From a virus (Duplodnaviria > Caudoviricetes), in the IMG/VR virus record IMGVR_UViG_3300010283_000005, positions 78,408-142,407 of that record: a DNA stretch of 64,000 nucleotides; one strand, written 5' to 3'. This document shows, piece by piece, positions 1-64,000 of the stretch. Below the pieces are notes generated by a model. That model was not told the DNA's origin. It made no database searches and saw nothing but the letters and a program-made list of their open reading frames with translations. A program made the translations under genes and the position numbers. Within the stretch, counting starts at the first letter, position 1. Each line of letters starts with the position of its first letter.

Positions 1-1
1 C

Positions 2-553
2 AATATAGCTAAGGGCGGAGCAGGTGGCTCAGGTCCTTGTTCTGATGAAACTAAGGCTAAGATAAGTAAGTCACTTCGTGAGGGAGGTAAACTTGCTGGT
101 TCTAATAATCCAATGTATGGAGTATCTAGAACTGGACAGGATTCTCCTCATTATGGATGCAAGCATTCTCAAGAAACTCGTGAGTTATTGAGTAAACTAG
201 CTACAGGACGACCTAGTCCTATGAAAGGCAAGCATCTTAGTGAAGCTGCTAGAGCTAATATCAAAGCTGCAAGGCAGTACACTTCTGATGAATCTCGTAA
301 GAAAATGAGTGATGCTAAGCGTGGTCATAGCAACTGGACTGATGCTGGACGTCAGCAGATGAGCCAACGACTAATTGGCAATACTTATGCTTCAGCTTGC
401 AAGGGTCAGAAACGATCTGATGAAGCTAAGGCTAGGTACTCAGCAGTAGCTAAGAATCGACGCTGGATTCATAAGGATGGAGTAATCAAAGCAGTTCAAT
501 TAGAAGAACTTGATGCTTACCTAGCCGATGGATGGAAGAGAGGTAGAAAATGA
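2..553 (+). CDS. GIY-YIG/NUMOD3 homing endonuclease, 5'-truncated by the window edge
   Basis: The frame is open from base 2 (NIAKGG, the end of a GIY-YIG domain). NUMOD3-like repeats (KHSQETRELLS, KHLSEAARANI) follow, then a C-terminal WIHKDG..ELD.YL.DGWKRGR module shared with other HEGs in the window. Confidence 0.75.
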   Translation, partial: NIAKGGAGGSGPCSDETKAKISKSLREGGKLAGSNNPMYGVSRTGQDSPHYGCKHSQETRELLSKLATGRPSPMKGKHLSEAARANIKAARQYTSDESRKKMSDAKRGHSNWTDAGRQQMSQRLIGNTYASACKGQKRSDEAKARYSAVAKNRRWIHKDGVIKAVQLEELDAYLADGWKRGRK

Positions 554-714
554 TCAGGTATCATCCCATTTAACTATATAAGATATGAGGTAAACATTAT
601 GCCATCAAGCATAATCATCCGACTCATTGCTGAATATATGAATCTCATACTTCAGCTAATGGTAATAATCAACTTCAAATAACAACTTCGTAAATTAAGG
701 AAGGAGGATAAATA

Positions 715-3700
715 ATGCCTAAGACTTATCCTGGAGCTCCTTATTACGATGATTATGATCCTACTAAGGAATATGTACAGCAATTAGCATTACCTGGTAA
801 AGCTGAGCAGGCTAGAGAGTTCACTCAGATTCAGAGTATGCAGCTGGACTTCTTAGGAAGATTAGGTGATTCCATTTATACTAGTGGTACTATTATTGAT
901 GGATGTACCTTAATCATCAGTGATAAGAAAGCCGTAATTTCATCAGGACGTATCTATCTTGACGGATTAGTGCGAATCGTTGATGGAGCTACTCTGACAA
1001 TCAATGGAGTAGGTTCTGAGATCATTGGTGCTAAAGTCGTTACTTCAATTGTCACTGAGACTGAGGATGATTCACTACGTGATCCTGCTCAGGGATATGA
1101 AAACTATGGTCAGGAAGGTGCTCATCGTCTTAAGGAGCATGTAGTCTTCACTGTCAATGATGCAGAAGCAGCAGCAGTCTATCGATTAGAAGAAGGCGAG
1201 CTAGTAGCTGATTCTACTACTGGTGAAGGCAATATGCTGACAGATACCTTAGCTCGTAGAACTTATGAGGAAAATGGTAACTACAAGATTCGAGGTCTCG
1301 AACTTCGTGATCGTAATGAAACTCGTGATGGTCAGATCCTACTGTCAATGACTGAGGGTAAAGCTTACATCATGGGTTATGAAGTACCTAAGGAGACTGC
1401 TACTACAGTCCGACTCAATTATAGCCAGACTGTACGTGAGGTTCTAAGTGAGCCTAAGACTTATCAGAGTGCTCAGACTAAGTATAAGCTGAGCAATCAG
1501 CCAGTCAAGGAATTCACTAATGTCACTGCTATTGTTCAGGTAACTGATAATATCACTAGAGGTAACATTCAGGGTGGTATTGATTATCTGCTCAATACTC
1601 CAGTCGATTCTATTGTGAGCATCAGTGGATATGAACAGGGTACTGATTATCAGTTGACTAATGATGGTGTCGACTGGTCTCTACCTGGTAAAGAACCTGC
1701 TACTGGTACTACTTATGCTGTTACCTACACATATAGTAGATCCATGAAACTCGGAGAAGATATCCAGATGACCGAGGAGAATGGAGAGAATTATCTTGAG
1801 TTCTTGCCTGATGGTAAGAAGCCTAATCAGGGTACTCGATTCTACATTAGCTACACTTTCTACTTAGCTAGAAAGGACTTGGTATGCCTATCTAAGAATG
1901 GTGAAATCGTAATTCTCGAAGGTAAGCCTAACGTAGCTCGATTAACTGAATCAGAGATCAATCAGGATGATAATAATCTAGCAATCGGTAGTGTACTTAT
2001 CATGCCTAACTCCAGCAATGTAGAGATTATCAACTTTGATACAGTCAGATTATCTCAGTCTGACCTCTACAATGTGCGTAAGCGAGTAGATGACCTTGAG
2101 TACAATCAGGCTATGACTGATCTTGATACTGAAGCTGAGGAAGGTGAGGATGCTACTGAGCTAAAGGGCATCTTGACTGATGGATTCTTAGGTCTGAGTA
2201 AATGCGATACAACTCATCCTGAGTTCGATTGCACTATTGACCTTGATAATAATGAGCTAACTCTACCTTTGATCACTTCAGTCAATGCAGTTAAGCCTAA
2301 CCTAGATACTAAAGAGACTAATGTCTCAGTTCTAGGTGATGTCATTATGGCTCCTTATAAGGAAGTCATTGCTAAACAGCAGATTTATGCGACCACTTCG
2401 ATGCTAGTCAATCCTTATGCTGTCTATAATCCAATGAGCATCGTGAGATTATCACCTTCAGTTGATAACTGGATCGATACTAGTAAGATCGTAGTCAATA
2501 AGAAACAGACAGTTACTACTACACTTCGTAGATGGTGGTATCATCGTGGTGAGTCCTGGGCAGAATCTGAGAAGGCTAAGTGGCAGCAGCTAGGATTTGC
2601 TGATGGTGGTCAGTCGCTACAGTGGGCTAATGGTACTGCAACTTCTACTACCGTCACCTCTGCAGTCGTCCTTGATGAAGCTATCATGTACATGAGACAG
2701 ATTAAGGTCACTGTCACTGGTAGAAACTTCATTCCTAATGTGGATAATATCAAGTGTACTTTCAATGATACAGTAGTTCCGCTGACTCCTACTGATGCTA
2801 GCCTCAAGGGTACTCAGACTGGTACTGTCAAGGCTAATGCTAAGGGTCAGGTTTCTGCTACATTCACCGTTCCGCCTAACGTACCTTGTGGTAGTGTTGA
2901 GGTTAAGCTATCTTATGCTAATGGTGAAGGTTCTGCAATATATCAGGCTCAAGGTAGAAAGCAGATCATCCAGGATACAGTCCTGACAACTACTACAGTT
3001 GCTAAGACTACTGACCCTCTAGCTCAGTCATTCTCCTTCGAGGATGATACAGTTCTGACTAAGGTTGGTCTGTACTTCGCTTCCAAGGATCCTAATAAAT
3101 CGATTATCGTTCAGATTCGTAGTGTTGATAATGGTTATCCTGGTACTACTCTGTATACTTCTAAGGAGTTACGAGCTGAGGATGTCAAGGTATCTGGTAA
3201 TTCTAGTGCAGTTACTGAAGTCTCTTTCGATGATCCTGTCTACTGCAAGGCAGATACTCAGTACGCTATCTGCATCCTATCTGACTCTAATCTGTACTCT
3301 ATGTTCATTGCTGAGTTAGGCAAGATGGATGTACTAAGAGGTAACCTAGTTACTAGTCAGCCTTACACTAATGGTGTGCTATTCTCCTCAAGTAACAACT
3401 TGACTTGGACTGCTCATCAGACCATGGACCTCAAGTTCGACTTGTATAAGGCTCAGTACACTGGTAAAGGTACCATCATCTTCAATGATGTATCTGATAT
3501 CCAGATCAATAGACTGCTACTTGCAGCTCAAGCTATTGACTACAAGAATGCAGGTATCGAATGGTTCTATAAGATCGGTACTAATGGTTCTTGGCTACCG
3601 ATTGAGACCTACGTAGATCGAGATATTTCTTCAGTATCAGCTATTAATCGAGTCTCCTTGAAGGCAGTACTTAATGTAGCTTACTCAACTTCTCCGATCA

Positions 3701-4050
3701 TCGCTAAGGATTGCATCAACTTAATCGGATTCCTCGAAAAGAGTAAAGGTACTTACATCTCTCGTCAGGTGACTATGAGTGATGCATTCACTCGAGCTAG
3801 AATCATCATGGACATCGCTAAGCCGTCAGGTACTGCAGTTGATGTCTACATTATGACTGATGCTGGCACTAGCTGGCGTAAGGTGACTGATACTCCTACT
3901 GTGACTCCGGTCGATGAGGAATTTAGTACTTACGAGTGGACAATCAGTGGTCTCAATTCTAAGAACTACAGAGTTAAGATCGCAATGGAGACTTCTAATC
4001 CGTTGATCAAGCCTAGAATCCGTAAGTTACGTAACATCCTGAAGTATTAA
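715..4050 (+). CDS. Large baseplate/adsorption-associated tail protein (DUF4815-like)
   Basis: 1111 aa with N-terminal PYYDDYD...QARE..Q.QS, LARRTYEE.GNY and C-terminal DPLAQSF...AHQ..DLKF motifs typical of myovirus DUF4815 proteins; strong RBS. Confidence 0.8.
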   Translation: MPKTYPGAPYYDDYDPTKEYVQQLALPGKAEQAREFTQIQSMQLDFLGRLGDSIYTSGTIIDGCTLIISDKKAVISSGRIYLDGLVRIVDGATLTINGVGSEIIGAKVVTSIVTETEDDSLRDPAQGYENYGQEGAHRLKEHVVFTVNDAEAAAVYRLEEGELVADSTTGEGNMLTDTLARRTYEENGNYKIRGLELRDRNETRDGQILLSMTEGKAYIMGYEVPKETATTVRLNYSQTVREVLSEPKTYQSAQTKYKLSNQPVKEFTNVTAIVQVTDNITRGNIQGGIDYLLNTPVDSIVSISGYEQGTDYQLTNDGVDWSLPGKEPATGTTYAVTYTYSRSMKLGEDIQMTEENGENYLEFLPDGKKPNQGTRFYISYTFYLARKDLVCLSKNGEIVILEGKPNVARLTESEINQDDNNLAIGSVLIMPNSSNVEIINFDTVRLSQSDLYNVRKRVDDLEYNQAMTDLDTEAEEGEDATELKGILTDGFLGLSKCDTTHPEFDCTIDLDNNELTLPLITSVNAVKPNLDTKETNVSVLGDVIMAPYKEVIAKQQIYATTSMLVNPYAVYNPMSIVRLSPSVDNWIDTSKIVVNKKQTVTTTLRRWWYHRGESWAESEKAKWQQLGFADGGQSLQWANGTATSTTVTSAVVLDEAIMYMRQIKVTVTGRNFIPNVDNIKCTFNDTVVPLTPTDASLKGTQTGTVKANAKGQVSATFTVPPNVPCGSVEVKLSYANGEGSAIYQAQGRKQIIQDTVLTTTTVAKTTDPLAQSFSFEDDTVLTKVGLYFASKDPNKSIIVQIRSVDNGYPGTTLYTSKELRAEDVKVSGNSSAVTEVSFDDPVYCKADTQYAICILSDSNLYSMFIAELGKMDVLRGNLVTSQPYTNGVLFSSSNNLTWTAHQTMDLKFDLYKAQYTGKGTIIFNDVSDIQINRLLLAAQAIDYKNAGIEWFYKIGTNGSWLPIETYVDRDISSVSAINRVSLKAVLNVAYSTSPIIAKDCINLIGFLEKSKGTYISRQVTMSDAFTRARIIMDIAKPSGTAVDVYIMTDAGTSWRKVTDTPTVTPVDEEFSTYEWTISGLNSKNYRVKIAMETSNPLIKPRIRKLRNILKY

Positions 4051-4059
4051 GAATTCTAT

Positions 4060-4092
4060 GAGGACTAGGTGAGATACCCTAGTCCTCTATTT
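4060..4092 (+). terminator. Intrinsic terminator-like hairpin
   Basis: GAGGACTAGG/CCTAGTCCTC stem followed by TATTT, right after the 715-4050 stop. Confidence 0.6.
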
Positions 4093-4112
4093 GAAGAAGG
4101 AGGTAGTGCTGT

Positions 4113-4283
4113 ATGGCATATCGTAAGATTGATCCTGAAACAGGATTCATCGAGTACATTCGCACTCCTGAGGAGAATTCTATTATTCAGATGCGTCAGG
4201 AGAATGCAGAAATGAAAGCAGAGATTGAGAACTTGAAGAAGCAGTTATCTCAATCTAGTAATAATAATAAGAAGGAGGGATAA
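4113..4283 (+). CDS. Small coiled-coil tail-region protein (56 aa, not in ORF track)
   Basis: AAGGAGG RBS, then MAYRKIDPETGFIEYIRTPEENSIIQMRQENAEMKAEIENLKKQL...; fills the gap between two tail genes. Confidence 0.75.
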   Translation: MAYRKIDPETGFIEYIRTPEENSIIQMRQENAEMKAEIENLKKQLSQSSNNNKKEG

Positions 4284-4286
4284 CCT

Positions 4287-6275
4287 ATGGGTGACAATAG
4301 AGTAACTTCAACTATGGTCGAACTGAATATGAGTAGGGGTGACCAAGCTACTCTTAGAGACTTTCTAGATACTAGTAAGGTCCTACCTATAGGTGCATTC
4401 TGCAAGACTTCTGTAGCTCAAGCTATTACAGATGCTATCAACTACTTAACTGCTAAGCAAGATGGTGGTGTCTATGTTCCAGCTGATAAATCCAATAAGG
4501 CTACTCAGATTGTATCTTCAATTGACAAATCAGGTAAGTTGAAGATCAATTATATCACTTCTAATTACCGTTATCCTATCAATAAAGAAGCTCGTCCATT
4601 CACTGGAGATGCTTGGCAGATCGGTGACTTAGTATATAATACTGACACTGATGAGAATAAATGCCTAGGATGGGTATGTACAGAAGCAGGTATCCCTGGA
4701 TCGTGGGGAGTAATCGGATTTATTAGGAGCTGGGCTACTGAGCTTGAAGAAGTGACTGCATTGCCTGATCCAGGTCCAATGCAGATCAATCGTCAGGTAG
4801 TATGTGCTGGTAGAGCTTACATCTGCAAGCTAGTAGATGGTGAGTACAACTGGTACTGGATGGACTATGCTTATGGTAATAGCAGTCAGCATCCTACTAC
4901 TGACCTACGAGTAGGACTCCCTTACTACAATATACAGACAGGCTTACCTGAGTGGTGGAATGGTTCAGAATGGGTAGCAGTAGCTAAGGCTAACCATACT
5001 CATGAAGACCTAGGTGCATCAGATACTCCTAAATATCTGACTAAGTCAGTAGAGAATACTAATGATAAGCTGATCTATCTACCTAATTCTCGAGAAGGAT
5101 TCCTGTCAGTCAATTTAATCGGTAAACCTGGCATGGTAGCTAGTGAACTGAGTATCTCTTCACTAGAGAATCAGGCTAAGTTTGATGAATTAGTCAAACT
5201 CGATGATACTAATTCTAGTTATCAAGTTGATGGTGATACTCTGACCTTAGTTAAGAGTACTGACTCAACTGCTCAGATTCAAGTAGCTAAGATTCCTATC
5301 CGAGTCAAAGCAGGAGCTCAGTATCGATGCTACTATGATCTCGAGACTACTAATGAAGCTAAAATCATCGTAGGTATGAAGAAGACTGGAATCGTAGCTT
5401 CATTCAAACCTGATGGTAGTGTCGAGTGCAACTTTGATGGTACTGAAGATACTGATGCTGAGCTAGTCTTCATGTTTGATCTTAATACTAAGATCAATAG
5501 CATTGCTTACATAAAGAATTTCTTCTTAGTAGACATCGCTAATAAATCAGTTGACTTCGTACTTGAAGATTACATCCCAGGTCAAGAACTCAGATGCGTT
5601 AGGAATTATGCAGCTGATGAGCTTATTGATAATGTCTTCTATAAGAGAGTAGTCGACCTTAAGCTGTATACTTATGGTGATGAGGTAGAGTTCGCAAACC
5701 AAGGTACATTTGCTAATGATGGATATTTAGTTATCCTTCAGAATCATAAGCATTCTTACTTAGGTAGATCAATGTATGTGCCTAAGGATGATCAAACTGC
5801 ATCTGCAATTAAGATCAGCGGATTCAGTACTGAGGCTTATGATAAGGTACGTTTAGGTAGTACTGATGGACTCAAGATCGGAATCAGTTCTGAAGGTATG
5901 GTAGCTTACAACATTCCTAATAGTTTAGTAGGTAATTATTCTGTAACCTATTACTTGAAGTACTTAGCTGAGAAGATCAATACAGCTTCTATAATTCCAT
6001 TAGCAGAACCAGTAGTTAGTGAGTTAGTAATGTATCCAGCTCCTATTAGATGCCATACTCGTGGTGTCTTATTACTGAGTAAGTTTAATGTGAACTTAGA
6101 TATCAAGTATCCTGCTAATGCTGCTGCAGTGACTGAGATGACTGCTGATATCTTGCAGAAGGTTGCTAATCAGAGAATCAAGTACAATGAAGCTCCTCTA
6201 AGCTGGTCTGATAAGATCACTTGGGGTACAGCTGCAAAAAATAATAAGAATTGGAGAGGTGAGAAGAATGCCTAA
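4287..6275 (+). CDS. Tail fibre/spike-like structural protein
   Basis: GDAWQIGDLVYN...GWVCTEAGIPGSW and PEWWNGSEWV motifs seen in tail fibre modules; position in the tail operon. Confidence 0.6.
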   Translation: MGDNRVTSTMVELNMSRGDQATLRDFLDTSKVLPIGAFCKTSVAQAITDAINYLTAKQDGGVYVPADKSNKATQIVSSIDKSGKLKINYITSNYRYPINKEARPFTGDAWQIGDLVYNTDTDENKCLGWVCTEAGIPGSWGVIGFIRSWATELEEVTALPDPGPMQINRQVVCAGRAYICKLVDGEYNWYWMDYAYGNSSQHPTTDLRVGLPYYNIQTGLPEWWNGSEWVAVAKANHTHEDLGASDTPKYLTKSVENTNDKLIYLPNSREGFLSVNLIGKPGMVASELSISSLENQAKFDELVKLDDTNSSYQVDGDTLTLVKSTDSTAQIQVAKIPIRVKAGAQYRCYYDLETTNEAKIIVGMKKTGIVASFKPDGSVECNFDGTEDTDAELVFMFDLNTKINSIAYIKNFFLVDIANKSVDFVLEDYIPGQELRCVRNYAADELIDNVFYKRVVDLKLYTYGDEVEFANQGTFANDGYLVILQNHKHSYLGRSMYVPKDDQTASAIKISGFSTEAYDKVRLGSTDGLKIGISSEGMVAYNIPNSLVGNYSVTYYLKYLAEKINTASIIPLAEPVVSELVMYPAPIRCHTRGVLLLSKFNVNLDIKYPANAAAVTEMTADILQKVANQRIKYNEAPLSWSDKITWGTAAKNNKNWRGEKNA

Positions 6276-7641
6276 AGTTAATTTTGACTACATTGGTAGT
6301 AATGAACAATTAAGTCCTGCCAAGGTCAACGCTAACTTCCAGACACTAGAGAATATGATTAACTCTGGTGAGCTAAGTGGCGGTGGCGGAGGTGGTACTG
6401 TCACGGGTTCTGAGTATGGAGTTGAATGGGATATCACTAATAAAAGATTCACTAGACTGAATAATGCATTAGGATTGTCTGCTACGCTCGGATCCAATGG
6501 CATTGTCAGCTCAGATTTTGATAATGTCTACCCTTGGTCGGAGATGAGACGATGCAATCTAAGTGATGACGGAGTAGTCACTGCCTACTACGGAGACTCG
6601 AATTTCTCAGAGACTGGATCTAATGGTCAGGTCATGGTCGAGATTCCTAAGTTCTATTATAAGACAATTCCAGTAGCCTACACAGTGAGCAATGGAGATG
6701 TAGTTCCTACTAAAGTACAGTTCTACATATCTGATGCTAAACTGGATGGATACTCTCTTCATCCAGCATTTATCCGAGATAATGTCATCCTTGATTATAT
6801 CTACCTTGGAGCGTATGAAGCATCTGTCTACGATGTATCAGCTGCTAGGTATGTAGCTGACTTCGGATTCGATGGTGCTAATGATATCCTCGGATCAGTC
6901 AAAGGTCTCAAGCCAGTAAGTGGAAAGACTTCTACTTTCACTAGAGCAATTGCTCGTAATATGGCTCGTAGACGTGGTGCTGGATGGGAACAGCAGGATT
7001 TCTTATCCACTAGTGCAGTTCAGCTCATGATGTTGATAGAATTCGCATCATTCGATAGTCAGACTGATATTGGTGCAGGTGTCTCTAATAAGACTGATGA
7101 TGGATCCAGTAACATGGCTGAAAATACTGGATACACCTCTGAATTAGGTAATAAATCTGGTAATGCTGCTACTTCTAGTAGCTCTTATAGAGCAGTTACT
7201 TATCGTGGTATTGAGAACCTATGGGGCAATATTTGGGTATGGATCGATGGCATCAATATCCAGAACAGTAGCCTTGGGTATCCTTGGATTGCTGATCATG
7301 GATTCGCTGATGATATCATGACTGAACCATATCATCGGATCAATGGTAAGATTCCTGCATCTGATGGATACATCGATAAGCTTATTTATGATGTATCCAA
7401 TGACTTTGCAATGCTACCTTCTTCAGCTGGTGGTGCATCAAATACTCCTGTCAACAGCTATATGTGGCAGAGAGTAGCATCTACTTCAATGATGGTGGCT
7501 GGGCTTGGTGGTAGCTGGCTTTATGGCTCTGCTTGTGGTGGCTGGGGCTGGGGTCTGGCTTATGCCTCTTCTTATTCTGGTCGGGATATCGGGGCTCGGC
7601 TTGGATTCTACAAGAAGACGACTCATGCTCAAGCTGCGTAA
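6268..7641 (+). CDS. DGR target: receptor-binding/tail fibre protein with C-terminal C-type-lectin-fold variable domain
   Basis: YRGIENLWGNIWVWIDG and GGSW..GS.CG...S...IGARL CLec motifs; the 3' end contains the VR. Probable start is ATG 6268 after GGAGAGG. Confidence 0.9.
   Translation: MPKVNFDYIGSNEQLSPAKVNANFQTLENMINSGELSGGGGGGTVTGSEYGVEWDITNKRFTRLNNALGLSATLGSNGIVSSDFDNVYPWSEMRRCNLSDDGVVTAYYGDSNFSETGSNGQVMVEIPKFYYKTIPVAYTVSNGDVVPTKVQFYISDAKLDGYSLHPAFIRDNVILDYIYLGAYEASVYDVSAARYVADFGFDGANDILGSVKGLKPVSGKTSTFTRAIARNMARRRGAGWEQQDFLSTSAVQLMMLIEFASFDSQTDIGAGVSNKTDDGSSNMAENTGYTSELGNKSGNAATSSSSYRAVTYRGIENLWGNIWVWIDGINIQNSSLGYPWIADHGFADDIMTEPYHRINGKIPASDGYIDKLIYDVSNDFAMLPSSAGGASNTPVNSYMWQRVASTSMMVAGLGGSWLYGSACGGWGWGLAYASSYSGRDIGARLGFYKKTTHAQAA
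7495..7609 (+). repeat. DGR variable repeat (VR)
   Basis: 115-nt gapless alignment to 7818-7932 with 26 mismatches, 25 of them at TR adenines. Confidence 0.97.
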
Positions 7642-7645
7642 TCGG

Positions 7646-7664
7646 TGCTAATTAAAAATTAGCA
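7646..7664 (+). other. Hairpin downstream of VR (candidate DGR target-recognition hairpin)
   Basis: TGCTAATT-AAA-AATTAGCA is a perfect 8-bp inverted repeat just after the target stop codon. Confidence 0.55.
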
Positions 7665-7680
7665 TCTTTCCTATAAATTG

Positions 7681-8020
7681 TAGGTTATATCCTATGAGTG
7701 ACCGATGGTACTAACCATAATTGATCGCAGGTGATTTGATCACTTGTTCCATGAACCTAGAACTGCTCAGTCGCATCTATGTAATTTATGGGAGGGAATC
7801 CCTCCCATAAATTTCAAGTGGCTAAACTTGGTGGTAACTGGAATAATGGCTCTAATTGTGGTAGCTGGTACTGGAATCTGAATAATACCTCTTCTAATTC
7901 TAATCGGAATATCGGAGCTCAGCTTAAATTCTTACTATAATATTGGATATGGTGTAGGATATGACCTGACCTCTCGGTCGAACATAAAAATAGCAGAACT
8001 TTAATCTGTGTTAGTAGGTC
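7681..8020 (+). ncRNA. Structured DGR template RNA surrounding TR
   Basis: 7681-7694 pairs with 7955-7968 (14 bp, 2 G-U). There is a perfect 15-bp inverted repeat at 7783-7813 and hairpins at 7728-7746 and 7968-7979. Boundaries are approximate. Confidence 0.6.
7818..7932 (+). repeat. DGR template repeat (TR)
   Basis: Non-coding AAT/AAC-rich copy of VR located between the target gene and the RT. Confidence 0.97.
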
Positions 8021-8118
8021 CTTCATTTTATGATTTATATTATACATTGATGTGGCTCGGACGCTCAGAACTGCGTAAGAATCCAATAAATAAATACAAA
8101 GGAGGATAACCTCGAGGT

Positions 8119-9216
8119 ATGAAACGCATCGGGAATCTATACGATGAAGTATGTAGTATCGAGAACCTGCGTGAAGCACATCAGCGTGCACGTAAAGGTA
8201 AAGGATGGTACGCTGAGGTAATTGCTGTCGATAATGACTTGGATAATAAACTTGAAGAATTGTCCAAGATGATGAAAGAACACCGCTACCGTACTAGTGA
8301 GTATACGATCTTTAAGAAGAAGGAAGGTAAGAAAGTCAGAGAAATCTGTAAACTTCCTTATTATCCTGATCGAATCGCTCAATGGGCAGTAATGCTCGTA
8401 ATTGAGAAGTATCTCACTAAGAATCTGATTATTGATACATACTCAGCAATCAAGGGTAGAGGAATTCATAAAGGTCTCAAGAAGATCAAAGAATGCATAC
8501 TTAATGATGCTGAAGGGACTAAGTACTGCTTAAAGATGGATGTTCATCATTACTACGCAAGTATTAATCATGATATCCTCAAAGCTACTTTCGCTAGATT
8601 ATTTAAAGATCCAGACTTATTATGGCTGATCGGAGAGATTATCGATTCTACTCCGGGAGATACTGGTATTCCAATCGGTAATTATTTATCGCAATGGAGT
8701 GGCAATATCTACTTGAGTAGGCTAGATCACTGGCTGAAAGAAGTTAAGCATGTCAAGTATTACTTCCGATACATGGATGACATGATCATCCTATGTGATA
8801 GTAAAGAAACCTTGCATCAACTGAGAAAAGATATCTCTGAGTACTTAGAGACTAATCTTAAACTGAAACTTAAATCTAACTGGCAAGTCTTCCCTACTTT
8901 AGTAAGAGGAATTGACTTCTTAGGATACAGATTCTTCCGTGATTATGTATTACTGAGACAATCTATCGCTGATAAGTTCAAATCTACTATGCTTAAGATT
9001 AAGCATAAGTTAGTTACTGGAAAGTCCATCACTTACCATGACTTCTGCTCAGCTAATAGCTATAAGGGATGGCTAAAGCACTGTGATTCATGGCGAATAA
9101 GACTTAAGTATATAGTACCTATTCAACCTAGTCTAGATGACTATTATAGAAAGGAGATCAAGAATCATGGAACCAAAACGAATCGATTATCAGGTCCAGT
9201 CTACTGTCAAGCCTGA
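8119..9216 (+). CDS. DGR reverse transcriptase
   Basis: LKMDVHHYY, GIPIGNYLSQ (DGR-type IGxxxSQ), YFRYMDD and GIDFLGY motifs; adjacent to TR. Confidence 0.95.
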   Translation: MKRIGNLYDEVCSIENLREAHQRARKGKGWYAEVIAVDNDLDNKLEELSKMMKEHRYRTSEYTIFKKKEGKKVREICKLPYYPDRIAQWAVMLVIEKYLTKNLIIDTYSAIKGRGIHKGLKKIKECILNDAEGTKYCLKMDVHHYYASINHDILKATFARLFKDPDLLWLIGEIIDSTPGDTGIPIGNYLSQWSGNIYLSRLDHWLKEVKHVKYYFRYMDDMIILCDSKETLHQLRKDISEYLETNLKLKLKSNWQVFPTLVRGIDFLGYRFFRDYVLLRQSIADKFKSTMLKIKHKLVTGKSITYHDFCSANSYKGWLKHCDSWRIRLKYIVPIQPSLDDYYRKEIKNHGTKTNRLSGPVYCQA

Positions 9217-9919
9217 TGCTATTGCTATGACTGACTTCGAAGTCTTTATCAGAACTAACATCTCTGCTAAAGAAGTAGAAGATGAGATGTCCTCTAGTAG
9301 CAAGAAGAAATCTACTCATACGATGTATATCTATACTGAAATTGTATATGATAAGAACGAGTACTTCACTAAGCTAGCAGAATCTACTGATCTACCAGTA
9401 GTGGTCGATCGAGCTGCTATGTCAGATGAAGACCTAATTGCTTACCTCAAGAATTACTTCAATCAGAAGTGCGAAGATGCACTAGCAGTTGGTATTGAAG
9501 TTGATGTACCTGACTTAGGTAGAAAAAACTTCAGCTGCAAGCTAGAAGATCAGGTCAATATCGAAGCTATAGCTAAGGGCATCACTGCTGATACTACTGA
9601 GGTTTATTATCACTCCAATGGTGATAAATGCCGTCTGTATGATGTAGCTACCTTTGCAGAGATCACTGGTAAGGTGTTCGTATGCAAGTACCAGCAGACT
9701 GCATACTGTAATCTACTCAAATCCTATGTAGAGGGTGAAGCTACTGCGGATGAGCGTAGAACTATCGAGTATGGAGATGTACCTTCTGAGGAGTTCAGCA
9801 ATGAGCTATCTAAGATCGTACTGCAAGGAGTTACTTCTACTGCAGCTAGCTTCCTTACTCCAAATGAGACTTTCAACAAAGTCATCGAGTCACTAGTTTC
9901 TCAGTTAACTAGCAATTAA
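9167..9919 (+). CDS. Tail fibre-associated/assembly protein (DUF4376-like C-terminus)
   Basis: Probable ATG 9167 after AAGGAG; FSCKLEDQVNI...YHSNGDKCRLY pattern. Not Avd-like in size or motifs. Confidence 0.5.
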   Translation: MEPKRIDYQVQSTVKPDAIAMTDFEVFIRTNISAKEVEDEMSSSSKKKSTHTMYIYTEIVYDKNEYFTKLAESTDLPVVVDRAAMSDEDLIAYLKNYFNQKCEDALAVGIEVDVPDLGRKNFSCKLEDQVNIEAIAKGITADTTEVYYHSNGDKCRLYDVATFAEITGKVFVCKYQQTAYCNLLKSYVEGEATADERRTIEYGDVPSEEFSNELSKIVLQGVTSTAASFLTPNETFNKVIESLVSQLTSN

Positions 9920-9938
9920 CTAGAAAGTAGGTGATAAC

Positions 9939-10406
9939 ATGCGAAATTCTTCTAAATTGTTGAAAGTACTTCTGATCTGGTTCATCCTAGGCATGATGTA
10001 CTTCACTTTAGAAGGAATTTGGAGGATACCTAAAGGCGGATACGCTAATATCGCTATGTTACCAGTAGGTGGATTGTGTGGATTATGTGTAGGTACCATC
10101 AACCAGATTCCTAAGTTCTATAATATGAAGATCATATATCAATCTATTATAGGAGCAGTAATCACAACTATCATAGAATTCATTTCAGGATTATTCCTGA
10201 ACTGCTACTTACAATTAGGAATATGGGATTACTCAAACTTGCCATTTAATATATTAGGTCAAGTATGCTTACCATTCAGTCTGATTTGGTTTGTCATCAT
10301 GCCTTTATGCATATGGTTAGAAGATAAGATTCGTTACGTATTCTGGAACGAAGGTAGTAATTACTCACTGAAGTCTATCTATGTAGAATTCATTACTCTA
10401 CATTAA
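9939..10406 (+). CDS. Multi-pass membrane protein (putative ABC transporter type IV / DUF1113-like)
   Basis: IEFISG...LGIWDYSNLPFNILGQVCL signature and several hydrophobic helices. Confidence 0.75.
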   Translation: MRNSSKLLKVLLIWFILGMMYFTLEGIWRIPKGGYANIAMLPVGGLCGLCVGTINQIPKFYNMKIIYQSIIGAVITTIIEFISGLFLNCYLQLGIWDYSNLPFNILGQVCLPFSLIWFVIMPLCIWLEDKIRYVFWNEGSNYSLKSIYVEFITLH

Positions 10407-10436
10407 CTAATCATATGTATAGAAGGAGGTCAGCCA

Positions 10437-10985
10437 ATGGACAGTCTAATGAAATTGGTAGGTGATTATGAAATCGATGGAATAAAGGTAGCTACTTTTA
10501 TTTTACTGATCTCAGCAATCGTCTATCTGTACAAATTATACAAGAAAGCTAAGCAATTAATAATTGCTAAGTATGAGGAAGAAACTGAGAAAGATAAGAA
10601 GATCAATGAAACTTATAATAGAATGGAGCAATATCAGGAGGATCAGAAGAAGTTACTAGGTACAATAGAGAAAATGCAGAGAATGCAGGAGAAACTCTCT
10701 GAGCAGCTTCATCAGATCGATGAGAAGAATAAGAAATATGAGCTAGCCAATTCTCGAGATAGATTGCTTCAGAGTTATCGTTATTATACTAATAGGGAGA
10801 AAAACCCTATGCAATCTTGGACTGAACTGGAGAAAGAAGCATTCTTCGAAGTATTTGGAAATTACGAGGATGCTGGTGGAGATGGATTCATGCATACTAC
10901 AGTTCAGCCTGAGATGAATAAGCTCACTGTCATTCCAATGCATGAAACTACTGAGATTGCTGAGCTCATGGCTAGCCGACGCTAA
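10437..10985 (+). CDS. Membrane-anchored coiled-coil lysis-module protein
   Basis: N-terminal TM helix, coiled coil and YEDAGGDG motif; sits just before the endolysin. Confidence 0.55.
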   Translation: MDSLMKLVGDYEIDGIKVATFILLISAIVYLYKLYKKAKQLIIAKYEEETEKDKKINETYNRMEQYQEDQKKLLGTIEKMQRMQEKLSEQLHQIDEKNKKYELANSRDRLLQSYRYYTNREKNPMQSWTELEKEAFFEVFGNYEDAGGDGFMHTTVQPEMNKLTVIPMHETTEIAELMASRR

Positions 10986-11035
10986 GGTATTAACCTAATT
11001 GGTTGATATAAATATTCAGAAAGGGAGGTCATAGT

Positions 11036-12472
11036 ATGACTAATCAGGAATTTATCGAGCAAGTCGCTAAGTATGTCAGAAAGTATGCTAAATCTTATGG
11101 AATTCTAGTACACAGTCCTATCATTGCTCAGGCTATCCTTGAGAGTGGATGGGGTAAAAGTTCCCTAGCTGCAAAGTACCATAACTACTTTGGACTCAAG
11201 TGTGGTAGCAAGTGGACTGGTAAGTCAGTCAACATGACTACTCAAGAGGAGTACTCAGTAGGTACACTCACTACTATCAAGGATAATTTCCGAGTTTATG
11301 ATAGTATGGAGGATGGAATCAAGGGCTACTTTGAATTCATTCAGTTAGCTAGATATGCTAACCTGAAAGGTATCACTGATCCTAAGACTTACTTAGAGAC
11401 TATCAAGGCAGATGGTTATGCTACTAGTAGCAAGTATGTAGACAATAACTACAACTTGATCACTCAGTATAACCTTACGAAATATGATAAGAAGGAGGAT
11501 AATGCGTCTATGAAAACTAGAAGTGCAGTAGTTGCTCTAGCTCAGTCGTGGCTAGGCAAGAATGAAGCTGATGGAAGCTATAAATCCATCATCGACATCT
11601 ACAATTCCTATAAGGGTACATTCCCTCGTGGTACTAAGATGTCTTACAGCTGGGCATGGTGCGCATGTACTTGGTCAGCTCTAGCAATCAAGCTAGGATA
11701 CACTGATATCATGCCTATTGAAATCAGCTGCTATTATATCATCCAGAGTGCTAAGGCTATGGGTATCTGGGTCGAAGATGATGCCTATGTTCCTAGTCCA
11801 GGTGATGCAGTACTGTATGATTGGGATGACAATGGTATTGGTGACAATACTGGTAACCCTGATCATATCGGTACTGTGGAGACAGTCAATGCATCCGCTG
11901 GTACTTTCACTGTCATCGAGGGTAATTATTCCAATGCAGTAAAACGTAGAACTATGGGCATCAATGGTAAATTCATCAGAGGATTTATCTGCCCTAAGTA
12001 TGATGCTACGGGAGAAGTTCCTACTCCTAGCTACACTAAGAAATCTACTGAGGAGATCGCTAAGGAAGTCATTGCAGGTAGATGGGGTACTGGTGATACT
12101 CGTAAGACTGCTCTGACTAACGCAGGCTATGATTATGCTACAATTCAGGATAAGGTCAATGAACTCCTGAAATCTGGTGGCACCTCTACTCCTGCTAAGA
12201 AATCAGTAGATACCATTGCTGATGAAGTTCTTCAGGGTATCTGGGGTAATGGTGATACTCGTAAGAAGAAACTTGAAGCTGCTGGATACAATTATTCTGA
12301 AGTTCAGGCTGCAGTCAATCGCAAAGTCAAAGGATCCACTAAATCAGTTACTGCAGTAGCTAAAGAAGTCATTGCAGGTAAATGGGGTAATGGATCTGAG
12401 CGTAAGAAGAAACTCGAAGCAGCAGGATATAATTACTCCGAGGTTCAGGCTATGGTGAATAAGCTTCTCTAA
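11036..12472 (+). CDS. Endolysin: GH73 glucosaminidase + CHAP + 3 CW_7 repeats
   Basis: AQAILESGWG..NYFGLK..GYAT (GH73); WCA...DHIG...IEGN (CHAP); three IA.EVI.G.WGNG..RK..L..AGY.Y..VQ..VN repeats. Confidence 0.92.
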   Translation: MTNQEFIEQVAKYVRKYAKSYGILVHSPIIAQAILESGWGKSSLAAKYHNYFGLKCGSKWTGKSVNMTTQEEYSVGTLTTIKDNFRVYDSMEDGIKGYFEFIQLARYANLKGITDPKTYLETIKADGYATSSKYVDNNYNLITQYNLTKYDKKEDNASMKTRSAVVALAQSWLGKNEADGSYKSIIDIYNSYKGTFPRGTKMSYSWAWCACTWSALAIKLGYTDIMPIEISCYYIIQSAKAMGIWVEDDAYVPSPGDAVLYDWDDNGIGDNTGNPDHIGTVETVNASAGTFTVIEGNYSNAVKRRTMGINGKFIRGFICPKYDATGEVPTPSYTKKSTEEIAKEVIAGRWGTGDTRKTALTNAGYDYATIQDKVNELLKSGGTSTPAKKSVDTIADEVLQGIWGNGDTRKKKLEAAGYNYSEVQAAVNRKVKGSTKSVTAVAKEVIAGKWGNGSERKKKLEAAGYNYSEVQAMVNKLL

Positions 12473-12510
12473 GCTAATTCATATATCAAATTTATAAGGA
12501 GGTACTTATT

Positions 12511-12978
12511 ATGGAAGCAATTCAGGGTGCATTATTGGATGCAGGTGTCACTATTGCAGTAGCTCTCATCAGCTTACTTGCAATCGTAGCAGTTCTCTAC
12601 ATTAACAAGCTTAAGGCTAAGGTGATCGCAGAGACTGAGAAGATCAATGATCAGGCTACTCGCGACTATGCTCAGGGAGTCCTGACTAAGGTCACGGATG
12701 CCTTATCGATCGCAGTCGATAAGATGGAATCCACGATGGTCAAAGAATTAAAGGGTAAATCTTCTGACGGTAAGCTCACTAAGGAGGAGCAGAAGGAGAT
12801 TGCTGACCAGGCTAAGAAACTAGCAAATGAAATTCTAGGTACTGACATGAAGAACTTGCTAGTAGGCATCATTGGTGATTCTGAGAAATATGTGGATGCT
12901 CAGATTGCATCCCTAGTCATTCAGAAGAAGAATGAGCTACTAGGTCAGACTGAGGATAATAGCTCACTCAACAGCTGA
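12511..12978 (+). CDS. Holin (single N-terminal TM)
   Basis: Hydrophobic N-terminus, DGKLTKEE motif, directly after the endolysin. Confidence 0.7.
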   Translation: MEAIQGALLDAGVTIAVALISLLAIVAVLYINKLKAKVIAETEKINDQATRDYAQGVLTKVTDALSIAVDKMESTMVKELKGKSSDGKLTKEEQKEIADQAKKLANEILGTDMKNLLVGIIGDSEKYVDAQIASLVIQKKNELLGQTEDNSSLNS

Positions 12979-13004
12979 GCTACTCTCTAATCATAATAAG
13001 GTAT

Positions 13005-13046
13005 AAAAATGGGGTAGGATCCTACAATGGGTCCTACCCTGTTTTA
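13005..13046. terminator. Bidirectional terminator between convergent genes
   Basis: AAAAAT-GGGGTAGGATCC/GGGTCCTACCCT-GTTTT. Confidence 0.75.
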
Positions 13047-13550
13047 TTATGCATTGATAATCTTCTTGCTGATCTCAAGATTAGGATACTTTTGAGATAC
13101 ATGACTAGGTATCTCACGATGGATGCAATTACGTAGCTGCATCTTAGCTAGCTTAACTCCAGCTGACTCCAAGTCATCACATAAGGACTGAAGTCGAATA
13201 TACTTGTGACCATTCCAAGTGTACTCACTATGATCAATCTTGCCAGCTACCATATAGATATCTACGTCAATATGTACTTCAGTAGGATTAACTTCTTCCT
13301 CATGATCATCTGCCACGTAGTAACTAGTAGGAATATCACTAGTCTCATCATCATACTCTAGTAATCCTAAGTAAGCCTTAGGCACTCTATGCTTAGTAGC
13401 GATAAACTGCAGCTGAGCTGGTTTGATGTCTACTCCAAGTAGAGCTAGCTTACTCACTACTTCATGAGAATCAATCACTTCGCCATTTATCTTATAAATC
13501 ACATCATGATGATTATCATAGCATTTACTCAATTTGATTGGCATATCCAC
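13047..13550 (-). CDS. Hypothetical protein with two repeats resembling a HEG C-terminal domain; candidate DNA-binding regulator
   Basis: GGAGG RBS and its own phage-type promoter (13564-13592). The C-terminal half resembles the C-terminus of HEG 36154-36855. Confidence 0.6.
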   Translation of the reverse strand: MDMPIKLSKCYDNHHDVIYKINGEVIDSHEVVSKLALLGVDIKPAQLQFIATKHRVPKAYLGLLEYDDETSDIPTSYYVADDHEEEVNPTEVHIDVDIYMVAGKIDHSEYTWNGHKYIRLQSLCDDLESAGVKLAKMQLRNCIHREIPSHVSQKYPNLEISKKIINA

Positions 13551-13563
13551 ACCTCCTTACCAT

Positions 13564-13592
13564 TATAAACGTATCTATGAAAAAATTTACTC
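13564..13592 (-). promoter_or_regulatory. Phage-type promoter GAGT-N17-CGTTTATA
   Basis: Exact motif on the minus strand upstream of 13047-13550. Confidence 0.75.
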
Positions 13593-13610
13593 AAATTTAG
13601 TAAAAACCTT

Positions 13611-13664
13611 TTGACATTTGACGTAAAATGTGTTATAATTAGTATAGGGGGTAACTAAATATAG
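13611..13664 (+). promoter_or_regulatory. Host sigmaA-type promoter, copy 1 of a 49-nt direct repeat
   Basis: TTGACA-N17-TATAAT with TG extension; 13616-13664 is identical to 13788-13836. Confidence 0.85.
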
Positions 13665-13692
13665 AGTAATTAGAAGGTGATGAACGTTTATA
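13664..13692 (+). promoter_or_regulatory. Phage-type promoter GAGT-N17-CGTTTATA upstream of the sigma-like gene
   Basis: Exact motif match. Confidence 0.7.
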
Positions 13693-13782
13693 GGTAAGGA
13701 AAGGAAGGTTTCGGCAAATTGCCCAAATTTCACACCCTAGATTTGGTCAAAACGCTGAAATTTAAAAATTTGCTAAAAACGT

Positions 13783-13836
13783 TTGCAATTTGACGTAAAA
13801 TGTGTTATAATTAGTATAGGGGGTAACTAAATATAG
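13783..13836 (+). promoter_or_regulatory. Host sigmaA-type promoter, copy 2
   Basis: TTGCAA-N17-TATAAT with extended -10 TG; second copy of the 49-nt repeat. Confidence 0.8.
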
Positions 13837-13897
13837 CAAGATGAGGTTACCAACTAAGCTTAAGAAGAAATTCACTTAAATAAGGAGTTCCATTAAA

Positions 13898-14878
13898 ATG
13901 GCAGAGAACAAAGAATTCAAATTTGAAGGTAACGAAGTTGATCTTGAGGAAGTCCTCAAGTGGGCAAATGGTCTGGTTAAGGAAGCTAAGGCTAGCAAGG
14001 CTGATGAAAAGATGAACAAGGTTAAGGAGATCGTTGAGGGAGTTGCTCGTAAGTATGCTTCCAAGTGGATCGATCGCGAAGACCTGGAGCAGGACTTGTG
14101 GGTATCTAGCTTGGAGCTCATCAATCGTTGCGGAGGAATTGAAAATACCGACCTCAAGCTCATCGCTAAGAATGCTTGGAATAAGGCAGTTGACTCCTAC
14201 CGCTACAACCGCAGAAGACATGATTCCAAAGTTCGCTTGATTGATGAGAGCGAATCCGACGATGGTGATTATTCTGCTGGTGGAGCGGATCAAGCTCAGT
14301 ACTTCACAGCCAAATCAAGGACAGGCTATGATGAAGCAATTCTGAGAGAGGTAATCGATCTCTTCCCTGAAGGATCCAGACAGCGTAAGTATGTGGTCGC
14401 TAAGCTGTACTCCTATGGTGAAATCGATGACAACTCCGGATTGCCTGATGAACTTCAGCTCCCTGAGGCTGATGACGAAGCGAGCTTCCTGAAGCTGATC
14501 GGATTCAACTCCCGTTATCCTGCTTCTTGGGGCAAGATGAAATATGAAATCCGTGAGAAGATCTACCGTTACTTAGGTCTGATGCCGGAGTCTTACGAAG
14601 ACGATCCTAAGAAAATGCTCGAGTGCATCCGTGATCGAGTTGAGACCTTGTTCAGTGAGACTCGTTCTGGATACATTGGTTTGGACAGGCTTGCAAAGGA
14701 TAAGGTTCTGATCCTGATGGGTGCAAATGAAGATCGCATCTGGGAAGCTATGACTTCCAGCAGAAAGCTCCTCAGAGGACTCACTGCTCAGGGTGGCAAG
14801 TTCTTAATGAAGGACGAGCCTAGATACCACAAGAACTCCGAGAAGAACCACGATGTAATCATTCCTCGTGAGAAATAA
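13898..14878 (+). CDS. Phage-encoded sigma70-family-like factor
   Basis: Region-2-like ARKYASKWIDREDLEQDLWV...IAKNAWNKAVDSYR and region-4-like LREVIDLFPEGSRQRKYV; driven by sigmaA promoters. Confidence 0.7.
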   Translation: MAENKEFKFEGNEVDLEEVLKWANGLVKEAKASKADEKMNKVKEIVEGVARKYASKWIDREDLEQDLWVSSLELINRCGGIENTDLKLIAKNAWNKAVDSYRYNRRRHDSKVRLIDESESDDGDYSAGGADQAQYFTAKSRTGYDEAILREVIDLFPEGSRQRKYVVAKLYSYGEIDDNSGLPDELQLPEADDEASFLKLIGFNSRYPASWGKMKYEIREKIYRYLGLMPESYEDDPKKMLECIRDRVETLFSETRSGYIGLDRLAKDKVLILMGANEDRIWEAMTSSRKLLRGLTAQGGKFLMKDEPRYHKNSEKNHDVIIPREK

Positions 14879-14892
14879 GAGGACAGGCTATC

Positions 14893-14923
14893 GGTCAGCT
14901 CTGAGCAATCGGAGCTGACTTTT
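14893..14923 (+). terminator. Intrinsic terminator overlapping the next phage promoter
   Basis: GGTCAGCTCTGA-GCAA-TCGGAGCTGACT-TTT. Confidence 0.75.
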
Positions 14924-14940
14924 GTCGTCAGACGTTTATA
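14912..14940 (+). promoter_or_regulatory. Phage-type promoter GAGC-N17-CGTTTATA
   Basis: Exact motif. Confidence 0.75.
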
Positions 14941-15131
14941 ATTTTGGTAGGACTTGGAACTCAGGATTTCCTAAGCCGTTCCGCAAGGGGCAAACTCCTC
15001 TAATCACCTCGTGAGAAGCCGTCAGAAGCTCGTAGAAGCGTTTGATTTGCTTTGGCGAAGGGGCGGAAGGGTGCGAAATCAAAGCGTTCTAGAGCCTTAT
15101 AGAAGCCAATTAAATGAAAGGAGATATCAAT

Positions 15132-15896
15132 TTGTATGGCTACATATATGAAACTACTAATCTAATCAATGGCAATAAATACATAGGTCAGCATGTATCT
15201 GAAGAATTTGATCCTAATTATAAAGGATCAGGCAAGTTACTATGGCGAGCTATCAATAAGTATGGATGGGATAACTTCTCAGTGAGGGTGCTCTGTCCAT
15301 GCTTCAGTCAAGAAGAACTAAATGAAGAAGAGATAATGGCTATAGCTCACTTCAACGCAGTAGAATCTACTAATTACTACAACTTAGCAGCTGGAGGTCA
15401 AACTGGTCATCTAGCTGGTAGTAGATTATCTGAAGATACTAAACTCAAGATGAGTCAATCGCATAAAGGATTAATGGTAGGCGAATCAAACCCTATGTAT
15501 GGTAGATCTCCTAGTGCACAGACTAGAGCAAAGCTAAGCAAGTCACTACATGGCAAATTAGCTGGTAGTAAGAATCCTAGATATGGATATAAAATGACTC
15601 CTGAGGAGAATTCTCATTTATCTGAGCTTACTTCAGGGGAGAATAATCCATTCTATGGAAAGAAACACTCTGCAGAATCATTAGCTAAGATGAGATCAGC
15701 TAAGCTAGGAGATCGTAATCCAGGTGCTAATAAAGTCTGGATTACTAGAAATGGTAAGAATAAGAGAGTCCATCCAGATGAACTAGACGTTTACATTCAA
15801 GAAGGATGGAAGAAAGGAAGGTATGTAACAGATGAAACAAGAAGGAAATGCTCAGAACGAAACCTTAGAAGGTATCACCCAGAGTTATTCAGCTGA
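15132..15896 (+). CDS. GIY-YIG/NUMOD3 homing endonuclease
   Basis: YGYIYETTNLINGNKYIGQH, YNLAAGG and NUMOD3 repeats; probable TTG start after AAGGAG. Confidence 0.9.
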   Translation: MYGYIYETTNLINGNKYIGQHVSEEFDPNYKGSGKLLWRAINKYGWDNFSVRVLCPCFSQEELNEEEIMAIAHFNAVESTNYYNLAAGGQTGHLAGSRLSEDTKLKMSQSHKGLMVGESNPMYGRSPSAQTRAKLSKSLHGKLAGSKNPRYGYKMTPEENSHLSELTSGENNPFYGKKHSAESLAKMRSAKLGDRNPGANKVWITRNGKNKRVHPDELDVYIQEGWKKGRYVTDETRRKCSERNLRRYHPELFS

Positions 15897-17772
15897 TAAG
15901 ATCTTAGTCTTGTCTGATTTGGATCATATCAGAACTCGACCGATGATGTATGTCGACTCAGTGGATGATCCTAGACAGCTATTCTCTGAAGCATTAGATA
16001 ATGCTCTAGATGAAGCTCAGTCAGGCTACTCCAAACTCACTGAAGTATTTGTGGATTCTACTTCCCATGAATACACCATTCGAGATTATGGTAGAGGTAT
16101 TCCTATTGGTATGAAGACATTACCTGATGGAATTACTAAAGAGACTCTGGAGGTACTGTGTACTAAATCATTCTCAGGTGGTAAATTCAGTGGAGATAAC
16201 TACAAGCTACGTGGTGGACTTCATGGCGTAGGACTCGGATGCTGCAATGCATTAGGCGAGAAATTTGAGATTGCTACTCATCGTGATGGTAAGGCTGTGT
16301 ATCTGTATTGTGAACGAGGTGAAGTCATGTCACTTCAATATTACAATACTGCTGAAGATAATGGTACAGAGATCACGATTCAGGCTGATCCTGAGATCTA
16401 TGATACTGTAATCATTCCTATGGATTACATTATTAATCGATGCCTCGTAGCTAAGGCATTTGGGTATCCAGTTGATCTCTACATAGATGGAGCTCAGTAT
16501 CAGCTCCCTGCAGAGACTTTAGCTGATCTAATCCCTAAGGAAGATGCAAATGAGTATGCTCAGTTCGAGGTATCTGCTAGTACAGATTCAGGTGAATTCA
16601 TCAAAGTAGTCCTGAAGTACAACTCTGAAACTTCCACTAAGTACTTCGGTTACTCGAATCTGATCTACAATCGATATGGTGGTACTCATACTCGACTGAT
16701 TGATCGAGCTATTGAAGAAGTATGGAAGGATTACTACGGAGAGGCTGATGTAATCGAGCTTCGTGACTCAGATTGTAAAGTCGGACTTCGTACCTTATGT
16801 GCAGTATTCATTAGTGAAGTCGCATTCAGTAGCCAGACTAAAGATAAGCTGACTGTCAAGAATGAAGTAGTCCAGCCTTTGATTGATGCATTCAAGGTCG
16901 AATTCAAGAAGGTACTTGAAGATCAACCTGAACTCCGTAAAGCTTTAATCAAACGATTTGCTGAGTATCGTCAGAGTCAGAATCGACTGACTGCTCGTAA
17001 GGAGATCATGGACTTAGTCAAAGTCAATGGTCGTACTGATTCAGGTACGGTTCGACGCAGATCAATCGTCAATGGATTGATTGAATGTACTTCTCCGTTC
17101 TTAGACGGTACTGAACTGTACCTTGTTGAAGGTAATTCTGCAGGTGGTACTGCTGCTCGAGCTCGTAATAAGAAAACTCAATCAGTACTTCCGCTGAGAG
17201 GTAAAATCAAGAACATCACTTACATGAGTATCGCTCAGGCACTTAAATCTGAAGATATTCGTAAAGTAGTCAATGCTACTGGTGCTGGAGTAGGCGATGA
17301 AACTGATCCTGATCGCTGCAGATATGAGAAGATCATCATCGCTGCAGATGCTGACCCTGATGGTAAGCATATCACTGCACTTCTGATTTCAGTGTATGTG
17401 AATCTGATGCCTGCACTAGTCAAGGCTGGTAGAGTGTACGTACTTGAGCCACCTCTGTTCGGATACATTCAGGATAAGCATTATGTGTTCACCAATGAAT
17501 TCGAGGAGATTCCTGAGAAGCTCAGAACTACTAAAGGTTATACTCGATACAAAGGACTTGGTGAGATGGATGATGATGAATTCCGTGATTCTTGTATGAC
17601 TCCTGGAAATCAGAATCTCTATCAGGTAGTTTATCCTGAGGATATTGATGCATTCAATCGCATCCTCGGAACTACAGATGGTCGTAGAGAGTTACTTGTT
17701 AACTTAGGTATTATTCGATATGTCAATGGCAATCAGGACGATGATGATAGCATGACAGACATCGAGGATTAA
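15832..17772 (+). CDS. Type II DNA topoisomerase subunit B (GyrB/ParE-like)
   Basis: EALDNALDE, DYGRGIP, GGLHGVG, VEGNSAG, PLRGK, DADPDG and RYKGLGEM motifs. Confidence 0.95.
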   Translation: MKQEGNAQNETLEGITQSYSADKILVLSDLDHIRTRPMMYVDSVDDPRQLFSEALDNALDEAQSGYSKLTEVFVDSTSHEYTIRDYGRGIPIGMKTLPDGITKETLEVLCTKSFSGGKFSGDNYKLRGGLHGVGLGCCNALGEKFEIATHRDGKAVYLYCERGEVMSLQYYNTAEDNGTEITIQADPEIYDTVIIPMDYIINRCLVAKAFGYPVDLYIDGAQYQLPAETLADLIPKEDANEYAQFEVSASTDSGEFIKVVLKYNSETSTKYFGYSNLIYNRYGGTHTRLIDRAIEEVWKDYYGEADVIELRDSDCKVGLRTLCAVFISEVAFSSQTKDKLTVKNEVVQPLIDAFKVEFKKVLEDQPELRKALIKRFAEYRQSQNRLTARKEIMDLVKVNGRTDSGTVRRRSIVNGLIECTSPFLDGTELYLVEGNSAGGTAARARNKKTQSVLPLRGKIKNITYMSIAQALKSEDIRKVVNATGAGVGDETDPDRCRYEKIIIAADADPDGKHITALLISVYVNLMPALVKAGRVYVLEPPLFGYIQDKHYVFTNEFEEIPEKLRTTKGYTRYKGLGEMDDDEFRDSCMTPGNQNLYQVVYPEDIDAFNRILGTTDGRRELLVNLGIIRYVNGNQDDDDSMTDIED

Positions 17773-17782
17773 GGAGGTATCC

Positions 17783-18670
17783 ATGAAGTACTATGCAGTG
17801 CGTAAGGGTAGAACTCCAGGTATCTTCATGGATTGGGCATCATGTCAAGAATCAGTAAAGGGCTATAAAGGAGCAGAATTCAAGTCCTTTACTGACCTTC
17901 TTGCTGCTAAATCGTATCTCACTGAGATCAATAATCATGAAGAATACACGATTGACGAGGATACCTTAGTTATATATGTTGACGGTAGCTACAGAGATCA
18001 AGATAAATTAGTAGGTTCAGGAGTAGTAATCCTTGATTCTCAAAATCATATTATGAAGACTACTAGCTTCTCATCTACTAGAGAATCTGACATCTCTATG
18101 AGAAACGTAGCTGGAGAAGTCAGAGCAGCTATCTATGCTATGCAAGCAACAGCATCTAGCTTATACGAGAAAGTAGTAATCAATTATGATTATGAAGGAA
18201 TTGCTAAGTGGTGCAATGGATCATGGAGTGCTAATACTAAACTCACATTGGAGTATCAGAAGATCTATAGAGATTACAAATCTAATGGATTGAAGATCTA
18301 CTTCAATAAGATAGCAGCTCATACAGGAGAAGTCTATAATGAACTAGCAGATATCCTAGCTAAGCAAGCAGTAGGAATCGCTAATCATGACGATGTACTA
18401 AAGCAGATGATCAACTGCTGCTACTCAAACTATCAGAAACTTGATCATCCTAGTCTAGATTCTAGTAATAGGCTGCTAAAGATGACCGAACAGATTAGCC
18501 AGTTTCAGCTAGAACTGAAAGCTTCTCAATTACAGTCAGAAATCCTAGCAGATATATCTACTGAAGGTACTCTGCTGAGGATCTACGATGGATCAGCTAG
18601 CTTGATTATTCAGCTAGAATTTGATGAGAATAATACTATAAAGTTAGGAGATTACTTAGATGATATGTGA
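17783..18670 (+). CDS. rnhA: Ribonuclease HI with N-terminal hybrid-binding domain
   Basis: YYAVRKGRTPGIF..W..C...V.GYKGA.FKSF, YVDGS, RNVAGE and AHTG..NELAD. Confidence 0.9.
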   Translation: MKYYAVRKGRTPGIFMDWASCQESVKGYKGAEFKSFTDLLAAKSYLTEINNHEEYTIDEDTLVIYVDGSYRDQDKLVGSGVVILDSQNHIMKTTSFSSTRESDISMRNVAGEVRAAIYAMQATASSLYEKVVINYDYEGIAKWCNGSWSANTKLTLEYQKIYRDYKSNGLKIYFNKIAAHTGEVYNELADILAKQAVGIANHDDVLKQMINCCYSNYQKLDHPSLDSSNRLLKMTEQISQFQLELKASQLQSEILADISTEGTLLRIYDGSASLIIQLEFDENNTIKLGDYLDDM

Positions 18671-19241
18671 GAAATGTAACTTATGCAAAGAAGCCACTAA
18701 ACAATGCTTCCCATCTGGATCAGATCATCCTTTGATCTATATCGTAGGAGAAGCTCCAGGTAAGGAAGAAGATGAAGCAGGAGTACCATTCGTAGGCAGA
18801 TCCGGACAATTACTCCGAGAAGCACTGCGTACCGTAGGAATCTCGGAGGATCAGTTCAGATTATTTAATATCGTTAGATGTATCCCTAGAAATAATCGAG
18901 GAGTACGAGCTCCTAGCGATGAGGAGAAATCTGCTTGTCATGAGTACCTGTATGCAGATATTGTGAAGCATCAACCTGGAGTTATCCTGACTCTAGGTGG
19001 ATCTAGTAGTTCGTATCTTCTTGGAGATAAATTCTCGACAATAACTAGGACTCGAGGTATCTTGAATAGAGATATGACTATCAGCTATCAGTGGAATGGT
19101 AATACCTACAGCTACACTACTGCTATCATCGCCTCATTCCATCCATCTTACCTGCTCCGCAATGGTAAGAATCCTGAGTTAATGGATAAATTGTATCATG
19201 ATATCTCTCTAGCTAGAGACTATGCTATAGGTAGAATCTAG
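18660..19241 (+). CDS. Family-4 uracil-DNA glycosylase
   Basis: CxxC, GEAPG.EED..G.PFVG.SG, NIVRC.P, ACHEYL and FHPSY. Confidence 0.9.
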   Translation: MICEKCNLCKEATKQCFPSGSDHPLIYIVGEAPGKEEDEAGVPFVGRSGQLLREALRTVGISEDQFRLFNIVRCIPRNNRGVRAPSDEEKSACHEYLYADIVKHQPGVILTLGGSSSSYLLGDKFSTITRTRGILNRDMTISYQWNGNTYSYTTAIIASFHPSYLLRNGKNPELMDKLYHDISLARDYAIGRI

Positions 19242-19270
19242 AGTAATCTAGGTCTACCTTTACGTTTATA
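19241..19270 (+). promoter_or_regulatory. Phage-type promoter (N18 spacing)
   Basis: GAGT-N18-CGTTTATA. Confidence 0.6.
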
Positions 19271-19294
19271 CATTATGGAAAGGATGGTGCTGAG

Positions 19295-21109
19295 ATGGTG
19301 AAACAGTATAACTGGGACTATAATGATTTCAGTAGTGAAGCTCTACTCAAGAGAGCTGATTATCTGCTGGATGTCATTGATAATATACCTAATAAAGCTA
19401 CTAGCAATGATCTGAAGAAACTACCTAAAGGTCGAGTACTCGTGAACTACGGTCCAGCTAGTGGTAAATCTACTGCAATACGTCAGTATTTGTGCGAAAA
19501 TCAGATGAACTATATAATCTATGCTACAGCTAGGAAAGCTGATGTAGATTCTATGTACTATGACCTACTTGCAATGAAGGAGAAGGGAGTAATCGTCAGG
19601 GAGTGTAGAATTGCTAAGTTCCACTCGAATTATGATCCAGGTGAAGATGCTCTAAGAAGTAGTAATATCCTGATCTGTACTCATGAGAGATTGATGATTG
19701 AACCTCCTTCGATTTTGTATCGATTGACTGGTGATATCCCTAACCATCTAGGTCAAGTGATTCGTAGTGAAATGATTATTGACGAACTTCCTAAATTCTA
19801 CAAATCATTCAAGGTCACTGGGACTCTGATGATGGGGCTAGGCTATGTCAATGATCAACTTGATAAATTCAAGTATGATAAGCGTCAGAGACTAGCCTAC
19901 CGTTATGCTCGATTCAGGAGTCTGATGGAAGCTTATCTTAATGGTGAGAGGATGAGTACTACTGAATGCGGAGCAGTAGTCAGTCTGATGTCTGCTTATC
20001 AAGGTAGTAACATTGTAATCAACGATAATGATAGAGAACGAGCAGTACGTAAATTCGCATACTTCTCCGATCTGCTAGCAGAGAAACTGCTAGAATCCAC
20101 TACAGAAGATGGAGTCATGGATGTTATTGATCGTAATCTGTACTATACTCTGTTAGATATCGAAGTACCTAATATCAAAATCTTCGATGGTACAGGAGAC
20201 CTGATCCTAAGAGGTTCTACTTCGTGGAATATTCAGAAGGATCCTAGATTCAGTCGAGAACTCAAGCTCCGAACTCCAATTCAATCTCTAGATGGTACAT
20301 CTATGATGAGACATGTAGCTAGATCTGAGGATCTAGAATATACTCGAAGTAAGATAGGCAAGTTGATCGATCATATTAGAAGTATCTTATCTCATAAGGA
20401 TGAAAGAGTACTCCTATATACCTGGAAATCGATCAGATTGCACTACAACTACTATGAAGACGAGGATACTGAAGTTGAAGATAATCATACTCCTGATCTG
20501 AAGTATCTTCCTGACTACATTAGAAATCAGTTGACTCCAGATGAGAATGATCGACTAGACATCACTTACTATGGATCAGGTAAGGAGAGAGTCACGTCTG
20601 AATTCTCGAATTGCAATTCAATTGTGATAGCTGGTAAGTTCTTCATACCTAATTCTGCTATTAGTAATTATAATGAAGTCAACTCTACTGAGATCACTTC
20701 ACTTGATTATACAAAATCACTTATTATTCAAGCTATCTACCGTACTGCAGCTAGGCATAATCAAGCTATCAGTATCTATTTCAGTGATGATTACAGTCAA
20801 GATTTGATAAATTCTATCATGAGTGAATTCGATAAGATTACTTTAGGAGATACTGAATGTACTGGATTCTATAAATTCAGTCAGATGATTAATCATACTT
20901 CTAGGAATAAGAAGCATTATGATCATATAGCTAGATACTTCAATCAGATTTATACTGAAGGAGAAGCTATACTTACAGTACCTAAAGGTTCTACTGGTAG
21001 TTTTACTAGGGATTATAAGATAGCTATTCAGACTTTAGTTAAGGATTCACCTATTATCTATCAGAATATAGATAATAGTAATCAATTCAAATTATTATAC
21101 AAAGGGTGA
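19295..21109 (+). CDS. SF2 helicase-like protein, possibly origin-binding
   Basis: GPASGKST (Walker A), ICTHE, IIDE (Walker B), FDGTG and QAIYR. Confidence 0.6.
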   Translation: MVKQYNWDYNDFSSEALLKRADYLLDVIDNIPNKATSNDLKKLPKGRVLVNYGPASGKSTAIRQYLCENQMNYIIYATARKADVDSMYYDLLAMKEKGVIVRECRIAKFHSNYDPGEDALRSSNILICTHERLMIEPPSILYRLTGDIPNHLGQVIRSEMIIDELPKFYKSFKVTGTLMMGLGYVNDQLDKFKYDKRQRLAYRYARFRSLMEAYLNGERMSTTECGAVVSLMSAYQGSNIVINDNDRERAVRKFAYFSDLLAEKLLESTTEDGVMDVIDRNLYYTLLDIEVPNIKIFDGTGDLILRGSTSWNIQKDPRFSRELKLRTPIQSLDGTSMMRHVARSEDLEYTRSKIGKLIDHIRSILSHKDERVLLYTWKSIRLHYNYYEDEDTEVEDNHTPDLKYLPDYIRNQLTPDENDRLDITYYGSGKERVTSEFSNCNSIVIAGKFFIPNSAISNYNEVNSTEITSLDYTKSLIIQAIYRTAARHNQAISIYFSDDYSQDLINSIMSEFDKITLGDTECTGFYKFSQMINHTSRNKKHYDHIARYFNQIYTEGEAILTVPKGSTGSFTRDYKIAIQTLVKDSPIIYQNIDNSNQFKLLYKG

Positions 21110-21197
21110 ATTACCTTACCTTAAAAAGTATATAATAATAAATAATATATTATAATTATTAATTTAATTATAATAGATAGATAAGGAGATAAGAATT

Positions 21198-21398
21198 ATG
21201 AGTAAAGTTAGCATTCAGATGAATGATCAATCTATCAGAGATAGAGTAAAGGAGAATGATGGATACTGTATTTGTTCATTAGTTAGAACTGAAGATACTA
21301 AATGCATGTGTAAGGAATTCAGATCTACTGAAGCTACTTCAGAAGGAGTAACTTGCCATTGTGGATTGTACACTAAGTATCTCAAGGAGGATGAGTAA
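21198..21398 (+). CDS. Ferredoxin-thioredoxin reductase catalytic subunit-like protein
   Basis: GYCIC...CMC...CHCGLY matches the CxC/CxC/CHC spacing of the FTR beta chain. Confidence 0.75.
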   Translation: MSKVSIQMNDQSIRDRVKENDGYCICSLVRTEDTKCMCKEFRSTEATSEGVTCHCGLYTKYLKEDE

Positions 21399-22300
21399 TG
21401 AAGAGAGTCTTATTCACACATATTGATCTCGATGGAGTAGGTAGTAGGCTTATGGTTCAGCTAATCTATCCTGATATTGAGATTTATCATGTAGATTACA
21501 ATTTTGAATCAGATATGAATAATCGTAAGATTATGGCTGATGCTGATTCGATCATCTTCACTGATATCTCAATCAATCGAGATATGGCTGAGTTACTAGA
21601 GTCTACTAGACAGCAGGGTAAGGAATTACTGCTGCTTGATCATCATGCATCTGCACTCGAAAATTTAGGTGACTTAGGGTACGAGTGGCTACATATAGAT
21701 ACTTCTCAGTCAGGAGCACTACTTGCCTACCATTACTTTGAGAATGAGATCAAGTCTAAGTATCCTAATGATGCTGCCAATTATGAGATAGTCGCTAAGC
21801 TAGTAAGTGACTATGACCTATGGGAGCATAAGTACTCTCAGTCAGTAGTTCTTCAGTTTTACTGGAGCAAGGTAGGCAATGAGGATTTCATCAGGAGATT
21901 CCTTCAGAACTCGAGTGCAGTATTCACTCCTGAGGAGCAATCTCTCATCAAGGAATCTGAGGACGCATTAGCAGAATCGTATCAGATTGCATCATCCAAT
22001 ATGGAATGGGAGACTGATAGCTATGGTAGGAAGTGGATCCTGATCAAGAACATCGGATTGATGTACAGCTTAGTAGCATCGAGAATTCTTAAGGAGAATC
22101 CTGATGCAGTCTACTGCGTAGTAATGGGTAAGAAGAATAACCTCAGTTTTAGAAGTACTGGATTTGATGTCAAGTCTATTGCTGAGAAGCTAGGCGGTGG
22201 AGGGCATCCTCAAGCCGCTGGATGCTCGATTCCTCAAGGATTGATTGATATTCCATCATCAGTCAATTATCAGGAATGGGCTGAATATCCGTTCAAGTAG
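21398..22300 (+). CDS. DHH-family phosphoesterase
   Basis: HIDLDG, FTD, LDHH, DYDLW and GGGGHPQAAG (DHHA1). Confidence 0.9.
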   Translation: MKRVLFTHIDLDGVGSRLMVQLIYPDIEIYHVDYNFESDMNNRKIMADADSIIFTDISINRDMAELLESTRQQGKELLLLDHHASALENLGDLGYEWLHIDTSQSGALLAYHYFENEIKSKYPNDAANYEIVAKLVSDYDLWEHKYSQSVVLQFYWSKVGNEDFIRRFLQNSSAVFTPEEQSLIKESEDALAESYQIASSNMEWETDSYGRKWILIKNIGLMYSLVASRILKENPDAVYCVVMGKKNNLSFRSTGFDVKSIAEKLGGGGHPQAAGCSIPQGLIDIPSSVNYQEWAEYPFK

Positions 22301-22320
22301 CTAAATAAAGCTATCGTTCG

Positions 22321-22349
22321 GAGCAAATTAAGTAATTGAGACGTTTATA
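22321..22349 (+). promoter_or_regulatory. Phage-type promoter
   Basis: GAGC-N17-CGTTTATA. Confidence 0.8.
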
Positions 22350-22377
22350 CTTGTGAAGTTTGAAAGGAGGTACGTAA

Positions 22378-24240
22378 ATGTCTGATAAAGTGGTAGAAAT
22401 TCCTGAGTCTAGAGAAGCTACGGAAATCGTAGGTCAGTGCTACACTGAGTTGTCCAAGTATGTTACTAAGACTAGAGCCTACGCATCTGCAGTTGATGGA
22501 CTCAAGACCGTCTATCGTCGAGTAATCTATGCATCTGCTGGTTATCACAAGCGAGTGAAATCTGCGTCCATTGTAGGTGATGCGATCAAATTCCATCCTC
22601 ATGGTGATGCATCAGTGTACGATGCTCTAGTTCAGATGACTTGCGAATTTGGTAGATTTCCATTATACGATAAGAAAGGTAACTTTGGTGGACAAGGTCA
22701 GGGATATGCAGCAATGCGATATACTGAAGCTTGCCTATCTGAGATGGCTAGGCTGATGTATCTTGAGCTTATCGATTATGCTGAAATGATCGATGGTGAA
22801 GCTGGTTATCCTGAGCCTAAATACCTTCCTGCATTGATTCCTTATTGTCTGCTGGTAGGTACTACTGCAATTCCAGTAGGTATGCCAGTGCCTAATATTC
22901 CATCGTTCAATGCGATCGAGTTGATCGATTATTACATCGGAATGCTGGAAGGTACTAATCCTCAGTATCCTACTCCTGACTTAGGAGAGATCATCTTGGA
23001 TTGTGGCAGAGAGGATGTCATCAATCCTTTGATCAAGAATGGCGAGGGTAGGCTGTGGTACAAAGGGCTCATCATTCAGGAAGATACAAATAAGTTTGTA
23101 GTCACTGCTGAAACTCCTAACTGCAATTTCTGGAAGTTGAAGAGTAAGGTTGACCACTGGATCGATCAGGAAGTTCTTGATTACATTGATGAGACTGATG
23201 GTAATGGTGATCGTCATGTCTTCATCATTACTAATCCTGCTAAGCTAAGTCCTGATGAGCTCAAACATACTCTTGAGAGAGCACTGAAATGCTCAGTCAA
23301 CTATAGATTCATTCTTGAGGATAATGAGCATGCGATCTACTGCGGATTCGATGACATCGTTGCCAAGAATCTTAAGTATCTGAGAGAATGCGCAGTACGT
23401 AAGTTCCAGGATTGTTCTCAGAAGACTCAGTCTCGATTGAGCATTCTGCAAGCAATCAGAGATTTCAAGAATGCTGGATATGTTGATGGAATGGATAAGC
23501 GTTCTGATGAAGATGCTATTGCTAAAGTGGTAAGCTTAGGCTATGAGGAGTGGGTCGGTAAGACTATGCTTGATAAGCCTATGAAGTATCTGACTCGATC
23601 TCATGATGAAGAGATTGTAGCACTGCAGGACGAATTAGCATCATATCAGAATTACCTTGCTAATCCTGATGAGTACTTGCTGACACTCTATCATAGACTT
23701 AGAGATATGGTACTGCCAATCTACAATAAGAAAGGTCATAGTATCGTAGCTTCTGAGCTTGCTAATATCAAGCCTAAGTATGCTAAGTTGGATATTGATG
23801 CTCAGCTGATCCAAATCTCTGAGGATGCTGAGGGAGGAGTTCAGTGGAATAGACAGTTGTTCTTAGTAGCAAATGAAGGTACGGTGACTAGCAAATATGT
23901 TGCATCAAGAACTGCTACTGATGTGGATTTGACTTCAGAAGAGGTCAGATATTCAGGAATCGGCTCTGATAAGGGTAAATACCTAGTAGTAGTCCTTGAT
24001 CGTAATTTGTTCGTTAAGCAGATCGATAGCCTAGGTGGATCTAGACAGAGATTCAAATCCTGGGATGGTCTAGAAGTGACTAAGGTATTCACTTCTAAGT
24101 CCGAAGATATTAGAGTGATCGATGAACGAGGTAACTCAATTGATATCCATCTGGCGGATTGGGAGAAGTCCCGAATCTCAAATCCGATCAGAGCTACTAA
24201 ATATACAATTACGGAGATCCAGGAGATTGAGCGTAGTTGA
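22378..24240 (+). CDS. Type II DNA topoisomerase subunit A (GyrA/ParC-like)
   Basis: DGLKTVYRR, KSASIVG, HPHGD, GNFG and AAMRYTE (catalytic Tyr). Confidence 0.95.
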   Translation: MSDKVVEIPESREATEIVGQCYTELSKYVTKTRAYASAVDGLKTVYRRVIYASAGYHKRVKSASIVGDAIKFHPHGDASVYDALVQMTCEFGRFPLYDKKGNFGGQGQGYAAMRYTEACLSEMARLMYLELIDYAEMIDGEAGYPEPKYLPALIPYCLLVGTTAIPVGMPVPNIPSFNAIELIDYYIGMLEGTNPQYPTPDLGEIILDCGREDVINPLIKNGEGRLWYKGLIIQEDTNKFVVTAETPNCNFWKLKSKVDHWIDQEVLDYIDETDGNGDRHVFIITNPAKLSPDELKHTLERALKCSVNYRFILEDNEHAIYCGFDDIVAKNLKYLRECAVRKFQDCSQKTQSRLSILQAIRDFKNAGYVDGMDKRSDEDAIAKVVSLGYEEWVGKTMLDKPMKYLTRSHDEEIVALQDELASYQNYLANPDEYLLTLYHRLRDMVLPIYNKKGHSIVASELANIKPKYAKLDIDAQLIQISEDAEGGVQWNRQLFLVANEGTVTSKYVASRTATDVDLTSEEVRYSGIGSDKGKYLVVVLDRNLFVKQIDSLGGSRQRFKSWDGLEVTKVFTSKSEDIRVIDERGNSIDIHLADWEKSRISNPIRATKYTITEIQEIERS

Positions 24241-24748
24241 TCTGACATTCAAGTTCTGCAATTTCAAGCCAGTATCAGTAAACGATGCTTACGTGCCTAC
24301 TGCTAGGAAACGTAAGAAATATGGTGGAGGATTTGGAGGAGCATTCCTGAGAAAATCTGATGCATTGAGGAACTGGCAAGATAAGATTCAGAAATCCTTC
24401 GATGATGAATTCTTCTATACAAAAGATTATCTTGATACCTTAGCTTCATGGATCAATGGCATGAAGCTAGGCTTGAATCTGCAACTTAAAATAAGTATTC
24501 CTGAGGAGGAGTACTGGTCAGAGGATTATACTTTATACCGAAATGATGCTAGTAATTTCATCAAAGCAATCGAGGACTCTGTCGCTAGGGGAATCGGAGT
24601 TGATGATACTAAGAATATCAGAGTAATGGTAGAGAAGGGATATAACGAGGATGGAATCTGGTACATAGAAGCTCACCTGTCAGAGACTTCTACAAATAAT
24701 AAGATCGACGTAGACATACGTGGTGCATACTATAATCAGGAGGAATAA
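24227..24748 (+). CDS. RusA-like Holliday junction resolvase
   Basis: PVSVNDAY...DASNFIKAIEDSV..GIGVDD pattern; probable TTG start at 24227. Confidence 0.7.
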   Translation: MSVVDLTFKFCNFKPVSVNDAYVPTARKRKKYGGGFGGAFLRKSDALRNWQDKIQKSFDDEFFYTKDYLDTLASWINGMKLGLNLQLKISIPEEEYWSEDYTLYRNDASNFIKAIEDSVARGIGVDDTKNIRVMVEKGYNEDGIWYIEAHLSETSTNNKIDVDIRGAYYNQEE

Positions 24749-24751
24749 ACT

Positions 24752-25087
24752 ATGGCTAATGAAATTCGAATTGATGACATGGCTACTAAAGTAGCTGAAT
24801 CACTGAAAACTTCTGGAATTGAGATGAGTGATTCAGTAGTCAAGCTTATCATTGAAGGCTATGTCACTCAGAAACGTGAGCAGTTCCTTATGGGTAACGC
24901 AGTAGTCGAAGATGGCATTGGTACTCAGAGACCTGGCTATCGTCGAGTATCTAATGCATTCAATCCAAGATACCCGTACACTGCTAAGATGATTACTGAT
25001 ATCGATTATGGGCTGAAAGATGCTATCATCGAGAAACTCAGTACTGATGGAGAATTCCGAGTAGCAGTAGGTGCTACCGAATTATAA
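24752..25087 (+). CDS. HU/IHF-like DNA-binding protein (divergent)
   Basis: Helical N-terminus, then V..DGIGT..PGYRR...FNPR arm-like segment. Confidence 0.45.
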   Translation: MANEIRIDDMATKVAESLKTSGIEMSDSVVKLIIEGYVTQKREQFLMGNAVVEDGIGTQRPGYRRVSNAFNPRYPYTAKMITDIDYGLKDAIIEKLSTDGEFRVAVGATEL

Positions 25088-25102
25088 GGAGGATAAACTA
25101 AT

Positions 25103-26116
25103 ATGAAAGAATTTAATGAGAAGTTTGACATCACCAAGGTAGTGACTCCCTTGACGGAGCTCATCGTAGTCGATCCTGACACAGTTCAGGACTCTGGCAA
25201 GAACTATTATTCACTGAGCTCGGATGCAGCTAAACGACTTGCTAGCGTCACTAGTATGAACAATGCTACGTTCAGCCGTAAGCTGTATCAGACTGATGCT
25301 GAGTGCTGGAGAATGCTCTTCAATAAGAAGACTTCTCTCAAGGAAGTAGCAGAACTTATGGCTAAGAATAATGCAGTACTGGTCGATGACAGTATGCTGA
25401 TGCTGGCTGAAGGAGATACTCATATCGAGGATGTAGTTCGTAGTATCAATAAGTTTGTCGAGGATGATTCCTTGAGTACTTGCTATCAGCTGTATGATCA
25501 GAATCAGCTTATGGTAATTGCTACCAATGCTGAAACTCATCGTGGAGTACTGATTCAGTACTATATGTCTGCTAATTGGGTTGTAGTATCTAACTGCTAC
25601 TTCAATAAAGCTGAGAAGCATTTCTTCATCTCTCCGTTTACTGAGCTCGATGTACGAGTTGATGAGGATATTGAAGCTCTGATGGAGAAAGATACTCTGA
25701 TCTCTAATAGTGGAGCATTTATCGAGATGGTTCTTGATAAGAATCGAGAGAGAATGGCTAATACATACATGTCTGTCGAGGAGTTCTGCTGGTACATGAA
25801 GAAACTGTTCAAGATCAAGCTGACTATCGACAAATTCAGTATTTTTGATTATGCAGCTGATCATGAGGAACTCAGTGGTCGAGCTACTCAGCTGATGTCT
25901 GATCTGATCGATAAGTTCTATATCGATGATACTGATCCGATGCTGGTGAATGCAGCATGGCTGAAGAAGTCTATTCAGATGACTCGCATTAGTTATCAGG
26001 ATTTCAGCAATCTGCTTGAAACTTTAGTCATCGAGGATGTGATTCCAGTGAATGTGCTTCAGGACTTCCAGTCCAAGGTTATCAAGAAGGATACTCATTA
26101 TAATCAGCTCAACTAA
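25103..26116 (+). CDS. Hypothetical protein
   Basis: 337-aa ORF with AAGGAGG RBS; no motif recognised. Confidence 0.7.
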   Translation: MKEFNEKFDITKVVTPLTELIVVDPDTVQDSGKNYYSLSSDAAKRLASVTSMNNATFSRKLYQTDAECWRMLFNKKTSLKEVAELMAKNNAVLVDDSMLMLAEGDTHIEDVVRSINKFVEDDSLSTCYQLYDQNQLMVIATNAETHRGVLIQYYMSANWVVVSNCYFNKAEKHFFISPFTELDVRVDEDIEALMEKDTLISNSGAFIEMVLDKNRERMANTYMSVEEFCWYMKKLFKIKLTIDKFSIFDYAADHEELSGRATQLMSDLIDKFYIDDTDPMLVNAAWLKKSIQMTRISYQDFSNLLETLVIEDVIPVNVLQDFQSKVIKKDTHYNQLN

Positions 26117-26149
26117 TTCGAAAAATTTACTAAATAAAGTGATATTTCG

Positions 26150-26178
26150 GAGCAAATTAGCCTGTTCGGACGTTTATA
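26150..26178 (+). promoter_or_regulatory. Phage-type promoter
   Basis: GAGC-N17-CGTTTATA. Confidence 0.8.
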
Positions 26179-26246
26179 TGTTTGGAAAGGTTGGAAAGCA
26201 AGCAACCTTGCTAAGAAACTTAATTCAAATATGGAGGATAACGAAC

Positions 26247-26786
26247 ATGGAAGAAGCAATGGTAATGACAGAAGACATAAGGAAGGCATTTGAGCCTAGA
26301 ATCCAGCAACTGAATGCAATCGCTGAGGAGCTGATCGCTACAAATACGAAGGATGAGTACGGGTACCTGGTAACAGGAATCTCTAAGCTCACTTCAATGA
26401 TGCTGGATTGCGAGCAGTACAACACGGAGATTGATCCTGATGGTGAGGCTATCCTGACGGAGCGAGTGGTCAAAGTTAATCGCTACATCAAGAATGTGTT
26501 TCTTGACCTGCATGGTGTGGATCGTACCGTAGTCGGAGGATTGTTCATCGCAGTCCCAGTGTATCTGCTCCCTGCGAATAAGGTGAACAAGGCGATCAAG
26601 AACCGATACAAATCAGTGATCAATCCTGAGGAGTATGGACTTCCTAGTGAGGAAGTGTGCAACTACTGCACATTCAAACCGATCTCTGCAACTGCGTACA
26701 TGGCAGTAGCTAAGTTTGAGGGCAACTATGCCAACGAGCTGATTACCACTGCACGAAACTATGATTACGTTTACCTCAAGAAATAA
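26247..26786 (+). CDS. Hypothetical protein
   Basis: ATG 26247 after GGAGG and downstream of a promoter; the longer ORF-track start overlaps the promoter. Confidence 0.7.
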   Translation: MEEAMVMTEDIRKAFEPRIQQLNAIAEELIATNTKDEYGYLVTGISKLTSMMLDCEQYNTEIDPDGEAILTERVVKVNRYIKNVFLDLHGVDRTVVGGLFIAVPVYLLPANKVNKAIKNRYKSVINPEEYGLPSEEVCNYCTFKPISATAYMAVAKFEGNYANELITTARNYDYVYLKK

Positions 26787-26800
26787 GAGGGACCTGAGAT

Positions 26801-28306
26801 ATGATAGAGATACTCAACAATTTCCTCAAGGTGAGAAGCTCCGATAAGGAGCTTTTCTCTATCCTTAAGGATTATCTCCGTATCGTCGATGATTCTGATA
26901 AAGACAATGTTATCCTTCAAGACTTGTTTACAGTAGACGATAACGGAGACATGCTCATCCCTCGAGGTCTCGATCAGTTTATTCCAGATCAAGTCCCTAG
27001 GGTGAATCAGGAGAAGATTCTGATACCTAGGGACTTTTCTATTGATTACGAAAACCTAGCTCATAAATTCGGTAGCATTGTAATGAGAGATGATCAGTTA
27101 ATTGGTATCAGAAAGATGCTTATGCTAAGACGAGGTATCATGCAGTTAGCTACTGGAGCAGGTAAAACGGAAATCATGACAGGATTCCTGATGGCACTCG
27201 AGGAGATATGTGGTAAATATCCTACCACGATTATACTTGAGCCTACTACTTTGCTAGTTGATGCAACTGTAGAGAGGATGAATAAGTACGGAGTACCTGC
27301 AGTGCCTTATTCTGAATCTAGAGGAGTGATCGAAGGGATCATGGTCACTCACCCTAGCTCACTTAATAATGATCTCAAGAAGAATCCAGACTTACTGAAG
27401 AATCTGAAAGTATTCCTTAGTGATGAAGGTCATCATCTGCAGGCAGATACTTGGAATCGCTTACTGAAGAGTGCTCCTGGTATCGAATTCAGCATAGCTA
27501 TGTCAGCCTCAGTAATTAACCCTGCTAGGATTCCAGTGACTGAGCTTAATCACTTGGATTATGGCGAAGCACTAGTGATCGGAGCTACTGGCAATATCAT
27601 ACTGAACATACCTCCATCATTCTACATCGAAGCTGGAATTCTAGCTACTCCAATTCTGTACCGAATCATGAATAGTGCTGATGAATGGATCAAGCGAGAT
27701 AATGATTGGCATCAGATTCGTAAGTATCGATTGGAATCTCCTAAGCGTACTATGCTTCTAGCTAAAATCTCGACATTCTTAGCTAGTGTCCATTATAAGA
27801 GCCTGATCCTAGTAGGTACTAAGGAGCATGCATATCGTATCCTGGAGCTAGTACATTCCTATGGATTAGGAGATGTCTGCAGATGCTCATTCGGAGGAGG
27901 AGTGTACTTCAAGTACGATAATCAGTCAGATAAAGTAGTCAAATGCAAGAATGAGGATACTATGGATGGCTTTAAATCTGGGGAGTTCAAGATTCTGATC
28001 GGTACTTCTCATATCTATGAAGGAGCTGATATCCCTGACTTGGATGTGATTATTCTAGCTAGTGTAGGCAAGGGACTGAGGAAGTACATTCAGGGAGTAG
28101 GTAGAGGACTTCGTAGAAGCAAGACAGGTAAGTATGCTCATATTGTTGACTTTACTGATCATTATGATCGAGTTCTAAATAAGCATAGCTTGGATAGACT
28201 AGACATGTTCAGAACTGTGATTGGAGTCAGCGATACTAACATCTATGAATCCTTGAGTTTTGAGAGATTCAAGGAAGTATTCTGTAGAATCGAAGGAATC
28301 TGCTGA
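26801..28306 (+). CDS. SF2 DNA helicase (UvsW-like)
   Basis: LATGAGKT, DEGHH, MSAS, EGADIP and QGVGRGLR. Confidence 0.9.
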   Translation: MIEILNNFLKVRSSDKELFSILKDYLRIVDDSDKDNVILQDLFTVDDNGDMLIPRGLDQFIPDQVPRVNQEKILIPRDFSIDYENLAHKFGSIVMRDDQLIGIRKMLMLRRGIMQLATGAGKTEIMTGFLMALEEICGKYPTTIILEPTTLLVDATVERMNKYGVPAVPYSESRGVIEGIMVTHPSSLNNDLKKNPDLLKNLKVFLSDEGHHLQADTWNRLLKSAPGIEFSIAMSASVINPARIPVTELNHLDYGEALVIGATGNIILNIPPSFYIEAGILATPILYRIMNSADEWIKRDNDWHQIRKYRLESPKRTMLLAKISTFLASVHYKSLILVGTKEHAYRILELVHSYGLGDVCRCSFGGGVYFKYDNQSDKVVKCKNEDTMDGFKSGEFKILIGTSHIYEGADIPDLDVIILASVGKGLRKYIQGVGRGLRRSKTGKYAHIVDFTDHYDRVLNKHSLDRLDMFRTVIGVSDTNIYESLSFERFKEVFCRIEGIC

Positions 28307-28335
28307 GAGCTCAATGAAGCTCTAGAACGTTTATA
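28307..28335 (+). promoter_or_regulatory. Phage-type promoter
   Basis: GAGC-N17-CGTTTATA. Confidence 0.8.
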
Positions 28336-28364
28336 CTTGTGTAAGTTGAAGGAGGTAGCTTAAA

Positions 28365-38523: not shown

Positions 38524-41500
38524 ATGTTATGTGAAGATTGTTATCTGAATGGGACTTGCAATCCTATATTTCCATCTGGATCAGATAATCCTGATTTTTA
38601 TGTAATAGGTGACCTTGCTACTCAATACGAGAGCGATGCTAATCAGGTATTTTCCATAAATTACCCAGCAGGTCAGTACCTTATGAATACAATGATGTCC
38701 TTAGGTATGACTGCTGAGAATACTCGATTATTCAAGACTATTAGATGCTATCAAAAGACTTATACTGAGGACAATGAAGCATTGAGATCTCGATGTGGTG
38801 TATTTGCTACTATGGATATCTACAAGCATAATCCTAAGATTATCATTGCACTCGGATCTGAAGTATCTAAGTATTTCATCAAGGATAAGTTCTCATACAT
38901 TTCTAATGCTCGAGGTCGTATCTATGACGTAGAGATCAATGGTAAGATGTTCAAGGTTATGCCTACGTACAGTCCAAATTACGTAGTGAATAATCCGAAC
39001 CAAGCTGAGTCGTTCACTAATGATCTGCTTCATGCAATCTCTTACGTGAATGGTGAATTGATCGATATTGCTCAGAAAGATCTCCAGTATGCTCAGAATT
39101 ATGAGGAATTCAAGACTTATTTCGATGAGCATCTAGCCAATGCAGAAATGCCTTCGTACGACTTGGAGACTAACGCTAGGGATCCTAGAAGTCAGGAAGC
39201 TCGTATGGTCGGATTCTCCTTGGCACCTGATGGGAGTACTGGTATCTATGTGGTAAGAAATTCTCTGGAGTATAAGATGCCAGAGGAAGACTGGAAGAAG
39301 ATTGTCTCTCTAGTAATCGAGAAAGTCCTGAAGCAGAAGAAAGTTCTAGTACATAACTGTATGTACGAGATTCCGTTCACTGAGAATGAATGGCAATATT
39401 ATATTCAGAACTTCGAAGATAGCTTGATCAAGGCTAGGCTTCTGCTGGGTGGCAAAATCGGTGCTGGTTTGAAGGATCAGTGTATTAAGAATCTAGGTTA
39501 TCCTGACTGGGATAGCGACCTAGATATGTACAAATCCGCATTTATGCAGCTACTAGGTAAGCTTAAGCCTACTCCTGGTGGCAGGAATCGTTGGGATCTA
39601 GATTTCATCAGGAATCGAGGATTAGTAGCTCTGTATGATGAGTACGAACGTATCTTGAATGAGTCAGGGTTGGATGCTCGTTGCACTAATAACTACAATG
39701 CAGTGTCTCGAATCAGAGATGTATGCTTAAAGTACTATACTACTGAGGCGGAGTATGCTATCATCATGGAGCTCGTAGGCGAAGAGATCGTAGCATTGAT
39801 TGATGCAGGATACTCTGGACCATTCTCCTATGGATTTATTCCAATGAAAGTTATCACCAAGTACGGTGCTATGGATTCAGTTGGTACTCAGGACTTGAAT
39901 GAGTATCTTGATAAGCAGATCACTGATTATTCTAAACAATTAGGTATCGATCTGCGAGTAGGATACGATTACATGAAGCGTCACTACATTGCTGGTACCT
40001 GGATGGAGATGAATGGACTGTACTGGAATAACGAGGTAGCTGAGCAGGAGAAAGCTTGGTATGCAGAGCAGTGCTTGAAATCTGAACTAGCTATGATCGA
40101 TTCTCCATTCTTGGATGAGACCTTATTCCTTGAGCAGAGATGGATCTTCAATGATTATCTGGTCGAGAATAATCTGGATCTAGTAAGAGCTCAGCTCGGA
40201 GACTTTGATATCATGAAGTCTGGTATCAAACTCAGAACTACTGGAGAACTTATTAAATTCAAGGATATCTTGGAGCGTATGGGTAAAGAGTTCATTGATT
40301 ACAATCGTACTTTTATGCTTCAGTTAATTCGATCTAAGGCTCGTGAGCATAAGGATTATAAGGAACTTAAGTATATGTTCAATCCAGCTTCACCTAAGCA
40401 GTCAACTAAGGATCTGATCAATAGTATCTTAGTAACTGATGAGATTCGAGTAGCTTACTTGATGAATAAGCTGAATGTCATGCTTGATGATCCTGAGTTT
40501 GACTTGCAGAAGTATCCTATGTCGGATAGACCGTTATTCCAGGTACTGATCGATGGTAAGAAGTATAATAAGTATGTTGATGAGTACAATAAGCGATTGG
40601 ATGATGACGAGAATGATAAAGATATCATGGAAGAGCTTCAGGAACCTGAGTTCTACTCTGATGCATTCTCGAATGGAGTCGATTCCGAGGATGAGGATGA
40701 TGAATCAGGTAAGGGTAGGAAAGTCAAACTTACTACTGGAGACTTGTTCCAGAAGTTTGTAGAGACTTTCTCCAAGATTCAGCTAAGATCAAGAGAGATT
40801 CAGCTATTAGCATCTGAAGCATTGAACTACAGACTAGATTCAGTATCCGAAGGTAACATTATTGAGCTGAATAGCTACTATGTGATCTCTGGAGTAGTAC
40901 TCGATGACCAATCAACTTGGACTGATCGTTACTGGTTCTTAGTGAACTTCCGTATGTGGAAGAAATGCAATAAAATGATCACTACTTATATTGATGGTCG
41001 TAAGGTTGGTCGAGGATCAGTCTGGATCGTTGATGAAGCTGATCTTGATACTGGAGAGCTTCTGACTAGACGTAAACGATTGTATGATGGTCTTCCTAAG
41101 GAGGGAGAATGCTGTGTAATGCAGCCTACCTACAAGGTATGTACAGCCAATTCGTTCAGATGGCAGGCTGGTATGCATACGATTCCTGCTGAGTCGAGTA
41201 TCAAGAATATCTATACTTCGAGGTACGAAGGAGGATGTATTGCTGCACCTGACTTCTCGCAGATGGAGCTCCGTACAATGGCTGGTGCATCTCAATGTAC
41301 TGCAATGATCGAAGCATTCCGAGCTGGTGCTGATATCCATATGCAGAATGCTTGTAAGATTTTCAAGAAGAAACCTGAGGATGTTACTTCTGCAGAACGA
41401 CGTTATTCTAAGATGGCATCCTTCATGATCCTGTATGGTGGCGATTATCGTAACTTTGGTGAGGAGTTCTTGGATGGAGATATCAAGCTGGCTAAGTACA

Positions 41501-42183
41501 TCTACGATTCTTTCTATGAAGCTTACCCTGAAGTAGCTCAGTATATCGAAGCTAAGCATGAGGAGATGAAGAAGTACGGCAAGGTAACTACCTTGATGAA
41601 TATGTTCCTGAGTATCAGTCCTGAAGATGATGTCTGCCGAGGAGATGAGGGTAAGGCATTGCGTATTGCTCAGAACGCTCCTATTCAGTCTGCTGCTTCG
41701 ATGATTGCAGGATGCTGCCTGTATGAGATTATGAAGTTCATTGTTGATCATAACATGAAGAGTAAGATCATTCTGTTTGTTCATGACTCCATCGAGGTAG
41801 ATATTCATCCAGCAGAGATGCTCCAGCTAGCTTCTCAGATCGTGCCTATGATGAATAAATTCCCTAACGAGCAGTTCAACATGCCAGTTAAAGCTGACCT
41901 GGTTTTAGGTAAGTCTATTGGTCAGGAAGTCACCATTGAAGAAATTCATTGTAATGAAGATTTCACTGAGGGTGAGATGGTCTGCGAAGCTTATGAACAT
42001 GACTTCATGGCATTGATGAATGAGTGGAAGAAAGTCTACAAATCAGTTACCTGGGAAGATATCGATGAGCCTAAGGAAAAATATCTTAGCTGGAATCAGC
42101 TTTGGATTTCTAAGCTCGCAGTTCAGAAGGGATATGGTGTTACTAATACAGTAGTTCATCGTAGAGTCAAGGTGATCATCTGA
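38524..42183 (+). CDS. Family A DNA polymerase with N-terminal UDG-like domain and 3'-5' exonuclease
   Basis: Exonuclease motifs DLET, HN and YGAMD; polymerase motifs DFSQMELR, R..SK...F..LYG, NAPIQ and VHDS. The N-terminus parallels the 18660 UDG. Confidence 0.93.
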   Translation: MLCEDCYLNGTCNPIFPSGSDNPDFYVIGDLATQYESDANQVFSINYPAGQYLMNTMMSLGMTAENTRLFKTIRCYQKTYTEDNEALRSRCGVFATMDIYKHNPKIIIALGSEVSKYFIKDKFSYISNARGRIYDVEINGKMFKVMPTYSPNYVVNNPNQAESFTNDLLHAISYVNGELIDIAQKDLQYAQNYEEFKTYFDEHLANAEMPSYDLETNARDPRSQEARMVGFSLAPDGSTGIYVVRNSLEYKMPEEDWKKIVSLVIEKVLKQKKVLVHNCMYEIPFTENEWQYYIQNFEDSLIKARLLLGGKIGAGLKDQCIKNLGYPDWDSDLDMYKSAFMQLLGKLKPTPGGRNRWDLDFIRNRGLVALYDEYERILNESGLDARCTNNYNAVSRIRDVCLKYYTTEAEYAIIMELVGEEIVALIDAGYSGPFSYGFIPMKVITKYGAMDSVGTQDLNEYLDKQITDYSKQLGIDLRVGYDYMKRHYIAGTWMEMNGLYWNNEVAEQEKAWYAEQCLKSELAMIDSPFLDETLFLEQRWIFNDYLVENNLDLVRAQLGDFDIMKSGIKLRTTGELIKFKDILERMGKEFIDYNRTFMLQLIRSKAREHKDYKELKYMFNPASPKQSTKDLINSILVTDEIRVAYLMNKLNVMLDDPEFDLQKYPMSDRPLFQVLIDGKKYNKYVDEYNKRLDDDENDKDIMEELQEPEFYSDAFSNGVDSEDEDDESGKGRKVKLTTGDLFQKFVETFSKIQLRSREIQLLASEALNYRLDSVSEGNIIELNSYYVISGVVLDDQSTWTDRYWFLVNFRMWKKCNKMITTYIDGRKVGRGSVWIVDEADLDTGELLTRRKRLYDGLPKEGECCVMQPTYKVCTANSFRWQAGMHTIPAESSIKNIYTSRYEGGCIAAPDFSQMELRTMAGASQCTAMIEAFRAGADIHMQNACKIFKKKPEDVTSAERRYSKMASFMILYGGDYRNFGEEFLDGDIKLAKYIYDSFYEAYPEVAQYIEAKHEEMKKYGKVTTLMNMFLSISPEDDVCRGDEGKALRIAQNAPIQSAASMIAGCCLYEIMKFIVDHNMKSKIILFVHDSIEVDIHPAEMLQLASQIVPMMNKFPNEQFNMPVKADLVLGKSIGQEVTIEEIHCNEDFTEGEMVCEAYEHDFMALMNEWKKVYKSVTWEDIDEPKEKYLSWNQLWISKLAVQKGYGVTNTVVHRRVKVII

Positions 42184-42998
42184 TGTATGGCTATATTTAT
42201 AGAACTACTAATATAATCAATGGCAAGATCTATATCGGTAAACATAAGAGTGCAGAATTTGATCCTAATTATAAGGGATCAGGATCTGCACTATGGAATG
42301 CTATCAACAAATATGGATGGAGTGCATTTCATACTGAGATGTTATCTAGGTGTTTCTCATTGGAGGAACTCAATGAAGAGGAGATCATGCTTATCGCTCA
42401 TTTTAATGCTACTGATAGATCTATTGGATACAATCTTTTAGATGGAGGAGATGGAGGATCACTCTATGGTGAGCTCAATAGCTTCTATGGCAAGCATCAT
42501 ACTAAGGAGACTCGAGGTATCATCAGTTCAGTACTTAGAGCCTCATGGCAGGATGAAGACTATCGCAATCGTCAGCATGAATCTAGATTAGGCAATCAGA
42601 ATTCTGCAGGGACTATCTGGATTCATAAAGGTGACATTAATCATAGAGCTAATTTAGATAATATTGAGAATTATCTAGTGGATGGCTGGGAGCTAGGCTG
42701 CTCGCTAGCTTCTAGTGAAAAGAAGAGATTAGCTGCGATTGGTAGACAGAATAATCTAGGAAAAGTGAGAATTCATAAGGGTGAGCTAGGCAGAATGGTA
42801 GACAGATCTCAGCTAGAATTATATCTAGAATCAGGCTGGGAATTAGGAATGAAGCCTAGTGCTACTAGATCTAGACTAGGTAGAAATGCTCCGCCTAATC
42901 GTAGATACCATGTTACTTGCAAGGTATGTGGAAAGCAGTTCTTAGGAACTAGTCCCAAATCTAATAAATGTCCTGAATGTAAAGGAGGTGATACATGA
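42183..42998 (+). CDS. GIY-YIG homing endonuclease
   Basis: YGYIYRTTNIINGKIYIGKH, NUMOD3 repeat, two IHKG..YL..GWELG modules and a Zn ribbon. Confidence 0.9.
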   Translation: MYGYIYRTTNIINGKIYIGKHKSAEFDPNYKGSGSALWNAINKYGWSAFHTEMLSRCFSLEELNEEEIMLIAHFNATDRSIGYNLLDGGDGGSLYGELNSFYGKHHTKETRGIISSVLRASWQDEDYRNRQHESRLGNQNSAGTIWIHKGDINHRANLDNIENYLVDGWELGCSLASSEKKRLAAIGRQNNLGKVRIHKGELGRMVDRSQLELYLESGWELGMKPSATRSRLGRNAPPNRRYHVTCKVCGKQFLGTSPKSNKCPECKGGDT

Positions 42999-43411
42999 TG
43001 TTCCTGATATCTTTGAGTAGACTAGCTCTCGAGTATCGTAATAATCGATTACTCCTGGATAGTACTTATAAAACTTATAGTAGCTGGAATTATGATCTTG
43101 ATGGTTCTAGTACTAAGCACTTGCCTAAGTTGATTAGCAGATATAGTTCTATCGTAGCTGCTATAGAGGAGACTTACTGTGAGTACTCTATCAATCTAGA
43201 TTACCTAGATGCAGGGTCAGATAATCTGGTTAAGATTTTGCAGTATATCTCTAAACTGGATGATAAGGATATTCCTATGCAGCTGATGACTGATAGGACT
43301 AAGAAAGTCCCTATCAGCATTGAAGCTCTCAATCAGATCTATAGTCGAGCAGAGTTATCCTACCGATTAGCTAATGCTTCTCAAGTTGAGGATGAAGTTG
43401 TTATCGACTAG
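42995..43411 (+). CDS. Hypothetical protein
   Basis: 138-aa ORF with AGGAGG RBS. Confidence 0.6.
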   Translation: MMFLISLSRLALEYRNNRLLLDSTYKTYSSWNYDLDGSSTKHLPKLISRYSSIVAAIEETYCEYSINLDYLDAGSDNLVKILQYISKLDDKDIPMQLMTDRTKKVPISIEALNQIYSRAELSYRLANASQVEDEVVID

Positions 43412-43439
43412 AGTAAATATATCACTAGATACGTTTATA
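43411..43439 (+). promoter_or_regulatory. Phage-type promoter
   Basis: GAGT-N17-CGTTTATA. Confidence 0.8.
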
Positions 43440-43503
43440 GTTTTGTAAGTCAAAGGGGCTATTAGTTAACCACTTTGATTAACAATAATAAGGAGGTACT
43501 TAT

Positions 43504-44679
43504 ATGAGTGAAACTAAATTATATCACTTATCGGATGAACGACATCTGAGCAAGGATGCCATACTGAAGATCTTGCTGACTCAGGATGAGCTTATCTATG
43601 GCTATTTCAAGAATAGCGATGGTAGACTGATCATGGATCAGATTACTATGGATAATATCCATAACTTAGAAGACGACCTGGAATTCAGATTGTCTGAGGA
43701 ATCTGACAATAAAATGGTCGGATATACTATGGTATACGATGAGTATGAATCTGGAGGAGTCCATGGTAATACTCACAAGGGTGCTTGGAGATTCTGCTTC
43801 CACTTAGCAGATGAATATAACGTACGAATGGGAAGGTACCCCGAGCTTTTGCGTAATTCAGGAGTCCATCGACACCATAAGGATGAGAATAAGCTCAATA
43901 GCAATCCTGATAATATCATCAGATTGACTGCTTCTGAGCATGCTACTATCCACGCAGATAGTCTTGCAGTATCACATACTGCCGAGAATCAGCTCCGTAG
44001 CAGAGCAGCTATTAATTTCAGCTATATCATCAGGATGCTGAAAGATCTCAAGGATAAGCATGGCTATATCAGTGAAGAGCTGTATGATGCTGAGAAGTAC
44101 AATTACAAGGAGAAACCTGCTAAATGGCAGAGAATCATGGAGTACTGTGATGGTGATCTGGAGAAGCTGAATTACATGATCGATAATTATGATTTACTTC
44201 TCGATGCTATTTCAGAAGTCAAGAGATCTGGTAAAGTCTACTTAGCAGGTGGATGGTTCGATGATGAGCAGGCTGAACGACTTGAAGCAGTCAAGAGTAT
44301 TATTGTTGGTGCAGGATTCGAAATCTTTGCACCTAAGGATGAAGCCTTATGCGAGCCTGATAGTGATCAGGATTGGAGAAAGACAGTATTTGATGGTAAT
44401 TGCAGTGCTATCAATAACTGTAGCTTCATGGTTAATATCACTGATAAGAAGGATATGGGTACTATCTTCGAAGCTGGAGTAGCTTACGCATTACATAGAC
44501 CTATTATTTATTTCGCAGAGACCTTAGGTAACAATAAGTTCAACCTGATGCTAGCTCAGTCTGGAGTAGCAGTAGCTTCTTCTCGAGATGAGCTTAAATC
44601 GTTACTTAGAAATCCTATCCTGATGGAGTGCATACTGAATAATAGTAAGTATGAGGACTTTGAAGGAGACATCGAGTAA
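43504..44679 (+). CDS. HNH domain fused to a nucleoside 2-deoxyribosyltransferase/nucleotide N-glycosidase domain
   Basis: HRHHKDENKLNSNPDNI...EH...H (HNH); VYLAGGWF...DMGTIFEAGVAYAL.RPI...NLML (NDT family). Confidence 0.8.
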   Translation: MSETKLYHLSDERHLSKDAILKILLTQDELIYGYFKNSDGRLIMDQITMDNIHNLEDDLEFRLSEESDNKMVGYTMVYDEYESGGVHGNTHKGAWRFCFHLADEYNVRMGRYPELLRNSGVHRHHKDENKLNSNPDNIIRLTASEHATIHADSLAVSHTAENQLRSRAAINFSYIIRMLKDLKDKHGYISEELYDAEKYNYKEKPAKWQRIMEYCDGDLEKLNYMIDNYDLLLDAISEVKRSGKVYLAGGWFDDEQAERLEAVKSIIVGAGFEIFAPKDEALCEPDSDQDWRKTVFDGNCSAINNCSFMVNITDKKDMGTIFEAGVAYALHRPIIYFAETLGNNKFNLMLAQSGVAVASSRDELKSLLRNPILMECILNNSKYEDFEGDIE

Positions 44680-44690
44680 GGAGGAACTTT

Positions 44691-45317
44691 ATGGGATTAC
44701 CTGTAGAAGTTCTCGAAGCTATCAATGCAGCTGATGTAGTTGTATTTGAAGGATTCGAGATGACTGGTAAGTCCTATTTAGCTAAGCAGATCAATCAGGA
44801 TTACGATTCGATATTATATCGACCTGATTGGGAAGGCAGTATGACTGATAAGGTTGTCAGTAGAGGTAACAGATATATTCCAGGACTAGCAACATTAGGA
44901 TTGTGGAAGCAATTCCATCCTTATCTGCTAGAGCATGGTCAGTCACCTAAATTATTGATTGATCGATGGATGGCAGTTTCTTATGTGTACCAGATTCTGT
45001 ACAACCAGCAGTCAGATGCAATGAGCTTGGATGATTTAGTCCAAGCTCATCATTCTGCTGCTGAAGGACTTAATGTAATTATTATTCATAAACAACACGA
45101 GGATGAGCATGAAGCTCGGAGAATGTATGAGATATCATCAGGTTCTGCAGATCACTCAGATATCTACGATAGATTTGATGATTTCGATACTTACTACAGA
45201 TCATATCTGAAATTCAATGATACATACCTGGATTTCTACCAGAATCATTGTCATTTTCCTACTTATCTAGTATCCTCGTTAGGCAATAAGCTACTAGATA
45301 GGAGGAATGTAGAATGA
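44691..45317 (+). CDS. Thymidylate-kinase-like P-loop nucleotide kinase
   Basis: VVFEGFEMTGKS and LLIDRW...VYQ. Confidence 0.75.
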   Translation: MGLPVEVLEAINAADVVVFEGFEMTGKSYLAKQINQDYDSILYRPDWEGSMTDKVVSRGNRYIPGLATLGLWKQFHPYLLEHGQSPKLLIDRWMAVSYVYQILYNQQSDAMSLDDLVQAHHSAAEGLNVIIIHKQHEDEHEARRMYEISSGSADHSDIYDRFDDFDTYYRSYLKFNDTYLDFYQNHCHFPTYLVSSLGNKLLDRRNVE

Positions 45318-46372
45318 TCGTAGGAATATATACAGATGCCCATTTCAGCATTGCTAGTTCAATCCTGAATGGTACTTCAGGCTACAAGTACTCTGCTAGA
45401 CTCGATATGTTGGTCAATTCATTCAAATGGATGTATAAGACTTTCAAGAACGAAGGAGTTGAGCTTATCTTCAATGGTGGAGACTTGATTGATTCTGATT
45501 TCATCAAGGCTAGAGAGAGCTCTGCACTAGCAGAAGCACTTTCTTATGGAGGAGAGATCCCTGAGTATCATATCGTAGGCAATCATGAAAAAGAGGATAA
45601 GGCTAGTAAATTCACTTCATTGTCGATTCTAGATAAGAATCGTAAGATTACAGTGATTTCGGAGCCTACTAAAATCGATGATACGTTCTCAGTAATTCCT
45701 TATACTAGAGATCTTGATTATATTGATCTTGAACCTCTAGCTAATCGAGTACTGATTTCGCATATCGATTATGAAGGGATGAGCTTAGGTAAGATTACTC
45801 TGACAAGTGGTCTGAATATGCAGTATGCTTGCAATTACTTTGATCTGATACTTAATGGTCATATTCATGCTCCTGCAGTGTATCATGATAAGATTATGAA
45901 CATCGGAGCAATGGTAGGTCATGGATTCGACGATAATTACTCATTGTGCTATCCTAGTATCATGATCTTGGATACAGAGACCTTACAAACTCGGAGAATT
46001 GTGAATCCATATTCAGCACTATTCCTGAAAGCTAAAGTAGGATCAGTAGCTGATACTATCAAGTATCTGAAGTCCTTGAATAATCTAGCTAATCCTAAGT
46101 GTCTGAAGCTTGAAGTACCTTATACTATTCGAGATGAGATCAGAGATTATCTAGATTCTCAGTCAGCTACGTACAATCTGGTAGCTACTAGAATCTCTAG
46201 TAAGGTAGAGAATTCTACTGTATTAGCAGAATCTAAGGAAGATATCGTGAAATTGCAGAGCTACGAATCTGGAGCATCTGCTATGAAGAACTACGTTGAT
46301 CTGCAGTCTGATGACAGCTTGCCAGCACCTAAGGCTAAGATGGTCAAATTTGTAGAAGATTATTTGCAGTAA
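45314..46372 (+). CDS. Mre11/SbcD-like nuclease
   Basis: DAH, GGDLID, GNHE, SH and GHIH. Confidence 0.9.
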   Translation: MIVGIYTDAHFSIASSILNGTSGYKYSARLDMLVNSFKWMYKTFKNEGVELIFNGGDLIDSDFIKARESSALAEALSYGGEIPEYHIVGNHEKEDKASKFTSLSILDKNRKITVISEPTKIDDTFSVIPYTRDLDYIDLEPLANRVLISHIDYEGMSLGKITLTSGLNMQYACNYFDLILNGHIHAPAVYHDKIMNIGAMVGHGFDDNYSLCYPSIMILDTETLQTRRIVNPYSALFLKAKVGSVADTIKYLKSLNNLANPKCLKLEVPYTIRDEIRDYLDSQSATYNLVATRISSKVENSTVLAESKEDIVKLQSYESGASAMKNYVDLQSDDSLPAPKAKMVKFVEDYLQ

Positions 46373-46384
46373 GGAGGAGCTATC

Positions 46385-48136
46385 ATGAATATACAATTCA
46401 ATCGAGTCGAACTTGATGGGTTCATGTCATTTGATAGAGCTTCTTTGACTATCAGTGACTTAGGGATTGTTTCAGTAAAAGGTATCAATGAGTACGAGCC
46501 ACTCGCTACTTCTAATGGCTCAGGCAAATCAGCATTATCAGAATCAATTCTATGGTGCTTGACTGGTTCTACTTCTAGAGGAGCTACTGATGTAGCTAAT
46601 CACATTCTAAATAAGGGAGTATATGTGACTCTGGATATGGACATCGATGATAACAACTATGTCATTACTCGAGCGAAGAATCACTGCGATTATGGTAGTG
46701 CTCTAAAGATTGTCAGAAATGGCGAAGATATATCAGGCAATACTCTCACTAAATCTAAGGCTATCTTGGAAGAGGAATTCAATCATAGTCTAGATTATGA
46801 TACTCTGACTTCTATCATTATCTTGAGTCAGGGACTACCAGGTAGATTATCTACTTTGAAGCCTTCTAGTCGTAAATCTAGATTAGAGGAACTCAGCAAG
46901 ACTGATCATTATATCGATGCTCTGCAGACTAAAGTCAATTCAGCAGTTGCTGATCTGAATCAGCAGTTCACTAGTATCAATGGTCAGATCATCCAGTGTA
47001 CTACTAGAATCAATACTAGCAATATGAGCATCGGAGTTAATGCTCAGAAGATCAATACTATAAAGGAGAAGGCTAGCTCACTTATTGATGAAGCGACTGC
47101 TAGTCAACTTGAGTCAGAAATCATACCGGAGTTAAGCTCAGAAATTTCACAACTGAGCGCAGATATCTATCAGCTTACTACTCAGCGAAATGAGCTAGAA
47201 ACTAGAGGTAGAGATCTAAGTAGAGAATTTGATAGTAAGAAGCTTGCTAACGACAATTATATGACTCAGTATCAGAGTTATCATTCTGCAGTGTGTCCGA
47301 CTTGTAATCAAGTCATTGCTAATCAAGCTAATCTAGAAGCATTGAGATCTCAGCTCGAGAAGGACATGCAAGCTAATAAATCTAGATTGGTGGAGATTCT
47401 TAACGAACGTAATCAGATCGAATCTGAAGTTATCAGACTGAATGGAGACATTAGCCTGAAGCAGGAGAAACTCAATAATAGTCAAGCAGAGCTAGCTGCT
47501 TTCCAAGCTCAGATGAATGATTATAAATCTTATAGTAGTTCTACTACTCTGCTTGAAGAAGCTATTGATTCTGACAAGAAAGTGATTTTTGAAGAAACTA
47601 CTCGAAAATCGGAATTAGAAGCTAGTATTGCAGAGATCAATGAATCGTTAGCAATAGCTAATTACTTCAAGAACCAGCTATCTCGTAAATTCCGATCCTT
47701 CCTTCTAGAAGGAGTTATTGAGTACATGAATCATAAAAGTGAAGAGTACTCGCCTTACTTATTTGAGAAGCAGGGATTAGTAAGATTGGAGATAGATGGT
47801 AACAACATCAATATCTACTTAGGCAATCGTAGGTTTGAGGATTTATCAGGTGGTGAAGGACGGAGAGTAGACATTATTCTTCAGCTGATCCAGAGAGATC
47901 TAGCTAGGAATGAATCTGGATTCTCATCTAATCTGCTAGTACTTGATGAGATTCTTGATAACTTAGATGCTACTGGAGCAGATGCAGTTATCAATCTTCT
48001 TGAGTACAAGTCTCCTGATATTAATTCTCTGCTGATCGTTAGTCATAAACCTGATATCAATATCCCTAGTGATAGTACTCTTACCGTAGTGAAGAATTCT
48101 GATCAGATATCTAGAATTATGAAAAGCGGTGAGTAA
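46385..48136 (+). CDS. Rad50/SbcC-like ATPase
   Basis: SNGSGKS, coiled coil with CPTC zinc hook, LSGGE, LDE and VSH. Confidence 0.92.
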   Translation: MNIQFNRVELDGFMSFDRASLTISDLGIVSVKGINEYEPLATSNGSGKSALSESILWCLTGSTSRGATDVANHILNKGVYVTLDMDIDDNNYVITRAKNHCDYGSALKIVRNGEDISGNTLTKSKAILEEEFNHSLDYDTLTSIIILSQGLPGRLSTLKPSSRKSRLEELSKTDHYIDALQTKVNSAVADLNQQFTSINGQIIQCTTRINTSNMSIGVNAQKINTIKEKASSLIDEATASQLESEIIPELSSEISQLSADIYQLTTQRNELETRGRDLSREFDSKKLANDNYMTQYQSYHSAVCPTCNQVIANQANLEALRSQLEKDMQANKSRLVEILNERNQIESEVIRLNGDISLKQEKLNNSQAELAAFQAQMNDYKSYSSSTTLLEEAIDSDKKVIFEETTRKSELEASIAEINESLAIANYFKNQLSRKFRSFLLEGVIEYMNHKSEEYSPYLFEKQGLVRLEIDGNNINIYLGNRRFEDLSGGEGRRVDIILQLIQRDLARNESGFSSNLLVLDEILDNLDATGADAVINLLEYKSPDINSLLIVSHKPDINIPSDSTLTVVKNSDQISRIMKSGE

Positions 48137-48138
48137 CC

Positions 48139-48855
48139 TTGGGATATCATAAGAGAGATATCATTGCCTTAGAACGTAAAGTGAAAGAGGCATTTGCTAA
48201 GGATAAGTCAGCTCCTGAGATGTACACTACCATCAAGGAGCTGGCTGCAGCAATACTAGTAGTCAAACGTATGGCATTCAACTCGAATGAAGTTGACGAA
48301 ATTTCTCATATGCTAGCTACAGACTTCTACTTAAAAATCAATCATGAAGGACTAGTAGTAGAGAAGTGGACTAAGTACATACGACTACGCTTGTATAATG
48401 CTCGAAGTGAGTACTTAAATGAAACTAGAGGAGTAGAATTCGAAGTATCAGATGTGATCGAAGCTGAGCAGTTTCGTGATCAATTATTCGGATCAGCTAA
48501 TAGATTCCGAACTGAGCAAGCAGCTATGGAGTTAGATAGTGTAGTTCAGTCAATGTCTACTCTAGCACTAGAGATTTTTGATAGCTATGTTCACTATAAA
48601 CCTGGTACTACTGAATACGAATTCATTAAGATATCAGTGATGTTCACTATCGAGGATAAGCTGAAGTATAATCGAGGTCGTGTAGTCCTGGTCAAGCTAG
48701 GAGAAGAATATCGAACTTATGTAAGATTCCTAGTATCATTGATCTATAAGAGACTAGGAGTTAACTTACGCAAACTACTAGGAGATGATCTACATCGATC
48801 TAGTGAGCTTAGTGAACTCATAGGAGCTAGCTGGAACATTGACAATTCAGATTAG
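48139..48855 (+). CDS. Hypothetical protein, possibly a second (late) sigma-like factor
   Basis: Weak region-2-like WTKYIRLRLYNARSEYL; positioned next to SbcCD, as T4 gp55 is near gp46/47. Confidence 0.35.
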   Translation: MGYHKRDIIALERKVKEAFAKDKSAPEMYTTIKELAAAILVVKRMAFNSNEVDEISHMLATDFYLKINHEGLVVEKWTKYIRLRLYNARSEYLNETRGVEFEVSDVIEAEQFRDQLFGSANRFRTEQAAMELDSVVQSMSTLALEIFDSYVHYKPGTTEYEFIKISVMFTIEDKLKYNRGRVVLVKLGEEYRTYVRFLVSLIYKRLGVNLRKLLGDDLHRSSELSELIGASWNIDNSD

Positions 48856-48866
48856 GAGGTGATCAA

Positions 48867-49346
48867 ATGACTAATAATATAGATGATGACATGATGGAAG
48901 GACCTAGCTCAGAAGTCGATTCACTCCTGAAGAATGTACAAGATATGGGTGATCTGTATTTCGTAGCATTATTAGTGCTAGCTAAACTAGAACCATCATC
49001 TAAGAATCAGAATCATATGATAGCAGAGTTGTCCTATCTGCTAGATACTCAATCCTTCATCAATCTACTATGGTATTTTGAAGGAGAAACTATCAGAATC
49101 CCTACTAGAGATGAGCTGAAGGAAGTCCTGACTATGATGTCATTGTACTATCAGCATGAAGTCCTAGGTAAAGTCTGGAAGGATGCTTGCAGTGCAGTAG
49201 GACTGGAAGGTAATTCTCATTATGTAGGCAAGATCTGGAATCGATATCAGAAGTTCAAGAAGACCTTGAATTCGGTTCAATTACCAAAGAAGCTTCGTCG
49301 TCCAGATATGGATGATAAGCTCAAGATGGATCAGGGAGGTGATTGA
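48867..49346 (+). CDS. Mor/C-like transcription activator candidate
   Basis: LLWYFEGETIRIP resembles the Mor-family L..FGG..IYIP motif; helical C-terminus. Confidence 0.4.
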   Translation: MTNNIDDDMMEGPSSEVDSLLKNVQDMGDLYFVALLVLAKLEPSSKNQNHMIAELSYLLDTQSFINLLWYFEGETIRIPTRDELKEVLTMMSLYYQHEVLGKVWKDACSAVGLEGNSHYVGKIWNRYQKFKKTLNSVQLPKKLRRPDMDDKLKMDQGGD

Positions 49347-49669
49347 TATTGGCTAATGATGAATGGTCAAGGTATAATCGACTCCTAGGGGATGCACATG
49401 ACCTCATAGATGCAGCTCCAGCTGATCATGCACTAATTAAGAGAGCAATCTTATCTGCTATGAAGGCAGATAAGTTGCTTATTGCTGAGAAGAGGGCATC
49501 CGAGTCTCTAGGCTTATTGATTGATCTATCTACTACTCCTCAAGCATTGCAGGAAGCACTGACTGAGAGTGCTAAGGATATCAATACAATCGATAGTCTA
49601 TTAGCCTACAATAATGAGGCTTACTTCAATATTGTGAGGGCAATCAGCTCAGAACTAGAGCTAAATTGA
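49343..49669 (+). CDS. Hypothetical protein
   Basis: 108-aa ORF with GGAGG RBS, translationally coupled to the upstream gene. Confidence 0.6.
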   Translation: MILANDEWSRYNRLLGDAHDLIDAAPADHALIKRAILSAMKADKLLIAEKRASESLGLLIDLSTTPQALQEALTESAKDINTIDSLLAYNNEAYFNIVRAISSELELN

Positions 49670-49686
49670 ATTCTTATGCGTTTATA
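49658..49686 (+). promoter_or_regulatory. Phage-type promoter
   Basis: GAGC-N17-CGTTTATA. Confidence 0.8.
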
Positions 49687-49718
49687 GTTATAGGAAGTCG
49701 GAAAGGAGAAATCACTGA

Positions 49719-51560
49719 ATGGATAAATCTACACTTATTAGTTCTATACTTGAGAATACTAATAATTACTATAATGGCAAAACTTGTGTCCCTGATGAAG
49801 TATTTGATAAATGGATTGAAGAGCTCAGAGCTATTGATCCGACGAATCCAATTCTCACTTCAGTAGGTTGGGGATACGATGTCACTACTTGCAATCTGCA
49901 GGAATATCCTCATCTTAATTACTTGACTGGAATTGCTAACAAACCTAGAGTAGCTAAGACAGAGATCTTACCATCAGGTAAGGTCAAGACTCCTAAGATG
50001 GATGGAGGATCAGCAGAACTGCAATATGTTGATGGTAAACTGATGAGAGCATTGACTCGAGGTAACGGAGAAGTAGGAATCGATTGTACTTCTAAAATGA
50101 TTCATGCTCAAGGAGTTATCGTTGATCTAGGAATCAAATATACTGGAAATGTAGTAGGAGAATTTGTTATCTCCGATGAGGATCTGCCTAGTTTTACTGA
50201 ATCGACTAGTCAGCGTAATGTACCTAATGGACTTCTGTCTAGGAATTATGCATCCCCTGAGGATTGTAGCAAATTCTCCTTTATTGCTTATAAGGTAGGT
50301 AAAAGTACTACACATCAGTTCAAGTCTCGAATTGAGATCCTGGATTTTCTGAAGAATCTAGGATTTCTTGCAGTGAGCTATATTATGGGAGCAATTCCTT
50401 ACCAAGAAGCCATTGATCGTCTACGATTAATTGGTGGCAAGCATTATCTGCTTGACGGTATAGTATGTGACAGTACTGAGATCATTATGCAACCATCCGG
50501 AGTAATTACTTATGTCGATGAGGTAGCTTATAAGACAGTTAATGAGACTGCCCATGTGAAGGTCAAGAGAATTGACTGGAATCTCACTAGGACAGGTAAA
50601 TTGGTACCTACAGTGGTTACAGAATCAGTACTACTTTCAGGTGCTAATGTTAGCAGAGCCTTAGGTCATCATGCTAAGAACATACTTGAATCAGGAATCG
50701 ATGCTGGAGCTACTATTGAAATCGTCAGATCAGGTGAGGTTATTCCATATATCTATGGAGTGGATTCTCCAGTGGAAGTCAAACTTCCTCAAGTATGTCC
50801 TGATTGTGGAGCTCCTTTGACTTGGTCAGGAGTCAACTTGGTGTGCAGAAATCCAGAGTGCAGTGGTCAGAATTATTCAAATCTTTATCACTGGATCTCT
50901 AATCTTGCTAATACTGATAATCTAGGAGGATCATTGATATCAGCTTTCATTGAATTCTATGATATCTCTGAGATACCTGATTTTTATAAAGACTATGATC
51001 TTGAGGTAATGAGTAATATGGATGGGATCGGATCTGCTAAGATCAAGGTTCTGAAGCAAGCTCTAGATAACCTCAAGAAATCTCATTCAATCGAGAATTA
51101 TCTGATAGCATTGAATATTCCTGGATTATCTTGGGAATCTGCTAGAAAGATTGTAGATGGCACTTCTATCCGTGCTGAGATTGCTGAATCGTACTTCTCA
51201 GATGAATTTGAGATGCAAATTCGTTATCTCAAAGGAGTCAATCAGCCTACTAAAGATAATCTTCTAAAGAACTGGGGTAAGATCGTAGATACTTACCAAT
51301 ACATGAATATCGAGGAGCCTCAGGCAGAGGACTCATCTGTAGATGACAATCGAATAAAGGTATGTATTACTGGTAAACTTGAATTTGGTACAAAATCTAA
51401 GTTTTATCAGAAGTATTCAGATAAGATTGTCGAAGCTGATGTCAAATCTTGTGATTATCTTATTGCTAATGCAGATAAGGGATCATCCAAGTACAAGACT
51501 GCTGAGAAACTCGGTAAGACTATCATTACTGAAGAGGATTTCATTCAGACTATATTATAA
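49719..51560 (+). CDS. ligA: NAD+-dependent DNA ligase
   Basis: YY.G...PDEVFD, KMDG, TRGNG, DGIV, AYK, RSGEVIP, C4 Zn finger, HhH and BRCT (CITG). Confidence 0.93.
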   Translation: MDKSTLISSILENTNNYYNGKTCVPDEVFDKWIEELRAIDPTNPILTSVGWGYDVTTCNLQEYPHLNYLTGIANKPRVAKTEILPSGKVKTPKMDGGSAELQYVDGKLMRALTRGNGEVGIDCTSKMIHAQGVIVDLGIKYTGNVVGEFVISDEDLPSFTESTSQRNVPNGLLSRNYASPEDCSKFSFIAYKVGKSTTHQFKSRIEILDFLKNLGFLAVSYIMGAIPYQEAIDRLRLIGGKHYLLDGIVCDSTEIIMQPSGVITYVDEVAYKTVNETAHVKVKRIDWNLTRTGKLVPTVVTESVLLSGANVSRALGHHAKNILESGIDAGATIEIVRSGEVIPYIYGVDSPVEVKLPQVCPDCGAPLTWSGVNLVCRNPECSGQNYSNLYHWISNLANTDNLGGSLISAFIEFYDISEIPDFYKDYDLEVMSNMDGIGSAKIKVLKQALDNLKKSHSIENYLIALNIPGLSWESARKIVDGTSIRAEIAESYFSDEFEMQIRYLKGVNQPTKDNLLKNWGKIVDTYQYMNIEEPQAEDSSVDDNRIKVCITGKLEFGTKSKFYQKYSDKIVEADVKSCDYLIANADKGSSKYKTAEKLGKTIITEEDFIQTIL

Positions 51561-51571
51561 GGAGGATACAT

Positions 51572-52537
51572 ATGGAATCGAATCATGAAATCTTAGGGTT
51601 TGCAGTCCCTACTAATGAGCCTGATGTGGCTTTCAACTACTTAATTAGTTCTATTGAGAACTTGAAAGAGGTAGCACCTATCTCTACTTTCTTATTTAAT
51701 TTTCAGAAGCCTTGGACTGAGGATCAGATCTCTAAGGCAGTCAAAATCTGCGAAGATAATGGATTCGCAGTGAAATACACTTTCAATACCTACGAGATCA
51801 AGGGTAAGGGATTGATCCCATTTAATCAGATCCGAGGTGATGCCTGCAAACTAATGCCTGAAGCTAAGTTCTATGTACTTATGGACGATGACTTCAGCTT
51901 CCTACCTCGTAGTGGATCTTACAATAAGAGTGCAGGTGAGCAGTATCTTGATCTGATCTACTACATGACTAAGCATCCTGATTGTGGATTTATTCTACTC
52001 AAAGGTAGATTATACTTGAATGAAGTACCTAAGTATCAGATTGCTCCAGCATTATCTCTGGATAATCGATATATCACTGATAAGGGCATTCTTCTTAGGA
52101 ACTTTAAGCCTGAAGAAGGATTGGCTCTGCCTAATTCTGCTTTAGGACTGCTGGGATCTGATGAAGAGAAGATCGCTTGCAGCTGGCGACTATTCAATGG
52201 TATGTATCCTGCAGTGATCAATCGTTGCAGAACTCTTCATTATGAGAATTGTAATACTACTAAGGTCGAGAATAAGCCTGTATCTGGCGAAGATATGTAT
52301 GGCTGGAATAAGAAGGATATCCTTGATGCTAATGTCAATAAGTACATCAAGGAGCATTTCTATTCTGACTTCAAGAATGGTGCTTGGAGAATTACTCAGT
52401 TAGTAGATCATCAGCACTACCTTGAAGTTGGTGGCTGTGATGTCACTGATCCTGAGGTGAGAGCTAGTAGAATCATGATGACTGATAATATGTTCAGTTC
52501 TGATCTCATGGATGAGATCATTAACTATTACAGCTAA
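51572..52537 (+). CDS. GT-A fold glycosyltransferase 1
   Basis: FAVPT..., YVLMDDDF (DxD) and DEE motif. Confidence 0.65.
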   Translation: MESNHEILGFAVPTNEPDVAFNYLISSIENLKEVAPISTFLFNFQKPWTEDQISKAVKICEDNGFAVKYTFNTYEIKGKGLIPFNQIRGDACKLMPEAKFYVLMDDDFSFLPRSGSYNKSAGEQYLDLIYYMTKHPDCGFILLKGRLYLNEVPKYQIAPALSLDNRYITDKGILLRNFKPEEGLALPNSALGLLGSDEEKIACSWRLFNGMYPAVINRCRTLHYENCNTTKVENKPVSGEDMYGWNKKDILDANVNKYIKEHFYSDFKNGAWRITQLVDHQHYLEVGGCDVTDPEVRASRIMMTDNMFSSDLMDEIINYYS

Positions 52538-52550
52538 GGAGGTATCACTA

Positions 52551-53375
52551 ATGTCTACTTATGGATTCTTGGCACTAAGTGTCAATAAGGATAAGCTATA
52601 CTGGAAGCTTATCAAATCACTCTATTCGCATTATACTCCAGATCAGATTCGTTCGCATAACTTTCATGTGATTGGTCAAGGGTATTCTGAGGAGGATCAG
52701 GATTTCTTGAGAGCAGAAGCTCCTGATATCAACTTCATCTTTACTGATCGTATTGAGGGAAGTATCTCTAAGATCAGACGAGAACTGATGAATAAGTTCG
52801 ATATCCTGAGTATGTACGATTATCTGATCCTGATTGATGATGACTTCAACTTTGGTCAGTATGCTCTTGAGCAGTATGATCATCATATTTCAGAGCTCGA
52901 TAATCATCCTGAGGTAGGGCTAGTATCTTGCCATCGCAGAATGAAGACCGAGCTTCGAGTGCAGACTTCTTCAATCGAAATCCCTTACCCTCAGGATCTA
53001 TCAGTTATCAGTATGCGTACTGGGCTGATTGTCAGGAGAGGAGCTATCACTCCTGATGAGATGTTCAACGATGATATTCTGTATCATGAGGAATTTTATC
53101 TAGCACTTCGAGTATATCTCAAAGGCTATGAAGTAGGTAAAGCTTGGGTGGATGTCTATCATCAGTCTCGTCAAGGAGGACTAGGCAATAGCTTGCAGAA
53201 GAAGTATCACATCTTCACTAGTAACGAGGCTTGCTCAGCTAAGAAAGTCGCTACTGAGCAAGGCTACTTTGAAGTAGCTGATGGAGAGATCTACTATGGT
53301 GCTCAGAACGTAGGTCATATGAGTCAGCTTGCTCATGATACTCACAATAAGAATAAGGAGGAACTAGGCTTATGA
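52551..53375 (+). CDS. GT-A fold glycosyltransferase 2
   Basis: ISKIRR, YDYLILIDDDF, HEEFYLALR and H...GGL. Confidence 0.7.
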   Translation: MSTYGFLALSVNKDKLYWKLIKSLYSHYTPDQIRSHNFHVIGQGYSEEDQDFLRAEAPDINFIFTDRIEGSISKIRRELMNKFDILSMYDYLILIDDDFNFGQYALEQYDHHISELDNHPEVGLVSCHRRMKTELRVQTSSIEIPYPQDLSVISMRTGLIVRRGAITPDEMFNDDILYHEEFYLALRVYLKGYEVGKAWVDVYHQSRQGGLGNSLQKKYHIFTSNEACSAKKVATEQGYFEVADGEIYYGAQNVGHMSQLAHDTHNKNKEELGL

Positions 53376-54220
53376 AAATTGGAGTAGTTCTTCCTACGTA
53401 TAACGATGGCAAATCATGGTACAAAATGCTCACTAGATTCAGTGAAAGTCTAGTACATATCGCTCAAGTCGATAATCTGAAGTTCTTAGTCAATTATCAG
53501 AATATCGATCCTACTTCCTACGATGATATCATCATGAGTACTCTTGAAGACTTCATCTATGCAATGAATCCTACTTGGGAGCTTGAGTATCGAGTATCAG
53601 ATACTTATCCTAAGCCGATCTCAATGGTGAAGATTCGCAATGATTGCATGATGCTTGATCCTAATTGTGATCTCTACTTATTTGTAGATGATGATATGAA
53701 ATTTAACTCTGGAGCAGGATCATGCTACAATGAGATCATTAACTTCTTTAAAGAGGATCCTGACTTAGGTATGGTGATGAGTGCAGGCTATCTAGGTGGC
53801 TATAATTACGTAGGTCAGTTGAAGTATGCTGTACAGAAGCACTGGACAGTAGGTAAGGGATTATTCATTCGTAATCTACATACTAGTCCTGAGTCACCAA
53901 TTTATCCAGCATCTGCTCTAGAGATTCATCAAGGTGGATATGAGGAGATGCTCGCTGCTATGGAAGTAGTCAGAGAGGGCTATAAACTAGCTACTCATTT
54001 CAATAATCCTACTACTCATAAGGTCATGCCTATGGATGTAGGTAAAGATGCTAATAAAGAATGCAGATACGAGGATGATCAGATTCATGATATCAATGTA
54101 TCCTTCAGTACTTCTAGTAAGTACCTGATGCAGGAGTATGGTATTAATCTGCAGATTAGCAAGGCTAAGGATTATCAGACTGCACTAGGTCTGATTGATA
54201 GAACTAAGAAAGTGAGGTAA
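53372..54220 (+). CDS. GT-A fold (GT2-like) glycosyltransferase 3
   Basis: IGVVLPTYN, KIRND, YLFVDDDM and GYEEM. Confidence 0.75.
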   Translation: MKIGVVLPTYNDGKSWYKMLTRFSESLVHIAQVDNLKFLVNYQNIDPTSYDDIIMSTLEDFIYAMNPTWELEYRVSDTYPKPISMVKIRNDCMMLDPNCDLYLFVDDDMKFNSGAGSCYNEIINFFKEDPDLGMVMSAGYLGGYNYVGQLKYAVQKHWTVGKGLFIRNLHTSPESPIYPASALEIHQGGYEEMLAAMEVVREGYKLATHFNNPTTHKVMPMDVGKDANKECRYEDDQIHDINVSFSTSSKYLMQEYGINLQISKAKDYQTALGLIDRTKKVR

Positions 54221-54225
54221 TAAAA

Positions 54226-56085
54226 TTGGAATCAAATAAAATCATAGGGGATTATCTGTCTCAAGCAGACTGGCGAGTGAGAGAGAATAGCCAGACTAAT
54301 TACTCATTCTCAGGATTGCAGGGTCATGTATCTAATAGTGTCTTAGTGGACTGGGCACTGAAGAATATGTATACTGGTGAGATCTCTAAAGCTCATGAAG
54401 ATGCTATTTATCATATTCACGATATCTCGCACCCTATTGTAGGCTACTGTGCTGGATGGAGTATGGAGGATCTCTGCCGAGAAGGATTTAGTTGTGGACC
54501 TACCTTTATCTACTCTGCACCTGCTAAGCATCTAGATGCATTGTATGGTCAGATCAATAACTTCATCTTCACCCTGACTGGTGAGTGGGCTGGAGCTCAG
54601 GCACTCAATAGCTTCGATACATTCTCTGCAGGCTTCATCAAAGCTGATCATATGTCTGAGGAGCAGGTATATAGAGTACTTCGTCGATTGATCTTTGATC
54701 TGAATATCAAGACTCGAATCGCTATGCAGTCTCCATTCTCAAATATCTCAGTCGATCTGACAGTACCTGATGACTTGAAGTACAAGCCAGTCATTATCGG
54801 TGGCAAGGATCAGGACTTCACTTATGGTGATTGTCAGGAAGAGATGAACATGTTCAATCATGTCTTAGCTAAGGTAATGATGGAAGGAGATGGCATGGGT
54901 AAAATCTTTACCTTCCCAATCATCACTTATGCTATCACTAAGGACTTCCCTTGGGATTCAAGCCTAGCTGAGGATATCTTCACTTTCGCAGATGAAGCTA
55001 ACTCACCATACTTCAGTAACTTCATTAACTCTGATCAGCAGCAGTCTGATGTACGTAGTATGTGCTGCAGACTTCGACTTGATCTGCGTGAGCTTATCAA
55101 TGCAGGTGGTGGCTTATTCGGTGCTGGTGATAAAACTGGTTCCATCGGAGTAGTAACTCTGAATCTGAGTAAGATCTCTTATATTAGCAGAATGATCGCT
55201 GAAGGAGATACTGATAGCCATGATTATAAGGTAGCTGATGAAATCCTGAGTCATTATCCTGCTCTAAGATCTAGAGTGAGAGTTATGGTATCTTCTAGTG
55301 ATGATCTAGATACTGTAGCTATGAGCAAACAGATCTACTTTATTATGGTTAAGTACTTTATGGACTTAGCTCGTCAGAGTCTGATGATCAAGAGAGATAA
55401 AGTTCAGGAATCTCTCGACTTAGGCTTGATTCCGTATACTAAGAAGTACTTAGGTAACTTCAATAGTCACTTCAATACGTTAGGAGTCAATGCAGGTCAT
55501 GAAGCTTGTTTGAATCTGCTTGGTAAGGGCATCGAGACTGAGGAAGGTCGTCAGTTCATGGAAGATACTCTGCACTTCATGCTGAAGACTTTATCAGATT
55601 ATCAGGAAGAAGATCATGGTCATCTCCTCTGGAATCTAGAAGCTACTCCTGCTGAAGGAGCTAGTACTCGATTTGCTAAGAAGGATAAGAAAGATTTCGA
55701 GCATATCATCACTGGAGCAGGTACTGGTGGTTCATTCTATACTAACTCGACTCAGCTTCCTGATAACTACAGCGAGAATATCTTCGAGGTATTCGAGCAT
55801 CAGAATGCACTCCAGCCATTATATACTTCAGGTACAGTACAGCACATCTATATGGATGAGCCTACTCACAACTGGAGGACAATCCAGTCCTTGGTGAAGA
55901 AATTGTTCACCAATTATAGACTTCCATACTTATCTATCTCTCCTGATGTATGCATCTGTCCGATTCATGGAAAGCTTCCTCACAACTATGACTACTGTCC
56001 GTATGATCACAGCGATGAGGATATCCAGAGACTTCTGAAAGAAGGCATTATCACTGAGGCTGATATCTTGGAAGTTGATGAATAA
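54226..56085 (+). CDS. nrdD: Class III anaerobic ribonucleotide reductase, large fragment lacking the glycyl-radical C-terminus
   Basis: DWRVRENS, HIHD, GYCAGWS, FTFPI, RSMCCRL, GSIGVVTLN, EATPAEG and YTSGT; ends after CPIHG..CP with no RxxGY. Confidence 0.92.
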   Translation: MESNKIIGDYLSQADWRVRENSQTNYSFSGLQGHVSNSVLVDWALKNMYTGEISKAHEDAIYHIHDISHPIVGYCAGWSMEDLCREGFSCGPTFIYSAPAKHLDALYGQINNFIFTLTGEWAGAQALNSFDTFSAGFIKADHMSEEQVYRVLRRLIFDLNIKTRIAMQSPFSNISVDLTVPDDLKYKPVIIGGKDQDFTYGDCQEEMNMFNHVLAKVMMEGDGMGKIFTFPIITYAITKDFPWDSSLAEDIFTFADEANSPYFSNFINSDQQQSDVRSMCCRLRLDLRELINAGGGLFGAGDKTGSIGVVTLNLSKISYISRMIAEGDTDSHDYKVADEILSHYPALRSRVRVMVSSSDDLDTVAMSKQIYFIMVKYFMDLARQSLMIKRDKVQESLDLGLIPYTKKYLGNFNSHFNTLGVNAGHEACLNLLGKGIETEEGRQFMEDTLHFMLKTLSDYQEEDHGHLLWNLEATPAEGASTRFAKKDKKDFEHIITGAGTGGSFYTNSTQLPDNYSENIFEVFEHQNALQPLYTSGTVQHIYMDEPTHNWRTIQSLVKKLFTNYRLPYLSISPDVCICPIHGKLPHNYDYCPYDHSDEDIQRLLKEGIITEADILEVDE

Positions 56086-56139
56086 GGTTGTCTAGCTTAC
56101 ATAGCTTGATGATAATAACTAAATAAGGAGGTAAAAACT

Positions 56140-56259
56140 ATGAAGAAGCTCAAGACTACGGTTTACAACAAACCGATTGGATACTGCACTCCTGTCAAGA
56201 ACCATAATGTTGGTCGTCAGGAAGCTAAGAGCATCCGCAAAAACTTTGTAGTTAAGTAA
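56140..56259 (+). CDS. Stand-alone NrdD glycyl-radical peptide (39 aa, not in ORF track)
   Basis: AAGGAGG RBS; MKKLKTTVYNKPIGYCTPVKNHNVGRQEAKSIRKNFVVK matches the VY.R..GY..PV...N.GK..E...R pattern. Confidence 0.8.
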   Translation: MKKLKTTVYNKPIGYCTPVKNHNVGRQEAKSIRKNFVVK

Positions 56260-56267
56260 TAACTAAC

Positions 56268-56312
56268 GGGGATGAGGTAGGTGACATAAGTTGCCTACCT
56301 CATTCTTGCTTT
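56268..56312 (+). terminator. Intrinsic terminator
   Basis: GATGAGGTAGGTGAC/GTTGCCTACCTCATT stem with a T-rich tail. Confidence 0.7.
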
Positions 56313-56313
56313 G

Positions 56314-56342
56314 GAGCTAAATTAAGGTTAGATACGTTTATA
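56314..56342 (+). promoter_or_regulatory. Phage-type promoter
   Basis: GAGC-N17-CGTTTATA. Confidence 0.8.
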
Positions 56343-56366
56343 TCTTTGGAAAGGCGGTGAGTAAGA

Positions 56367-56864
56367 ATGAGATACTATAGTTCAGCATATCCAGTATTTG
56401 CATCGACTACAGGTATAGCTTATGAAATATACCTATCAGGCTGTCATGGATACTGCAAAGGGTGCCATAGTCCTCATACTCATGATTTCAACACAGGACT
56501 AGATCTCCGTGATCGATTAAACTTAGGAAAGCTAATAGGTGATATCAAGATCAGATATGATAAGGATGAAATTGATAATATCGTTATCATTGGAGGAGAA
56601 CCACTGGATCAGCCAATGCATGAGTTACTTGACTTCATCGATACCCTCATCAATGAATTCCCTAAATGTGGAATTTGGTTGTATACTCACTTTGATGATT
56701 CAGAAGTCAGAACTAGATTTAGTTCAGTATTAGATAGCGTAGATTTCGTAAAATGCGGAAAGTATGATGAATCTCAGAAATCTGATAGTTATCGAGATCA
56801 GCTCACTGGAATCGCATTGGCTACTTCCAATCAGAAATTCATCAAAGGTAATAGAAGGAGGTAA
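56367..56864 (+). CDS. nrdG: Anaerobic RNR activase (radical SAM)
   Basis: GCHGYCKGCHS (CxxxCxxC), GGEP and SNQ. Confidence 0.9.
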   Translation: MRYYSSAYPVFASTTGIAYEIYLSGCHGYCKGCHSPHTHDFNTGLDLRDRLNLGKLIGDIKIRYDKDEIDNIVIIGGEPLDQPMHELLDFIDTLINEFPKCGIWLYTHFDDSEVRTRFSSVLDSVDFVKCGKYDESQKSDSYRDQLTGIALATSNQKFIKGNRRR

Positions 56865-56869
56865 TACTT

Positions 56870-57100
56870 ATGTTTATGATGGTAATTACGAATAACTGTC
56901 CTCGATGCCAGGGCAGCAAGAAGGCATTAGAGGATAATGGTTTGCTAGATCAGGTCACTCTGGTAGATATCTCTACTGATAGAGGTAAGGAGCTTACTCG
57001 AAGATTCAAACTCACTATGGCTGGATCAGACATCTTAGATATCTCTACTGCGAGTAAGATGTCAGTATCTGACTTTATCGAAAGTCACAAGAATGCCTAA
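56870..57100 (+). CDS. Glutaredoxin/NrdH-like redoxin
   Basis: 76 aa with CPRC...K..L after nrdG. Confidence 0.7.
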   Translation: MFMMVITNNCPRCQGSKKALEDNGLLDQVTLVDISTDRGKELTRRFKLTMAGSDILDISTASKMSVSDFIESHKNA

Positions 57101-57509
57101 ACTAAGTCAGAATGAATGGTATGCTAGGAAAGCTACTAAAGACATCAGTAATATGCTCGACTTGCCTGAGGCAGTAGTCAGGTCAGTAATTGATGCTTTA
57201 GCCTTACACTTACTTGATGAACTTAGAGAAAAGGGTATGAATACAGATGAAGCTGAGACAGTCGAGCTCGAGTTGCCTAATATCGGTACTCTAAAATTGT
57301 TCCCAGCCAAGTATCCTGATAATGAATGTGCTATCCTCAATGGTAGAGCATTCAAGCCTAAGTTCATAATCAGAGAACAGTTCTTACTGAAACTGAGATA
57401 CGCTTATTATGATCATCATAATTACATACTTGATGAAGTTACTCAGAACTTCAAGAATATGTTTGATGATCACTACCAATCTATTATAAGGGGTGATGAA
57501 GATGAATGA
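57093..57509 (+). CDS. HU/IHF-like DNA-binding protein (divergent)
   Basis: V.SVIDAL...VELELPNIGTL...PKF pattern. Confidence 0.5.
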   Translation: MPKLSQNEWYARKATKDISNMLDLPEAVVRSVIDALALHLLDELREKGMNTDEAETVELELPNIGTLKLFPAKYPDNECAILNGRAFKPKFIIREQFLLKLRYAYYDHHNYILDEVTQNFKNMFDDHYQSIIRGDEDE

Positions 57510-58095
57510 ATTAGCACCAGCTGATAAGCGTAAGCAAGATCTAGTAAATATGGATCTAAAGGGTATCGCTAAGCTCGCTAAGAGAGACATCGATATCACT
57601 CAAGCACTATCAGCTAATACTGCTGATAATATGAAAGCGTTCTTGCTAGTGTATTCGAGAAGTCAGCTGAGTAGAGTAGTCACACTGACTAATGCTCTAG
57701 GTAAACTAGAAGATCAGCTTATAGTTCAGGCTACTACAAATCCTGAATGCTATAATAATCCTGAGGCATTGATGGCTATCATTAGGACCTTGCAGAACTC
57801 GCTCAATCAATCACTCAATTTGATCAAGCAAGTAACTACGGATGAGTCCTACTTAAATGTTATTATTCAGAATACTCAGGTAGTCAATAATACATTAAAT
57901 AACTACAATGTCCGAGCACCTATCATTGCTAATCAGGATAGTAGAGATAAAGTACGTACTGCAGTATCTACTATCCTAGCTAAGTTCGAGGAGATAGCTG
58001 CTAATGAAGGAGAAGTAATAGAGGAGGATGATAAACTTGTTCTGGAACCTATTCAAGAGAAGAAAGAAGAATCAAGCTCTACCGATGCATCCTGA
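57493..58095 (+). CDS. Hypothetical helical protein
   Basis: 200-aa ORF in operon context. Confidence 0.65.
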   Translation: MMKMNELAPADKRKQDLVNMDLKGIAKLAKRDIDITQALSANTADNMKAFLLVYSRSQLSRVVTLTNALGKLEDQLIVQATTNPECYNNPEALMAIIRTLQNSLNQSLNLIKQVTTDESYLNVIIQNTQVVNNTLNNYNVRAPIIANQDSRDKVRTAVSTILAKFEEIAANEGEVIEEDDKLVLEPIQEKKEESSSTDAS

Positions 58096-58234
58096 GAATA
58101 TCTTGATCATGACTTCAGATGCTAAGTCGCTTAATGGAGTCCTTGAAGTCCTATATCTTAATGGTTATACTGATAATAGTGATACCCTTCGATTGGATAA
58201 TGGAGATTTTGCTCAGGTAGTCAAGAAGAAATAA

Positions 58235-64000: not shown

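Follow-up and report, generated by a model that had tools for sequence, protein, structure and literature searches.

Does this locus carry a working diversity-generating retroelement (DGR), and what causes the strong skew from A to G between its two repeats? The window, the whole 64,000-nucleotide stretch analysed here, belongs to a gut-type phage genome of 142,407 bp, which was the scope of our genome-wide scans. It holds a target gene that ends in a variable repeat (VR), a template repeat (TR) and the gene for a reverse transcriptase (RT), in this order (Table 1). The cassette is very probably a functional DGR free of accessory genes, and it is an ordinary representative of the already known Avd-less DGR class.

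Table 1. Positions of the cassette features in the window.
Feature	Positions	Strand	Remarks
Target gene, 457-aa tail-module protein with predicted C-terminal C-type-lectin fold carrying the VR	6268-7641	+	ORF, PHROG, structure model
Variable repeat (VR)	7495-7609	+	target residues 410-448 of 457
GC-rich 14-nt block GGGGCTCGGCTTGG, candidate IMH	7591-7604	+	VR 3' end
Terminator-like hairpin, possibly target-site cruciform	7644-7666	+	3 nt past the target stop codon
Long-range helix, 5' arm	7681-7696	+	pairs with 7953-7968, 16 bp including G-U
Perfect 14-bp hairpin	7783-7813	+	just 5' of TR; not conserved in relatives
Template repeat (TR)	7818-7932	+	read in the VR frame, it has 10 AAY codons; 32 adenines in all
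TR copy of the GC-rich block GGAGCTCAGCTTAA, candidate IMH*	7914-7927		four A>G as sole differences from the VR block
Long-range helix, 3' arm	7953-7968	+	pairs with 7681-7696, enclosing TR
TR-to-RT spacer RNA	7963-8099	+	weak Rfam RF03020 (RT-17) match
Small stem-loop (GACC-TCTC-GGTC, 7968-7979), then A-rich run GAACATAAAAATAG	7968-7993	+	alignable with the 5' portion of Rfam RT-17
DGR reverse transcriptase, 365 aa	8119-9216	+	RVT_1 E 2e-17; phrog_1423 E 4e-125

The two repeats align without gaps over 115 nt at an offset of 323, and their differences lie nearly all at TR adenines, as in DGRs. The VR differs at 25 of the 32 adenines (18 A>G, 4 A>T and 3 A>C), compared with a single non-A mismatch, a T>G at 7546/7869 (TAC versus GGC); 82 of the 83 non-A positions are the same. 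The alignment given in an earlier, sequence-only reading of this DNA is therefore exact to the base. On both strands of the genome, the TR is fitted by the VR (1/83 non-A mismatches) and by itself only. The next best site has 41/83 non-A mismatches, which rules out chance for the TR/VR pair. The search for further VRs that had been proposed with the alignment thus found none besides this one, and a second VR was dropped from consideration. In the reading frame of the target, most TR adenines (29/32) occupy the first or second codon position; 20/32 lie within the AAY codons. This AAY-rich design avoids stops at the diversified codons, and two AAA codons could yield stops.

The RT reading frame is open throughout and contains both motifs of DGR-type RTs ([LIV]GxxxSQ and YxDD). 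The intact motifs claimed previously are located at residues 186-192 (IGNYLSQ, nt 8674-8694) and 218-221 (YMDD, nt 8770-8781). IMG/VR holds 141 relatives of this RT; a TR/VR pair lies directly upstream in nearly all of those examined, and the same layout with clean TR/VR pairs is found at 73 related loci. The accessory protein Avd (PF05635) was absent from the 142-kb genome scanned and from the records of five relatives, including two that are near-complete, and Avd is lacking throughout the RT clade. Since Avd is found in only about 74% of DGRs, it is not strictly defining for them. The ORF at 9137-9919, which overlaps the RT stop, was considered as an accessory gene and discarded because relatives do not keep it behind their RT. 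The ORF that follows the genome's other RT is its distant paralogue (E 5e-8) and matches a tail-fibre PHROG. Regarding the genome as a whole, comparison with the DNA of 50,697 phage records gave no match. The earlier label of a lytic-type phage fits the full replication gene set and the absence of any integrase found in the genome. The same genome also contains a second DGR, which is unrelated to the TR/VR/RT cassette.

The target protein matches phrog_5302 'tail protein' (E 3.5e-103); its sequence gave no match in the PDB, Pfam or NCBIfam. The best Foldseek matches of its AlphaFold2 model (pTM 0.80) are TaqVP 5vf4 (E 1e-8) and Mtd 1yu0-1yu4, and FGE and TvpA are matched as well. The target is thus predicted to share the fold of TaqVP and Mtd, both variable proteins of DGRs, with the VR at the 3' end of the lectin-fold ORF. 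The proposed role as a tail receptor-binding protein is backed by this modelled fold, the PHROG annotation and the position in the tail module, and the protein probably binds a host receptor. The hairpin behind the target stop codon was evaluated as a conserved cruciform 3' of the VR and dropped; it has no conserved equivalent in relatives, so that a homing role is not supported.

The RNA around the TR combines a duplex, a stem-loop and adenosines, and the duplex covaries across loci. In an anchored cross-locus comparison, 15 of 19 loci have flanks that pair with each other over at least 9 bp; the mean is 10.6 bp, compared with 6.0 bp for the flanks of mismatched loci, and the equivalent TR-enclosing helices of the relatives have at least 10 different sequences. 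This comparison supersedes RNAduplex z-scores for the enclosing helix, which were too permissive. The spacer between TR and RT scores 20.5 bits against RT-17, below the gathering score of 40.4, and at a place that spans 32 nt in the model its alignment carries an insertion of 74 nt. At the same place in seven relatives, RT-17 matches with 41-57 bits, above the gathering score. The window spacer works like RT-17, although it is below the score for membership. The spacer also contains a conserved motif, CTGTGTTAGTAGG, at 8006-8018, which was found again in 14 relatives. A primer-template duplex between the conserved TAGTA motif and the bases directly 3' of the TR fits the window and is inconsistent in relatives; thus, this idea was dropped.

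The changes from TR to VR are biased in type and in context. G accounts for 72% of the changed adenines in the window (18/25; binomial p = 9e-5 against an even spectrum). The mean G share is 71% in 52 related elements, compared with 42% in an RT clade that is more distant and has similar VRs of the lectin type; the A>G bias belongs to the RT clade as a whole. The G fraction of the window is average for the clade, and its adenine saturation of 78% lies at the upper edge (mean 65%; reached by 4% of relatives). Outside AAY codons, all ten changes in the window are A>G; within AAY codons, there are 8 changes to G, 4 to T and 3 to C. In the relatives, where the pooled sites are partly homologous and therefore not independent, a TR adenine corresponds to G in 94% of cases before G (n=281) and in 78% before C. 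The context bias appears to be caused by the RT itself. Tentatively, and with considerable doubt, the RT of this Avd-less, RT-17-type clade may read A as G almost always before a 3' G or C and truly randomize only in AAT/AAA contexts.

Whether the element still works was assessed from 93 sequences, the target protein among them, that form one cluster at 90% identity; 13 of its members were aligned. Protein variation among these is limited to codons with a TR adenine, the TRs of the other 12 members being assumed. The entropy per column is 0.80 bit in the VR and 0.082 elsewhere in the target, and the fast-varying residues form 14 columns within 412-441. With the 13 aligned members of this 93-member cluster varying at the protein level only at TR-adenine codons, the earlier claim of an active DGR is now better supported, and the variation argues for active mutagenic retrohoming in the lineage. 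A cassette that formerly diversified the tail protein and is now dead, with a frozen VR, would be consistent with the non-A mismatch at 7546, with a genome without an Avd homologue and with the metagenome scans, where TR-derived patterns (N at adenines) found no DNA-level variant of VR or TR in IMG/VR and the JGI metagenomes. However, the T>G is private to the present genome, residue 427 being C, F or Y in the other aligned members, and Avd is missing not only clade-wide but also from 29% of catalogued DGRs. The agreement of TR and VR at non-A positions, the open RT with its catalytic motifs and the intact RNA module likewise speak against a fossil. Cluster proteins from other assemblies, 91-96% identical, differ exactly at the adenine codons. 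A dead cassette is therefore very improbable.

The sequence-only reading had attributed the G skew either to the RT or to selection for glycine-rich loops; the first part stands as the clade property described above, and the second is not the main cause. Protein selection for loops with Gly, Arg or Ala, working from an A>N spectrum without bias, would account for R444, which is invariant family-wide, and for G425 and G446, which are invariant in the population, as each of them requires G where the TR has A; in a reporter, missense changes were removed by selection (Unlu et al.). The bias nevertheless persists at synonymous sites: at four-fold degenerate third positions in relatives, G occurs 79 times, A 5 times and T or C never, and the counts for those 5' of the last AAY codon alone are 38 for G, 4 for A and none for T or C. 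The skew also tracks the 3' neighbour and not the codon, glycine is not dominant in the hypervariable columns (D, Y, S, N and G are common), and the distant clade has a low G share despite similar VRs. Selection on an even spectrum is thus quite unlikely. The GC-rich block at the VR 3' end raises a related issue. It encodes G442, R444 and G446, all invariant in 13/13 population variants, and the homologous blocks in relatives are invariant among VRs with one common TR. Altogether, 5 of the 18 A>G changes fall at population-invariant positions, four of them in this block. TR-VR homology stops 5 nt past the block without a conserved downstream cruciform; since no homology extends past the A-mutated region, there is no classical IMH tail. 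The block itself may act as IMH. Positions that are always G could come from selection or G.T-biased heteroduplex repair and not from RT chemistry. More generally, the invariant A(TR)/G(VR) positions might not be RT-made but reflect fixed IMH/IMH* differences or such repair: the four in the block resemble the GC-rich IMH start of BPP-1, and invariant positions never differ among VRs with one common TR. We consider this unlikely, because internal non-AAY adenines before G or C with hypervariable codons on both sides are also G (271/300) and must come from the same cDNA, and the cassette has no linked repair gene. Misreading by the RT remains our preferred reading of the skew.

In the proposed mechanism, a transcript from about 7680 to past 8020 would fold so that the 16-bp helix encloses the TR, followed on the same transcript by the small stem-loop and the A-run. 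The RT would copy the TR into cDNA, presumably cis-primed, faithfully at C, G and U and with misreading at A. In most cases of misreading, dC would be placed opposite A, resulting in A>G, and misreading may be near obligatory where A precedes G or C; real diversity (G, T, C or kept A) would arise only at AAY and a few other codons. The cDNA would then replace the VR at the 3' end of the lectin-fold tail protein gene, changing at most 14 surface codons and thereby altering tail-tip binding. The analysis names the fast-adapting tail protein of the phage and its residues, the 14 columns within 412-441. If the context rule is true, TRs may carry 'silent' adenines that encode a constant G, and the RT would be a context-programmed two-mode mutator, which is not known from natural DGRs. 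The TR/VR pairs that occur naturally within a single RT clade provide a context-resolved mutation spectrum. Its direction is that of recent cDNA data on the Bordetella enzyme, and it is relevant to the true diversity output of DGRs and to employing them as programmable mutators.

The cassette corresponds to Architecture A1 of Wu et al. 2018 (PMC5758913), with target, TR and RT on one strand and no accessory gene; in that study, which covered 372 DGRs, the accessory-free TR-RT core made up 29%, and avd was entirely missing from one RT lineage. The BPP-1 DGR (mtd-avd-TR-brt) shares with it the adenine-specific transfer from TR to VR, the TR directly upstream of the RT and a tail protein with a lectin fold whose C-terminus contains the VR; in BPP-1 this is Mtd, which the target model matches. 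However, BPP-1 has avd, its TR uses AAC codons instead of AAT, and its TR-VR homology does not end with the mutated region as it does here. The two RTs are only distantly related. In cDNA sequenced from E. coli, dC misincorporation by BPP-1 bRT is dominant and context-dependent, and its dominance in cells resembles the present A>G bias; before C, by contrast, bRT gives more A>C where the present clade gives A>G. The 'cPRT Stop' described for BPP-1 comprises upstream and downstream segments paired in a duplex, together with a stem-loop and adenosines. This arrangement of helix, stem-loop and A-run is common to the window element, and a cPRT-Stop-like RNA module is thus known also in an Avd-less clade. 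RT-17 (RF03020) is alike in its position in the TR-to-RT spacer, its strand and its 5' stem-loop with A-run. TaqVP from Thermus aquaticus is the best structural match to the target model (TM 0.43-0.50) at 13-15% sequence identity; it is a bacterial protein and not a phage tail component. The closest RT in a cultured phage is that of Psychrobacillus phage Perkons (MT325768, ORF176-ORF175; 46.6% identity). The literature describes Perkons as a temperate phage that has several integrases, whereas none was found in the present genome; its target is shorter (354 versus 457 aa), and the 2026 Perkons paper makes no mention of an RT or DGR. Its genome is similar in size (137 kb), and its gene order is that of the window. 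The Perkons TR/VR pair has 32 A-mismatches (24 to G) and zero non-A mismatches, and the TR-enclosing helix, stem-loop and A-run are present as in the window. Perkons is thus a cultured phage whose DGR, so far unreported, belongs to the same clade, and it may be suitable as a model in the laboratory.

The element in the window is a genuine DGR of the known class lacking the accessory protein Avd, and it acts on a tail protein with a modelled lectin fold. In the gapless repeat pair, 25 of the 32 adenines of the template repeat (TR) are changed in the variable repeat (VR), 18 to G, 4 to T and 3 to C, and apart from adenines the repeats differ only by a T>G at 7546/7869. On recomputation, the repeat coordinates, the mismatch counts and the single non-A change of the sequence-only reading were all correct, and the reverse transcriptase (RT) motifs that it called intact, IGNYLSQ (residues 186–192) and YMDD (218–221), are both present in the open RT ORF. 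Both strands of the whole genome were scanned for TR matches, scored on the 83 non-A positions alone. The TR itself shows 0 mismatches, the VR 1 and the next-best site 41; thus the pair is not a chance match, and the check for additional VRs suggested earlier is negative, leaving this TR without a second VR. Read in the frame of the target gene, the TR holds ten AAY codons (AAT or AAC), and 29 of its 32 adenines fall on codon position 1 or 2. In one relative, a degraded pair (L011:3410–3512 and 3681–3783) differs at 8 adenines and at 4 other positions, and its TR and VR roles appear to be swapped; this may be a decaying DGR.

Coordinates of the DGR features (window positions unless marked as genome; DGR1 is the second DGR of the same genome and L086 the stretch before the window)
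Feature	Position	Description
Target gene	6268–7641	457 aa; phrog_5302 'tail protein', E 3.5e-103
VR	7495–7609	gapless alignment with TR at offset 323
TR	7818–7932	gapless alignment with VR at offset 323
TR-to-RT spacer with RT-17 match	7963–8099	Rfam RF03020
Stem-loop	7968–7979	directly after TR-enclosing helix
A-rich run	7980–7993	directly after stem-loop
RT ORF	8119–9216	365 aa, open; matches RVT_1 and phrog_1423
ORF overlapping RT stop	9137–9919	distant paralogue of ORF after DGR1 RT
DGR1 VR	genome 72,278–72,386 (L086:8279–8387)	
DGR1 TR	genome 72,937–73,045 (L086:8938–9046)	

The target has no match in Pfam, NCBIfam or PDB sequences. We therefore turn to its AlphaFold2 model, built from 24 homologues out of related loci (pTM 0.80, mean pLDDT 73). 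The closest structure is the DGR variable protein TaqVP (E 1e-8), followed in order by five Mtd variants of phage BPP-1 and then by formylglycine-generating enzymes and TvpA. By this model, the target carries a C-type-lectin fold, typical of DGR targets, and the phrog_5302 match and the TaqVP/Mtd-like modelled fold together uphold the proposal of a tail protein as the DGR target. Homologues with 62–78% identity (P0004–P0013) lie on contigs of 140–142 kb, indicating a phage family of such size with the same diversified tail protein. The source record itself, of which the window covers bases 78,408–142,407, is 142,407 bp with direct terminal repeats, and its completeness is rated 100% in IMG/VR. 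Genes for a DUF4815 protein and for a product with a weak match to tail fibres lie 5′ of the target gene, baseplate-wedge and P2-I-like tail genes are found farther upstream, and an endolysin and a holin follow 3′ of the DGR. The endolysin carries glucosaminidase, CHAP and CW_7 repeat domains, and this set points to a Gram-positive host. The remaining window genes encode topoisomerase II, helicases, DNA polymerase, ligase and anaerobic ribonucleotide reductase; at 2–553, between tail genes, lies an ORF in which NUMOD3, a homing-endonuclease DNA-binding module, occurs twice. Since neither a tyrosine integrase nor a convincing serine recombinase is present, the description as a large lytic-type phage is reasonable.

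To place the A>G skew, we compared TR/VR pairs detected in 73 related IMG/VR loci and in Psychrobacillus phage Perkons. In the clade with at least 46% RT identity (53 distinct pairs, window included), G makes up 71% of the substitutions, T 16% and C 13%, and a mean of 65% of the TR adenines is changed; the 20 pairs of the clade at 37–42% identity have 42% G, 31% T and 27% C. With 72% G, the window is exactly average for its clade, and its saturation of 78% lies at the upper edge, a level that 4% of the relatives attain. The high saturation and G bias noted from the sequence are thus real, but the G bias is a property of the clade and not of the window element or of glycine selection.

In the window, the 20 adenines of AAY codons yield 8 G, 4 T and 3 C; outside AAY codons, 10 of 12 adenines are changed, all ten to G. 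Across the clade, where the pooled sites are partly homologous, adenines followed by G become G in 94% of cases (n = 281) and those followed by C in 78% (n = 209), and those followed by A or T give about one-third G with 35–47% retained as A (n = 1,438). Protein-level selection for glycine-rich loops, one of the two explanations offered earlier, cannot account for the synonymous sites, which are dominated by G: four-fold degenerate third positions hold 79 G, 5 A, 0 T and 0 C (n = 84), and those 5′ of the last AAY codon 38 G, 4 A, 0 T and 0 C (n = 42). Where a TR is shared by 6–10 VRs, such positions are always G and the adjacent AAY codons vary; within the population of the window's phage, S425G, Q444R and K446G likewise show no variation. 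The final four A>G changes form a 14-nt GC-rich block (7591–7604), a candidate for the IMH, which has a GC-rich start and marks the 3′ limit of mutagenesis in DGRs; biased repair, or selection that keeps an IMH functional, could also produce A>G changes. The skew is most simply read as a bias of the RT that depends on sequence context and is stronger in this clade. Sequencing of cDNA that the BPP-1 bRT made in E. coli showed dC misincorporation (A>G) to prevail in most contexts, with the strongest influence from the 3′ neighbour and a broader spectrum in AAC (Unlu et al., bioRxiv 10.1101/2025.08.18.670894). The near-obligatory A>G change where G or C follows the adenine is the only aspect that may be new.

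The window DGR is very probably active. The target belongs to a protein-database cluster of 93 sequences with at least 90% identity, from which 13 full-length members, 91–96% identical, were aligned at the protein level. Mean column entropy is 0.80 bit within the VR versus 0.082 outside. All variable VR columns correspond to adenine-containing TR codons (AAA412, AAC416, nine AAT, TAC427, ACC433 and ATC441), VR columns with an adenine-free TR codon are invariant in 13/13 members, and the T>G change affecting residue 427 is confined to this genome. The anticipated variation at adenine positions is thus seen among assemblies rather than reads, presuming that the other members share the window TR; at the DNA level, scans of IMG/VR and JGI metagenomes with TR-derived patterns yielded no variants.

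A second cassette, DGR1, lies about 5.4 kb upstream of the window start (genome 72,278–74,440; L086:8279–10442). Its repeats differ at 20 adenines (15 to G, 3 to T, 2 to C) and at 0 non-A positions, its RT (388 aa) is 23% identical to the window RT, and its 2005-aa target has a DUF6273 end. The phage diversifies two tail proteins via two unrelated RTs. Between DGR1 target and TR, at the usual place of avd, a 161-aa acidic ORF (pI 5.7) has no Pfam match. Both RT genes overlap an ORF of ∼250 aa (window 9137–9919; L086:10433–11182), and these two are distantly related as paralogues (23% identity, E 5e-8); the one in DGR1 matches a tail-fibre PHROG and, at a borderline level, DUF4376. The window copy was rejected as a part of the element, since it is not conserved after RT in relatives and its paralogue matches the tail-fibre PHROG.

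The TR is enclosed by a 16-bp long-range helix (7681–7696 with 7953–7968, G–U pairs included), followed by the stem-loop and A-rich run. This arrangement recurs in most relatives, including Perkons and DGR1, with at least 10 differing arm sequences. When the upstream flank was paired with the segment before the stem-loop in 19 loci, own-locus flanks formed at least 9 bp in 15 (mean 10.6 bp), versus a mean of 6.0 bp for mismatched loci. The stem-loop and A-run match the cPRT Stop of BPP-1, a stem-loop with adenosines known from DGRs with Avd (Handa et al., bioRxiv 10.1101/2023.10.23.563531). RT-17 (RF03020, gathering score 40.4 bits) scores above threshold in the spacers of seven relatives (L004, L005, L036, L039, L042, L048 and L057) and more weakly in the window (20.5 bits). 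Because the stem-loop and A-run next to the TR-enclosing helix correspond to the 5′ portion of RT-17, this RNA probably belongs to the DGR RNA of Avd-less elements. The spacer motif CTGTGTTAGTAGG (8006–8018) is kept in 14 relatives, 65–140 nt 3′ of TR; its simple primer–template pairing was inconsistent across loci and was rejected. The hairpins 7644–7666 and 7783–7813 are not conserved in relatives.

Among cultured phages, Perkons (MT325768) has at ORF176–ORF175 (L084:4555–7077) a DGR from this clade whose repeat pair is clean, with TR 5701–5837, VR 5479–5615, 32 A-mismatches (24 to G) and 0 non-A mismatches, and shares the TR-enclosing helix with the window. The words reverse transcriptase and DGR are absent from the 2026 Perkons paper (PMC13245101). 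Avd (PF05635) has no match in our genome or in the records of five relatives, two of them at least 94% complete. The cassette layout agrees with the accessory-free Architecture A, to which 29% of 372 DGRs belong; avd is missing throughout one RT lineage (Wu et al. 2018, PMC5758913).
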